A stretch of 64,000 nt of DNA from contig JACKGE010000001.1 in NCBI GenBank assembly GCA_020632155.1, positions 314,285-378,284 on the forward strand, in the 5' to 3' direction. Below are positions 1 to 64,000 of the stretch, one piece after another. The DNA is from Candidatus Nomurabacteria bacterium (GTDB taxonomy: Bacteria; Patescibacteriota; Minisyncoccia; Phycocordibacterales; UBA918). How positions within the stretch are numbered: the stretch's first letter is position 1; each line of letters opens with the position of its first letter. A program made the position numbers and the translations under genes. Under the pieces are notes generated by a model. That model did not search any database. It was not told the origin of the DNA and was given only the letters and a program-made list of their open reading frames with translations.

Positions 1-426
1 CGTACCAAAGCAAATATCAAAGTGCGTCAGCCATTGCCCAAGCTCAGTATCAATATCGAACTGGAACCACAGTACGCCGAAATTGTTGCCGATGAGATCA
101 ATGTCAAGGAAGTGGTAAGTAACACACATCAATCAGAGCGGGCAGTTCTTGATACTGAAGTGACGCCAGAACTCAAAGCTGAAGGTGACGCTCGCGAACT
201 CATCCGTGCTATCCAAGATATGCGTAAGCAAGCCAACCTGCAGCCGTCTGATCGTATCGCTCTTACCATTCAGACCTCTGATGGTGGGGAAGCAATTGTG
301 CGTGGTTTTGAAGCGGAGATACAAAAGACTGTCGGAGCAGATAGTATTACCTTTGGTGATGCTGATGGTTCTGAGGTGCAGGCCAGTGAGCACTCGTTCA
401 CTATTGAGTTAACAAAAACGGCCTAA
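1..426 (+). CDS. ileS: Isoleucyl-tRNA synthetase, C-terminal fragment (5' end outside window)
   Basis: Frame open from the window edge. The C-terminal region (...NVKEV...AVLDTEVTPELKAEGDARELIRAIQDMRKQANLQPSDRI...) matches the conserved IleRS C-terminal anticodon-binding tail. Confidence 0.55.
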   Translation, partial: RTKANIKVRQPLPKLSINIELEPQYAEIVADEINVKEVVSNTHQSERAVLDTEVTPELKAEGDARELIRAIQDMRKQANLQPSDRIALTIQTSDGGEAIVRGFEAEIQKTVGADSITFGDADGSEVQASEHSFTIELTKTA

Positions 427-432
427 GGTAAG

Positions 433-1002
433 ATGGCGTACGCGACCTACACTACTGAAGCGCTTGTCTGCGGCAGTCGCGACAATAACACGTCTGATCG
501 TGCCTTCCTCCTCTTTACTAAAGAGGCGGGTATGCTCTGGGCCTCAGCACGCAGTGTTCGTGAAGAGCGATCCAAGCAACGCTTTGCCCTACAAGACTTC
601 TCACTCATACGAGTGTCACTGGTACGCGGCAAGAGCGGCTGGCGAATCGGTAGCGCTGAGTGTCTAGATAACTTCTATACACTTGCGCCTGATAGAGAGA
701 CACGTGGTGCGGTTACGCGGGTACTTCGTCTTGTGCGACAATTTGTACACGGTGAGGAACCACAACCACGCTTGTTTGCTGAAGTACAAGAAGTGCTACC
801 GCGCATCGCGGGCGGCGCGGTGGCCGCTAGTTTGGCTGCCGACGTCGCAACACTACGCATGCTCTATGTACTGGGGTATGTACAAAAAACCCCTTCACTG
901 ACAGCGTACCTTGAATCAGCGTGGCCTACGTGCCTAAAACCTCTTACCGAGGAGGCGGAAAAAGCCATCGAACAAGCTTTTTCGGTCAGTCACCTTGGTT
1001 AA
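433..1002 (+). CDS. recO: DNA repair protein RecO (short form)
   Basis: N-terminal OB-fold pattern (...ASARSVREERSKQRFALQDFSLIRVSL...SAE...) typical of RecO, 189 aa. No SD. Confidence 0.55.
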   Translation: MAYATYTTEALVCGSRDNNTSDRAFLLFTKEAGMLWASARSVREERSKQRFALQDFSLIRVSLVRGKSGWRIGSAECLDNFYTLAPDRETRGAVTRVLRLVRQFVHGEEPQPRLFAEVQEVLPRIAGGAVAASLAADVATLRMLYVLGYVQKTPSLTAYLESAWPTCLKPLTEEAEKAIEQAFSVSHLG

Positions 1003-1058
1003 TACCCGTACACGCTATGAAATAGACCCTGTGTTGGTCACGGGGTATACTGTTATTC

Positions 1059-3083
1059 ATGAGAGGGGAGAAAGATCCAGAACGAATTGAGGCGCTTCGC
1101 GAGCGCCTATATTCGCGTTCCGTACCGCCGCGCAAGCGCAAAGAAGAACCACTCACTGACGAACCGGTGCCGGTAAATAAGGAGTGGAAAACGCCGCCAA
1201 ACAGTGATATCAGACAACGTCACCCTGAACCAGAAAAGGCTGAGACAGTGCCCGATATAGTACCGAGAGAAGAAACCCCTGCACCTACAGCTACAGTAGC
1301 TCATTCAACGCCATCAACCTCAGATCAAGCTCTCTCATCTATGACTTCACGTAAAAAACGGCAATCATATCGAGTTAAGGTGCTGCTGGCAGCGGTGTTC
1401 TTTTTTGTGGTAGCAGTTGGTCTCTCCAGCCTCTTTATTCTCTTTGGTGGCAATGCTATTTCCGGCGAGAACATAACACTTAGCCTCAATGGCCCCTTTA
1501 CCATCGGTGGTGGTGAGATCATCCCACTGCAAGTAGGTATCACCAATCAGAATAGCGTAGCTATCGAGGGCGCCACCCTTATCATTGATTACCCGAAGGG
1601 TACGATGTCTGCTACTGAGACTGGCAAAGAGCTTTTTGTTGAGCGTATGTCACTCGAATCAATTGGGTCAGGTGAGACGGTTAATATTCCGGTACGGGCA
1701 CAGGTCTTTGGCGAGGAAAACGAGGAGCTGACCGTTAAAGCGTCTATTGAGTACCGCGTGCGCGGCTCCAATGCTACCTTCTATAAAGAAGCTGAACCAC
1801 TACGCTTTAAAGTCAGCTCCTCACCGATCGTGGTAACCATCGATTCAGTGAAAGAGATATCTTCCGGCCAAGAGTTTGAAATGAAGTTAAACGTACGCTC
1901 TAATTCACCGACCACACTTTCAGACATTTTGGTTAAGGCCGAGTATCCAAACGGGTTTGATTTCACCAGTTCTTCGCCACAGCCGTCTTCAGGCCGTAAC
2001 GCGTGGCTTATTGAAGAGCTTGAACCAGAGGAGAGTAGTACCATCACTATCCGTGGATTGGTAGTTGGCAAAGATAGCGATCAACGTGTCATTAATTTTT
2101 CTATTGGTGTGCCAAACGAGCGCGATCGCTCTACATTGGCTTCTATTTTTGCTATCTCATCGGCTGAGTTCACTATCGAGCAACCGTTCATTGATGTGGC
2201 GCTTGATGTAGATGGCGATACGGGTAGTGCGGTGGCTATCGAACCGGGGAAGCGTTCGCAAGTTAGTATCAACGTTGAAAACACCTTGAGTGATGCTGTC
2301 TACGATGTGCAGGTAACAGCCAAACTCTCCGGAAACGCGCTTTCTGGAGCGGAGATACTTGCCTCAAACGGATACTACAACTCTAATGCTCAGACCATCA
2401 CGTGGGATGTTTCCAATATTCGTAATCTAGAACAGCTTGATCCGGGGGGTGAACAAAGGTTCTCGTTCTCTATTACTCCGAGCAGTAATGTACCAGCGAC
2501 GCCGCAGGTAGTGGTTGATGTAACGGTAAATGCTCGGCGCGTCTCTGAGAGCAATGCCTCAGAAGCGCTCATTGGTGCGGTCACTTCCGCTATCAGGGTA
2601 GAAAGTTCACCATCGCTCGTTTCAGCCACCACCTTCAACACCGGTTCGTTCTCTGATGTGGGCCCGATTCCGCCTGAGGTAGGACGTACAACCTCGTACA
2701 CCATTGCACTCCGACTTACCAACGGCACCAATGATATTACCGGCGGTGTTATGACCGCTGAGCTCCCATCGTATGTCACATGGCTCGATAATACTGCCGG
2801 CCGCGGCACCTTTAGCTTTAACGAAAGCACACGTACGCTGACGTGGGAAACAGGCTCTATGCAGGGAGGGGAGTCTATGTCTGGCAGCTTCCAAGTTTCA
2901 ATCTTGCCAAGCACGTCGCAAATTGGTACAACACCAACGCTGGTCGGTGAACAGCGCTTTAAGGCCGACGACCGCTTTACCGGCAGTCTCATTCGCACCA
3001 CCAGTGCCGGTATTACTACCAAGATGTCGGAAGAATTCGGCTTCGATAAAGGTAATGGTCTTGTTAAAGCATCAGGAAACTAA
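1059..3083 (+). CDS. Large membrane-anchored surface protein. Basic/Pro-rich cytoplasmic N-terminus, one TM, then a beta-rich extracellular region of repeated Ig-like/DUF11-like segments
   Basis: 674-aa ORF with a hydrophobic segment LLAAVFFFVVAVGLSSLFILFGG. Remainder is T/S/V/N-rich and repetitive. Confidence 0.5.
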   Translation: MRGEKDPERIEALRERLYSRSVPPRKRKEEPLTDEPVPVNKEWKTPPNSDIRQRHPEPEKAETVPDIVPREETPAPTATVAHSTPSTSDQALSSMTSRKKRQSYRVKVLLAAVFFFVVAVGLSSLFILFGGNAISGENITLSLNGPFTIGGGEIIPLQVGITNQNSVAIEGATLIIDYPKGTMSATETGKELFVERMSLESIGSGETVNIPVRAQVFGEENEELTVKASIEYRVRGSNATFYKEAEPLRFKVSSSPIVVTIDSVKEISSGQEFEMKLNVRSNSPTTLSDILVKAEYPNGFDFTSSSPQPSSGRNAWLIEELEPEESSTITIRGLVVGKDSDQRVINFSIGVPNERDRSTLASIFAISSAEFTIEQPFIDVALDVDGDTGSAVAIEPGKRSQVSINVENTLSDAVYDVQVTAKLSGNALSGAEILASNGYYNSNAQTITWDVSNIRNLEQLDPGGEQRFSFSITPSSNVPATPQVVVDVTVNARRVSESNASEALIGAVTSAIRVESSPSLVSATTFNTGSFSDVGPIPPEVGRTTSYTIALRLTNGTNDITGGVMTAELPSYVTWLDNTAGRGTFSFNESTRTLTWETGSMQGGESMSGSFQVSILPSTSQIGTTPTLVGEQRFKADDRFTGSLIRTTSAGITTKMSEEFGFDKGNGLVKASGN

Positions 3084-3183
3084 AAAAGAACATGTCAGAA
3101 CAGGAAAACAAAATGGATCCCGTTAGAGTCCGCGGTCACGGAAAGAATATTGATATAAAGTAGTACAAATTTACAAAACGAAT

Positions 3184-4602
3184 ATGGCAGAGAAAAAAGT
3201 TGAACAAGAATCGCGACCTGACTCTAACGGGATGGAGAAGATCGTTTCGCTGTGTAAGCGCCGCGGTTTTGTCTTTCAGGGCAGCGAGATATATGGTGGA
3301 CTTGCTGGCATCTATGACTATGGACCAAACGGTGTTGAGCTTCTAAATAATCTTAAAAGATTATGGTGGAAAGCCAATGTCTACGATAAAGAAAATTACT
3401 ATGGTCTTGATTCAGGCATGTTCAAGCACCCAAAAGTTTGGGAAGCATCCGGACATACTTCAGGTTTTTCTGACCCATTGGCTGAATGTCGTGAATGTAA
3501 CACTCGCATCCGCGTTGATAAAGAGCTTGAGAAGGTTGGTGTAACAGCCGACGAAAAAATGTCTGAAACAGAGATTAATCAACTGTTTGATGCGCATCGT
3601 GAAGAGATAAAGTGTCCAAAGTGCGGACAGAAGAATTTTACTCCAGCGAGGGCTTTCAATTTACTCGTCAAATCAAACTTAGGAGACTTCACTTCAGAGG
3701 GCACGGAACCGGTTTATCTCCCTGGTGAAGCGTGTCAGGGCATTTATCTCAACTTCAAAAATGTTGTTGACTCCATGAACCCAAAAATTCCATTTGGCAT
3801 TGCACAGATAGGAAAGGCATTTCGTAATGAGATCTCACCTCGCAACTTTCTGTTTCGTACACGAGAGATGGAGCAGGCTGACACACAATATTTTGTGAAA
3901 CCAAATGAAAATAAAGAAGCCTACGAACTGATAAAACAAGACCGTTGGGATTGGTACCTTTCGATTGGTATTAAAGAAGAAAATTTGCGTTGGAAACAAC
4001 ATGAAAACTTGGTCTTTTATGCTAAGGACGCGTGGGATATTGAGTACAATTTCCCTGGAGGCTTTGATGAACTGGAAGGAATTCATGACCGCAGTGACTA
4101 CGATTTAACTCAGCATATGGAGTACTCGGGAACTGATGTCCGATACACTGACCCTGACAACGGTGAAAAATATATACCATGGATACTGGAGACATCGGTT
4201 GGACTTGGACGCATGTTCATGGCGGTTCTTTCAGATGCATATCACGAAGATGAGGTGGGTGGTAGTCAAAGAACAGTACTTAAGTTACATAAGGAGCTTG
4301 CACCATATCGTGTGGCAGTCTCACCACTCTTAAAGAACAAGCCGCAGCTAGTGGAAAAAGCGCGTGAGGTATTTGCCATGCTCAAAAAAGAGTTTGGCAA
4401 TGTGGCGTGGGATGATAATGGCAATGTCGGTAAGCGCTATCGCCGGCAAGATGAAATTGGCACCCCGCACTGCGTTACTATTGACTTTGATACTCTTGGC
4501 GAAGAAAATCCCGCTAACAAAGACACTGTCACCGTCCGCGATCGCGACACCGGTGAACAGGTTCGTGTCCCCGTAACCGATTTGATTGGTTACATACAAT
4601 AA
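3184..4602 (+). CDS. glyQS: Glycyl-tRNA synthetase, class II dimeric type
   Basis: N-terminus CKRRGFVFQGSEIYGGLAGIYDYGPNGVELLNNLKRLWW and full-length class II motifs. Confidence 0.9.
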   Translation: MAEKKVEQESRPDSNGMEKIVSLCKRRGFVFQGSEIYGGLAGIYDYGPNGVELLNNLKRLWWKANVYDKENYYGLDSGMFKHPKVWEASGHTSGFSDPLAECRECNTRIRVDKELEKVGVTADEKMSETEINQLFDAHREEIKCPKCGQKNFTPARAFNLLVKSNLGDFTSEGTEPVYLPGEACQGIYLNFKNVVDSMNPKIPFGIAQIGKAFRNEISPRNFLFRTREMEQADTQYFVKPNENKEAYELIKQDRWDWYLSIGIKEENLRWKQHENLVFYAKDAWDIEYNFPGGFDELEGIHDRSDYDLTQHMEYSGTDVRYTDPDNGEKYIPWILETSVGLGRMFMAVLSDAYHEDEVGGSQRTVLKLHKELAPYRVAVSPLLKNKPQLVEKAREVFAMLKKEFGNVAWDDNGNVGKRYRRQDEIGTPHCVTIDFDTLGEENPANKDTVTVRDRDTGEQVRVPVTDLIGYIQ

Positions 4603-4633
4603 AAACAACCCCCGCATCAATTTACGGAGGTTG

Positions 4634-5047
4634 CTAGGTCAGAAGGACCAGAAAGTAACCAAAGGCTAGAGGTATGCCAAAAGGAAGTCCTCGGCGTTGG
4701 TCTTTTTGGTAATACAGTACGGCGGCGGTTACTAATGTTGCTACCACACATCCGTTGATGAATAAAGCCATCTGTCCGCTGACAGGCCCTATTCCAAAAA
4801 GTAGGACTGCGGTAAGCTTCCCGTCACCGGCTCCCCACACTTGGAGATTGAAGAGCACTAGCCCCATCAATAACGTACTCAACCCAAGGGTAAGTGATCC
4901 CAAAAAATCAGGGTCACCCTCAAAGACCTTCTGTGCGCTAATGATGATAAGGAGCAGTAGGATGTTTTTATTGCTTATAATCCTACTCCTCCAATCAGAA
5001 ATTGCGACCCAGCAGAGGAGGGCCGCAGCAATCGAATCAAAGAACAT
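4634..5047 (-). CDS. Type IV prepilin peptidase, A24 family, CpaA/TadV-like (short)
   Basis: Polytopic membrane protein with a ...WGAGDGKL... aspartate motif resembling the CpaA/TadV GxGDxKL motif. Strong SD (GAGGAGGG) 7 nt upstream. Immediately downstream of an Flp pilin gene. Confidence 0.55.
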   Translation of the reverse strand: MFFDSIAAALLCWVAISDWRSRIISNKNILLLLIIISAQKVFEGDPDFLGSLTLGLSTLLMGLVLFNLQVWGAGDGKLTAVLLFGIGPVSGQMALFINGCVVATLVTAAVLYYQKDQRRGLPFGIPLAFGYFLVLLT

Positions 5048-5072
5048 CTGCTGACCCTCCTCGTGGCTTCGC

Positions 5073-5201
5073 TTACTGGCCGCTTGGCCCGAATGCGCTC
5101 ACAGCGCCGATGATCGCAACGGCAATAATCGCGGCAATGAGACCGTATTCGATGGCAGTTGCGCCAGATTCGCTTTTGATGAAGCGATTAATAAGTTTCA
5201 T
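5073..5201 (-). CDS. flp: Flp/Fap-family type IVb pilin, 42 aa (not in ORF track because under 60 aa)
   Basis: Reverse-strand translation MKLINRFIKSESGATAIEYGLIAAIIAVAIIGAVSAFGPSGQ* contains the canonical Flp motif G/ATAIEYGLIAA (prepilin cleavage after Gly). AAGGAG SD 9 nt upstream. Sits 25 nt upstream of the peptidase. Confidence 0.6.
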   Translation of the reverse strand: MKLINRFIKSESGATAIEYGLIAAIIAVAIIGAVSAFGPSGQ

Positions 5202-5328
5202 TCGTCGACTCCTTCTTCTGCTCGGCTCCGAATGGCCGAGAGTAATCTGATAAAAACATTGTTTAAATAAAGAGTCAAGTAAGTGACAAAATGTTTTTCT
5301 TGGTCAGCTGTGCTACATTAGAACCACT

Positions 5329-6771
5329 ATGTCTGAGCCAAAACCGCGTTATATAACCACCACCTTGCCCTATGTAAATGCTGACCCGCACGTTGGTTTT
5401 GCTCTGGAGGCAGTGCAAGCTGATGCCCTCGCACGTTACTGGCGGCTTATGGGCCACGAAGTCTTTTTCAACACTGGTACTGACGAGCATGGCCAGAAAA
5501 TTGCCCAGAAGGCTGACGAAGCAGGGAGGGATAGGCAAGAGTATGTAGATCACTATGCTGGGCAGTTTAATAAGCTCAAAGAAGCCCTCAACCTCTCTTA
5601 CGATCATTTTATTCGCACTACTGATGACGCCCACAAAGCAGCAGCGCAGGCTATCTGGCAGAAGTGTGCCGAGAACGGCGACATCTACAAAAAGAAATAC
5701 AAAGGCCTCTACTGTGTTGGCTGCGAGTTGTTTGTCCGCGAGAGCGACCTTGTTGATGGCAAGTGTCCGCACCACCCTAACCAAGAGCTGCAAGAGATCG
5801 AGGAAGAAAATTACTTCTTTGCACTTTCTAAGTACCAGTCGTACCTAGAGGAGTATCTCAGTGGCGATAGCGTTACGCCGGACTGGCAGCGAGCGTGGGC
5901 GCTAGAGTTTGTGAAAAAGGGTCTTGAGGACTTTAGTATCTCGCGCGAACGTGCTCGCCTCGATTGGGGTGTGCCGGTACCAAATGACGAGGATCAGGTC
6001 ATGTATGTGTGGTTTGATGCCCTTACTAACTACATCTCAACCCTCGGTTGGCCGGAGGATAGCGAGGGAACGTTTAAGAAGTTTTGGACTGACGGAGAGA
6101 CACTGCAGCTAGCCGGCAAAGACCAAGTACGTTTCCAGTCCATCATGTGGCAAGCAATGCTGAAAAGTGCCGGTGTGAAAGCCACTGACAAGGTCTTTTA
6201 CCATGGCTTTATCACGAGCGGTGGCCAGAAGATGAGCAAGAGCGTTGGTAACGTCATTTCACCGTACGAACTCGTGGAGCGTTATGGTACCGATGCGGCG
6301 CGGTACATTCTCCTGCGGCACGTGCATCCAACTGACGACTCGGACCTCACATGGGAAAAAATGGATGAGTGGTACACCGCCAACTTGGTTAATGGCCTTG
6401 GCAACCTCACCGCTCGTATCATGAAAATGGCTGAGACACACCTTGATAGTCCGATTGAAAAACCAGAGGTTGGTCAGTTCGATGAAGCGTATCTAAAAGC
6501 TCTTGATGAGTACGATTTCATGACTGCGTGTGATTTTGTCTGGAAGAAAGTAGGAGAGCTTGATGAGAAGATAACTGAGACCGAGCCATTCAAGTTGGTA
6601 AAAACTGATAAAGAAGCTGCGGTGAAAATAATCAAAGAGTTGGTTCACGATCTTTATATCGTTGGTCGCATGCTATTTCCACTGATGCCCAAGGCTAACG
6701 TAGCGATTAAAGAAGCCGTCCTCGCCAACAAAAAACCAGACAACCTCTTTAACCGTTTAGAAGATAAGTAG
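5329..6771 (+). CDS. metG: Methionyl-tRNA synthetase
   Basis: TTTLPYVNADPHVGFALEAVQADALARYWRLMGHEVFFNTGTDEHGQKI (HIGH-type motif) ...KMSKSVGN (KMSKS motif). Confidence 0.9.
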   Translation: MSEPKPRYITTTLPYVNADPHVGFALEAVQADALARYWRLMGHEVFFNTGTDEHGQKIAQKADEAGRDRQEYVDHYAGQFNKLKEALNLSYDHFIRTTDDAHKAAAQAIWQKCAENGDIYKKKYKGLYCVGCELFVRESDLVDGKCPHHPNQELQEIEEENYFFALSKYQSYLEEYLSGDSVTPDWQRAWALEFVKKGLEDFSISRERARLDWGVPVPNDEDQVMYVWFDALTNYISTLGWPEDSEGTFKKFWTDGETLQLAGKDQVRFQSIMWQAMLKSAGVKATDKVFYHGFITSGGQKMSKSVGNVISPYELVERYGTDAARYILLRHVHPTDDSDLTWEKMDEWYTANLVNGLGNLTARIMKMAETHLDSPIEKPEVGQFDEAYLKALDEYDFMTACDFVWKKVGELDEKITETEPFKLVKTDKEAAVKIIKELVHDLYIVGRMLFPLMPKANVAIKEAVLANKKPDNLFNRLEDK

Positions 6772-6798
6772 TTTATGTATCATATATGATACATAAAC
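6771..6798. repeat. 28-bp perfect palindrome GTTTATGTATCATATATGATACATAAAC (family B)
   Basis: Direct reading. Sits between the metG stop and the next gene. Core TATGTATCATATATGATACATA recurs at 48211-48234. Confidence 0.8.
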
Positions 6799-6809
6799 AG
6801 GATAAGTGT

Positions 6810-7379
6810 ATGAAAAACGCAATTATTGTTCATGGTATGCCAGGAAAAGAGGAATATTACTCACCTGAGTTTCCGTCAGCGAGTAATTTCCATTGGATAC
6901 CGTGGCTACAGAAACAATTGATAATTAAAGATATCAAAACTGATACACCAGAAATGCCGTATGCATATAGTCCTGACTACCCAATTTGGAAGACAGAATT
7001 TGAGCGTTTTGGTATCACTCCCGAAACGATACTAGTAGGACACAGTTGTGGAGGAGGGTTTATTGTCCGCTGGCTCTCTGAGAATAAAAACACACAGGTC
7101 GGAAAGGTAGTGCTCGTAGCTCCATGGATAGACCCAGAAGGTAAACTTGATACAGGTTTCTTTAACTTCAACATTGATCCGAATGTAGCTTCCAGAACCA
7201 GAGAACTCGTCATTTTTAATAGTAACGATGATGCACATGATATTCAAAAAAGTGTCAGTAAACTGAAATCAGTAATTAAAAATGTGAAGTACATTGAGTT
7301 TGATAAATACGGTCATTTTTGTCAGTCTGATTTAGGCACAGACGCCTTCCCTGAACTTCTCGAAGAAATTTTGAAATAA
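6810..7379 (+). CDS. Alpha/beta-hydrolase, RBBP9/YdeN-like serine hydrolase
   Basis: MKNAIIVHG...GHSCGG (GxSxG nucleophile elbow) ...D...H. Start moved to the ATG at 6810; the track start at 6786 lies inside the palindrome. Confidence 0.55.
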   Translation: MKNAIIVHGMPGKEEYYSPEFPSASNFHWIPWLQKQLIIKDIKTDTPEMPYAYSPDYPIWKTEFERFGITPETILVGHSCGGGFIVRWLSENKNTQVGKVVLVAPWIDPEGKLDTGFFNFNIDPNVASRTRELVIFNSNDDAHDIQKSVSKLKSVIKNVKYIEFDKYGHFCQSDLGTDAFPELLEEILK

Positions 7380-7382
7380 AGT

Positions 7383-8018
7383 ATGAATATTCTGGTTTTT
7401 GGCGATAGTATCACTCAAGGTTTCTATGACGTAGAGTGTGGCGGTTGGGTAAGTAGATTATCTACGTACGCTCAAGATAAAACCGTCCAGAATAATTGGG
7501 AAGGAGTAAATGGATATATTTTCAATCTGGGTATTTCGGGTGAGAGAACCACTGGCCTACGTAGTCGTTTTCTTGCAGAAGTACAAGCTCGGTACAAGAA
7601 CAATGAAGACACAACCGTTGTTGTAGCAATTGGCATAAATGATTCAATTCGTAATGAATTAACAAAGGAAAACTGGTGTCCATTCCTAGATTTTTCTCAA
7701 AACTATGACTGGCTTATTACTGAAGCCAAAAAATATGGTCAAGTTATAACCCTAGGCCTTACCCCGATTGACGAAAATATACTTCAGCCGATTCCTTGGT
7801 TCTCAGAATATTCCCATTACGAGACTGATCGTAGCAAATACGATACTGAGATCAAACGACTTTCAACGAATCATGGTGTTGTACATATTTCAATGAACGA
7901 TATTTTTAGTGACAAGTCCGGCCCGTTTCTTGTAGATGGGTTACATCCAAATAGTAATGGGCATCAATTAATTTTTCAGAGGATTAAAAGTGTTTTAGAA
8001 GAAATGAATATATTGTAA
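7383..8018 (+). CDS. SGNH/GDSL-family hydrolase
   Basis: N-terminal ILVFGDSITQG (GDS block), later GINDS and DGLHPN blocks. Confidence 0.7.
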   Translation: MNILVFGDSITQGFYDVECGGWVSRLSTYAQDKTVQNNWEGVNGYIFNLGISGERTTGLRSRFLAEVQARYKNNEDTTVVVAIGINDSIRNELTKENWCPFLDFSQNYDWLITEAKKYGQVITLGLTPIDENILQPIPWFSEYSHYETDRSKYDTEIKRLSTNHGVVHISMNDIFSDKSGPFLVDGLHPNSNGHQLIFQRIKSVLEEMNIL

Positions 8019-8020
8019 TT

Positions 8021-8266
8021 ATGCAAAGTGTTGAACAAATTCTAGAACGGAATGCTCGTGTAGAGGCCGACAAAGCATGGGAAACCAGTGGCACCCGCCG
8101 CGCTTGTATTGCGGCAGTCACGTATGGTATTGCTACACTTTTTATGTGGCGGATTGGCATCAGTGACCCATGGTTAAACGCTCTTGTCCCAACCGGTGGC
8201 TACGTACTCTCAACTCTCTCACTCCCGCTCATCAAACGTTGGTGGCTTAAGAAATACTATAAATAA
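8021..8266 (+). CDS. Small membrane protein, hypothetical
   Basis: 81-aa ORF with two hydrophobic segments. Immediately follows 7383-8018. Confidence 0.35.
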   Translation: MQSVEQILERNARVEADKAWETSGTRRACIAAVTYGIATLFMWRIGISDPWLNALVPTGGYVLSTLSLPLIKRWWLKKYYK

Positions 8267-8300
8267 ATCAGGATACAAGAACTGCTCCAATTAAAGACAA

Positions 8301-8356
8301 CACAGCGCCCTCTTTATATAGTACGGTTAACCGTACTATATAAAGAGGGCGCTGTG
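8301..8356. terminator. 56-bp perfect palindrome between convergent genes. Likely a bidirectional terminator hairpin whose core is family-A palindrome TATAGTACGGTTAACCGTACTATA
   Basis: CACAGCGCCCTCTTTATATAGTACGGTT|AACCGTACTATATAAAGAGGGCGCTGTG is self-complementary end to end. Lies between the stop of 8021-8266 (+) and the stop of 8372-8782 (-). Confidence 0.6.
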
Positions 8357-8371
8357 TTAAAAATGTTCTTG

Positions 8372-8782
8372 CTATTCAACTCGTTGTAATACAGACTTCC
8401 AGCGACCCCGTCCACGCGGAGGCATTCCTGCTTGTAATATTATTTCTAAAACTTCCCAAAACTTTCGATAGTCAGACTTGTTTTGTTTTAATATCGTTTC
8501 GATGTGTTTGTACCGACCACATTCATAATCTAAACGTATCTTCTCAGCGGTTGACGGACTGAGTTGTAGTAATTGCCATACGCGATAAGAGGAATTACCT
8601 TCAATGAACATTGTTATCGCAGCCAATCTTTTGATCAGCATTATTTTTTCTTCAGGCCCAAGCAAATCGTCAAAAAAATGCACTGCTGAGTTAACATTTA
8701 AGTCAGCCACCACTTTTCCAAATTGTTGGTATAGCTTATCAAATTCAGTCGCAGGGAGCTTTCTCTTCGAGACATTGGTCAT
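8372..8782 (-). CDS. TrpR/YerC/YecD-like helix-turn-helix DNA-binding protein
   Basis: ...EEKIMLIKRLAAITMFIEGNSSYRVWQLLQLSPSTAEKIR... resembles the TrpR-like (YerC) HTH. Flanked by family-A palindromes: 5 nt upstream of the start, and inside the downstream terminator. Confidence 0.5.
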   Translation of the reverse strand: MTNVSKRKLPATEFDKLYQQFGKVVADLNVNSAVHFFDDLLGPEEKIMLIKRLAAITMFIEGNSSYRVWQLLQLSPSTAEKIRLDYECGRYKHIETILKQNKSDYRKFWEVLEIILQAGMPPRGRGRWKSVLQRVE

Positions 8783-8786
8783 AAAT

Positions 8787-8812
8787 TTATAGTACGGTTA
8801 ACCGTACTATAA
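8787..8812. promoter_or_regulatory. 26-bp perfect palindrome TTATAGTACGGTTAACCGTACTATAA; candidate operator 5 nt upstream of the TrpR-like gene start
   Basis: Direct reading. Same core as 8301-8356 and 55391-55412. Confidence 0.5.
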
Positions 8813-8857
8813 CGCAATAGGGGTCCTGTGGTACTGTTACTAATAATTTAAATTTAT

Positions 8858-9724
8858 ATGTGGCAAACATACAAATACATTGACACTCATGCGCATCTTA
8901 ATCTCTCAGCCTTTAATGATGACCGAAATGTGGTGTTGGATACTATGGCTGAGCGGGGAGTAGCGGCTATAAATGTCGGTACTAAAGAAAGTACCAGCAA
9001 GCTAGCAGTAGAGTTAGCGGCAGAGCATGAACACTGTTACGCCATTATCGGCCTCCACCCGATTCAAACTACCGCTGGCCACCACGATGAAGACGAGATA
9101 GGGGAAGGTGGGCAGGCATTTAGCTCCAAAGGAGAAGTGTTTGACGCGGCTTTTTATCGTGAGCTGGCGGCGCAACCAAAAGTGGTTGGTATCGGCGAGT
9201 GCGGTTTTGATTATTGGCACAATGCACCAGATACCTATGCGGTGCAAGAAGCGGCGTTCGTTGCGCAGATAGAGCTGGCAAACGAACTTGGCCTCCCGCT
9301 TATGATCCACACTCGTGGCCCAAAGTCAGGGGAGGAGAGTCCGACCGGTCGCAGTGTCTATGCCGATGTGTACGAGACTCTAAAACAGTATGCCAAAGTG
9401 CCGTTTAATGTACATTTCTACGCTGGCACCTATGAGGAGGCAACTAAATTCTTTGAGCTTGGTGGCACTATCTCATTTACAGGCGTTATTACCTTTGCCA
9501 AAGATTATGAGGAAGTGGTACGAAAAGCACCGCTAGAGAAGATACATGCTGAGACCGACTGCCCATATGTCGCGCCGGTACCACACCGTGGCAAGCGCTG
9601 TGAACCGTGGATGGTGGAGGAGGTGTATAAAAAGATTGCTGAGATTAAGGGAGGGGATGAAGAGAAGGTGAGGATGCAGTTACTGGGAAATGCCTGTAAC
9701 TTTTATTCACTAGAAGTTGTATAA
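8858..9724 (+). CDS. tatD: TatD-family metal-dependent hydrolase/DNase
   Basis: YIDTHAHL...GECGFDY...MIHTR...ETDCPY motifs. Confidence 0.85.
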   Translation: MWQTYKYIDTHAHLNLSAFNDDRNVVLDTMAERGVAAINVGTKESTSKLAVELAAEHEHCYAIIGLHPIQTTAGHHDEDEIGEGGQAFSSKGEVFDAAFYRELAAQPKVVGIGECGFDYWHNAPDTYAVQEAAFVAQIELANELGLPLMIHTRGPKSGEESPTGRSVYADVYETLKQYAKVPFNVHFYAGTYEEATKFFELGGTISFTGVITFAKDYEEVVRKAPLEKIHAETDCPYVAPVPHRGKRCEPWMVEEVYKKIAEIKGGDEEKVRMQLLGNACNFYSLEVV

Positions 9725-9848
9725 TAAAAACAGATACATCAAGAGTGTAGAGGTGCTAAGGGATCTAGCCCAAGACTCTACCCGCAACCTGCATATCGCA
9801 AGGTGCGAATTCTAGCCCGCAAGGGAAAGATGTGTCACTCCATGAACA

Positions 9849-9880
9849 AAACCGACACATTTCCGTGTCGGTTTTGTTCT
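9849..9880 (+). terminator. Rho-independent terminator after tatD
   Basis: AAACCGACAC-atttcc-GTGTCGGTTT followed by TGTTCTTT. Confidence 0.6.
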
Positions 9881-9955
9881 TTAACATTACTCAAAGAAGG
9901 AGAGTAGAGATGCCTTACAGATTCGGTCACTTTACGGTGAATAAACAAGGTTTCC

Positions 9956-10444
9956 TTGTGTTTGAAGCGTTATTCGCCCTACGAGGAAGTAATTGTCCCA
10001 CATGACGTGTGTAAAAACGGCACTGCAGCGATTTCTGTTTATGTTCGCTCGCAGCTTCGTTCACGGCAAGACGCCCACAAAAAACACCAACGAGAGTACT
10101 TAGACCTACTGTCGTCAATCGACCACGGGGTCAGTACGCACTATGAGGGGGTAGTTCTGAAAGGCAGAATCACAAATAACGCGCATGAACGCGGCTTGTT
10201 TTCTGTTCATTTAGATTCTCCAACCATATATCAGTCTCGGTATGATGTCGTCGGTTCGTACTCTCGTGTGATGACAGGTCGTATTGAGTGGTGTTCAAAA
10301 GACACCTTCCTGTTAGCAGACTGGGTTATTGCTGAAGCAGAAAGGCACCTAGTCTCATTGTATAAAAGAGCGAAATTCAAACAGGCACACGCTCGAACCA
10401 TCGATCTAGCTACTGAACTAAACAAGACTGACGTGTATAGATAA
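9956..10444 (+). CDS. Hypothetical protein
   Basis: 162-aa ORF with no recognisable motifs. Followed by a strong hairpin terminator. Confidence 0.35.
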   Translation: MCLKRYSPYEEVIVPHDVCKNGTAAISVYVRSQLRSRQDAHKKHQREYLDLLSSIDHGVSTHYEGVVLKGRITNNAHERGLFSVHLDSPTIYQSRYDVVGSYSRVMTGRIEWCSKDTFLLADWVIAEAERHLVSLYKRAKFKQAHARTIDLATELNKTDVYR

Positions 10445-10446
10445 TA

Positions 10447-10474
10447 GCGAAACCCGAGCCTTTGGCTCGGGTTT
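10447..10474. terminator. Bidirectional terminator hairpin AAACCCGAGCC-tttg-GCTCGGGTTTT
   Basis: Lies between convergent genes 9956-10444 (+) and 10474-11406 (-). Confidence 0.65.
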
Positions 10475-11406
10475 TAATCAAATATGGAGATGAGGTAACC
10501 ATCAATCTTCCGCTGATCCCAGTCGTAGAAGTGAGCATTAGCTTTATGAAGATCAGTGGCGAGGTCCTCTCCAACAAAACGCCAGTGCCATGGTTCGAAG
10601 ACGTAGTAACTGTTGCCTGAAGGGTAGGAGAGAGTAAAGCCGTATTTGTGAGCGTTATCAAGGAGCCACTGATAGGCTGGTGTACTCTGGAACCCATCAA
10701 GGCCGCCGCCAAGACCATTTGTAGTGAAATCAATAGTGGTACCGAGTTGGTGTTCAGAGAAACCTTGGTCAGCGGAAAACGCATTGGCACCGCTACCGTA
10801 GGTGACGGTGTACGCACCCTTGAGCTGGGCCTGTGTTTCAAACGAACGGTACGCAGAGACTACCCAGAGATTGACCCCGTCATCTTTAGCATCCTCAACC
10901 ATGTCCTCAAAAAACGGCATGACCTTGCTGTGGAGTTGCAGCTCTTTTGATTCATTGTACTTCCATTCATTGTCTATCTCTTTAAGTGCCTCTGGTACGT
11001 AGTGTTCATTGAGGAAGTAGACCTTGGAGTATTTTTGCAGGAGTTCTTTGTCGGTCTTGGAAAGCTTATCGAGTACTTCGACAGTGCCGGTAAGTTCGTC
11101 GATGGTTTCACCAAACTCCTCGTTCTTGTCTTTTTCTCGTCGGAGGTCTCGTTCGGTGTCATCAAGCTCCTCTTGCGTGAGATCAAGATCGTCTGCTAGC
11201 TGTGCAATAGTGGCATCCCGTAGGGCTAAGGTGTCAGTGCTTGAAGCTATGTACGTATCAAACTGTGCTTTGGTACTTACTTGTAAGGTTGCAAGGTCAG
11301 TATAGAGCGAGCGCAGGTCGTAGTAGGCGTACGTATAGTAGCCAGCAATTACCAGTAAAAAGCCTAAACTGGCAAAAACGAGCTGTTTAACACTCGGCAT
11401 AGACAT
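10474..11406 (-). CDS. Peptidase M15 (VanY-like) D-alanyl-D-alanine carboxypeptidase. N-terminal TM anchor plus coiled-coil
   Basis: VVSAYRSFETQ...SEHQLGTTIDF...FEPWHWRFVG (VanY/M15B zinc-peptidase motifs). Start placed at MSMPSVKQLVFASLGFLL (TM). Confidence 0.7.
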   Translation of the reverse strand: MSMPSVKQLVFASLGFLLVIAGYYTYAYYDLRSLYTDLATLQVSTKAQFDTYIASSTDTLALRDATIAQLADDLDLTQEELDDTERDLRREKDKNEEFGETIDELTGTVEVLDKLSKTDKELLQKYSKVYFLNEHYVPEALKEIDNEWKYNESKELQLHSKVMPFFEDMVEDAKDDGVNLWVVSAYRSFETQAQLKGAYTVTYGSGANAFSADQGFSEHQLGTTIDFTTNGLGGGLDGFQSTPAYQWLLDNAHKYGFTLSYPSGNSYYVFEPWHWRFVGEDLATDLHKANAHFYDWDQRKIDGYLISIFD

Positions 11407-11510
11407 AGTCGGGTAATTGTACCACGCAAAATCGCCGTGTCGGCGGCATTGTAGGGTGGTCGTTTTTGTGGTACGGTACTGCCACATTATCAGGTTAATG
11501 ACAAATTATC

Positions 11511-12080
11511 GTGTCAGAAACAACAATGCCAGCAGCTGAGGCTGAGGTGTTAGTAGACGGCTCAGACGAGCAGTTTAGCTACGAACTCGCCTTCCACGTA
11601 CTTCCAACGGTTGCTGAAGGGGAAGTAACTACGGTCTTTGCCGACATTAAGGCTCTTATTACCAATGATAGTGGACATATCTTCGACGAAGAAGCGCCGG
11701 AGCGATTTGACCTAGCCTACGAGATTGAAAAGGTTATCGAAGGCAAGCATCGAAAGTTCGCAAGTGCGTATTTTGGTTGGGTTCGCTTTAAAGCTGAGGC
11801 TGAGGCGGTGCTCAAAATTACCGCTGAAATCGAATCACGACCAGACATCTTGCGACACCTTTTGATCAAGTTGACCCGCACAGAAGAAGAGAACCCGTTT
11901 CGATTCCACGAGGCTATCAAAGATCAGAAGATGGTCTCAACAGTAGAGGAGTCAGAAGTGTTGCCTGATGTAACTACCGTTACACACAGTGATGATGAGG
12001 ATGCCGGTACTGAAGACGAAGACGCTGGAGAAGTTGATGAAGAAGCCATCGATAAGGCTCTCGAAGAAAAAGAGGTTTAA
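11511..12080 (+). CDS. rpsF: 30S ribosomal protein S6 with an acidic C-terminal extension
   Basis: YELAFHVLP...GHIFDEEAPERFDLAYEI...AEIESRPDILRHLLIK follows the S6 pattern. Sits in the classic rpsF-ssb-rpsR arrangement. Confidence 0.7.
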   Translation: MSETTMPAAEAEVLVDGSDEQFSYELAFHVLPTVAEGEVTTVFADIKALITNDSGHIFDEEAPERFDLAYEIEKVIEGKHRKFASAYFGWVRFKAEAEAVLKITAEIESRPDILRHLLIKLTRTEEENPFRFHEAIKDQKMVSTVEESEVLPDVTTVTHSDDEDAGTEDEDAGEVDEEAIDKALEEKEV

Positions 12081-12099
12081 TGGGTAAACAAACGAGACT

Positions 12100-12552
12100 A
12101 TGTACATTAACAAAGCAATGATCTACGGAAACCTGACGCGTGATCCTGAACTACGTACGTTACCAAGTGGTATCAACGTGTGTTCATTTTCACTCGCCAC
12201 TAATCGTGTCTACAATGATCGCGATGGCAAGCGTCAGGAACAGACCGATTATCACAACGTAGTAGTATTCGGTAAGCAGGCTGAGACCACCGCCAAGTAC
12301 CTCACCAAGGGTAGTAGCGCGTATGTCGAAGGTCGTATGCAAACACGCAGTTGGGATGGTGATAATGGAGTCAAACAGTATCGCACCGAGGTCATTGCAG
12401 ATCGTGTACAGTTTGGTCCTCGTGGTGCCGGTAGCGGCGCTCCCACTGGAAATACTGTCAATTCTGGTACAGGTAAAGCAGAGGCAGAGGAGGCACCGAA
12501 GGCACCTGATTATCCAGAGGAGGATATCAATCCAGAGGACATCCCCTTTTAA
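12100..12552 (+). CDS. ssb: Single-stranded DNA-binding protein
   Basis: OB-fold N-terminus (NKAMIYGNLTRDPELR...) and acidic C-terminal tail ending DIPF. Confidence 0.9.
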   Translation: MYINKAMIYGNLTRDPELRTLPSGINVCSFSLATNRVYNDRDGKRQEQTDYHNVVVFGKQAETTAKYLTKGSSAYVEGRMQTRSWDGDNGVKQYRTEVIADRVQFGPRGAGSGAPTGNTVNSGTGKAEAEEAPKAPDYPEEDINPEDIPF

Positions 12553-12735
12553 GCTTAAACGGCCTTTTTCTAGCAATACTTGTCGTTCCCTCATAAAAAC
12601 ACTCACTGTATATCTAGATACACCTCGTGTTTTTACTTCAGTCCACGACTTCGTCTTGCCAGAAAAATTCTCGTTTAATCCAAAATTAAAAATACTAGCA
12701 CACTAAAAACTTGAACCTATAACCTAACCTGAACT

Positions 12736-12933
12736 ATGGAAGACCGACAAAAAAAGCAGCCGATCACCCATATCGACTACAAAGACATCACTCGTATCAA
12801 GAATCATGTGAATCCACACGCTCGCATGATGGGCCGCCGCCGAACCGGCTTTACCGCCAAGGCGCAGCGAGACTTTGCGCGCGCGGTAAAGCGTGCCCGC
12901 TTTATGGCCTTGATGCCGTACGTGAGTCATTAA
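12736..12933 (+). CDS. rpsR: 30S ribosomal protein S18
   Basis: ...IDYKDITRIKNHVNPHARMMGRRRTGFTAKAQRDFARAVKRARFMALMPY. Confidence 0.9.
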   Translation: MEDRQKKQPITHIDYKDITRIKNHVNPHARMMGRRRTGFTAKAQRDFARAVKRARFMALMPYVSH

Positions 12934-12939
12934 GATGAA

Positions 12940-12972
12940 AAAGCCGCGCCCAAAGAGCGCGGCTTTTTCTAT
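12940..12972 (+). terminator. Rho-independent terminator after rpsR
   Basis: AAAAAGCCGCGC-ccaaa-GAGCGCGGCTTTTTCT. Confidence 0.7.
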
Positions 12973-13037
12973 ATGTGACGTTATTTCTTAACTCGCAGTT
13001 ATAGATACATGAACCAGTTCTTTTTAGGAGTTCGACC

Positions 13038-13424
13038 ATGACCATTCATGTACTACCGGTGCGGGCTGATACCGGCACCAACATCCACCTCAAACTTGTC
13101 GGTAGTTGCGGCAAACGTATAGTAGCTACTGCTAGCGTACACATTGTAACTACCGACTCCCATGTGTACGCGTATCTGCACGACGTGCTTGTGAAGGAGG
13201 AATACCGCGGCCGTGGGTATGGGCGGCAGCTTATGATGGGGGTGCTCGTTGCGCTCCAAGAGTACGCAGATGACACTTGCAAATCCATTAAGCTACAGTT
13301 CACCAGTAGCCCCACGCGGGTCGCTGCCAACAGCCTCTATCAGAGTCTGGGCTTTGAACTCGTTGCAACTGCCACTAGCGGCGGCACTAATCTCTACCAA
13401 CGTATCATCGAGTCAGCAATGTGA
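13038..13424 (+). CDS. GNAT-family N-acetyltransferase
   Basis: ...VLVKEEYRGRGYGRQLM...SLGFEL (acetyl-CoA-binding motif A). Confidence 0.65.
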   Translation: MTIHVLPVRADTGTNIHLKLVGSCGKRIVATASVHIVTTDSHVYAYLHDVLVKEEYRGRGYGRQLMMGVLVALQEYADDTCKSIKLQFTSSPTRVAANSLYQSLGFELVATATSGGTNLYQRIIESAM

Positions 13425-13616
13425 CTTTGCTTGCTGGAGCCTATAGAATGGTGGTAGATGCGCTTCCACGGAGATGACCATGGGCCAGCTGAAACTCATT
13501 GACTACGCGTTTCGTACCGCGATTGCGATTCCGGTCTTCATTTTATTCGGAATCTGCTGGTACGTATCGTGACATGAAAAAAGGCGGGCGCCAACGGCGC
13601 CCGCCTCATCTTTTAC

Positions 13617-14192
13617 CTACGCTTTTTCCATTCGCTCTGAATATTCACCCGATTCAGTGTTGATGGAGATGACATCACCCTGATTGATGAACATAGGCAC
13701 CATGATGGTCGCTCCTGTCTCAAGCGTGACCTCTTTTTGGGCGCCACTTGAGGTATTACCTTTAACCGCTTCCATGGCTTCGGTCACTTTTAGTTCCACC
13801 TTAATAGGAATGTTGATACCAATGACCTCGTCGTTGTAGAGGATGGCGTCTACCTCACTCCGCTCTTTGAGGAATCGGCCTTCGGCCCCGACTAGTTCTT
13901 CTGAGAGGGCAAAGCGGGTACTGGGGTTACCTACCTCGTGGAACCAAAACTCACCTTTGTTCTTATATATATAGACGATTGGCTTCTTTTCCAGTTCAGC
14001 TTCTTCAGCAGTTTCGTTTACATGGAAGGTATTCTCCACTACGCGCCCAGAGATAAGGCTCTTTAGCTTGGTCACGTTGACCGGTTTACGCTGTTGCTTA
14101 CGAAAGACGTGGTGAGAAAGGACCAAGAAAGGCTCCTCGTCGTAGACGATGACCTTTTTGGTGAGTATTTCGTTATAAGAAAGTATGGCCAT
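13617..14192 (-). CDS. efp: Translation elongation factor P
   Basis: MAILSYNEILTKKVIVYDEEPFLVLSHHVFRKQQRKPVNVTKLKSLISGRVVENTF aligns with the EF-P N-terminus. Start trimmed from the track ORF to this Met. A GC hairpin (13580-13605) follows the stop. Confidence 0.85.
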   Translation of the reverse strand: MAILSYNEILTKKVIVYDEEPFLVLSHHVFRKQQRKPVNVTKLKSLISGRVVENTFHVNETAEEAELEKKPIVYIYKNKGEFWFHEVGNPSTRFALSEELVGAEGRFLKERSEVDAILYNDEVIGINIPIKVELKVTEAMEAVKGNTSSGAQKEVTLETGATIMVPMFINQGDVISINTESGEYSERMEKA

Positions 14193-14243
14193 TTTGTAAC
14201 TTTTGCTTGCGAATCTTGGTAATAACGAGCAAAATACTAGCAC

Positions 14244-14834
14244 ATGTTAGGCCTAACCACCACAGAGCGCGCCCAAGACCTTAGCGACGAAGAAGTGTTA
14301 CTGCGGGCGCGGAGGGAGCCGTGGCTCTTTGCAATCCTTCTTGAACGTCATCAGGACGCCTTTTTGCGCAAAGCACGAAGCATCATTCATAACGAGGAAG
14401 ACGCGGAGGAGATCGTGCAAGATACCTTTACCAAGGTATACATGAATGCTGATCGTTTTGAGGTGCGCGATGGCGCCACGTTCACTTCATGGGCGTACCG
14501 TATTCTTATGAATACCGCCTTTACTCGTTACCAGAAACGGCGTAAAGAGGGGGAGCGTTTCAGCGCCCTTGATCCGGAATTTGAACAGTTCATTGGTGAG
14601 CAGAAAAACCATTCTGGTTTTGAAGGGCAGCGCGACGCTATTGAGCGAATACTTGAACGCCTGCCGGGTCACTTTGCGCAGGTCTTACGCCTCCACTACC
14701 TTGAGCGCTGGAGTCATCAAGATATAGCTGATGAAAGTGGGGAATCGGTCGGGGCAGTGAAGACCCGTATTCACCGCGCTAAAGAGGCGTTTCGCCAAGA
14801 GGCTGACGGGGAGGAATCGACGCTATTATCGTAG
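14244..14834 (+). CDS. RNA polymerase sigma-70 family factor (ECF-like)
   Basis: Region 2 (...EEIVQDTFTKVYMNADRF...) and region 4 HTH (...HQDIADESGESVGAVKTRIHRAKEAFR...). Confidence 0.7.
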   Translation: MLGLTTTERAQDLSDEEVLLRARREPWLFAILLERHQDAFLRKARSIIHNEEDAEEIVQDTFTKVYMNADRFEVRDGATFTSWAYRILMNTAFTRYQKRRKEGERFSALDPEFEQFIGEQKNHSGFEGQRDAIERILERLPGHFAQVLRLHYLERWSHQDIADESGESVGAVKTRIHRAKEAFRQEADGEESTLLS

Positions 14835-14880
14835 CAATGTAACTTTTTTTAGTACAGTCAGGTTACATAAGGTACGAACC

Positions 14881-15204
14881 ATGTCAAAAATAAATAACTT
14901 ACAAAAGAACATAATGCGCCGCGTGTACTACACGTTTGGTTTGCGCCTCGCGACGCACACCATCACCTTGCATATAGTTATGCTCCTCGTGGCTGGCTAC
15001 GCCTTGGCAAAGTTAGTACATGTGGCGGCTATCTTTAATAATGTAATGAATCTACGAGTGGGGGAGCTTGGTCGGTATATTGTCGGTACGCTTACTCATA
15101 CTGACCTACTTACGCTTGTTGTCTTTGGCCTGCTTGTCTTCACGGGTCTGTCACTCCAGTGGCGACTTCTGGTACCGCGCGCGCGGATGGTGCGATTGGC
15201 ATAG
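14881..15204 (+). CDS. Small polytopic membrane protein. Putative anti-sigma factor, by position only
   Basis: 107-aa ORF, 3 hydrophobic segments, immediately downstream of the ECF sigma gene. Confidence 0.3.
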   Translation: MSKINNLQKNIMRRVYYTFGLRLATHTITLHIVMLLVAGYALAKLVHVAAIFNNVMNLRVGELGRYIVGTLTHTDLLTLVVFGLLVFTGLSLQWRLLVPRARMVRLA

Positions 15205-15221
15205 ATATAGTAGGGATACAC

Positions 15222-15252
15222 AAAAGGCCGGCGCGTAGCGCCGGCCTTTTGT
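15222..15252. terminator. Bidirectional terminator AAAAGGCCGGCGC-gtag-GCGCCGGCCTTTTGT
   Basis: Lies between convergent 14881-15204 (+) and recA (-). Confidence 0.7.
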
Positions 15253-15266
15253 GTACTCTGTATCCC

Positions 15267-16337
15267 TTACTCGTCGTCTTTTAAGGCCTTACGGACGTTC
15301 TTCTCTATTTCCTTAAGGAGTTTCTTATCCTCACGTAGTGTCGTACGGGCAGCGTCGTACCCACGACCAAGTTTTACGATGGTAGACTCGTCACCTCCTA
15401 GCGGCGTGTATGAGTATGACGCGCCGGATTTTTCTATCATCTTATATTTCTCGCCGAGTGCTAACAGTTCACCCTCACGACTAATACCCTCACCGTAAAT
15501 AAGATCGAATTCAGTGGTTCTAAATGGGGCAGCCACTTTGTTCTTCACCACTTTAACGCGATGACGGCCACCAACCACCTCCTCACCCTTCTTGATTTGT
15601 GCAATGCGGCGAATATCAAGACGCACTGATGTATAGAATTTAAGCGCTTTACCTCCCGGAGTGGTCTCAGGGTTTCCAAACATCACGCCAACCTGCATAC
15701 GAATTTGGTTAATGAAAACAACTACCGTTTTGCTCTTAGCAGTGATGGCGGTTAGCTTACGGAGAGCTTGACTCATGAGACGAGCCTGCTTACCAACGTG
15801 GTGGGCGCCCATCTCACCCTCAATTTCGTCTTTCGGAGTTAGGGCAGCTACTGAGTCTATGACAATGATGTCTATCTTTCCGGAACGCACAAGTGATTCC
15901 ACTATCTCTAGCGCTTGCTCACCATGGTCCGGTTGGGAAATAAGGAGTTCGTCGAGCTTCACCCCCAAATTCTTGGCGTACTCTGGGTCCATGGCGTGCT
16001 CAGCATCGATAAAGGCACAGATACCGCCCCCTTTTTGTGCTTCAGCGATTGCGTGAAGGGCAAGAGTGGTCTTACCGGATGATTCTGGACCATAGATCTC
16101 AATGATACGCCCCCGTGGATACCCACCGATACCAAGTGCGTCGTCTAGGCCGATAGAGCCAGAGGGAATAGAGGCCACGTCTACTTTTTGTGTCTCACCC
16201 AAGGTCATGATGGCTTCGTCACCAAACTTGGTCTTAATCGCCCGCAGCGTCTCAAGTACCTGATTAGTGTCTTGTCCTGATGATGGGTTTTCGTCTTTGA
16301 TCTTTGCTACTTTCTTAGTGGTTTTTTTGGTTGCCAT
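15267..16337 (-). CDS. recA: Recombinase RecA
   Basis: [51 protein letters not shown]... full RecA core. Confidence 0.95.
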
Positions 16338-16346
16338 ATTTCTATC

Positions 16347-16727
16347 TTAATTTAATGACGAATAAGGGGTGTACACAAAAGAACGTTCAATACTGGTCTC
16401 ACGGCCATACCGGTCTTTAGCGCTCACACGCACCAAGGTGTGACCGTTTTCGAGCACTACTGACTCGGTAAAGTCACCAGCTTCATCGGTGGAGATTGGC
16501 CGACCGTTTAAGTATATCTCAGTGATGTTTTTGGCGCTGCCGCTGAGTGTAATACGTCGCTCTGTCTGTGTTACCGAGGGCTCGTTTGTGAGGGTGAGGG
16601 AAGGACCGCTGATAAGCAAGCGTGCTTGGAACATGATGTAGAGAGCCGCCGAGCCAATGAGTGCGCAAAGGAAAATGGTCTTGAGAATACGCGGGGCGGT
16701 TACTTTTTGGACACGAATCGGTGACAT
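16347..16727 (-). CDS. Hypothetical membrane-anchored protein
   Basis: 126-aa ORF with an N-terminal TM. Sits between ftsK and recA, 7 nt after the ftsK stop. Confidence 0.4.
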   Translation of the reverse strand: MSPIRVQKVTAPRILKTIFLCALIGSAALYIMFQARLLISGPSLTLTNEPSVTQTERRITLSGSAKNITEIYLNGRPISTDEAGDFTESVVLENGHTLVRVSAKDRYGRETSIERSFVYTPYSSLN

Positions 16728-16730
16728 AGG

Positions 16731-18923
16731 CTATTGCTCATCAGAATATTCATCCTCTGCGCCTGCATCACTGCCGCCATTCATCAGCACCTCGCGCGGA
16801 CGTGACCCGTCTTGTGGCCCGATGACACCTTTCTCTTCGAGAATATCCATAAGGCGCGCCGCGCGTGAGTAGCCAATGCGGAGTTTGCGCTGCAAGTACG
16901 AGGTTGACGCTTTACCCGCCTCCATAACCGCCTGTCTAGCCTCCTCATAGAGGTCGTCACCGTCTTCGTCGTCAATCATGGCGCCAAATGTTGATTCACT
17001 GTTGTTGCCAGCAATATCATCAAGGTCTATCGAATCAAGTTCCTGAGCGTCTATCTGATCCTTGAGGTACTTCACTACTCGCTTCAGCTCATCTTCGCTG
17101 ACAAAGGCTGATTGCATACGAATTGGCTTCGCTAGTTCACCGGAAAGGAAGAGCATATCTCCTTGTCCAAGGAGTTTCTCGGCTCCCACTTGGTCGAGAA
17201 TGGTCCGTGAGTCTATTTGTGAAGCTACCTGTAGCGCCAAGCGGCTCGGAATGTTGGCTTTGATGGTACCAGTAATGATATTGACCGACGGTCGCTGGGT
17301 AGCGAGCATGAGGTGAATACCAACCGCGCGGCTCATCTGAGCGAGGCGCACAATGGAGGCCTCAAGTTCCTTTGGATAGGCCTGCATCAGGTCAGCCAGC
17401 TCGTCCATTACAATAACGATATATGGCATCGGTTCCGGTAAGCTCTCGCGCTCCTCATCAGGACTACCGTCCTTCTCGAACTTTTCTTTAGCTGGCTTAT
17501 AGATGTTGTCATGGTAGGAACCGATGTCACGGACCTTTTCCGCCTGCAAGACATCGTAGCGTCGTTCCATCTCCTTGATGGCCCACTTCAGCGCAATAAG
17601 TGCTTTCTTAGGTTGGGTGATAACTGGCGTTAGGAGATGCGGAATGTCGTTGTAGAGGGTAAGTTCGACGCGCTTCGGGTCAACCATGATGAAGCGGAGT
17701 TGGTCCGGTGAGTTCCTAAAGAGTAGGGAGGTGACGAGGGTATGGATGGTGACCGACTTACCCGAACCGGTGGTACCGGCAATAAGGGCGTGCGGCATTT
17801 TAGCCACGTTCGCAAAGTGCACGTGACCGGTGATGTCTTTACCGAGCGCAACCAGAAGTGGCTTCGGTGAGTCAGTGAATTCAGCGCTTGAGAGTAGTGA
17901 CGCAAGACCAACAGTAGACTTAGCGCTGTTTGGCACCTCAATACCCACGAGTGACTTGCCAGGAATCGGTGCTTCGATACGGATAGGGGAGGCTGCGAGG
18001 GCAAGCTCAAGGTTGTTCTGAAGACCAACTATCTTCGAGATGCGGACCCCTTCTGCTGGCTTCAGTGAGTAGCGGGTAACGGTTGGGCCAATAGATACCT
18101 CGTCCATCTCTACTTCAATACTGAAGTTCTTAAGAGTTCGTTTGATGATATTGGCGTTAGCTTTGACGTCACCGCTCTTAGCTTTCCCGCGGTCTTTTAG
18201 TAGGAGTGAGAGGGGAGGTGGGTTGTAAGTCCCTTCAAAGCTGGAAACAGCAAAGTCAGCCGCGCCCTTAGAGAGGCCCAGCCGTTCTTTGACGGACAGT
18301 TTCTTTGGTGAGTCCTCCTCTGCATCTTCAGTATCCTCCTCAGCCTCTTCGTCAGATTCTTCACCTTCTTCATCCTCCAGTCCGAGGTGTTCCATTTCGT
18401 CGTCATCGAGTGCCTCCTCGTCTTCACTGCGCTCACGGCGGGTGAAGAGTCGAGACAGTGCGAGGCTGGTGTCAAACGTAAGGAAGATACCTATTATGAC
18501 AAGTGCACCGAGTACAATGCCGGTGGCCAGTGATCCCATCAAATAGGTGAGAGGTGCCTCAATAGCCATACCGGTGATACCGCCGAGGTCCTGATGGTAG
18601 AGTTCAAAGAATCCCAGCAGGGAAACGAACATAAGAGCGATACCAATAATCTTTGAAGTACTGACCTCCTGATCGTCTTTAGGCTTTAGCATTGCGTAGA
18701 CGTAAAAGAGACAGGCAACCGGCGCAAGGTGAGCGCCGCCACCGAAAAGAAAATCAAGCGCCGTTTTAGTTAAGCTTCCTACACGTCCTGCAAAACCAAA
18801 GAGTGACAGCCAGAAATAGACAGCGAGGACCACAAACACGACTGCAGCAATAGCTTGTTTAGTGTGAGGTGAGAGATCATCAAAATATGCTTTCTTTGGT
18901 GGTTGCTTTTTTCGGGCGGCCAT
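16731..18923 (-). CDS. ftsK: DNA translocase FtsK/SpoIIIE
   Basis: N-terminal TM segments, acidic linker, motor domain (...HALIAGTTGSGKSVTIHTLVTSLLFRNSPDQLRFIMVDPKRVEL...) and C-terminal gamma winged helix. Confidence 0.9.
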   Translation of the reverse strand: MAARKKQPPKKAYFDDLSPHTKQAIAAVVFVVLAVYFWLSLFGFAGRVGSLTKTALDFLFGGGAHLAPVACLFYVYAMLKPKDDQEVSTSKIIGIALMFVSLLGFFELYHQDLGGITGMAIEAPLTYLMGSLATGIVLGALVIIGIFLTFDTSLALSRLFTRRERSEDEEALDDDEMEHLGLEDEEGEESDEEAEEDTEDAEEDSPKKLSVKERLGLSKGAADFAVSSFEGTYNPPPLSLLLKDRGKAKSGDVKANANIIKRTLKNFSIEVEMDEVSIGPTVTRYSLKPAEGVRISKIVGLQNNLELALAASPIRIEAPIPGKSLVGIEVPNSAKSTVGLASLLSSAEFTDSPKPLLVALGKDITGHVHFANVAKMPHALIAGTTGSGKSVTIHTLVTSLLFRNSPDQLRFIMVDPKRVELTLYNDIPHLLTPVITQPKKALIALKWAIKEMERRYDVLQAEKVRDIGSYHDNIYKPAKEKFEKDGSPDEERESLPEPMPYIVIVMDELADLMQAYPKELEASIVRLAQMSRAVGIHLMLATQRPSVNIITGTIKANIPSRLALQVASQIDSRTILDQVGAEKLLGQGDMLFLSGELAKPIRMQSAFVSEDELKRVVKYLKDQIDAQELDSIDLDDIAGNNSESTFGAMIDDEDGDDLYEEARQAVMEAGKASTSYLQRKLRIGYSRAARLMDILEEKGVIGPQDGSRPREVLMNGGSDAGAEDEYSDEQ

Positions 18924-19065
18924 AGGGAAATACTACAAACGACAGGGCTAGGAATCTAACAAACGAATATACATAATTCTACCACGCAGACGGCCGCTTA
19001 GACTGTGTATTAATCAGCCGACAGATACAGTAAAAAGCTAAGTGCAGGGCCACTAAAAGTCAGTT

Positions 19066-38228: not shown

Positions 38229-38464
38229 CGTCGGCTGGGGTGAAATGGTTAGGGCGACGGCTTGCCGTCGCCCTACACCAGAAACCTTGTGGTTTCTAGA
38301 GTTACTCACGCCTCAAGAAGTAGGCGAAGACAAGAGTGTCAATAAAAGGCACCAGTATGGAAATACACCAGCTGGTGCTATTTCTATACATGGCTGATTT
38401 TTTTAAGGCCAAGAAACCCCCGTCAGCCACAAGTGATACTAGGGTTTTTTGGTACAATGTCACT

Positions 38465-39841
38465 ATGAGAACCACAGAAGCCTGGGCTTTTAAGCGACAA
38501 CTTATCTACGGCACGTTTTTTACTACGCTGTTCATTTTGCTGGTAGTTTTTCTATATTTCCGCTATTTCTACAATCCAGCCACCTGTTTTGATGGGTCAC
38601 TAAATGGTGATGAGCTCGCAATCGACTGCGGCGGTAGTTGTGTACGTATTTGTCCGTTTGAAGTAAGCGATCCTGTTGTGAAGTGGTCACGTAGTTTTGA
38701 GATTCGTAGTGGTTTGTATAATGCGGTTGGGTATGTTGAGAACATGAACCGCGAGGCCTCAACCAAAGCGATTCCGTATACTTTTAAGCTTTACGATGCT
38801 GACGGACTTATAACAGAACGCAGCGGTACCACTGTCTTGCCGCCAGACAATGTATATCCTATTTTTGCTGGACGTATTGATACGGGCGGCCGCACACCAA
38901 CACGTACCTTCCTTGAGCTTGGTGAAGCTGAGCTGTGGCAACCATCCCCGCTCGGACGCGAGCAGTTCACGGTTGTTGATCGCTCACTATCGGGGGCTGA
39001 CAGTGAACCACGACTTGATGCGGTTATAGAGAATACGAGCCTCGAAGAAGCCCGCGAGGTCGAAGTGGTTGCCACCATATTTGATCAAAACGGAAATGCG
39101 CTCACTGCTTCGGAGACCTTTGTTGATAATTTTGCACCGCGTTCTAAAAAGCAGGTGGTCTTTACGTGGCCAGAGCCTATCGCTACTACCCTGCGTAGTT
39201 GTGAGGTGCCAACGGATGTGGTGATGGCGGTGGACCTCTCCGGTAGTATGAATAATGACGGCGGTGACCCACCAGAGCCAATTAGTAGTGTCATCAATGC
39301 TGCCAGTAGCTTTGTGTCGCGTCTTGGCGGGAAGGACCAAATCTCCATTGTCTCTTTTGCGAGTGATGCAGTACTTGAGCGACCGCTCGGGGGTGATACC
39401 GGTAGCGCTATTGAGACCATCAAGAACATGTCTATCTTGCCGGAGGAGGAAACTGGTAATACCAATACCGGCGAAGCTTTTGTGCGCGCACGGGAAGAAT
39501 TCACCACTAGTCGTCACAATAGCGATGCGCGTAAGGTGATGGTCATTCTAACGGACGGCCTCGCTACCGCACCGAGGGAAGAACCGGAGGTATACGCCCT
39601 TACGGAGGCCGCAACACTTAAGAATATGGATGTTGAAGTCTATGCTATTGGCCTTGGACAGCAGGTGAATATGGACTTCGTTCGCGCTATTGCTACTGAT
39701 CAAAGCTACGCCTTTCAAGCTCTTTCAAGCACTGACGTTGATGCAATTTACCAAAGTATCACAGCGGCTATTTGTGAGGACGGGCCGGCTGTTATCGAGA
39801 TTATTCCGAAATCTGACGCTAGTTTTGTGCCATTACAATAA
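38465..39841 (+). CDS. Membrane-anchored von Willebrand factor A (VWA) domain protein
   Basis: N-terminal TM (LIYGTFFTTLFILLVVFLYF). VWA MIDAS region ...VVMAVDLSGSMNN...ISIVSFASDAV...MVILTDGLA... Start trimmed to the Met before the TM. Confidence 0.65.
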   Translation: MRTTEAWAFKRQLIYGTFFTTLFILLVVFLYFRYFYNPATCFDGSLNGDELAIDCGGSCVRICPFEVSDPVVKWSRSFEIRSGLYNAVGYVENMNREASTKAIPYTFKLYDADGLITERSGTTVLPPDNVYPIFAGRIDTGGRTPTRTFLELGEAELWQPSPLGREQFTVVDRSLSGADSEPRLDAVIENTSLEEAREVEVVATIFDQNGNALTASETFVDNFAPRSKKQVVFTWPEPIATTLRSCEVPTDVVMAVDLSGSMNNDGGDPPEPISSVINAASSFVSRLGGKDQISIVSFASDAVLERPLGGDTGSAIETIKNMSILPEEETGNTNTGEAFVRAREEFTTSRHNSDARKVMVILTDGLATAPREEPEVYALTEAATLKNMDVEVYAIGLGQQVNMDFVRAIATDQSYAFQALSSTDVDAIYQSITAAICEDGPAVIEIIPKSDASFVPLQ

Positions 39842-39864
39842 GAAATATATTTAAAATCTGACTT

Positions 39865-39939
39865 CTTACAGAAGCTGTTCAGGTTGTCGTCATTTCTTTT
39901 CGCTTCCTCAAAAAATGACAGGCAACCTCTTGCAAAAGT
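39865..39939 (+). repeat. Intergenic two-part repeat element, locus A (CTTACAGAAGCTGTTCAGGTTG ... GCAACCTCTTGCAAAAGT), ~80-150 nt upstream of ftsW
   Basis: Same bipartite motif at 52782-52848 and 54097-54166. First half alone at 53743-53764. Confidence 0.6.
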
Positions 39940-40016
39940 CTCCCAGACTTTTTCACTAGTTTTGTACCGTTGCAGTAGTCATTTTCACTGATTCAAGACA
40001 GCTTTTGCATTTTTAG

Positions 40017-41159
40017 GTGATATCACGCATCATGTACACCATGCGATGGTGGCGATTATTTGCTGGTTTTGACCTCTGGCTCGTGCTAGCAGCACTTGCG
40101 CTGACACTACTTGGTTTGGTGACCATGTACACCTTCCAAGGTGATAATGGATACTTCACTCGGCAAGCCTATTGGATCATACTCAGTCTTGGTGTCATGG
40201 TGGCATCGATGCTTCCAGACTACCGTTTTTTGCGTACCGGCAATACCGCTTTCTTTTTTTATGTTGTCTCGGCGCTCTCACTCATACTCGTGCTTTTTAT
40301 TGGTGAGGTCACGCTTGGGGCGCAAAGTCGTTTTAACCTTGGTTTCTTTTCACTTCAACCTTCTGACCCAGCCAAGCTCGTCTTAATAGCACTTTTGGCT
40401 AAGTATTTCAGCAAGCGCCATGAACTCATTGGAGATTTTCGGCACATCATTATCTCTGGTCTCTATGCTTTTGTGATCTTTGGTCTCGTATTCATTCAGC
40501 CAGACTTCGGCTCGGCTATCATCCTCTTTTTTATTTGGTTTGGCATGGTGCTGGTGGCTGGTATCAAATTGCGCCACTTGCTCCTCGTCTTTTTGCTCGG
40601 TGCAGTAGCGTTTGGTGGTATGTGGGAGTTTGCCTTTCAGGATTACCAGAAAGAACGCATTATGACCTTTCTTGATCCGCTGTCTGATATTCAAGGCGCC
40701 GGGTACAACGCCTATCAGTCAACTATCGCTGTTGGTTCAGGCCAGCTTTTAGGTAAAGGGATTGGCTACGGTACACAATCAAAACTCCAGTTCTTGCCGG
40801 AGTACGAGACGGACTTCATTTTTGCTGCCTTTGCCGAGGAGTGGGGTTTGGTGGGGGTGCTCGTGCTCTTTCTGCTCTTTGCAGTGGTTATTTGGCGGCT
40901 GCTCTACCATGCGACACTTGGCGCAACCAATTTTGAGCGTTTGTTTGCCACGGGCGTGGCCATTCTCTTTGTGAGCCACTTCTTTGTGCACATTGGTATG
41001 AATATCGGTCTCTTGCCGGTAACTGGTACAACCGTTCCATTCCTTAGTTACGGCGGCACACACCTTATGACCGAATTCATGGGCCTTGGCATTGTCATGG
41101 CGATGCGTAAATACACCACCAGACACTATCAAGCGCGCGACATTCTCATTACTGAGTAA
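40017..41159 (+). CDS. ftsW: SEDS-family peptidoglycan glycosyltransferase/flippase (FtsW/RodA)
   Basis: About 10 TM segments with conserved FtsW/RodA blocks (...FQPSDPAKLVLIALLAKY..., ...QSKLQFLPEYETDFIFAAFAEEWGLVG..., ...GLLPVTGTTVPFLSYGGT...). Confidence 0.85.
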   Translation: MISRIMYTMRWWRLFAGFDLWLVLAALALTLLGLVTMYTFQGDNGYFTRQAYWIILSLGVMVASMLPDYRFLRTGNTAFFFYVVSALSLILVLFIGEVTLGAQSRFNLGFFSLQPSDPAKLVLIALLAKYFSKRHELIGDFRHIIISGLYAFVIFGLVFIQPDFGSAIILFFIWFGMVLVAGIKLRHLLLVFLLGAVAFGGMWEFAFQDYQKERIMTFLDPLSDIQGAGYNAYQSTIAVGSGQLLGKGIGYGTQSKLQFLPEYETDFIFAAFAEEWGLVGVLVLFLLFAVVIWRLLYHATLGATNFERLFATGVAILFVSHFFVHIGMNIGLLPVTGTTVPFLSYGGTHLMTEFMGLGIVMAMRKYTTRHYQARDILITE

Positions 41160-41161
41160 GG

Positions 41162-42343
41162 CTACATGGCTGCCTCAGCCTCAAAACGTGGGGGAGTAGG
41201 GTCGTTTTCGTAGATGGCGAGGGTGCCACCGACCATTTTGGCAATGCTAAACACCTCACCGCGTGCGAGCGCTGCTGCAGCGTACGCTGCTCGCTGTGCC
41301 GTATCGTGATACAGCTCAGCAATTGCCTGTGCCAGCGCCTCACTGTCCCCTGAGGGGATTAATAACCCCTCAACTTTGTCTGTGATGATCTCGGGAATGC
41401 CACCCACATTGCTTGCAATCACGGGCACGCCAGCCTGACAAGCCTCAATGGGTACGTAGGGAAATCCCTCACTGCGTGATGGCAAAACAAACACATCAGC
41501 GGCCTTGAGATACTGCGCGGCTTCGTCGATTGCACCAAGTAAAAAGACATGTGTCGCCAGGCCATGTGTAGCAATAAGGGCCTGCAGATTGTTGCGCTCA
41601 TCCCCGTCGCTGATGATTAGGTGACGGATTGGTAGTTTGTCCGCTGCAAGTTTTGCCATAGCTTCTATAGCCACATTATGTTGTTTGACTGGATGAAGTT
41701 CACCAATGGTGATGCTCCAAAAATCATCTTGGTACTGCTCGAGTTCAGGTGCGTAACCCATTAGGACACGTCTCGAACGATCTTTGGACTGTAGTGTAGC
41801 GGCTGCGCGACCGTTGTATACAACGGTCATCTTACGCTCTGCCCCCAACCATGCAAGCTGGCTCTTCAGCGTATGAGAGACAGCAATCGTTTGATGGCTG
41901 CCAATGACCGTTAACCAATGGAATAGTTTTAGCACTATTCGAGATAGTGCATTACGATTTTCATTAAAGGCCCAGCCGTGAGCGGTGAAAATGATACGCG
42001 GCACACCAAGTATGCGGCCCATCATGACACCTAAGAGGCCGGCTTTGGAACTGTTGATATGAAAGATATCAGGGTCCTCGTCTTTGATAAGGGAACCAAT
42101 TTGCCAGAGTGCCTGCAGTTCTTTAATGATAGATATGTCTCTTTGTAGTGCAGGAATAGAAAGTACTTTAAGACCGGCAGCTTCCAGCTTTTCTGTAAGC
42201 GGCCCGTTGCCACCAAGCGCTACGACCACCTCATACTGTTCGGTTGGCAGGTTAGTAGCAAGATCATAGACATAGCGCTGGGCTCCGCCAAAGTTGGACT
42301 TTGTTATAAGAAATAAAACCTTTTTCTTTCTTTGTTCGTTCAT
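41162..42343 (-). CDS. Glycosyltransferase family 4 (GT-B)
   Basis: ...LGAIDEAAQYLKAADVFVLPSRSEGFPYVPIEACQAGVPVIASNVGGIPEII... (EX7E-type GT4 C-terminal domain). Confidence 0.8.
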   Translation of the reverse strand: MNEQRKKKVLFLITKSNFGGAQRYVYDLATNLPTEQYEVVVALGGNGPLTEKLEAAGLKVLSIPALQRDISIIKELQALWQIGSLIKDEDPDIFHINSSKAGLLGVMMGRILGVPRIIFTAHGWAFNENRNALSRIVLKLFHWLTVIGSHQTIAVSHTLKSQLAWLGAERKMTVVYNGRAAATLQSKDRSRRVLMGYAPELEQYQDDFWSITIGELHPVKQHNVAIEAMAKLAADKLPIRHLIISDGDERNNLQALIATHGLATHVFLLGAIDEAAQYLKAADVFVLPSRSEGFPYVPIEACQAGVPVIASNVGGIPEIITDKVEGLLIPSGDSEALAQAIAELYHDTAQRAAYAAAALARGEVFSIAKMVGGTLAIYENDPTPPRFEAEAAM

Positions 42344-42491
42344 TGGTGCCTATAGTAACACTATTTATAAGTGACTAGTTACGACACTTGCTTGCCCGCG
42401 CACTAACTGGTCAGACTGCGCAAAAGCGCGTTAATTCACAAGTGAATTAACAGTCTTACCGTTAGTGTGCGGGCTTGCTAATTTACCCTGA

Positions 42492-43865
42492 TTGGGTACG
42501 ATTATTCTCAATATGGGAGAACGAACCCGAGAACTCATTGTGCTGGTGACTGGTGACATCATTTGTTTTATCAGCGCTCTGTGGTTGACGCTTTTTGTCA
42601 GGTACTTTGAGTGGCCGTCTGCTGAGAATCTGGCTGTCCACCTCACTCCCTTTCTATTACTTTCCGGTGTGTGGGTATTCATATTTTTCAGCTCAGGCCT
42701 CTACGACAAACATACAACACTCCTTAAGCAGAGCCTGCGCACACGCATTGTCTACACTCAGATCGTTAACATGGTGGCAGCGGTCGTCATGTTTATTGTC
42801 TTTCCGTTTGGTATCGCCCCAAAGACGAACTTGGCTATTTACATGGTTATCTCCACCGCTCTCATTTTTTGGTGGCGTCTAAAGCTTACCAACCACTTCT
42901 CTCCAAAAGAACAGCACAAGGCCATTTTGATTGCGGATGGGCAAGAGGCAGTAGAGCTTGTTGATGAGATAAACAACAACGATCGTTATAACTACTACTT
43001 CGTGCGGATCATCGATGAGAGTGTAGCCAAAAATACACCCGAGTTTGAGTCAAAATTGCTGCAACTTATAGAGCGTGACCAAATATCTATGGTCGTCGCT
43101 AGTGCACATAGTAGTTACACCACCAAGATTATGCCGGTTATTTTTGACATGGCATTCCTCAACTTCCGCTCGACATTCCTTGATTTCACTAAGCTCTATG
43201 AAGACACCTTTGACCGCGAACCGATCTCGGCGCTTCAGCACGACTGGTTCATTACTCATGTTTCACAATCGCGTAGTCTTTTTTATGATCTCTTTAAGCG
43301 TATTGCCGATATCCTTGGAGCGATTGTGCTCCTCATACCATGCACGATTGTGTTTCCAATCGTAGCTGCGTTTATTAAATTGGAAGATAAAGGGCCACTT
43401 TTGTATCGAACCGAACGTGTTGGTCAATTTAATCGTCCCATCACCATATATAAGTTCCGTACGATGTCCGGCCGAGATGAGGGTACTGAGGCGCTCGCGA
43501 CCAAACATGTAGTCACCAAGATAGGCTCCATACTTCGCAAGACCCGCCTTGATGAATTGCCGCAATTATTCAACGTCCTACGGGGAGACCTTTCATTTAT
43601 TGGACCGCGTCCTGAGATGCCAGCACTTGCTGCGGTCTATGCGGAGCAGATACCGTATTACAATACGCGCCATTTCATTAAACCGGGGCTTTCTGGCTGG
43701 GCACAGATAAATGACCTTGATGCACCGCGCGGTGGGGTAGATATCGAACGCACCATGAGTAAGCTCTCGTACGATCTTTTGTACCTCAAGCGCCGCTCTC
43801 TCTGGTTGGATTTACAGATTGCTATCAAAACACTGGCTACGTTAATTTTGCGTACCGGCTCGTAA
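42492..43865 (+). CDS. Polyprenyl-phosphate glycosyl-1-phosphate transferase (WbaP/Bac_transf family initiating sugar transferase)
   Basis: N-terminal TM segments. C-terminal ...KRIADILGAIVLLIPCTIVFPIVAAFIKLEDKGPLLYRTERVGQFNRPITIYKFRTM...LDELPQLFNVLRGDLSFIGPRPEMP... Confidence 0.85.
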   Translation: MGTIILNMGERTRELIVLVTGDIICFISALWLTLFVRYFEWPSAENLAVHLTPFLLLSGVWVFIFFSSGLYDKHTTLLKQSLRTRIVYTQIVNMVAAVVMFIVFPFGIAPKTNLAIYMVISTALIFWWRLKLTNHFSPKEQHKAILIADGQEAVELVDEINNNDRYNYYFVRIIDESVAKNTPEFESKLLQLIERDQISMVVASAHSSYTTKIMPVIFDMAFLNFRSTFLDFTKLYEDTFDREPISALQHDWFITHVSQSRSLFYDLFKRIADILGAIVLLIPCTIVFPIVAAFIKLEDKGPLLYRTERVGQFNRPITIYKFRTMSGRDEGTEALATKHVVTKIGSILRKTRLDELPQLFNVLRGDLSFIGPRPEMPALAAVYAEQIPYYNTRHFIKPGLSGWAQINDLDAPRGGVDIERTMSKLSYDLLYLKRRSLWLDLQIAIKTLATLILRTGS

Positions 43866-43908
43866 AATCTCTCGCCGCGGGGGATGTAGTTTGTTATACT
43901 CGCTGCAC

Positions 43909-44697
43909 ATGTTAGTAGATGGAAAAGCTATTGCTGCGGACATCTATCAAGAAATTCGCAATATCATTAGTCATACAGGAGAACGGCCACACCTGACGGT
44001 TTTTACCTGTGCACCGAATTTTGAAACGCAAAAATATCTTAATCTGAAACGCAAGAAAGCTGCTGAGGTTGGTATCGCAACGAACGTCATCGAATTTCCC
44101 GCAGATATCACCACCGAAGAGGTGATAGCCTCAATTAACCACGCCACCATACAAACCGATGGGGTAATTGTGCAGCTACCGTTTCCGGCTGCTGTCGATA
44201 CTGACCGAGTACTCCAAGTCGTTCCGGTCAGTCTTGATGTTGATGCTTTGCGGTACGTGGACGCTGAACACCACACCGTACTACCACCAGTAGTAGGAGC
44301 AATCGATGAGATCGCGCAGCGTTACGCCGTGTCACTGTTAGGTCGCAATGTGGTAGTGGTAGGACAAGGTCGTTTAGTTGGTAAGCCAGCGGCCAAGTGG
44401 GCGACGGCACTGGGTGCTAACGTTACGGTAATTGATAAAGACACTGATGCTCCCGAGGTTTTATTTAAAGAAGCAGACATAATCATTTCGGGTGCTGGGA
44501 AAGCGGGTCTCATTAAACCAGAAATGGTTAAAGATGGAGTGATTATATTTGATGCCGGCACCTCTGAGGAGGGCGGGGAATTACGTGGTGATGTTGATCC
44601 TTCCTGCGCAGACAAAGCGCGTTTGTTTACACCTGTCCCAGGAGGGATTGGACCAATTACAGTAGCGGTATTGCTACGTAATCTGGTTCAGCACTAA
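43909..44697 (+). CDS. folD: Bifunctional methylenetetrahydrofolate dehydrogenase/cyclohydrolase
   Basis: MLVDGKAIAADIYQEI...GVIVQLPFP...VVVVGQGRLVGKPAA...PVPGGIGPITVAVLLRN. Start trimmed to the Met aligning with the FolD N-terminus. Confidence 0.85.
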   Translation: MLVDGKAIAADIYQEIRNIISHTGERPHLTVFTCAPNFETQKYLNLKRKKAAEVGIATNVIEFPADITTEEVIASINHATIQTDGVIVQLPFPAAVDTDRVLQVVPVSLDVDALRYVDAEHHTVLPPVVGAIDEIAQRYAVSLLGRNVVVVGQGRLVGKPAAKWATALGANVTVIDKDTDAPEVLFKEADIIISGAGKAGLIKPEMVKDGVIIFDAGTSEEGGELRGDVDPSCADKARLFTPVPGGIGPITVAVLLRNLVQH

Positions 44698-44749
44698 GAC
44701 GCTCGGGGTGGTGCACAGATAGAATAATGGTGGTATAGTACCTCATCGT

Positions 44750-46171
44750 ATGTCTACGTCTGAAACGAATACTAACGCGAGCGTCAAGTGGTTACGCATG
44801 TTTTATGCCCTTATTGTGCTCATTATTGGTGGCCTTATCGGGCAATTTGTGTATCTCAATACTACCAATGACAGTGCCAGCTACCCATTTAAACTAGGAC
44901 TTGATCTCGCTGGTGGCAGTCACTTGGTCTACGAGGCTGACGTTTCTGAAATTGCGCCAAGCGATGTGGGTGAACTCATGAATGTTTTGCGTGATGTCAT
45001 TGAACGCCGCGTGAACACCTTCGGTGTCTCTGAGCCAATCGTGCAGGTAGAGCAGAGTAGTTTCGTCAGTGACACCCCATCCGAACGCCTTGTTGTCGAA
45101 CTTCCGGGGGTAACTGACGTGGAGACCGCCATTGAAGAGATTGGCAAGACACCACTTCTAGAATTCAAGTTAGTTGATGAGGCAGCTGCAAATGCTACCG
45201 CAACATCAACCATTACGCTGGACGCCTCGTCTACTGAAGACGGTGCGGTAAGTGTGCCAGTAGAACAGCCAAATCCGTTTATTACTACTGGTCTTACTGG
45301 TCGTTATCTTGAGGGGGCACAACTTGAATTCCTAGGGTCAAATAATCAAGGCGGACTGGCCAATGAACCGGTGGTCTCGATTCGTTTCAATAGTGAAGGA
45401 GGGCAGCTATTTGAAGACATCACACGTGCGCACGTTGGAGAGAATCTCGCTATCTTCCTTGATGGGCAGCTCGTGTCAGCGCCACGTATCAACGAGGTTA
45501 TTGCCGGTGGTACTGCTATTATCTCTGGTAACTTTACTCCTGACGAAGCGCGTGATTTGGCAGAGAACCTCAACTTCGGTGCCTTGCCGGTACCGATTGA
45601 ACTGAAGAGTACCCAGACTATTGGTGCCACACTCGGCGGAGAAGTGCTTGGCAAAGGTATCGAAGCCGGTACCATTGGTCTTGGTTTGGTGATGTTATTT
45701 ATGCTGCTGTGGTATCGTTTGCCAGGGATTGTGGCGGGAGTGGCACTTCTTATGTATGTCGTTGTCATGTTGGCACTCTTCCAGCTCATTCCAGTAACAC
45801 TTACGGCGGCGGGCCTCGCTGGCTTTGTGCTCTCACTTGGTATGGCTGTTGATGCCAACGTGCTCGTATTTGAACGCATGAAAGAGGAGTATCGGGATGG
45901 CAAGGGAAGCAATGAAGCGGCCCAGATTGGGTTTGCTCGGGCTTGGAGCGCTATTCGTGATGGTAACGTGACCAGTATTCTCTCTGCTATCATTCTTTTT
46001 TGGTTTGGCACCTCAATGGTAAAGGGTTTTGCACTTGTATTCGGTATTGGTGTCATTGTCTCTATGCTGACTGCACTTACGGTTACCCGTACGTTACTGA
46101 TGGCGTTGCCGCGGACGCAACTTGATGGTGGCATCATGGGCAAACTCTTTAATTCAGGTTTTAAGCGATAA
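44750..46171 (+). CDS. secD: Protein translocase subunit SecD
   Basis: N-terminal TM, then LGLDLAGGSHLVYEADVS... periplasmic domain and a C-terminal 6-TM domain. Confidence 0.9.
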   Translation: MSTSETNTNASVKWLRMFYALIVLIIGGLIGQFVYLNTTNDSASYPFKLGLDLAGGSHLVYEADVSEIAPSDVGELMNVLRDVIERRVNTFGVSEPIVQVEQSSFVSDTPSERLVVELPGVTDVETAIEEIGKTPLLEFKLVDEAAANATATSTITLDASSTEDGAVSVPVEQPNPFITTGLTGRYLEGAQLEFLGSNNQGGLANEPVVSIRFNSEGGQLFEDITRAHVGENLAIFLDGQLVSAPRINEVIAGGTAIISGNFTPDEARDLAENLNFGALPVPIELKSTQTIGATLGGEVLGKGIEAGTIGLGLVMLFMLLWYRLPGIVAGVALLMYVVVMLALFQLIPVTLTAAGLAGFVLSLGMAVDANVLVFERMKEEYRDGKGSNEAAQIGFARAWSAIRDGNVTSILSAIILFWFGTSMVKGFALVFGIGVIVSMLTALTVTRTLLMALPRTQLDGGIMGKLFNSGFKR

Positions 46172-46173
46172 GT

Positions 46174-47148
46174 ATGCGTATCATTCAGTACAAGAACATA
46201 TTGATAGCACTTGGCCTTGCGGCCATGCTTGTTTCAGCTGGGCTGGTATTCAAATACGGTCTTAATCTCGGTATTGATTTTACTGGCGGCGCGCTCACAG
46301 AGGTGGTCTATGAGACGCAACCAGAGAAAGCGGAGCTGGAATCAAACCTTAGCTCTATGGAACTTGGTGATTATTCACTTCGGGTCACTACAGATGAGAC
46401 TGGACGAGCTGGGTACATTTTACGCAGTCGCGACCTTAGTGAGCCAGAGCGGGTGCAGGTACAAGAAGTCCTTACTGCGGCAGGCCAAGGGGGAGAGATA
46501 ACCCGCTTTACATCAATAGGTCCAGTTATTGGACAAGAGCTCAAAGATAAGGCGGTCTGGGCCATTGGCGGCGTGGTTGCGATCATCGTGCTGTATGTTG
46601 CTTTTGCGTTTGCAGGAGTAGGTAAGCCAGTTGGTTCGTGGGTGTACAGTTTTATCACTATCTTTGTACTTGTTCACGATGTTTTGGTGCCGTCAGCACT
46701 TATGAGTCTCCTTGGCAAATTTGCCGGTATTGAGGTTGATGTACTCTTTGTGATGGCGCTTTTGGCGGTACTCGGTTACTCAGTTAACGACACGATTGTG
46801 GTCTTTGACCGCGTACGTGAGAATCTCATTAAGTATCGACAGGAAAAGAAAAAAGTGCGCCGCGATGAGTTTGGTCAAAAACACGAAGAGATTGATTACA
46901 CTTTCGACAAGCCGTTCTCTGAGATCGTCGGCATCTCAGTCTCTGAGACCTTGCTCCGCTCTTTTAATACTTCATTCACTACGTTCTTGGCACTGGTGGC
47001 CCTCTACTTCTTTGGTGGTGATGTTACTAAGACGTTCGCACTGGTACTTATCGCTGGTGTAGTGGCTGGTACGTACTCGTCTATCTTCCTTGCCAGTCCA
47101 CTTTTGGTTTGGTACGCGTCGTGGCAAGAGAAAAAACAGTCTAGATAA
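46174..47148 (+). CDS. secF: Protein translocase subunit SecF
   Basis: ...GIDFTGGALTEVVYE... and a 6-TM C-terminus. Immediately follows secD. Terminator GCGCGAGGCCAATTGGCCTCACGCTTTTT at 47158-47186. Confidence 0.9.
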   Translation: MRIIQYKNILIALGLAAMLVSAGLVFKYGLNLGIDFTGGALTEVVYETQPEKAELESNLSSMELGDYSLRVTTDETGRAGYILRSRDLSEPERVQVQEVLTAAGQGGEITRFTSIGPVIGQELKDKAVWAIGGVVAIIVLYVAFAFAGVGKPVGSWVYSFITIFVLVHDVLVPSALMSLLGKFAGIEVDVLFVMALLAVLGYSVNDTIVVFDRVRENLIKYRQEKKKVRRDEFGQKHEEIDYTFDKPFSEIVGISVSETLLRSFNTSFTTFLALVALYFFGGDVTKTFALVLIAGVVAGTYSSIFLASPLLVWYASWQEKKQSR

Positions 47149-47205
47149 AAACAAAAGGCGCGAGGCCAATTGGCCTCACGCTTTTTGTTTGGTAGTATAC
47201 CGCCT

Positions 47206-47769
47206 ATGATAATTGGTTTAACAGGTTCGTTTGGAGCAGGGAAGGGAGTAGTTTCTGATTATTTGGTCGACACAAAAAAATTTGCACACTTCTCAGCTCG
47301 CACATTCATTATCGCAGAGATAGAACGACGTGGTTTGCCGATTGATAGAAACAGTATGATCGAGGTAGCAAATGATCTTCGTCACACCTACGGACCAACC
47401 TATATATTCGAACAACTGGTGGCCATGGCCAAAGAACATGGTGGTAACTGTGTGGTTGAGAGCATTCGAGCGGTTGCTGAAGCGCGGTACATGCAAGAGC
47501 AGGGAGGGGTCGTGCTTGGAGTAGATGCCCCGCCGGAGCTACGGTATGAACGTATCGTTAAACGAGGTAGTGAGACAGACCATGTGACTTTTGATGAGTG
47601 GCGCGCGCAGGAGGTGAGGGAGTCAAACCCAGATGACCCTACTAAGCAGGACATCTTTGGTGCCCTTAAAGAATCAGATGTCATTATTCAAAATGACGGT
47701 ACGGTTCCTGAGTTGCATACAAAGATAGAAGAATTTCTCGCACTGTACACGAACGACGCAGCAACGTAG
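47206..47769 (+). CDS. P-loop nucleotide/CoA kinase (dephospho-CoA kinase / dNMP kinase-like)
   Basis: MIIGLTGSFGAGKGVVSDYL (Walker A at the extreme N-terminus, as in CoaE). Start placed after the secF terminator. Confidence 0.45.
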   Translation: MIIGLTGSFGAGKGVVSDYLVDTKKFAHFSARTFIIAEIERRGLPIDRNSMIEVANDLRHTYGPTYIFEQLVAMAKEHGGNCVVESIRAVAEARYMQEQGGVVLGVDAPPELRYERIVKRGSETDHVTFDEWRAQEVRESNPDDPTKQDIFGALKESDVIIQNDGTVPELHTKIEEFLALYTNDAAT

Positions 47770-47820
47770 GCAAAAACAGATAACAAAAATAAGTCTTTGT
47801 ATCCTATAGGATACAAAGAC

Positions 47821-48210
47821 TTATTTTTGTTTCCACATTTCTTCTATCAATGAAAAAAGTAAAAAGTGAGTAGGGTATTTTTTCTTAAGATTTTCATACG
47901 AAAAAGGCGGGACAAATTTTGAGGCATGTTTTTTACTTACACGTTGGTTATTTTTTTGATAAGAAGAAACATATTCACTAAATTCATTTTCCAACCAACG
48001 ATTCATCTGAGCAAATGTGTTTGGGCTTACCTGAAGCCGGTCATTAATTTCAAAACGTGTTTTACCAGACAAAATCGCTTGAGCAATAAGTATACGTCGA
48101 CCAAGTGCGATTTTTTCGCGCTCAGTCAATAGTCGAACAATGGTTTCAACTTCATTGGCGGTTGCAATTTCGAAAGCTTGTAGGGCAAGCTCGTCAATGT
48201 CTTTTTTCAT
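47821..48210 (-). CDS. TrpR/YerC/YecD-like HTH DNA-binding protein (second paralog)
   Basis: ...LTEREKIALGRRILIAQAILSGKTRFEINDRLQVSPNTFAQMNRWL... Family-B palindrome abuts its start codon. Confidence 0.55.
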   Translation of the reverse strand: MKKDIDELALQAFEIATANEVETIVRLLTEREKIALGRRILIAQAILSGKTRFEINDRLQVSPNTFAQMNRWLENEFSEYVSSYQKNNQRVSKKHASKFVPPFSYENLKKKYPTHFLLFSLIEEMWKQK

Positions 48211-48234
48211 CTATGTATCATATATGATACATAG
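48211..48234. promoter_or_regulatory. 24-bp perfect palindrome CTATGTATCATATATGATACATAG (family B) directly abutting the start of the TrpR-like gene
   Basis: Direct reading. Same core as 6771-6798. Confidence 0.5.
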
Positions 48235-48263
48235 AGATATATAAAATAAGTGGAGGAGTTAAT

Positions 48264-48809
48264 CTAGTTTATTTTTGCGTAGTCGAAGAGAACATTGAAT
48301 GCCTTACACCACGTCAGCACATACGGGTATTCCGTCAGGTCTACATCAAGCGGCATGCCGTAGACGATGTCGCCTTTGTTGCCCTTAGCAGTGCCGAGGT
48401 CGATGATGTCAGTGGCCTCAAGGTCTTTTGATAGGTACACATGCAGGTCTGGGCCATTGGTGCCGTCGTAGTCTTGAAAGTAGAGCACTCGTTCTTCTGG
48501 ACTCTCAACCACGTCGACGGTGCCGCTGACAGGGTGTCCGCTTGTGCCCTTGATAGGAAACGGTCCTCGTGAGAGTGAACCATCAGCAGTCACTTCGGTG
48601 TGAACTGTAGGAGATTCTTCAGTTGAGTCGCTACTAGTCGCCGGCTGCTGCTTTCGTGCCGCGTCAACCTGTCGCTGGGCTTCAAGGCGAGCTTGGAGGG
48701 TCGGATCAAGGGTGTCTTTGACTTCTGTGTCGATAAAAAGTGGTGAAAAGGCCCACCACAGAAACGCCCCAAGGGCGATACACAGAAGGGCAAATAGTGT
48801 TTTCTTCAT
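48264..48809 (-). CDS. DM13-domain protein with an N-terminal TM anchor
   Basis: ...GPFPIKGTSGHPVSGTVDVVESPEERVLYFQDYDGTNGPDLHVYLSKDL... resembles the DM13 domain pattern. Confidence 0.45.
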   Translation of the reverse strand: MKKTLFALLCIALGAFLWWAFSPLFIDTEVKDTLDPTLQARLEAQRQVDAARKQQPATSSDSTEESPTVHTEVTADGSLSRGPFPIKGTSGHPVSGTVDVVESPEERVLYFQDYDGTNGPDLHVYLSKDLEATDIIDLGTAKGNKGDIVYGMPLDVDLTEYPYVLTWCKAFNVLFDYAKIN

Positions 48810-48894
48810 TACTTCAAGCTTACCATGACTTCGTTTGTAGTCGCGAAAACATGGTATTATTTAGCGACAAACTATTAACAACAAACAATTATTT

Positions 48895-49368
48895 ATGGAT
48901 ATTAAAGAGATTTTCAATTGGTTTCTTGATCCGGTCAAAAACCATTACTTTGATTTTGAGGGTCGAGCAACACGCCAACAGTTTTGGATGTTCGTACTCG
49001 TATACATGGTCATCTACATTGTAGCGATGATCGTATCTGAGGCACTGGCACTCTTGTTCTCGCTCGGGATCATGCTACCAGCACTTGGTATTACTGCGCG
49101 TCGTCTGCATGACATCGATATGAGCGGCTGGTGGCAGCTTATTGGTTTTATTCCGCTACTCGGTCTTATCATCATGATCGTTCTGACTGCAAAGCAGGGC
49201 ATGACTGGTGCCAACCGTTTCGGCGGCGATCCACGAACTGGTGCTGCTGGAACCGCAGATATGGCAACAGCCACATCAGCGGAGACACCAATGAATACTG
49301 TGACCGAGATGACTACACCTGAAGCCCCAGCTGTTGGAGACACTTCAGAGGATACTAAGTCAATGTAA
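48895..49368 (+). CDS. DUF805 (YhaH-like) inner-membrane protein
   Basis: ...FDFEGRATRQQFWMFVLVYMVIYIV... followed by further TM segments. Terminator AAAAACTCCGCC-ttcg-GCGGGGTTTTTTAT at 49384-49412. Confidence 0.6.
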   Translation: MDIKEIFNWFLDPVKNHYFDFEGRATRQQFWMFVLVYMVIYIVAMIVSEALALLFSLGIMLPALGITARRLHDIDMSGWWQLIGFIPLLGLIIMIVLTAKQGMTGANRFGGDPRTGAAGTADMATATSAETPMNTVTEMTTPEAPAVGDTSEDTKSM

Positions 49369-49418
49369 TCTAATGACTAAAAAAACTCCGCCTTCGGCGG
49401 GGTTTTTTATATTTTGGT

Positions 49419-50138
49419 TTAGTTATGAATACGCGTGCCAATAAAGTTCTCGCCGCGCAGGTATTTCTGTAGCTCCTCAAGATGGGCACCATTTATGGCA
49501 GCCACCTCAATGTCATGTGCCTCGGCTTCACGGGCAGCAACTGGATCAAACGGGGTAGAGAGTCCAGGATCCCAATCTTCGGGTATCAGTTTCCTAAAAT
49601 CAGTCCATGTTATATCCTCAATCTTTTCGGCGGTCTCATCACGGCGTGGATCAGCGGTATAGACGTAGTCGATGTTAGAAAGATTGATGACCTTTTTGGC
49701 ACCTACTTTTTCCGCGATTTGGATAGCGCGCAGATCCGTACTCCCACCAGGGCGATAACCAGCAGCAACGATGAGATTCGCCTCTGCGGGAGCATCAAGT
49801 ACGTCATCCGGATTGGTGACCATTACTCTGTGGGCGGTGTCTTTAAATATAGTACGTAGGAGGTGTCCATTAAGGCGGGTGGCGTGGATACCGATCCAGT
49901 CAAGGTCTTCATCATCGAGGCCGGCCACCGTATACGCTGCATCTTGGTATCGTCGCGCTGTTTTGCCACCACCGGCAATTATTACGAAGCGCCGTCCGTG
50001 TTCCTGTATCTCACTCTCAATAAGTTGCTTAAGGCCAGTAAGAAAAGAAGTGTCTATTTGGTCGGGGGCAATGAGTGAACCACCAACTGACATAACAATG
50101 GTTTCTTGCATACGGGTACATTGTACGTGCACAGACAC
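49419..50138 (-). CDS. pyrH: Amino-acid-kinase-family protein; archaeal-type UMP kinase-like
   Basis: ...IVMSVGGSLI...FVIIAGGGKTAR... and a C-terminal nucleotide-binding region. Confidence 0.55.
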   Translation of the reverse strand: MSVHVQCTRMQETIVMSVGGSLIAPDQIDTSFLTGLKQLIESEIQEHGRRFVIIAGGGKTARRYQDAAYTVAGLDDEDLDWIGIHATRLNGHLLRTIFKDTAHRVMVTNPDDVLDAPAEANLIVAAGYRPGGSTDLRAIQIAEKVGAKKVINLSNIDYVYTADPRRDETAEKIEDITWTDFRKLIPEDWDPGLSTPFDPVAAREAEAHDIEVAAINGAHLEELQKYLRGENFIGTRIHN

Positions 50139-50175
50139 AAAAGTCTAATCATTTCTGTTGTGTTACCATGCATTT

Positions 50176-50538
50176 ATGAGGTTAAACAAACCTGTATTTC
50201 TTTTAATACAACTGTTAATTTTACTGGGGGCTCTAGCTATTGTAGTTGTAGTCATGCTGTATGTGACCAGTTCTCGTGATGGGATGGTACATGATACAAA
50301 TACTCAGGCCGTCTTGAAACGACTAGAAACGTCTGCTTCTAGCTATCATCGACGCTTGGACAGTTACGAAGCCATGTGCGGAGACATCGGGGTTCCAGAG
50401 GGTTTTTACTGTACTGAAACAGGCTCTGATTTTTCTATTGAAACAACACTAACTGACGGTTCATATTACTGTACGGATAGTACCGGTTACTTTGGGCCTA
50501 ATTCTGGCTCAGTACAAGGTCGTAGCGCGTGTCGCTAG
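50176..50538 (+). CDS. Small secreted/membrane-anchored Cys-containing protein, hypothetical
   Basis: MRLNKPVFLLIQLLILLGALAIVVVVMLYV anchor followed by ~90 aa containing 5 Cys. Confidence 0.3.
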   Translation: MRLNKPVFLLIQLLILLGALAIVVVVMLYVTSSRDGMVHDTNTQAVLKRLETSASSYHRRLDSYEAMCGDIGVPEGFYCTETGSDFSIETTLTDGSYYCTDSTGYFGPNSGSVQGRSACR

Positions 50539-50577
50539 AGGTATGTCAACAGGAGAGCAAACCTTCCCGCGCTGGGG

Positions 50578-50605
50578 TTGCACTTTTAAAGGATATCTGT
50601 ATAAT
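50578..50605 (+). promoter_or_regulatory. Near-consensus sigma-70-type promoter (TTGCAC-16-TATAAT) for the 16S rRNA
   Basis: ggTTGCACttttaaaggatatctgTATAATactgg, about 445 nt upstream of the 16S 5' end. Confidence 0.55.
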
Positions 50606-51049
50606 ACTGGCCACTGTTCACGGGAGTGAAGAACGCGTTTTTAAAGCGCGTTTCGAGTTTGGGTAAGTTCCTACTCGCACTGTCGGAGGGAGCAGCGTTT
50701 TTCGACAATACTCATCTGCACACATCAGCCAACAATTTATTTTTGTCTGATGTGTGCTGGTGAGGGTCATGTGTTTCAAAAGATTAATTGGAGAAACAGA
50801 TGATTTGAATAGATCAAATCAATCGACCTTATGATTGATTTGAGTACCAAGTTGTAATCAATTTATTTTGGTTATGACGGTACGCATCAGCAAGACAATT
50901 GAAATTTGTTTTTTCTTTTGTCTTATCCTTTAGGAGGTTCATTGAAGAGCGCTAACAGAGTACAGCGCACCGGAATGATGCATCTGCATGATTTCGATAG
51001 TAGATGAACCCAGGTAAGAACTACTTTAAGTAGATCCAAACCTGTCTTA

Positions 51050-52503
<1,454 letters not shown>

Positions 52504-52631
52504 AATTGGACACGTCGTGGTTGCTCTGGTAACAGAGTGACAACTCGCGGCTAATTGGTCGGTCTTATGTGCCTCAATTGAGCATGTAAGAGGTAATGAT
52601 ACTTGAACCTTTAGCTAGTATTTGACTGTAG

Positions 52632-52942
52632 GGAAAGACCTACCCCAAAAAGGATAAGACAAAAGAGATAGCAAAGACAAGAAAGACGCTTACACCCTTG
52701 GTATAAGCGTCTTTCTTGTTGCGCAAGCACATACTTTTGTGACCCACTTTGAGAGGTTGGTCTACGCGAGCGAAAGCCCCGCTTACAGCGGCTGTTCAGG
52801 TTGATGTTATTTTTCATTCTTCAAAATAACTAGCAACCTCTTGCGAAGTGACATTTAGTCACTTCTCACCCCAAAAAGGATAAGACAAAAGAAGATGCAA
52901 ATAGACAAGAAAAAATGACCCAGCACTGCTGGGTCATTTTTT
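52632..52942 (+). repeat. Duplicated module downstream of the 16S. Direct repeat CCCCAAAAAGGATAAGACAAAAGA (52632 and 52869), each followed by a long terminator-like hairpin (52677-52718; 52901-52942)
   Basis: Direct reading. Hairpins CAAGAAAGACGCTTACACC-cttg-GTATAAGCGTCTTTCTTG and CAAGAAAAAATGACCCAGC-actg-CTGGGTCATTTTTTCTTG. Confidence 0.6.
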
Positions 52943-52968
52943 CTTGTTGTACAACCATTCTTTAGATG

Positions 52969-53499
52969 TTAATTCGGTCGTGGAGTTGGAGTCGGTACTT
53001 GGGAATCACTATAGGGGTTTGGCGTTGGGGTTGGAACTCGCGACTCGTCATATGGATTATTCGGATTTGCCGTCGGTACCACATTAGTGTTATCAGGCAG
53101 GTCGGTATAGTTATTGCTTGGGCTGAAATTGTTTGTATTTTCAGATCTACCAAAGAATTCAAACCCGACGCTGAAATCGAAGAATGTCCAAGCGCTGCCA
53201 TTTCTCCACGAGCCCTCTTCAACATAGTCGGAGTTAAGCGGATAATCATTATTGAAACCAAGTCCACTGATTAACAAGTTTACAATACCCCAAATGCTCA
53301 TCAGAAATACAAAGGCAGCAATGCCGTAGATGGCTTGTTGCTTGGCTTGCTCGCGTGCGGCCGCGTCATCTCCCTTAAGGATAAAGTACTGGAAGGTGCG
53401 GTAGAGAAAAAAAAGTAAACCAACCGCGAAGAGGAAGGGAATAAGGATACTGTTAATGAAGACACCAATAGCAACCAGATATTCTTGTAGGCTATTCAT
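52969..53499 (-). CDS. Small two-TM protein with VirB2/TrbC-pilin-like topology plus a Pro/Thr/Asn-rich C-terminal tail (putative)
   Basis: MNSLQEYLVAIGVFINSILIPFLFAVGLLFFLY-(basic loop)-AIYGIAAFVFLMSIWGIVNLLISGLGF. Tail ...PTPTPNPYSDSQVPTPTPRPN. Confidence 0.3.
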   Translation of the reverse strand: MNSLQEYLVAIGVFINSILIPFLFAVGLLFFLYRTFQYFILKGDDAAAREQAKQQAIYGIAAFVFLMSIWGIVNLLISGLGFNNDYPLNSDYVEEGSWRNGSAWTFFDFSVGFEFFGRSENTNNFSPSNNYTDLPDNTNVVPTANPNNPYDESRVPTPTPNPYSDSQVPTPTPRPN

Positions 53500-53784
53500 A
53501 CTGGCAATTTTACCGCAAAATGGTCTTTTTTGGGCTGCACAAGCGGGATAAATAGTTTACGTTTGTGGGGTTTTTTGGTAGTATTGCGGGACTTTTGCAG
53601 AGTTTGACGACGTTGAACCCTGTGTCCGGGCTTATGGCTCTGAAACATAAACTGCTTTATGTTTCAGCCGGTCGTGACGTCAGGAACGAATTGCCGATAT
53701 TTATGAGGCGATAGGGTGGCTAGACAAGAGTTCGACTGACTTCTTACAGAAGCTGTCCAGTTTTTCAAAATTTTTTAAATTTGT

Positions 53785-53858
53785 CCGGGCTTAGCTCAGT
53801 TGGCTAGAGCGTTCGACTGATACTCGAAAGGTCCAAGGTTCAAATCCTTGAGCCCGGA
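53785..53858 (+). tRNA. tRNA-Ile (anticodon GAT), stand-alone
   Basis: Acceptor CCGGGCT/AGCCCGG, D-arm GCTC-AGTTGGCTA-GAGC, anticodon stem TTCGA/TCGAA with loop CTGATAC, T-arm CAAGG-TTCAAAT-CCTTG, discriminator A. No encoded CCA. Confidence 0.8.
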
Positions 53859-54064
53859 CAAATTTCGAAAATTTCAGAAAAACTCTTGCGTTGCTCCAAG
53901 TGTTCGCAACTCACTCGAAAGGTCCAAGGTTGACCTAGAAATTAGGGAGAGTTTACTCGACCATAATTTCGAAAATACTCTTGTGGTGGACCTAGAAAAT
54001 AATGACCGAAGGGAATATATTTTCGAAAATACTCTTGTGGTGCAAATCCTTGAGCCCGGACAAA
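53859..54064 (+). repeat. tRNA-Ile 3'-fragment copies interleaved with ~54-nt tandem repeats (att-like remnant)
   Basis: Partial tRNA copy TTCGCAACTCACTCGAAAGGTCCAAGGTT (53903-53931). Exact copy of the tRNA 3' end CAAATCCTTGAGCCCGGACAAA (54043-54064). Direct repeats (A)ATTTCGAAAATACTCTTGTGGTG at 53965-53988 and 54019-54042. Confidence 0.7.
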
Positions 54065-54228
54065 GGCTTTTATCATGGTTGATTTTCGACTGCCCGCTTA
54101 CAGCGGCTAGTCAGATTGTCAGTATTTTTCACAAGTTCAAAATACTAGGCAACCTCTTGCGAAAGTGTCTGGTGCTCGGACAAAAAGTGAGCTTTATTTT
54201 TAAAGCGCTTTGCACTAGTATTACACCC

Positions 54229-55572
54229 ATGGATTTCTCGGAACAGTTCAAAGGCAAGAAGATAACGGTTATGGGGCTCGGTCTTTTGGGTCGGGGTGTT
54301 GGTGACGCAGCGTATTTAGCCGAATGTGGCGCAGAAGTGACGGTTACCGACCTCAAATCTGAGGAACAACTTACCGATTCGGTCGAAAAACTTAAATTGT
54401 ACCCAAACGTACGTTTTGCGCTCAACGGACACAAAGAAGAAGATTTTGAAAACGTTGATATGGTACTTGTCGCTGCTGGGGTGCCGTTTGACTCTCCATA
54501 TTTAGCTCATGCCCATAAGGCCGGTGTGCCATTGAAGCAAAGTGCGGCACTCTTTGCTGAGTTATCTGGCATTCCTATTATTGGCGTTACCGGTACCCGC
54601 GGTAAAAGTACGGTCACTGCTATGGTCCATCATGTTCTGTCGGTCACTACCGGTGAACACATCATTAAGGGCGGTAATGTGCGTGGTGTCTCTAATTTAC
54701 AGTTGCTCAAAGAAGTGAAAGAAGACTCGTTAGCGGTACTGGAGCTTGATTCATGGCAATTGCAAGGTTTTGGGTGGGCTGGTATTTCACCGCAGATCGT
54801 GGTCTTCACCAATTTCATGCCCGATCACATGAATTACTATAAGAATGATATGGACGCATACTTTACGGATAAAGCAAACATCTTTTTACACCAAAAAGAG
54901 AGTGGCGTGTTCATCACGGTGCCGGAGGTATTTGAACGAGCAAAAAAAATGGCAGGCACACTTGGTCAGGAGGTGGTGTTGGTGGATGATTCAACCTTGC
55001 CAGAGGACGTACTGCTTTCAATGCCAGGTGAGCACAATCGCCTCAATGCCGCTCTAGCGGTGGCGGCCCTTCGCGCTGTTAGCCTCACGGATGAGGAAAT
55101 ATTTACTGGTCTTGCCAGTTTCTCTGGCGTTGAAGGTCGCTTGCAACTGCTCACAACCGTCGACAATGTTCGTATCTACAACGACAACAATGCCACTACA
55201 CCGCAGGCCACCGTAGCGGCTCTTGAAGCCCTTGATGTTGGCAACAAAAACATTGTGCTTATTGCGGGCGGCGCTGATAAAGGCCTTGAACTACTGCAGT
55301 TAACTGCGGCAATCAGGGAGCACTGTAAGCAAACAATACTTATCCCGGGTACCGGTACAGAGAGATTGCTCGCAGCTCTAGAGGGGGGAAATAGTACGGT
55401 TAACCGTACTATAGCAGTAGAAGATTTGCAGCAGGCAGTAGAAGAGGCGCGGCTGGCAGCCAAAAATGGCGATATTATCCTCTTTAGCCCAGCCTTCTCA
55501 TCATTCAGTCAGTACAATAATGAATATGAGCGTAATGATGAATTTGTTGAGTTAGTGAAAAAATATGAGTAA
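54229..55572 (+). CDS. murD: UDP-N-acetylmuramoyl-L-alanine--D-glutamate ligase
   Basis: MDFSEQFKGKKITVMGLGLLGRGVGDAAYLAECGAEVTVTD...IIGVTGTRGKSTVTAM... Start trimmed: the track ORF's first 127 codons read through tRNA fragments and repeats. Family-A palindrome embedded in-frame at 55391-55412. Confidence 0.85.
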   Translation: MDFSEQFKGKKITVMGLGLLGRGVGDAAYLAECGAEVTVTDLKSEEQLTDSVEKLKLYPNVRFALNGHKEEDFENVDMVLVAAGVPFDSPYLAHAHKAGVPLKQSAALFAELSGIPIIGVTGTRGKSTVTAMVHHVLSVTTGEHIIKGGNVRGVSNLQLLKEVKEDSLAVLELDSWQLQGFGWAGISPQIVVFTNFMPDHMNYYKNDMDAYFTDKANIFLHQKESGVFITVPEVFERAKKMAGTLGQEVVLVDDSTLPEDVLLSMPGEHNRLNAALAVAALRAVSLTDEEIFTGLASFSGVEGRLQLLTTVDNVRIYNDNNATTPQATVAALEALDVGNKNIVLIAGGADKGLELLQLTAAIREHCKQTILIPGTGTERLLAALEGGNSTVNRTIAVEDLQQAVEEARLAAKNGDIILFSPAFSSFSQYNNEYERNDEFVELVKKYE

Positions 55573-56848
55573 TTACAAGCGTATACATTTCATTGGCGTT
55601 GGTGGGATTGGGATGTCGGGTTTGGCGCGGCTGTATTTGCATGAGGGCGCTGTGGTAAGTGGTAGCGACCGCGCGCTCTCTGACCTCACGAGAGCGCTCG
55701 AAGCCGAGGGCGTGACTTTTTTTGCTGAACAAAGCGCAGAGAATATTACAAACGATATTGATTTGGTGGTGTACACCGAGGCGATGAGTAAAGATCATCC
55801 GGAGATGACGGCGGCGCGTGCCCTCGGAGTGCCGATGATGAACTACTTTGAGGCACTGGGTGCCGTGGCCAATGAGTACTACCTCATTGCAGTAGCTGGA
55901 ACACACGGCAAGACCACCACCACTGCCATGCTGATAGACATTTTTGAGCAAGCCGGTCTCGATCCTACTGCCATCGTTGGTTCGCTTCGCAGTAGTACTG
56001 GCAAGAATTATCGAGCGGGGAAGAGCAAGTATTTTATCGTTGAGGCCTGTGAGTATAAACGGGACTTTTTAAGTCTTAACCCCGATGTGCTCGTTATTAC
56101 TAATATTGAGCCGGAGCATCTCGATTACTACCACGACCTTGCTGATATTCAGTCAGCCTTTACTGAACTAGCCACTAAGGTGCCAGCAGAAGGCGCAATC
56201 ATCGCGAGCGTGCGTGATGCCAATGTAGCGCCGGTCCTTGAGGGTGTTGCGGCCACAGTGATCGATTATAAAGACAGCGTTGACCTAGTGTCACCAATGA
56301 AGCAACCCGGACTTCATAATCGCTTTAATGCCGCCGCAGCGCGCGCGGCAGCAACTTTTTGCGGTGTCGCAGAGGGCGTTGCAGGGCAGGCAACCAGCGA
56401 GTTTGCCGGCACGTGGCGTCGCTTTGAATACAAAGGCGAGTTACAAGGGGCGCCTATCTACGATGATTACGCGCATCACCCAACGGAACTGGCAGCCACT
56501 ATGGCCGGTGCGCGTGAGCTGTATCCAGACAAGAACTTGGTGGTAGTGTTTCAGCCACACCTCTATTCACGCACGGCTGAGCAGTTTGATGGTTTTGTAG
56601 CAGAACTCTCTAAAGGCGATCAAGTGATTTTGACCCATGTCTACGATGCGCGCGATACCGGTGGTGGGGTAACAGGAGAGCGGTTGGCAGTAGCAGTGAA
56701 AGAGAAAAACCCGAATACGGAGTATTTTGAAAAGTTTGATGATATTGTGGCAAATCTCAAGGAGACCATTATAAAAGATGACGTAGTGCTTGTAGTGGGA
56801 GCGGGGGATGTTTCGAGTGTCGCTACCAATTTGACAAAACACTTTTAA
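55565..56848 (+). CDS. murC: UDP-N-acetylmuramate--L-alanine ligase
   Basis: IHFIGVGGIGMSGLARLY...AVAGTHGKTTTTAML... Confidence 0.9.
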   Translation: MSNYKRIHFIGVGGIGMSGLARLYLHEGAVVSGSDRALSDLTRALEAEGVTFFAEQSAENITNDIDLVVYTEAMSKDHPEMTAARALGVPMMNYFEALGAVANEYYLIAVAGTHGKTTTTAMLIDIFEQAGLDPTAIVGSLRSSTGKNYRAGKSKYFIVEACEYKRDFLSLNPDVLVITNIEPEHLDYYHDLADIQSAFTELATKVPAEGAIIASVRDANVAPVLEGVAATVIDYKDSVDLVSPMKQPGLHNRFNAAAARAAATFCGVAEGVAGQATSEFAGTWRRFEYKGELQGAPIYDDYAHHPTELAATMAGARELYPDKNLVVVFQPHLYSRTAEQFDGFVAELSKGDQVILTHVYDARDTGGGVTGERLAVAVKEKNPNTEYFEKFDDIVANLKETIIKDDVVLVVGAGDVSSVATNLTKHF

Positions 56849-56887
56849 TATAGTTTATTTGTAACGGACGCAAACAGGGAGGGTCCA

Positions 56888-57370
56888 ATGAAATTTTTGT
56901 ATGGAGCGACCCGTTGGGTCATTCTTGTTGGGCCAGTTGCGTTGAAGATAGCGCGTTTCCGCCCGTACCGCTTAGTTGCAAGACTTTTTGTACATGCTCG
57001 TAATGGCGAAGTAAGGATGCGACTCGACAAATTCGACAGTCGTTCCAAGCTCGTCGCCGTCTGCAGGTACATTGGGGCAGGTGTGTCGGCCAACCGAGCT
57101 GAATACCATTTGTACAGGGAAGATGAGCGGCTCCGTCTGATACCGGTGAAAAGTATCTGGTTCTGGGGTCTTGTTCTTGTTCAGTCGCGGGGCGATGCAA
57201 TTCCTCACGACTGTGCCGAAGAGGCCACAAGTCATCCTATGTGGTCAGCGATGCTGGAAGAGGCTGGTTCTGCAAATAAAGCGCTAAAGCAATTTTGTCT
57301 CTTCAACGGACGACCACATCTCGCTGACTATGGCAGATGGGACCTAGAAGGAGTAATCAAAACTGTTTGA
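56888..57370 (+). CDS. Hypothetical basic R/W-rich protein with a strong GGGAGGG SD (atypical for this genome)
   Basis: 160-aa ORF, ~52% GC, cagGGAGGGtccaATG. Confidence 0.35.
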   Translation: MKFLYGATRWVILVGPVALKIARFRPYRLVARLFVHARNGEVRMRLDKFDSRSKLVAVCRYIGAGVSANRAEYHLYREDERLRLIPVKSIWFWGLVLVQSRGDAIPHDCAEEATSHPMWSAMLEEAGSANKALKQFCLFNGRPHLADYGRWDLEGVIKTV

Positions 57371-57443
57371 ACATCAATTTGAAGCGTCGGCCATGGGAGT
57401 GGCCGAGCTTTTCTTTTTTATAAAAACGAGCTAGGCTACGCGC

Positions 57444-58151
57444 ATGGAAGAGAAAGGAACGCTATCAATAGCTGCCACCCCGATCGGGAACCTTGAGGAC
57501 ATTACCTTGCGTGCTCTTCGAGTGCTCAAAGAAGCCGATTATGTACTCTGTGAAGATACGCGGGTAACGGGGAAGCTACTCAAACACTACAATATTGAAA
57601 CCAAGCTCAAACGCTATGACGCACACGCGAGCGAAAAAGTACACGAGCAAGTATTGGCTGATCTCGCAGCAGGGAAACATATTGCCTTGGTGAGCGATGC
57701 TGGTACGCCGAGCGTGAGTGATCCGGGGGTACTGTTGGTGTCAAACGCGCGCGCCGCAGGCGCGCGCGTTGAGACCATTCCCGGCCCTTCAGCGGTGACG
57801 GCAGCTTTCTCTATTGCCGGACTCACCGGCAACCAGTTCACTTTCTTGGGTTTTGTACCACAGAAAAAGGGACGTGAGACTTTTTTCAAAGCGCTGGCGG
57901 AGTATGATTATCCGGTTATTTTCTTTGAATCAACACACCGCATTATGAAAACCCTCCATGCTTTATCAGAAACGTATGGGGAAAATAGTACGATATATCG
58001 TACAATAATGGTGGCGAGAGAATTGACCAAAATGCATGAAGAAATGGTCCTAGGCACTCCCGAGGAGGTGTTGACCTATTTTGAAAGCTCTCCAGAAAAA
58101 CAGCGAGGGGAGTTTGTAGTCATTGTGGCCCCAGAAGGACGTGCGGTATAA
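57444..58151 (+). CDS. rsmI: 16S rRNA (cytidine1402-2'-O)-methyltransferase
   Basis: GTLSIAATPIGNLEDITLRALRVLKEADYVLCEDTRVTGKLLKHY...ARELTKMHEE. A 16-bp palindrome GTACGATATATCGTAC is embedded at 57987-58002. Confidence 0.85.
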   Translation: MEEKGTLSIAATPIGNLEDITLRALRVLKEADYVLCEDTRVTGKLLKHYNIETKLKRYDAHASEKVHEQVLADLAAGKHIALVSDAGTPSVSDPGVLLVSNARAAGARVETIPGPSAVTAAFSIAGLTGNQFTFLGFVPQKKGRETFFKALAEYDYPVIFFESTHRIMKTLHALSETYGENSTIYRTIMVARELTKMHEEMVLGTPEEVLTYFESSPEKQRGEFVVIVAPEGRAV

Positions 58152-58158
58152 TACTGGG

Positions 58159-58401
58159 ATGAGTAGAGAATCTTTGGTTTTATTGGCCGGCTTGATTGTT
58201 TTCTTTGTCCCGGTCCTCGGTATTCCGATGATATGGAAGACATACCTTCTGTATGGCTTGGGAATACTCCTGATGATACTTGGTTTTTCGCTACGCCGAA
58301 GTTCATATCTGCGCAAGATCGACCGTGGTAATGGACAGCGTGCCACGGATTCCTTTGTTGAGAGTGATCCGATCGCATCTAATAATAACGATAGCGTATG
58401 A
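58159..58401 (+). CDS. Small two-TM membrane protein. Stop overlaps the next start (ATGA)
   Basis: MSRESLVLLAGLIVFFVPVLGIPMIWKTYLLYGLGILLMILGF... Confidence 0.3.
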   Translation: MSRESLVLLAGLIVFFVPVLGIPMIWKTYLLYGLGILLMILGFSLRRSSYLRKIDRGNGQRATDSFVESDPIASNNNDSV

Positions 58402-59744
58402 AACACTGGACCTTGGGTGCGTTCGGAGCAACGGCACTTGGTCTTGGTGCGGCAGGTGTCATCTGGCTGCCCGGTCTCACAACCGTTTCATACACAGCCA
58501 ACGTTGTATCGCCAGCCCAGCAGGAACGTCAAGCGGAGGCACTTTCCAGCAGTGAGCCTGATTCGATCACAGAGGTGGATAATCGACCGATTGTTAAGCA
58601 TGTTCCATTACCGAAGGCTGTTAAAGCCATCTACATGACCTCGTGCGTTGTTGGCACACCGTCATTTCGTGAGAAGTTAGTGACACTGGCTAATGAAACC
58701 GAGGTTAACAGTATTGTTATCGACATTAAAGACTTTTCGGGCACGCTCTCATTTCCGCCAGAACACGAAGAGTGGCAATCAGCTTGGCAGGAAGCACGAT
58801 GTGGTACTCGCGACATGCGGGACTTTGTGACGTCGCTACATGAGGCCGGATTATTTATTATTGGGCGTATCACTGTCTTCCAAGACCCGTTCTACACCAG
58901 TCGTCACCCTGAATTAGCAGTCAAAAAGGCTGATGGGGTGACTGTCTGGAAGGACTACAAGGGTCTCTCGTTCATTGATGTTGGTTCCAAGCCATACTGG
59001 GATCATCTTGTTATGTTGGCGGTTGATTCGTATAACGTAGGCTTTGACGAACTTAACTTCGATTATGTTCGGTACCCGTCAGACGGTCCGATGTCAGACA
59101 TCTCGTTTACGCAGTCACAGAGTTATCCAGATGACGATGACAAACAGGCAAATTTAGAGGCGTTCTTCAAGTACCTCAATGAGCGTCTTGATGACGAGTC
59201 GCTGTACGCTGCTTACAAACATGAGAACACTGGTCGCGACACCGCTACACCATGGACCAGTGCCGACCTTTTCGGCATGACCACTACCAACTACGATGAC
59301 CTATCAATCGGACAGGTGCAGGACCGCGCGGCACCATATTTTGATTTCATTGCCCCTATGGTCTACCCATCCCACTACCCAGACTCATTCCTTGGTCTTG
59401 GCGATCCTAACCTGTACCCCTATAAGGTGGTCAACTACGCCATGCAGTCAGGAGTTGACCGGATGATTGCCTCAACTACGCCAATGCAAGGCTTTTTGCA
59501 TACCCCGATATACACCACAAACGCCAGTGGTACTAAGGAATTCACCGGCCGCTACGAAAAACCAGTGTACACGGCTGATAAATTCCGCACCTGGATACAA
59601 GATTTTGACTATGGTGGTGATTATGATGCCGCTGACGTGCGGGCTGAGATACAGGCTAGTTATGACGCGGGAGTGAACTCGTGGATGATCTGGGCATCAA
59701 GTAACATCTATACCAGAGCCGCGTTGTTAGGTCCTTCTGAATAG
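58398..59744 (+). CDS. Secreted putative glycoside-hydrolase-like protein (GHL10 / DUF4015-like TIM-barrel)
   Basis: N-terminal anchor/signal, then ...AIYMTSCVVGT...NSIVIDIKDFSGT...FIIGRITVFQDP...GFDELNFDYVRYP... typical of the DUF4015 / YngK-like family. Confidence 0.5.
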   Translation: MKHWTLGAFGATALGLGAAGVIWLPGLTTVSYTANVVSPAQQERQAEALSSSEPDSITEVDNRPIVKHVPLPKAVKAIYMTSCVVGTPSFREKLVTLANETEVNSIVIDIKDFSGTLSFPPEHEEWQSAWQEARCGTRDMRDFVTSLHEAGLFIIGRITVFQDPFYTSRHPELAVKKADGVTVWKDYKGLSFIDVGSKPYWDHLVMLAVDSYNVGFDELNFDYVRYPSDGPMSDISFTQSQSYPDDDDKQANLEAFFKYLNERLDDESLYAAYKHENTGRDTATPWTSADLFGMTTTNYDDLSIGQVQDRAAPYFDFIAPMVYPSHYPDSFLGLGDPNLYPYKVVNYAMQSGVDRMIASTTPMQGFLHTPIYTTNASGTKEFTGRYEKPVYTADKFRTWIQDFDYGGDYDAADVRAEIQASYDAGVNSWMIWASSNIYTRAALLGPSE

Positions 59745-59790
59745 TGACGATACTGTTAACGACACGGTGTAAGAGTGATTCTGTTATACT

Positions 59791-61752
59791 ATGACCATGT
59801 CATACGATCCGGAGCGAATCACATTCTTTGCGCAAACAGACGCGCGCGGTAAGAATTTGCCCTTTGGTATCAAGGCCAAGGATCGTTCCCGCCATGTCTA
59901 CGTCATTGGTAAGACGGGTATGGGTAAATCGACCTTGCTCGAAAACATGGCTATTCAAGATATTCGCAATGGCGAGGGCGTTGCCTTTATCGACCCCCAT
60001 GGTCAGACTGCGGAAACCCTTCTCAATTACGTGCCGGAAGAACGCATCAAAGATGTGCTCTACTTTGCTCCGTTTGATATGGAGCACCCGGTCTCATTCA
60101 ATGTCATGGAAGACGTTGGTCCTGATAAGCGCCACTTGGTCGTCTCTGGCCTCATGTCGGTATTTGAGAAGATCTGGGTGGACGCGTGGAGCGCCCGTAT
60201 GGCGTACATTCTCCAGAACACACTGATGGCGCTCCTTGAGTATCCAGATTCGACCCTTCTTGGAGTGAACCGCATGCTATCGGACAAAAACTACCGCAAG
60301 AAGGTCGTTGATAATATTCAGGACCCGTCGGTAAAGTCATTCTGGGTAGACGAATTTGCCAAGTACAACGAACGGTACATGCAGGAAGCGGGAGACGCCA
60401 TCAAGAACAAGATCGGCCAGTTTACCGCCAACCCCCTCATCCGCAATATCATTGGTCAGCCAAAATCGAGTTTTGATATTCGCAAGATCATGGACGAGAA
60501 GAAGATCCTCATCATGAACCTCTCCAAAGGTCTCGTGGGTGAAACTAATGCCAACCTGCTTGGCTCGATGCTTACGACCCGCATTTATCTTGCAGCCATG
60601 AGCCGCGCTGATATGCCATATCAGCAGCTGCAGCAAATGCCGAATTTCTACTTTTATGTGGACGAGTTCCAGTCGTTTGCCAATGCTACCTTTGCGGACA
60701 TTCTTTCCGAGGCACGAAAGTACAAACTCAATCTCACCATTGCCCACCAGTATATCGAGCAGATGGAAGAAGAAGTCAAGAACGCGGTCTTTGGTAACGT
60801 CGGTACGATTATCTCATTTCGAGTCGGTCCGTTTGATGCTGAGGTGCTCGAGACCATCTTTGCACCGAAATTCACCGCTGTTGATATTGTTAACCTCGGT
60901 TTTGCACAAGTTTATATGACGCTCATGATCGACGGCATTGGCTCAGCGCCATTTTCTGCCACCACTATACCGCCACTGCAGCACCACGGTTTGTCGTACA
61001 AAGATGTTGTGGTTGATTCGAGTCGCAAACAATTTGCCCATGGTCGCAAAGAGGTAGAAGAGGCCATTTTCGGTTGGCACGAGATTGGTGAGGGTGACGA
61101 TAAAAATAAAAAGATCGCAGACTCTAAACGACTATCCGGTGATACTAAGCAGCGAACAGAACGGCCAAAGGAAGATAGGGGGAAGAATAGAGACAGAGAC
61201 AGAGACACACATAAAGACCGTTCACAGTCACGTAGTGGTGTGAACGATGCTAAAAGTAGTAGATCAGAACGACCACATACCAATAGTGAGCGACCAACAA
61301 AGCGTCCAGAGCGCGATAGCGAGAAGAAGTCACAACCTACGACCCCAAACAAAGATCTTACTGAGCTTCGTTCTATTCTCGCCACCATAGCCAAGCCGCA
61401 GAACGCTAATGCAGCCGAAAAGTCCAGTGATTCCCGTGGTCCAAGTGCTTCGAAAGAAAAGTCACCCGCTCAAAGCGCAGCTGCGGCGGACAACAAACAA
61501 GACCTACGAAGTGTCCTTGCTGGTGTGATAGGTAGTGCAACTGGAGAAAAACCCCAATCCATCGAAGAAAAAAAAGAGTCGCCGTCATCAAACCAAGCAC
61601 CAAAACCAGGCAACGCTGCAGTGGCGCAGTCTGTACCTATTGATACACAACCAAAACAATCATCAGCGCCGGAGAATACTTCCGAACTAGACCCCAAACA
61701 ACTCGAACGGATGATGCGTGTGACTACTAGCGATAGATCACCCCTTAAATAA
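59791..61752 (+). CDS. TrwB/TraD/VirD4-like coupling-protein P-loop ATPase (soluble, no N-terminal TM) with a ~230-aa disordered basic/Ser-rich C-terminal tail
   Basis: ...HVYVIGKTGMGKSTLLENMAIQDIRNGEGVAFIDPHGQ... parallels the TrwB/TraD Walker A and following Dxx(N/H)G block. Walker B-like ...FYFYVDEFQSF... The C-terminal third is K/R/D/S-rich low complexity. Confidence 0.55.
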   Translation: MTMSYDPERITFFAQTDARGKNLPFGIKAKDRSRHVYVIGKTGMGKSTLLENMAIQDIRNGEGVAFIDPHGQTAETLLNYVPEERIKDVLYFAPFDMEHPVSFNVMEDVGPDKRHLVVSGLMSVFEKIWVDAWSARMAYILQNTLMALLEYPDSTLLGVNRMLSDKNYRKKVVDNIQDPSVKSFWVDEFAKYNERYMQEAGDAIKNKIGQFTANPLIRNIIGQPKSSFDIRKIMDEKKILIMNLSKGLVGETNANLLGSMLTTRIYLAAMSRADMPYQQLQQMPNFYFYVDEFQSFANATFADILSEARKYKLNLTIAHQYIEQMEEEVKNAVFGNVGTIISFRVGPFDAEVLETIFAPKFTAVDIVNLGFAQVYMTLMIDGIGSAPFSATTIPPLQHHGLSYKDVVVDSSRKQFAHGRKEVEEAIFGWHEIGEGDDKNKKIADSKRLSGDTKQRTERPKEDRGKNRDRDRDTHKDRSQSRSGVNDAKSSRSERPHTNSERPTKRPERDSEKKSQPTTPNKDLTELRSILATIAKPQNANAAEKSSDSRGPSASKEKSPAQSAAAADNKQDLRSVLAGVIGSATGEKPQSIEEKKESPSSNQAPKPGNAAVAQSVPIDTQPKQSSAPENTSELDPKQLERMMRVTTSDRSPLK

Positions 61753-61759
61753 GCTAATC

Positions 61760-63145
61760 ATGTGGCGAAACTGGGCATTAAACACAGTGTTCGTGTTTTG
61801 TGCCGCCCCAGTAACTGCGCAGGCAGCAGTCATCATCAACGAGATCGCCTGGATGGGAACAGAAAGTTCAGCGAATGATGAGTGGATCGAGCTCTATAAC
61901 ACTGGTCCTACTGAGGTAGTACTTGATGGATGGGAAGTGTCTGATGGTATGAACCTCTCGATTGCTCTCAGTGGCACACTTTCGGCTGGTAGCCATGCCG
62001 TTCTTGAGCGAACTGATGACGATTCTGCTCACGGTGCTGCCTTTCTCATCTATACGGGGGCGCTCCCAAACACTGGTGCCACCATGCGTCTATATCGCGC
62101 TGACGGTTCAATAGAGGATCAAGTTGCAGGCGGTGAGAATTGGGAACTCATCGGTGGTGATAACGTCACCAAGGAGACGGCGCAGTATACGAGTAGTGGC
62201 TGGATAACCGCTGCTGCCACCCCCGGCCGTGAAAATGCTAGCACCGGAAGTACTGAGACTACTACAGAGACAAGTCAAGGAACAAAGACAACCACAACAT
62301 CGTCTACTGGTTCGGCAACTACCAAAGCAGTAAGTGCCGCTGACGAGCTGTCACATGAACTAACGCTCACGTTCTTGGTGCCGACTGTGGCCTACGTCGG
62401 ACAACCGGTCACTTTTACTGCTGAGGCGACTGGCCTTGGCGCCGGAGTGCTGAGTTCACTTCGCTACTCGTGGAATTTTGGTGATCTTGGTACCGCCAAA
62501 GGTGAAGAGGTGTCACATACGTATCGGTACCCTGGTAAATATATTATTAGTGCCCGTGGTGCGTACGGAGAATATGAAGCTATCAAAGAGGCAACCGTCA
62601 CTATTTTGCCAGTTGATCTCTCCATTACCCATTCGCCAACCGGTGACCTCCAGCTACATAACGATGCTAAATACACCATCGATCTCTCGCGCTTCACAGT
62701 TGCGGGTATTAAGTTGCCGGACCGGACCAAACTACTGGCGGGCAGTACGCTCACGATACCAAAACGTGACTTAGCGCCAAGTGCGCAGCTGCTCACCACG
62801 GTCTATGACAGTTCAGGCACGCTTGCCCTGATGTCAGGAGGTGAGACTACAGCGCAACCACAGAGTGAACCAACTGCTATAGCACCCTCAGTTGCGTTTG
62901 TGACACCTACTCCAGAACCGTACGTGGCGGCATCTGAGACTACTGATGGTGTCGATACACAATTTGTGTTTGCTGCTGAGGTATCAACCACCACACCTAC
63001 GGCTGCTGAAGTTAATTTTGGAGCGACTGACCAGCAGGCAGCCATAGCTGCAGCTCCCGCAACGCCTACATCGTCTCGCTGGCCGTACCTTGGCTTGGTT
63101 GGCGTTCTATTGGTAGGAAGTTTTGGTCTCTTGGTGCGGCAGTAA
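61760..63145 (+). CDS. Secreted Lamin-tail-domain (LTD) protein with a Thr-rich linker, PKD-like domain and C-terminal TM anchor
   Basis: Signal peptide, then ...AVIINEIAWMGTESSANDEWIELYNTG... (LTD hallmark), ...YSWNFGDLGTAKGEEVSHTYRYPGKYII... (PKD), and C-terminal WPYLGLVGVLLVGSFGLLVRQ. Confidence 0.6.
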   Translation: MWRNWALNTVFVFCAAPVTAQAAVIINEIAWMGTESSANDEWIELYNTGPTEVVLDGWEVSDGMNLSIALSGTLSAGSHAVLERTDDDSAHGAAFLIYTGALPNTGATMRLYRADGSIEDQVAGGENWELIGGDNVTKETAQYTSSGWITAAATPGRENASTGSTETTTETSQGTKTTTTSSTGSATTKAVSAADELSHELTLTFLVPTVAYVGQPVTFTAEATGLGAGVLSSLRYSWNFGDLGTAKGEEVSHTYRYPGKYIISARGAYGEYEAIKEATVTILPVDLSITHSPTGDLQLHNDAKYTIDLSRFTVAGIKLPDRTKLLAGSTLTIPKRDLAPSAQLLTTVYDSSGTLALMSGGETTAQPQSEPTAIAPSVAFVTPTPEPYVAASETTDGVDTQFVFAAEVSTTTPTAAEVNFGATDQQAAIAAAPATPTSSRWPYLGLVGVLLVGSFGLLVRQ

Positions 63146-63190
63146 AAAAGGCGGTAACTTTTTTCGGTTTGGATTGTTATATAAGGACAT

Positions 63191-64000
63191 ATGTCAGACA
63201 AACAGTCGATTGTGGTCGTGGGCGGTGGTACTGGTGCGTATACACTACTTTCTGGTCTTAAGGAGTATCAGGACACAATCGACATTACGGCTATTATCAA
63301 TATGTCTGACTCAGGCGGCTCTACCGGCCGCCTGCGCGACCAGTTCGGACAACTGCCGGTTGGTGACGTGCGCATGGCCTTGGCCGCGCTCGCTGACGAG
63401 AATACAGAACACGCTGGTCTGCTCCGTCAGCTTTTTATGTACCGTTTTGCTCAGGGCGACGGTCTCTCTGGGCACAGCTTTGGCAATCTCTTTTTAACTG
63501 CGCTCACTGATATCCTCGGCAGCGAAGCGGAGGCGGTTGCCGCTGCCGGAGAACTTCTTAACGTATCAGGACGGGTGGTACCAGTGACCGCCGATAACGT
63601 CCACTTAGTGGCTACCTATGATGACGGAGTAACCATAACGGGCGAACATGCAATTGATGCGCCAGCAGAGGACCGTACCGGACGGCGGATAGTGGAACTG
63701 CGAACGGAGCCGGCAGGAAGGCTCAGTGCTGAGGCAGATAAAGCGCTGCGCAACGCGGATGTTATCGTGATCGGTCCGGGCGATCTCTATTCCAGTCTGC
63801 TCGCAAATATAGTGATAGACGGTTTTGCTGAAGCAGTGGCGCGCAGTCGTGGTCGGGTAGTCTATGTTGCCAATCTGATGGAGCGCATCGGGCAGACTGA
63901 AGGCATGAGTGTCACCGATTGTACAAACGAAATCGGGCGTTATCTCGGTGTGAATCCTGATATCGTGCTTCTCAATCAGGCTGCGCTTCCAGCTGCAGTC
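63191..64000 (+). CDS. YvcK/CofD-like (UPF0052, gluconeogenesis factor / 2-phospho-L-lactate transferase family) protein; 3' end outside window
   Basis: MSDKQSIVVVGGGTGAYTLLSGLK...INMSDSGGSTGRLRDQFGQLPVGDVR... Open to the window edge. Confidence 0.7.
   Translation, partial: MSDKQSIVVVGGGTGAYTLLSGLKEYQDTIDITAIINMSDSGGSTGRLRDQFGQLPVGDVRMALAALADENTEHAGLLRQLFMYRFAQGDGLSGHSFGNLFLTALTDILGSEAEAVAAAGELLNVSGRVVPVTADNVHLVATYDDGVTITGEHAIDAPAEDRTGRRIVELRTEPAGRLSAEADKALRNADVIVIGPGDLYSSLLANIVIDGFAEAVARSRGRVVYVANLMERIGQTEGMSVTDCTNEIGRYLGVNPDIVLLNQAALPAAV

What the first reader, a model, noticed from the sequence alone, without database searches (positions are those of the whole stretch)
53785..54064. Stand-alone tRNA-Ile followed by duplicated tRNA 3'-end fragments and ~54-nt tandem repeats (att-like scar)
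Downstream of an intact tRNA-Ile(GAT) (53785-53858) the sequence contains a partial copy of the anticodon-arm to T-stem region (53903-53931, with a mutated anticodon loop). After two tandem ~54-nt repeats (each ending ATTTCGAAAATACTCTTGTGGTG and starting GACCTAGAAA...), it contains an exact 22-nt copy of the tRNA 3' end CAAATCCTTGAGCCCGGACAAA (54043-54064).
Duplication of a tRNA 3' end is the signature of site-specific integration (attL/attR). Here the intervening DNA is only ~200 nt and ORF-less. This suggests a decayed integrative element, a miniature element, or repeated integration and excision events.
The six-frame ORF 53848-55572 spuriously reads through this region. The real murD starts at 54229.
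Basis: seen in the sequence. Interest (0 to 1): 0.65.

Follow-up and report, generated by a model that had tools for sequence, protein, structure and literature searches.

The report
Live tRNA nested in broken copy
The working tRNA-Ile gene of this ultra-small (Patescibacteria) bacterium sits inside a broken second copy of itself whose loops are filled with tiny hairpin-forming repeat elements, an arrangement that recurs in dozens of related genomes, is not the scar of an integrated virus or island, and seems to be undescribed.

Summary
An intact tRNA-Ile(GAT) lies at 53785-53859. Exact copies of its positions 38-56 (53913-53931) and 57-75+AAA (54043-54064) are separated by two tandem units of 57 and 54 nt.

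The fragments therefore form an outer, disrupted tRNA-Ile copy that encloses the live gene. Each outer loop carries a structured insert:
- module A in the D-loop;
- modules B and C in the anticodon loop, bracketing the live tRNA and its leader-trailer helix;
- two copies of element T in the T-loop.

T is a dispersed family. At least 133 copies occur in 120 metagenome contigs. It has strong covariation, occurs in either orientation, and is inserted precisely without target duplication, for example at TT^CGAA of T-loops and in terminator hairpin loops. Similar arrays occur in 38 of 61 related tRNA-Ile loci and next to other tRNAs. The intervening DNA in the window holds no ORF, and I recognised no integrase among ORFs read by eye in the larger gaps of related loci.

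My best reading is a nest of selfish miniature hairpin elements sitting in redundant tRNA copies. The mobilising enzyme is unknown. A Y1/RAYT-like transposase at 26156-26827 is only a candidate. The murD start at 54229 is supported.

The parts
53556..53584 (+). Putative promoter of the tRNA array (TTTACG, 17-nt spacer, TAGTAT)
   Evidence: Inference. It lies at the same position as the TTACAT-N17-TATAGT motifs that precede the arrays in L013, L031, L035, L047 and L052. It falls below the threshold of the consensus scan. Coordinates.
53623..53634 (+). Outer tRNA-Ile copy: 5' acceptor strand (TGTCCGGGCTTA, identical to 53782-53793)
   Evidence: (repeat D10). It pairs with 54053-54064 in the predicted fold.
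53635..53716 (+). Module A: structured insert of about 80 nt in the D-loop of the outer copy (hairpin 53640-67, short GNA-loop hairpin, hairpin with loop GATATTTATGAG)
   Evidence: nhmmer model of 14 homologous inserts hits 53637-53724 with E 1.6e-13. The same model hits 28 of 61 related tRNA-Ile loci and a D-loop insert in a partial copy of another tRNA in L226.
53717..53739 (+). Outer copy: D-arm 3' side and anticodon-stem 5' strand (TGGCTAGACAAGAGTTCGACTGA, degenerate)
   Evidence: (repeat D9).
53740..53760 (+). Module B: hairpin CTTCT-TAC-AGAAG plus CTGTCCAG, the 5' end of the anticodon-loop insert
   Evidence: Recurs with compensatory changes at 54093-54114 (CCGCT-TAC-AGCGG) and in L016, L034, L035, L044, L013 and L121 (repeat D3, 19, 21, 37).
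53761..53784 (+). Leader strand of the extended helix that carries the live tRNA
   Evidence: Inverted repeats I2 and I4. The helix is conserved with different sequences in L016, L013, L047, L052 and L058 and is predicted in the fold.
53785..53859 (+). Intact tRNA-Ile(GAT), the only tRNA detected in the window
   Evidence: ARAGORN. Rfam RF00005, 72 bits.
53860..53881 (+). Trailer strand of the extended helix
53882..53912 (+). Module C: ACTCTTGCG plus hairpin (GTTGC...GCAAC) plus CTC, the 3' end of the anticodon-loop insert
   Evidence: Homologous AAGTCTTGCG-hairpin-CTC precedes ACTCGAAAGG in L016, L034, L035, L044, L047, L008 and L121.
53913..53931 (+). Outer copy: tRNA positions 38-56 (exact)
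53932..53988 (+). Element T, copy 1 (57 nt), inserted in the outer T-loop after GGTT
   Evidence: nhmmer E 7.2e-10. Family structure.
53989..54042 (+). Element T, copy 2 (54 nt), head-to-tail with copy 1
   Evidence: nhmmer E 2.6e-13. The near-identical strain L093 carries the same A-to-G change in both copies, at 53972 and 54026.
54043..54064 (+). Outer copy: tRNA positions 57-75 plus AAA (exact)
   Evidence: The uninterrupted (empty-site) form of this 3' half is seen in L016.
54085..54186 (+). Third, degenerate unit: TTCGACTG, module B', central hairpin, module C', CTGGTGCTCGGACAAAAA
   Evidence: Repeats D1, D3 and D4. Coordinates.
54229..55572 (+). murD (447 aa), true start at 54229
26156..26827 (+). 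Y1 (HUH) transposase of RAYT type, flanked by inverted GGGTCAGACACC (26111-22 and 26856-67). It is a candidate trans-acting enzyme only; no link to T is shown.
   Evidence: Pfam PF01797, E 1.2e-15. NCBIfam REP_Tyr_transpos 71.4 bits, below its cut-off of 80. Flanks.

Best explanation
The locus holds one live tRNA-Ile(GAT) gene nested inside a dead second copy of the same gene, and small non-coding hairpin elements have colonised that dead copy.

The outer copy is split at three of its loops:
- D-loop: module A.
- Anticodon loop: modules B and C, whose central hairpin carries the live tRNA on a long leader-trailer helix.
- T-loop: two head-to-tail copies of element T.

The 'duplicated 3' fragments' of the finding are the 3' half of this outer copy. 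The '54-nt tandem repeats' are two T elements.

Shown:
- T is a widespread family of miniature elements of 52-60 nt: GACCTA, a covarying 7-9 bp stem, an internal GA/GA motif, a 2-bp stem usually with a 3-nt loop, then GGAARTRCYCTTGTGGTG.
- T lies between genes in either orientation.
- T is inserted precisely, without target duplication or terminal inverted repeats.
- Its left flank fits G-N-[G/T]-[C/T].
- Its sites are enriched in hairpin loops.

Inferred:
- The modules are selfish elements moved in trans as single strands, most plausibly by an HUH/Y1 (IS200/RAYT-type) transposase.
- A hit in the single essential tRNA gene would be lethal, so only insertions in redundant duplicates next to the live gene survive and accumulate.
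- Such duplicates arise easily in this highly structured DNA.
- They stay identical to the live tRNA through recent origin or gene conversion.
For: Anatomy of the window:
- Exact repeats and coordinates.
- The 464-nt transcript model folds into the nested form, closed by the outer acceptor helix, at -164.9 kcal/mol (z = -8.3).

Recurrence in relatives:
- Of 61 related murD-linked loci with tRNA-Ile, 29 have an exact fragment of their own tRNA of at least 14 nt within 800 nt, 28 have module A, 18 have T, and 38 have at least one of these.
- Most fragments are 100% identical to the cognate tRNA, although acceptor stems differ between genomes.
- The same nested order (5' half, A, B, tRNA, then C and/or the 3' half) is seen in L016, L034, L035 and L044.

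T is a dispersed family:
- It occurs away from tRNAs, at L035:6868-6921 and L035:695-753.

T structure:
- 93.4% of cells pair, against 69.8% in shuffles and 42-50% in slid controls, with 176 double changes.
- The forward strand folds better than the reverse complement in 106 of 111 copies.

Precise insertion of T:
- The outer 3' half in L016 is uninterrupted, while the window carries two T copies at GGTT^CAAATCC.
- Reverse-oriented copies sit 2 nt further along (TTCG^A...), as expected for the palindromic TTCGAA target in L136 and its near-palindromic variant TTCGAC in L051.
- Clear cases inside terminator hairpin loops are L126, L155, L146 and L208.

T sits only in dead copies:
- Deleting T never restores an ARAGORN-detectable tRNA (0 of 150 sites).

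Generality:
- Partial copies of tRNA-Val, Leu, Pro, Arg and Lys next to the real genes also carry T.

Candidate enzyme:
- A Y1/RAYT-like gene is present in the window and is widespread in Patescibacteria.

From my own knowledge: GNA triloops closed by two G-C pairs (36 of 56 triloops) are the classic very stable single-stranded DNA mini-hairpin d(GCGAAGC).
Against: - No autonomous parent of T was found, and no protein family is enriched next to T.
- The RAYT-like gene and its homologues are flanked by a different repeat (GGTG[TG]CTGACCCCATTT). No T lies within 10 kb of four homologues.
- T orientation shows no bias relative to local GC skew (40 against 44). IS200/IS605 elements do show such a bias.
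- T orientation shows no bias relative to flanking genes either (25 against 27).
- The ends of T are nearly invariant across hosts whose MurD is only 57-73% identical. That is unusual for REP-like elements, which co-evolve with their transposase.
- Copies carrying module A share a conserved GAGCTGA in place of TTAGCTCAG across genomes. This looks like an old paralogue under constraint rather than fresh duplicates.
- How the duplicates arise is not shown.
- Within this population the array is fixed. L093 and L217 have the same architecture, so no ongoing mobility is seen.
Confidence: 0.5

Rival explanations
1. Integration scar. A tyrosine-integrase element, or several in succession, integrated into tRNA-Ile with crossover in the anticodon loop or T-loop. 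This duplicated the 3' part of the tRNA, and the element then decayed to about 200 nt (accretion of miniature integrative elements).
For: - In many relatives the downstream copies start at tRNA position 33-38 and run to the 3' end (L013, L046, L052, L016, L035, L044).
- From my own knowledge (Williams 2002), the anticodon loop and the T-loop are the classical crossover sublocations for integrases at tRNA genes.
- The trailers are duplicated together with the copies (L058, L013, L067).
Against: - The intervening DNA in the window holds no ORF, and I recognised no integrase among the ORFs read by eye in the large gaps of 19 related loci.
- 5' halves are duplicated upstream as well (window, L010, L016, L035, L044, L053).
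- The DNA between the repeats is built from conserved modules that recur at the same loops in many species.
- T interrupts the T-loop without any repeat of the core. It also occurs at non-tRNA sites and in both orientations.
Confidence: 0.1
2. Functional composite RNA. The whole array is one transcript, and the tRNA-like scaffold with loop expansions has a host function. Possible roles are control of tRNA-Ile processing, a decoy for a tRNA-binding factor, or a 'trap' that absorbs tRNA-targeting elements and so protects the single live gene.
For: - Promoter-like motifs precede the arrays and terminators follow them.
- The predicted fold is extremely stable (z = -8.3).
- The inserts sit in loops rather than stems of the cloverleaf: D, anticodon, variable and T loops.
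- Module A has conserved loop sequences (GAT[AG]TTTA[CT]GAG) and covarying stems.
- Copies carrying module A share a conserved GAGCTGA that differs from the live tRNA.
- These streamlined genomes retain the arrays in 38 of 61 species.
Against: - 23 of 61 related loci have no array.
- The order, number and orientation of modules differ greatly between species. T occurs in both orientations within single arrays (L045, L072), which would destroy any strand-specific RNA structure.
- Many copies are truncated or degenerate, including the window's outer D-arm.
Confidence: 0.15
3. Multi-intron tRNA. The outer copy is a real tRNA-Ile gene whose modules are removed at the RNA level, like the multi-intron or split tRNAs of some archaea or the group I introns of Patescibacteria tRNAs.
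For: - The inserts lie in loops.
- L047 has a complete second tRNA-Ile with only module A in its D-loop (61 nt identical to the live gene).
- Patescibacteria are known to carry group I introns at position 35/36 of tRNA-Asn and tRNA-Asp (PMC13011429).
Against: - Nothing in Rfam matches the modules, including the group I intron models, at E up to 10 (window) or E up to 1 (seven related loci).
- The modules (54-110 nt) are too small for self-splicing.
- The base before the anticodon-loop insert is A35, not the U that group I introns need.
- Copies carrying module A lack U8 and have a mismatched D-stem.
- Most copies are partial.
- T occurs in the antisense orientation.
- From my own knowledge, bacteria lack the archaeal splicing endonuclease.
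Confidence: 0.04
4. Pure replication error. Template switching and slippage in very hairpin-rich DNA produced the duplications and inserts, with no mobile element involved.
For: - L123 shows a fold-back signature between the trailer and the duplicated 3' part (ctttttta-tt-taaaaaag).
- Duplicated units include the trailers.
- Both T copies changed together between strains.
Against: It cannot explain the same 54-nt sequence, with conserved ends, at hundreds of unrelated sites in many genomes. It cannot explain the defined flank motif either.
Confidence: 0.06

Closest known systems
REP/BIME elements and their RAYT (Y1 HUH) transposases (REPtrons, REPINs) of Proteobacteria
   Same: - Short extragenic hairpin repeats.
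- Mosaic clusters of several motif types.
- Often near 3' ends of genes and terminators.
- No coding capacity.
- A RAYT-like gene is present in the same genome.
   Different: - T has no GTAG head.
- T carries a long conserved 3' tail.
- T is conserved across distant hosts.
- T is not the repeat that flanks the RAYT-like gene.
- Only two copies occur in this 64-kb window.
IS200/IS605-derived miniature elements (PATEs) moved as single-stranded DNA
   Same: - No terminal inverted repeats.
- No target duplication.
- A short conserved motif 5' of the left end.
- Strand-asymmetric hairpins.
- Head-to-tail arrays.
   Different: - No parent IS with the same ends was found.
- At 54 nt, T is far smaller.
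- Orientation shows no bias relative to GC skew.
Selfish palindromic elements that insert into genes for structured RNAs or proteins: Rickettsia palindromic elements, and mitochondrial hairpin elements such as the sponge RHEs (PMC2800124, title and abstract seen only)
   Same: Small hairpin-forming repeats of unknown mechanism that tolerate, or prefer, positions inside structured genes.
   Different: - Here the elements sit in dead duplicates, not in the working gene.
- The host phylum and the sequences are different.
attL/attR duplications of tRNA 3' ends by integrase-mediated integration, and tandem accretion of decayed elements (CIMEs)
   Same: Direct repeats of the tRNA 3' part that begin in the anticodon loop or the T-loop.
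   Different: - No integrase was found.
- 5' halves are duplicated as well.
- The intervening DNA is made of loop-specific modules.
- T inserts without a repeat.
Multi-intron and split tRNA genes of archaea (Thermoproteales, Nanoarchaeum)
   Same: - Several inserts in different tRNA loops.
- Insert families shared between tRNA genes.
- A helix formed by leader and trailer next to the anticodon loop.
   Different: - This is a bacterium.
- An intact gene lies alongside.
- No bulge-helix-bulge motif is evident.
- The copies are partial or degenerate.
Group I introns at position 35/36 of Patescibacteria tRNA-Asn and tRNA-Asp (PMC13011429)
   Same: - Same phylum.
- Same loop, at nearly the same position.
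- L226 carries such an intron with an HNH gene, and beside it a partial tRNA copy holding module A.
   Different: - Modules B and C do not match Rfam's group I intron models.
- They are 75-110 nt long.
- They follow A35 rather than a U.

Membership tests
Integrase-type integrated element at a tRNA gene | Direct repeat of the tRNA 3' segment on both sides of the element | tested here: met
   Exact copies at 53913-31 and 54043-64. However, the two pieces are one 3' half split by T, not two att sites.
Integrase-type integrated element at a tRNA gene | Integrase or recombinase gene inside or beside the element | tested here: not met
   No ORF lies between the repeats in the window except the spurious read-through. 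I recognised none in the large gaps of 19 related loci, read by eye only and without a profile search.
REP/RAYT system | Short extragenic palindromic repeat dispersed in the genome | tested here: met
   The per-genome copy number is not known.
REP/RAYT system | The cognate RAYT gene is flanked by the same repeats | tested here: not met
   The RAYT-like genes are flanked by GGTG[TG]CTGACCCCATTT, not by T.
REP/RAYT system | Conserved GTAG-type head next to the hairpin | tested here: not met
   The head of T is GACCTA.
IS200/IS605-derived miniature element | No terminal inverted repeats and no target-site duplication | tested here: met
   Filled site (window) against empty site (L016), and the live tRNA as a further empty site.
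IS200/IS605-derived miniature element | Specific 4-5 nt target immediately 5' of the left end | tested here: inconclusive
   The flank fits G(-4), N, [G/T](-2), [C/T](-1) at 129 sites. This is a degenerate motif rather than one fixed sequence.
IS200/IS605-derived miniature element | Orientation tied to the lagging-strand template | tested here: not met
   40 against 44 relative to local GC skew. GC skew is only a proxy for replication direction.
IS200/IS605-derived miniature element | Autonomous parent element with the same ends | tested here: not met
   No enriched neighbouring protein. No IS608-like TnpA in 1.6 Mb of loci, using a query sequence recalled from memory.
Classical MITE | Terminal inverted repeats and a target-site duplication | tested here: not met
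   The ends GACCTA and GTGGTG are not inverted repeats, and there is no duplication.
Group I intron in a tRNA anticodon loop | Match to the group I covariance models, and a U before the 5' splice site | tested here: not met
   No Rfam match at E up to 10 in the window region or at E up to 1 in seven related loci. The preceding base is A35.
Archaeal-type multi-intron tRNA | Removal of the inserts gives a canonical tRNA | tested here: not met
   Deleting T restores no tRNA at 150 sites. Copies carrying module A lack U8 and have a G13-G22 mismatch.
Archaeal-type multi-intron tRNA | Spliced product and a splicing endonuclease | not testable with these tools
   This needs RNA data.
Simple tandem repeat | Head-to-tail copies at least 70% alike | tested here: not met
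   Tandem Repeats Finder reports only an unrelated 9-nt repeat. The two units share only their ends.

The most novel reading that the evidence does not exclude
The live tRNA-Ile, with its leader-trailer helix and the B and C ends, may itself be a mobile cassette that homes into the anticodon loop of the resident tRNA-Ile gene. It would kill that gene while supplying a working replacement. This would be a self-rescuing, addictive element that targets a tRNA gene, and the outer copy would be the killed resident gene.

Observations that fit:
- B-C units occur at the same anticodon-loop site both with and without a tRNA in their central hairpin (window 53740-53912 against 54093-54167, L044, L013).
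- They occur in both tRNA-Ile(GAT) and tRNA-Ile(TAT) (L121).
- In L065 the outer and inner tRNAs have different acceptor stems (GCGGCCG against GCGAGTA).
Probability: 0.15. Interest if true: 0.9.

Novelty: new variant of a known kind. Interest (0 to 1): 0.68.

Why it matters
Patescibacteria have about 1-Mb genomes with single-copy tRNA genes and are thought to carry little repetitive DNA. This locus suggests otherwise.
- It exposes a widespread family of miniature structured elements (T, and probably A and B-C) that go for the loops of hairpins and of tRNA genes.
- It shows a recurrent, odd gene architecture: a live tRNA inside a dead copy of itself.
- If the elements are mobile, they form a new class of tRNA-targeting mobile DNA in a phylum whose mobile elements are barely known, and their enzyme is unidentified.
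- If the arrays are functional, they are a new kind of tRNA-scaffold RNA.
- In practice, the repeats may explain why assemblies break at tRNA loci (not tested here), and they do create spurious long ORFs such as 53848-55572.

Tried and rejected
- Tandem Repeats Finder does not see the 54-nt units.
- Rfam at permissive thresholds finds nothing for any module.
- The 12 hits to the T tail in viral contigs are chance matches without the hairpin.
- Looking up the exact MurD product found nothing. MurC and the pilin gene gave same-population contigs with the same architecture, so they provide no presence/absence evidence.
- Deleting T in silico and running ARAGORN restored no tRNA at 150 sites, so T does not behave as an intron of working genes.
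- Clustering all ORFs next to T found no enriched protein family.
- tblastn with an IS608 TnpA sequence recalled from memory found nothing significant.
- The RAYT-like gene was a promising lead. Its flanks are a different repeat, and four homologous loci hold no T within 10 kb. I noted only a weak resemblance between GGTG-N3-GACC[CC]ATTT and the T tail-head junction.
- Orientation tests against flanking genes and against GC skew were both null.
- L125, the locus richest in T, has no transposase-like ORF by eye.
- Literature searches found only the group I intron paper and nothing on these elements.
- I considered and dropped several other ideas:
  - CRISPR-like array: the tandem T copies have no spacers.
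  - K-turn: there is no 3-nt bulge.
  - T-box-like pairing of the T tail with the tRNA 3' end: only 4 nt could pair.
  - Integron attC site: the ends do not fit.
Full report
**1. The observation**

ARAGORN finds a single tRNA in the 64-kb window, tRNA-Ile(GAT) at 53785-53859. Rfam scores it 72 bits.

Downstream, the 19-mer ACTCGAAAGGTCCAAGGTT (tRNA positions 38-56) recurs exactly at 53913-53931. The 3' end CAAATCCTTGAGCCCGGACAAA recurs exactly at 54043-54064. Dinucleotide shuffles never gave these counts.

Between the two copies lie two head-to-tail units of 57 nt (53932-53988) and 54 nt (53989-54042). Both start with GACCTAGAAA and end with TTCGAAAATACTCTTGTGGTG. Their middles differ, which is why Tandem Repeats Finder misses them.

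- Homologues align from residue 1-7 of the 447-aa product that starts at 54229.
- A near-identical genome annotates a 447-aa MurD.

**2.

The repeat search shows pieces of the 5' half of the same tRNA upstream of the gene: TGTCCGGGCTTA at 53623-34 and AGAGTTCGACTGA at 53727-39. It also shows three further features:
- A long helix formed by the leader (53761-84) and the trailer (53860-81).
- A 45-nt repeat, 53731-75 against 54085-129, whose small hairpin differs by compensatory changes (CTTCT-TAC-AGAAG against CCGCT-TAC-AGCGG).
- A degenerate third 3' end at 54169-84.

Read in order, the fragments make up one outer tRNA-Ile copy that encloses the live gene (coordinates):

| Coordinates | Part |
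|---|---|
| 53623-34 | outer 5' acceptor strand |
| 53635-716 | insert A (D-loop) |
| 53717-39 | outer D-arm 3' side and anticodon stem 5' strand |
| 53740-60 | insert B |
| 53761-84 | leader |
| 53785-859 | live tRNA-Ile |
| 53860-81 | trailer |
| 53882-912 | insert C |
| 53913-31 | outer tRNA positions 38-56 |
| 53932-54042 | two T units (T-loop) |
| 54043-64 | outer tRNA positions 57-75 plus AAA |

Folded as one RNA, 53612-54075 adopts this nested form, closed by the outer acceptor helix. The energy is -164.9 kcal/mol and z = -8.3 against shuffles.

**3. Relatives**

The window is from a Patescibacteria (Paceibacteria-type) genome with unlinked rRNA genes. A scan for MurD relatives in species-representative genomes returned 80 loci at 55-73% protein identity. 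Sixty-one of them carry tRNA-Ile(GAT) close to murD, at very variable distance and in either orientation.

Comparing each tRNA with its own surroundings gave a striking result. In about half of the loci the gene is accompanied by partial copies of itself. Most are 100% identical to it, although acceptor stems differ between genomes. The copies take three forms:
- They run from the anticodon loop (position 33-38) to the 3' end without interruption (L013, L046, L052, L016, L035, L044).
- They are nearly full length (L047, L058).
- They are split between positions 55 and 58 by about 54 nt (L001, L051, L057, L067, L072).

Copies of the 5' half lie upstream in L010, L016, L035, L044 and L053.

Counted uniformly over the 61 loci:

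| Feature within 800 nt of tRNA-Ile | Loci |
|---|---|
| Exact own-tRNA fragment of at least 14 nt | 29 |
| Module A | 28 |
| Element T | 18 |
| Any of the three | 38 |
| None | 23 |

Reading the sequences shows the same small modules at the same places of the cloverleaf in different species:
- Module A in the D-loop.
- Modules B and C in the anticodon loop, with or without a tRNA in their central hairpin.
- A further module in the variable loop (L005, L008, L045, L047).
- T in the T-loop.

The nested order seen in the window recurs in L016, L034, L035 and L044. Promoter-like motifs precede the arrays and terminators follow them, so the arrays are probably co-transcribed with the tRNA. That last point is an inference.

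I recognised no integrase among ORFs of at least 70 aa in the larger gaps between tRNA-Ile and murD. This was read by eye, and no profile search was run on those ORFs.

**4. Element T**

T is not specific to tRNA-Ile:
- A profile built from eight copies found T far from any tRNA, at L035:6868-6921 and at L035:695-753. The second of these sits inside a terminator hairpin.
These include head-to-tail arrays of up to three.
- The same tail motif in viral contigs gave only chance matches.

Fifty-three diverse copies support a clear structure:
- A 9-bp stem and a 2-bp apical stem, both with many double changes.
- 93.4% of cells paired, against 69.8% in shuffles and 42-50% when partners are slid.
- 176 cells changed on both sides, against 58 in shuffles.
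- An invariant GA...GA pair of dinucleotides flanking the apical stem.
- A small 3' hairpin that holds only if G-T (G-U) wobbles are allowed.

The forward strand folds better than its complement in 106 of 111 copies. The structured form is therefore a single strand of one polarity.

In 68 of the 111 copies a stem-loop could be placed between the two GA dinucleotides. Of these, 56 have 3-nt loops, and 36 of the 56 are GNA. From my own knowledge, this is the form of the very stable DNA mini-hairpin d(GCGAAGC). That hints at single-stranded DNA rather than RNA.

Where and how T sits:
- T lies between genes.
- It shows no orientation bias relative to the neighbouring gene (25 against 27).
- It shows no bias relative to local GC skew (40 against 44).
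- Its left flank fits G-N-[G/T]-[C/T] and its right flank starts with C or A.
- Perfect flanking stems of at least 6 bp occur at 15 of 129 sites, against 2% in controls. Clear cases inside terminator loops are L126, L155, L146 and L208.

Insertion is precise:
- L016 has the uninterrupted outer 3' half, where the window has two T copies at GGTT^CAAATCC.
- Reverse-oriented copies lie 2 nt further along (TTCG^A...). This is as expected for a target at TT^CGAA, which is palindromic in L136 and near-palindromic (TTCGAC) in L051.

Deleting T in silico never restores a detectable tRNA (0 of 150 sites). T therefore sits in partial or dead copies, not in working genes.

T lies near many kinds of tRNA gene. 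Partial copies of tRNA-Val, Leu, Pro, Arg and Lys next to the real genes also carry it. Module A also occurs in the D-loop of a partial copy of another tRNA, beside an intron-bearing gene in L226. The phenomenon is general for tRNA genes in these bacteria.

**5. Population data**

Contigs from the same population have the same architecture:
- L093 (a GenBank genome) differs at 3 of 1204 compared positions.
- L217 differs at 1 of 1206 positions.

Two of the three differences in L093 are the same A-to-G change at the same position of both T copies (53972 and 54026). This is a sign of concerted evolution between the copies.

Three other assemblies end inside the tRNA, at 53818, 53834 and 53845. 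I could not tell whether that reflects low coverage or structural variation.

**6. Mechanism**

Shown:
- The tRNA fragments are halves of an outer copy.
- The 54-nt units belong to a dispersed, structured, precisely inserted family.
- The modules are loop-specific and recur across species.

Inferred: the modules are selfish elements. They can persist only in redundant tRNA copies, because a hit in the single live gene would be lethal. The duplicates arise by duplication or template switching in this very hairpin-rich DNA. L123 shows a fold-back signature. The duplicates stay identical to the live tRNA through recent origin or gene conversion.

For the enzyme, my best guess is an HUH/Y1 transposase acting on single strands:
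- The window encodes one at 26156-26827. Pfam PF01797 matches at E 1.2e-15. NCBIfam REP_Tyr_transpos scores 71.4 bits, just under its cut-off of 80.
- The family is widespread in Patescibacteria.

The link to T is not shown:
- These genes are flanked by another repeat, GGTG[TG]CTGACCCCATTT.
- No T lies within 10 kb of four homologues.
- No protein family is enriched beside T.
- The GC-skew test is null.

I therefore give the overall reading 0.5. Its enzymatic step taken alone I put at about 0.25.

**7. Rivals**

- **Integrase scar (0.1).** It explains the 3' copies that begin in the anticodon loop. It does not explain the 5' copies, the loop-specific conserved modules, the repeat-free insertion of T, or the lack of any integrase.
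- **Functional tRNA-scaffold RNA or decoy (0.15).** It is favoured by the loop-only inserts, the conserved loop sequences of module A, the conserved GAGCTGA of copies carrying module A, and retention in small genomes. It is weakened by absence from 23 of 61 loci, by the very different layouts between species, and by T in both orientations within single arrays.
- **RNA-level introns (0.04).** Unlikely: nothing matches in Rfam at permissive thresholds, the modules are small, the base before the anticodon-loop insert is A35, and the copies are degenerate.
- **Replication error alone (0.06).** It cannot account for a family with conserved ends at hundreds of sites.

**8. Known systems and novelty**

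The nearest known things are:
- REP/BIME elements with RAYTs.
- IS200/IS605-derived miniature elements.
- Palindromic elements of Rickettsia and of mitochondria.
- att duplications at tRNA genes.
- Archaeal multi-intron tRNAs.
- The group I introns recently reported at position 35/36 of Patescibacteria tRNAs (PMC13011429).

Defining features of each were tested and at least one failed in every case (see the membership table). Full-text searches found no description of these elements or of nested tRNA copies.

I rate this as a new variant of a known kind, namely small selfish hairpin repeats, with an unusual and recurrent tRNA-in-tRNA architecture. The most novel reading not excluded is that the live tRNA with its B and C ends is itself a homing cassette that replaces the resident gene. 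I put its probability at about 0.15.

Noticed in passing
window 26111-26867: A RAYT-like Y1 transposase gene (223 aa, 26156-26827) is flanked by inverted 12-mers GGGTCAGACACC. Homologues in seven other loci have the same GGTG[TG]CTGACCCCATTT flanks, sometimes in several copies. This looks like a REPtron-like unit that is conserved and apparently single-copy in many Patescibacteria.
   Followed up: partly
window 53972 and 54026: The near-identical strain L093 differs from the window by the same A-to-G change at the homologous position of both tandem T copies. These are 2 of only 3 differences in 1204 compared positions, which points to concerted evolution or gene conversion between the copies.
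   Followed up: partly
window 32291-35961, 36054-36164 and 51047-52506: The rRNA genes are unlinked: 23S and 5S lie 15 kb upstream of 16S on the same strand. The 23S match spans 3671 nt against a 2925-position model, so it holds about 750 nt of extra sequence. No intron family reached Rfam's gathering score there.
   Followed up: no
window 54216-54231: A TAGTAT motif like the -10 box of the tRNA-array promoter ends 7 nt before the murD ATG. murD may therefore be expressed as a leaderless mRNA.
   Followed up: no
L218, L220 and L221 (contig ends at window 53845, 53834 and 53818): Three independent assemblies of the same population end inside the live tRNA-Ile gene. The cause could be low coverage, or structural variants that branch in the tRNA.
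   Followed up: no
L226:8850-9490: A tRNA gene is interrupted after CTGT of its anticodon loop by about 590 nt that encode an HNH-type endonuclease. This fits the group I introns at position 35/36 described in PMC13011429. Just upstream (8670-8790) lies a partial 5' copy of the same tRNA with module A in its D-loop.
   Followed up: partly
L065:1100-1620: The outer tRNA fragments (acceptor GCGGCCG, T-arm GTAGGTTCG...AGTCCTAC) differ from the live inner tRNA-Ile (acceptor GCGAGTA). The enclosing and enclosed copies therefore need not be the same lineage.
   Followed up: partly
L132, L139, L166, L186, L200; and L117, L141, L147: T is repeatedly found inside the loops of two other recurring hairpins, GTCATCCTGAA...TTCAGGAT and GGATTCCCGT...ACGGGAAT. 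These look like further dispersed repeat families in these metagenomes.
   Followed up: no
hairpin loops of module A (window 53697-53708) and of the variable-loop module (L045, L121, L008, L047): A shared loop motif of the form G[AT]KTTTAYGA (GATATTTATGAG, GAGTTTACGAAC) recurs in otherwise different hairpins. It may be a common binding site.
   Followed up: no

Follow-up and report, generated by a model that had tools for sequence, protein, structure and literature searches.

Proteins of the TrpR/HisR (YerC) group recognise palindromes of 20 bp, and autoregulation is frequent among them; the TrpR operator consensus is TGTAcTnGTnnACnAgTACA (PMC9413887). The 64-kb stretch of DNA analysed here (the window) encodes a similar protein, which is small and all-helical and has a helix-turn-helix and a TrpR-like fold, and carries 22-bp palindromes that resemble the roughly 20-bp operators of that group in their GTAC-type half-sites and GTTAAC-like centre. 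As in the TrpR/HisR group, a site stands before the regulator's own gene, which implies autoregulation, and the putative operator comes in lineage-specific variants. The half-sites, however, lie 8 bp apart, against 10 in the TrpR consensus (PMC9413887). The protein is also longer, with about 135 aa that include PPRGRGRWKS as a conserved C-terminal extension, whereas TrpR/HisR proteins have less than 100-110 aa, and its sites lie on both sides of the regulator gene as perfect palindromes of 22-60 bp. Further copies lie in frame in housekeeping genes, so that the sites are not confined to the upstream regions of amino-acid biosynthesis genes, which are presumably lacking in this bacterial group.

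Palindromic DNA within coding sequence has been described in other settings. Rickettsia palindromic elements (RPEs) are about 100-150 bp long and multi-copy, with 44 insertions in one genome (PMC10969869). The palindromes studied here resemble them as in-frame palindromic DNA that is patchy among orthologues of unrelated housekeeping genes and that adds a conserved peptide at fold-compatible positions. They differ in being 22-40 bp long, of apparently low copy number, perfectly palindromic and confined to a single codon phase, and in being tied to a TrpR-like gene, whereas RPEs have no dedicated binding-protein gene. The first-pass annotation had likened the murD and rsmI palindromes to RPEs; with a unit of 22-40 bp rather than about 100-150, an apparently low copy number, no visible target-site duplication and no associated transposase, we do not assign them to RPE-like or MITE-like elements. 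MITEs measure about 50-400 bp and have terminal inverted repeats and target-site duplications, which these units do not match; an in-frame, patchy presence in unrelated ORFs is a trait that they share with such elements. RAYTs are HUH/Y1 nucleases, and their REPs are imperfect palindromes that occur outside genes in hundreds of copies. The REP/RAYT pair (REPtron) is nevertheless similar in that species-specific short palindromes flank a recogniser gene and in the apparent co-evolution of palindrome and protein, but here the flanked gene encodes a helix-turn-helix protein without nuclease motifs. In E. coli, the PurR operator at purB lies within coding sequence and acts as a roadblock, a repressor site in an ORF that serves both as protein code and as binding site, as the sites here may do. 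To our knowledge, roadblock operators within coding sequence are single sites; here, by contrast, the site is found in a whole family of genes, together with extra codons and at loop positions that recur. Our literature searches on palindromes in Patescibacteria or Parcubacteria returned nothing relevant.

From the sequence comparisons described below we propose, with moderate confidence, that the intragenic palindromes are copies of the operator of a TrpR-family repressor, placed in frame in surface loops. The first-pass annotation had offered an operator within coding sequence as its second choice. This putative assignment fits better, as the same palindrome brackets a TrpR/YerC-family gene in each of the genomes examined and overlaps its putative core promoter.

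A YerC-like gene between two palindromes

The 22-mer ATAGTACGGTTAACCGTACTAT, the type sequence of what we call family A, occurs three times exactly in the window, and one variant brings the number of family-A copies to four (Table 1). Two of the exact copies (8318-8339 and 8789-8810) bracket a gene whose product matches KC722_02265, from a Candidatus Kaiserbacteria MAG, residue for residue. Allowing up to 3 mismatches, the 22-mer was found 0 times in 100 dinucleotide-preserving shuffles. Across the whole window, 13 perfect palindromes reach 16 bp or more, compared with 1.1 in mononucleotide shuffles.

Table 1. Coordinates of palindromes and associated genes in the window
Feature	Coordinates	Strand	Context or supporting match
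YerC/TrpR-like helix-turn-helix protein, 136 aa, candidate family-A binder	8372..8782	-	Pfam Trp_repressor, family profile, Foldseek
Family-A palindrome, 26 bp perfect (22-mer 8789-8810)	8787..8812		Directly upstream of YerC-like gene
60-bp perfect palindrome, family-A 22-mer (8318-8339) central	8299..8358		Between YerC-like 3' end and convergent ORF
murD, UDP-N-acetylmuramoylalanine--D-glutamate ligase	54214..55572	+	TIGR01087, E 1.5e-94; Pfam Mur_ligase_M, Mur_ligase_C, MurD-like_N; start approximate, ORF open from 53848
Family-A palindrome ATAGTACGGTTAACCGTACTAT, 22 bp perfect	55391..55412		In frame within murD
murC	55565..56848	+	Start 153 bp downstream of murD palindrome
rsmI, 16S rRNA C1402 2'-O-methyltransferase	57444..58151	+	TIGR00096, E 1.4e-66
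Palindrome GTACGATATATCGTAC, 16 bp perfect	57988..58003		In frame within rsmI
TrpR-like paralogue, 129 aa, candidate family-B protein	47821..48210	-	Pfam Trp_repressor, E 2.6e-4, 21.5 bits, below cutoff 27
Family-B palindrome TCTATGTATCATATATGATACATAGA	48210..48235		Adjoins ATG of 129-aa paralogue
50-bp perfect palindrome, family-B-like core GTATCCTATAGGATAC	47782..47831		Overlaps stop of 129-aa paralogue
Family-B palindrome	6771..6798		About 12 bp upstream of Ser_hydrolase gene ATG (6810)

Homologues of the 136-aa protein bear the JGI name YerC, some of them with PF01371, and a profile built on the family matches the TrpR-like structures 3kor, 3g1c and 3frw (E 2.7e-5 to 8e-4). An AF2 model of the protein (pLDDT 85.6) was compared with the PDB using Foldseek; each of the top 26 matches was a TrpR or TrpR-like structure, and their target-normalised TM-scores were 0.58-0.73. 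Neither Pfam, the profile nor Foldseek matched the flanked gene to a transposase or HUH nuclease family. As judged from this model and the profile matches, the protein has a TrpR-like fold. Pfam Trp_repressor itself scores the 136-aa protein at 16.9 bits, below the family cutoff of 27, and such sub-cutoff scores count against an operator.

The gene and its palindrome are linked well beyond the window. Each of the 16 distinct homologous loci examined carries this palindrome ahead of its YerC-like gene, and the order tatD / yerC-like / metG is likewise conserved in 16/16. The end of the right arm forms a TAnnAT hexamer placed exactly 6 nt before the ATG in 13 of the 16, and a TTGnnn hexamer follows 16-17 bp further upstream in 9 to 10 loci. 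On the minus strand of the window, 6 nt separate TACTAT from the ATG, with TTGCGT a further 17 bp upstream; our sigma-70-type promoter scan did not call this promoter. Based on this geometry, we regard the palindrome before the gene as a putative operator that overlaps the promoter of a leaderless transcript. It would occupy the promoter spacer and the -10 region, with the transcript starting at the ATG, and we infer that the YerC-like product, acting as a small dimeric TrpR/YerC-family helix-turn-helix protein, binds it and thereby represses its own gene.

A downstream copy was found at every YerC-like locus with a readable 3' flank. Most are perfect, one has a single mismatch (L161) and one is degraded (L214); they are flanked by an A-run and a T-run and match terminator criteria. 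In the window, the 60-bp palindrome gives a terminator-like match and a predicted RNA fold of -52 kcal/mol (z -14). It may represent a second copy of the operator, which the YerC-like gene would carry at its 3' end within a terminator-like hairpin.

In-frame palindromes in murD, rsmI and the genes of relatives

The first-pass annotation had described a 22-bp perfect palindrome in frame within murD at 55391-55412; the palindrome is confirmed at these coordinates, and TIGR01087 supports the identity of the host gene. Translated as GGNSTVNRTIAVE, the stretch encodes N-S-T-V-N-R-T-I, and the GTT/AAC centre of the palindrome falls on a codon boundary. Because the DNA is two-fold symmetric about a codon boundary, the encoded peptide has to be N-S-T-(V/I)-N-(R/C/S)-T-I, so that an operator copied in frame would make a DNA-level signal set eight amino acids of a protein. 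For rsmI, the 16-bp perfect palindrome and its reading frame were described correctly, whereas its coordinates had been given as 57987-58002 and are one nucleotide higher (Table 1). It is translated as GENSTIYRTIMVA and codes for S-T-I-Y-R-T; its outer arms are family-A-like and its centre is TATA, not TTAA. Widened to 22 bp (57985-58006), it contains one mismatched pair. It departs from the consensus of its own genome at 5/22 positions, which counts against an operator.

In an alignment of orthologues, the MurD loop that holds the palindrome exceeds the common form by 3 aa. According to the AF2 model, this insert forms a loop (391-397) and the start of a strand (398-401) after a helix (380-390), in a variable region and not in the conserved core. 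The RsmI stretch, which the first-pass annotation had thought extended, spans 37 aa from FFESTHR to RELTK, compared with 32 aa in the majority of relatives. The palindrome is absent from most orthologues, which have fewer residues there. Those that carry the peptide are all palindromic; the same amino acids were never seen without the palindromic DNA. The suspicion that about eight codons are lineage-specific and in frame is supported, with the peptide dictated by the DNA: the peptide always comes with the palindrome, changes are symmetric and synonymous sites are conserved.

Relatives also have perfect palindromes, 20-40 bp long, in this MurD loop and at this position of RsmI; the RsmI palindrome is a canonical family-A one in L023, L113, L188, L195, L003 and L169. 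Other in-frame hosts are leuS (LeuRS), truB (TruB), murC, rnhB (RNase HII) and a methyltransferase gene, and a reverse transcriptase is also among the host genes; in murC of L010 and L015 the palindrome is family-B-like and lies at about codon 60. In every intragenic case the centre falls on a codon boundary, and the codon phase is the same across deep divergence. Between relatives both arms change together, and orthologous intragenic sites are retained across 60-75% protein identity. Inside the palindrome, identical residues use identical codons in 7/8, 7/7 and 8/8 cases, versus fractions of 0.30-0.42 elsewhere in murD. The conserved core of family A consists of GTAC arms and a TTAA centre. 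When metagenomes were searched with ATAGTACNNTTAANNGTACTAT, about 80% of the first 89 matches listed were symmetric at the N positions, versus 1/16 expected by chance.

The two inner bases differ between genomes, and the sites within one genome agree, the murD copy included. The window has GG at 3/3 sites, contig ERZ1292625.9 has TG at 3/3, and Ga0222691_1000017 has AG at murD and both yerC sites. An exception is L003, where the murD and rsmI palindromes are unlike each other; this mismatch also counts against an operator. Where the recognition helices diverge most, so do the arms: the helix STVA(Q/R)L occurs together with CTTACGG, and the helix STTERIK with CATACGA. We considered a rule by which the residue at the equivalent of TrpR Thr83 predicts the first variable base, Asn going with A and Glu or Asp with G. 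It fitted the first 14 proteins and failed a predictive look-up, as L214 combines Asn with a GG site and L215 combines Gly with AG; with this failure, a further point against an operator, only a looser co-variation of helix and arm is left.

Given the positions and variants of these sites, the copies in murD and rsmI, and in relatives those in leuS, truB, murC, rnhB and the methyltransferase gene, may serve as extra binding sites inside coding sequence. Such sites would be tolerated in variable surface loops only, and selection at the DNA level would keep them, each copy tracking the operator variant of its own genome. We infer that they may have a regulatory effect: if bound, they would tie housekeeping genes to the regulator by serving as intragenic roadblocks or occupancy sites. 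The placement of the intragenic sites with respect to downstream genes follows no shared pattern, their context is not promoter-like, and the sigma-70-type scan found no sense-strand promoter near them; this too counts against an operator. A perfect symmetry over 22-60 bp likewise exceeds what an ordinary operator needs.

Other possible origins of the palindromes

We consider it possible, if somewhat unlikely, that the palindromes are a very short selfish, mobile or self-propagating repeat that behaves like REP, MITE or RPE elements and spreads to new sites, tolerant coding loops among them, with the YerC-like protein as recogniser, in the way that a RAYT serves REPs, and the in-frame copies as tolerated hitch-hikers and not regulatory sites. 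On the MurD tree, the alleles that contain a palindrome are scattered, so that many losses or repeated gains at one site are needed, and presence in RsmI is patchy as well. Occupied and empty sites at the same loop are what a mobile repeat would leave, and the scatter in MurD counts against an operator. At the same MurD site, moreover, L042, L053 and L057 have arms of 34-40 bp unrelated to family A, those of L042 resembling an intergenic palindrome of a related genome (L087, position 71); these foreign arms also favour a repeat and count against an operator. A single variant per genome would be expected from recent copying, the gene between two copies recalls a REPtron, the hosts (LeuRS, TruB, RNase HII, MurC/D, RsmI and reverse transcriptase) have no functional theme, and in-frame palindromic elements are known in Rickettsia (PMC10969869). 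A mobile repeat fits less well with the apparently low copy number, 3-4 in the 64-kb window and up to 3 per contig of 0.4-1 Mb among the matches listed. The bracketed gene is a syntenic core gene rather than a mobile cassette, with no transposase or HUH nuclease, and the palindrome forms part of its putative promoter at a fixed spacing. Orthologous sites persist over the protein divergence given above with their synonymous positions conserved. Alignments of occupied and empty murD alleles displayed neither a target-site duplication nor a clean insertion boundary; the boundaries are not mappable because the MurD loop is too diverged. Were the repeat reading true, this would be the shortest family of in-frame palindromic elements described so far.

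It is improbable, in our estimate, that the functional unit is instead an RNA or single-stranded DNA hairpin with a UUAA loop, active in termination, mRNA processing or stability, with the symmetric changes being compensatory. The folds are stable, that of the murD copy reaching -12.1 kcal/mol (z -4.1) next to the still stronger 60-bp copy, pairing is preserved through the changes between relatives, and the copies downstream of YerC-like genes have the flanks of terminators. A hairpin, though, would do without self-complementarity in its loop, whereas every centre here is TTAA or TATA, making the symmetry perfect throughout. The shared variant within each genome and the fixed 6-nt spacing from arm to ATG would also go unexplained, and the gene would have no leader to fold. 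No Rfam family matches the hairpins, and the intragenic copies lack a sense-strand T-run; none follows the murD palindrome, which is thus not an intrinsic terminator by that criterion.

Least of all do we expect perfect palindromy to be a functionless mutational product of template switching in quasi-palindromes, grown from a short TTAA-centred seed: long perfect palindromes are indeed abundant in these genomes (906 kb contain 82 of at least 16 bp, of which 26 have TTAA and 11 have TATA at the centre, and the longest reach 60 bp), and asymmetric intermediates between known variants exist (L171, L161, L168, L181 and L103), but identical arms at unlinked loci, the linkage to the regulator gene at 16/16 loci and the promoter geometry are left unexplained. 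The two longest apparent extensions, in L146 (84 bp) and L184 (108 bp), were rejected as growing palindromes and treated as assembly fold-backs because both begin at contig position 1. Template switching may contribute to keeping the arms identical.

An operator of a TrpR-family protein remains the reading that we prefer, and it predicts that KC722_02265 binds the 22-mer, that its transcript starts at the ATG and that polymerase pauses at the intragenic sites. CPR bacteria are not culturable alone and have very few transcription factors. If the operator reading is true, it provides a DNA motif and a candidate regulon for a conserved, uncharacterised family of CPR regulators, and a clear case of a protein-binding DNA signal that sets eight residues in several essential enzymes. 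Symmetric changes of the operator, and not protein function, would then account for the residues by which species differ (R, C or S; V or I). On a wider scale we speculate, while thinking it unlikely, that in Paceibacteria (CPR) TrpR-fold proteins and perfect-palindrome sites co-evolve and the sites are actively written in frame into loops of essential genes (cell wall, translation and replication) as a metabolite-responsive, growth-throttling roadblock regulon, or else that they form a new ultra-short, coding-compatible selfish repeat whose recogniser is a helix-turn-helix protein and not a nuclease.

A paralogue with its own palindromes

The window encodes a second TrpR-like protein, of 129 aa, which is related to the YerC-like protein and matches its profile at E 7.5e-5; PF01371 is present on its homologues. 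This gene is bracketed by family-B palindromes, as the YerC-like gene is by family A (Table 1), and in L218 an identical family-B core brackets its orthologue. A tblastn search of the murD loci did not find the family-B paralogue. A further family-B palindrome precedes the Ser_hydrolase gene, and its placement just ahead of the ATG suggests that this gene is a likely member of the regulon of the 129-aa paralogue.

Palindromes in murD and rsmI and at a YerC/TrpR-like gene

The first-pass annotation had placed a 22-bp perfect palindrome in frame inside murD, and sequence and translation both bear this out, the host ORF being identified as murD by TIGR01087 (E 1.5e-94). It had also reported a related palindrome in frame inside rsmI (TIGR00096, E 1.4e-66); this too is present, but its true site lies one base to the right of where it had been put. 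Three exact copies of the 22-mer (family A) occur in the window, against no match at up to 3 mismatches in shuffles, and perfect palindromes of at least 16 bp number 13 against about 1 expected. Chance is therefore not the explanation for the copies or for the palindrome excess. The rsmI copy retains the GTACG arms, has TATA instead of TTAA at its centre, carries 1 outer mismatch and differs from its own genome's consensus at 5 of 22 positions. Judged by its sequence it is a diverged family-A member, at which present-day binding is predicted with less certainty than at the murD copy.

Palindromes and TrpR-like genes of the window
Feature	Position	Strand	Remarks
Family-A palindrome, 22 bp, perfect	55391-55412		ATAGTACGGTTAACCGTACTAT; inside murD; peptide GGNSTVNRTIAVE
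Palindrome in rsmI	57988-58003		GTACGATATATCGTAC; peptide GENSTIYRTIMVA
YerC/TrpR-like gene, 136 aa	8372..8782	minus	
Upstream family-A copy	8789-8810		perfect over 8787-8812; end 6 nt 5' of ATG of 8372..8782 gene
Downstream family-A copy	8318-8339		centre of 60-bp perfect palindrome, just 3' of stop codon of 8372..8782 gene
Second TrpR-like paralogue, 129 aa	47821..48210	minus	Pfam E 2.6e-4
Family-B palindrome	48210-48235		at ATG of second paralogue
50-bp perfect palindrome, core family-B-like	47782-47831		at stop of second paralogue
Family-B palindrome, 28 bp, perfect	6771-6798		directly 3' of one gene's stop, about 12 bp before Ser_hydrolase-family ATG (6810)

Both other exact copies bracket a gene whose product belongs to the TrpR/YerC family. 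The source organism belongs to the Paceibacteria (candidate phyla radiation), and the protein has the same sequence as KC722_02265 from a Candidatus Kaiserbacteria MAG (486-kb contig). Its Pfam Trp_repressor match falls under the cutoff; several homologues are named YerC by JGI and several carry PF01371, the family profile matches the TrpR-like structures 3kor, 3g1c and 3frw (E 2.7e-5 to 8e-4), and among Foldseek PDB hits to the AF2 model (pLDDT 85.6) the first 26 are without exception TrpR or TrpR-like. In B. subtilis, YerC corresponds to HisR; the sites bound by TrpR-family proteins are 20-bp palindromes (TrpR consensus TGTAcTnGTnnACnAgTACA), and roughly one hisR gene in two has its own site in front of it (PMC9413887). 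Palindromic operators and autoregulation are already known for repressors of the TrpR family.

Linkage to the regulator gene and genome-specific variants

Sixteen distinct homologous YerC-like loci from genomes and metagenomes were compared. Synteny is conserved, with tatD divergent and metG usually convergent. The palindrome lies upstream of the gene in 16/16, and a downstream copy is present wherever the 3' flank is readable. The right arm's outer hexamer, which reads TACTAT, TAAGAT, TATCAT or TATGAT, stops precisely 6 nt short of the ATG in 13 of the 16 loci, and a TTGnnn hexamer stands 16-17 bp upstream of it in 9 to 10. We read this as a putative promoter whose spacer and -10 region are taken up by the palindrome and whose transcript would start at the ATG, the classical placement for autorepression. 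This putative promoter was not called by a generic promoter scan.

A metagenome scan for ATAGTACNNTTAANNGTACTAT returned at least 120 loci. Among the first 89 matches, 71 are symmetric at the four N positions, compared with 1/16 by chance; the variants among the matches listed, named by the variable bases of the arms, are AG/CT, GA/TC, GG/CC, TA/TA and TG/CA, and the few asymmetric sites are hybrids of known variants (L171, L161, L168, L181, L103). Sites on one contig have a common variant: GG at 3/3 sites in the window and in Ga0156292_11, TG at 3/3 in ERZ1292625.9, and AG at murD and both YerC-like flanking sites in Ga0222691_1000017. The most divergent arms accompany the most divergent recognition helices. 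A simple residue-to-base rule, drawn up on the first proteins, mispredicted a further locus (L214). Taken together, these patterns suggest that the family-A palindrome is very probably the cognate site of the YerC/TrpR-like protein.

Intragenic copies in relatives and their interpretation

Among 80 murD loci fetched from species representatives, six have perfect palindromes at the same MurD loop, being family A or its symmetric variants in L036, L043 and L048 and palindromes of 34, 40 and 36 bp in L042, L053 and L057, the last two differing by symmetric changes near the centre. The loop is also palindromic in L001, L003 and seven metagenome loci. Most orthologues are without the palindrome and 3-13 aa shorter there, and its bearers are scattered over the MurD neighbour-joining tree. 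In RsmI, the span from FFESTHR to RELTK is 32 residues in most of 38 distinct relatives and 34-47 where a palindrome is present; the window's murD 22-mer occurs exactly at this RsmI position in L023 and L188. In-frame copies at recurrent positions were also found in LeuRS (start of the editing domain), TruB, MurC, RNase HII and an MTS-type methyltransferase.

In all copies in these recognisable housekeeping genes, MurD and RsmI included, the centre falls on a codon boundary, so that the codons of the two arms pair off as reverse complements; this accounts for the common peptide and for the way it varies (V/I; R/C/S). The sole intragenic exception seen is a 42-bp family-A-centred palindrome with its centre inside a codon (L199, 760-801), in the other open frame of a reverse-transcriptase (RVT_1) ORF (peptide IVLLTVLY). 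Within the murD palindrome, identical residues have identical codons in 7/8, 7/7 and 8/8 cases, compared with 0.30-0.42 elsewhere in murD. The suggestion that these are lineage-specific in-frame codons held up: among the orthologues the same peptide was not seen without the palindrome, and the AF2 MurD model places the insert not in a conserved core but in a loop (391-397) and the start of a strand (398-401) after helix 380-390, where confidence dips. In the solved MurD structure 3lk7 the corresponding stretch is 3 residues shorter.

We favour, with some reserve, a reading of these sequence patterns in which the YerC/TrpR-like protein has family A as its operator and the murD and rsmI copies are embedded operators maintained by selection for binding. 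Intragenic copies would then be kept at the DNA level, tracking their own genome's variant. The intragenic sites lack a promoter context, and their placement with respect to downstream genes follows no shared pattern. An ordinary operator leaves unexplained the perfect symmetry over 22-60 bp, the long palindromes with unrelated arms at one MurD site and the patchy presence among orthologues, and these keep alive the alternative of a mobile or self-propagating repeat. In-frame palindromic elements, the RPEs, are already known (PMC10969869). We nonetheless consider such a repeat unlikely, given low copy number among the matches listed, fixed promoter geometry, an absent transposase and target duplications that were not found. 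Template switching may contribute to arm identity, though not as the only cause. A pure RNA hairpin is improbable, as it accounts for neither the self-complementary centre nor the within-genome uniformity of variants. Literature searches found no report of TrpR-like operator palindromes in frame in housekeeping genes, or of palindromes in the Paceibacteria/candidate phyla radiation group.

A second paralogue and further palindromes

The bracketing of the second TrpR-like paralogue by palindromes mirrors that of the YerC-like gene. Its orthologue in L218 has an identical family-B core on both sides, and convergent genes flank a third copy there. The Ser_hydrolase-family gene is a likely regulon member of this paralogue. 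Family-B-like palindromes also lie in frame near codon 60 of murC in L010 (CACTATCATATATGATAGTG, 4784-4803) and L015 (GACTATCATATATGATAGTC, 5457-5476), encoding (N/Q)TIIYDS(E/Q), and the two lineages are not sisters. Related peptides, STIIYDSE and TIYDSE, occur in the murD loop of the MurD homologues P0084 and P0097.

Three other perfect palindromes of the window belong to neither family. GACCGTTGTATACAACGGTC (41809-41828) lies in frame in a GT4 glycosyltransferase (41165..42349, minus strand), close to where the enzyme's two Pfam glycosyltransferase domains meet. Its TATA centre falls on a codon boundary, and it encodes MTVVYNGR. The 42-bp TGTACTTTAAAGGCCAGAGCATGCTCTGGCCTTTAAAGTACA (19914-19955) lies just 3' of an ORF ending at 19884, and the 24-bp CAACCGCAACCGCGGTTGCGGTTG is at 37270-37293. 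Two palindromes that appear perfect, over 84 bp in L146 (1-84) and over 108 bp in L184 (1-108), begin exactly at contig position 1. They have the look of fold-backs made by the assembler across a genuine but shorter palindrome, which calls for caution when long palindromes are counted in metagenome contigs. Paceibacteria-type murD, rsmI and TrpR-like genes occur on contigs titled 'Patiriisocius sp.' (L020/L218, JBLHQB010000002.1) and 'Acidimicrobiales bacterium' (L014, JBLIMJ010000016.1), MAG contigs whose binning or label is probably wrong. The window's rRNA operon is split, with 23S and 5S (36054-36164) about 15 kb from 16S (51047-52506), and the 23S match (32291-35961) spans 3671 nt against a 2925-position model, that is, about 750 nt of insertions. 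Between murC and rsmI, a 160-aa ORF (56888-57370) has no Pfam match; in relatives this slot holds a 107-aa ORF (L001) or metK (L003).
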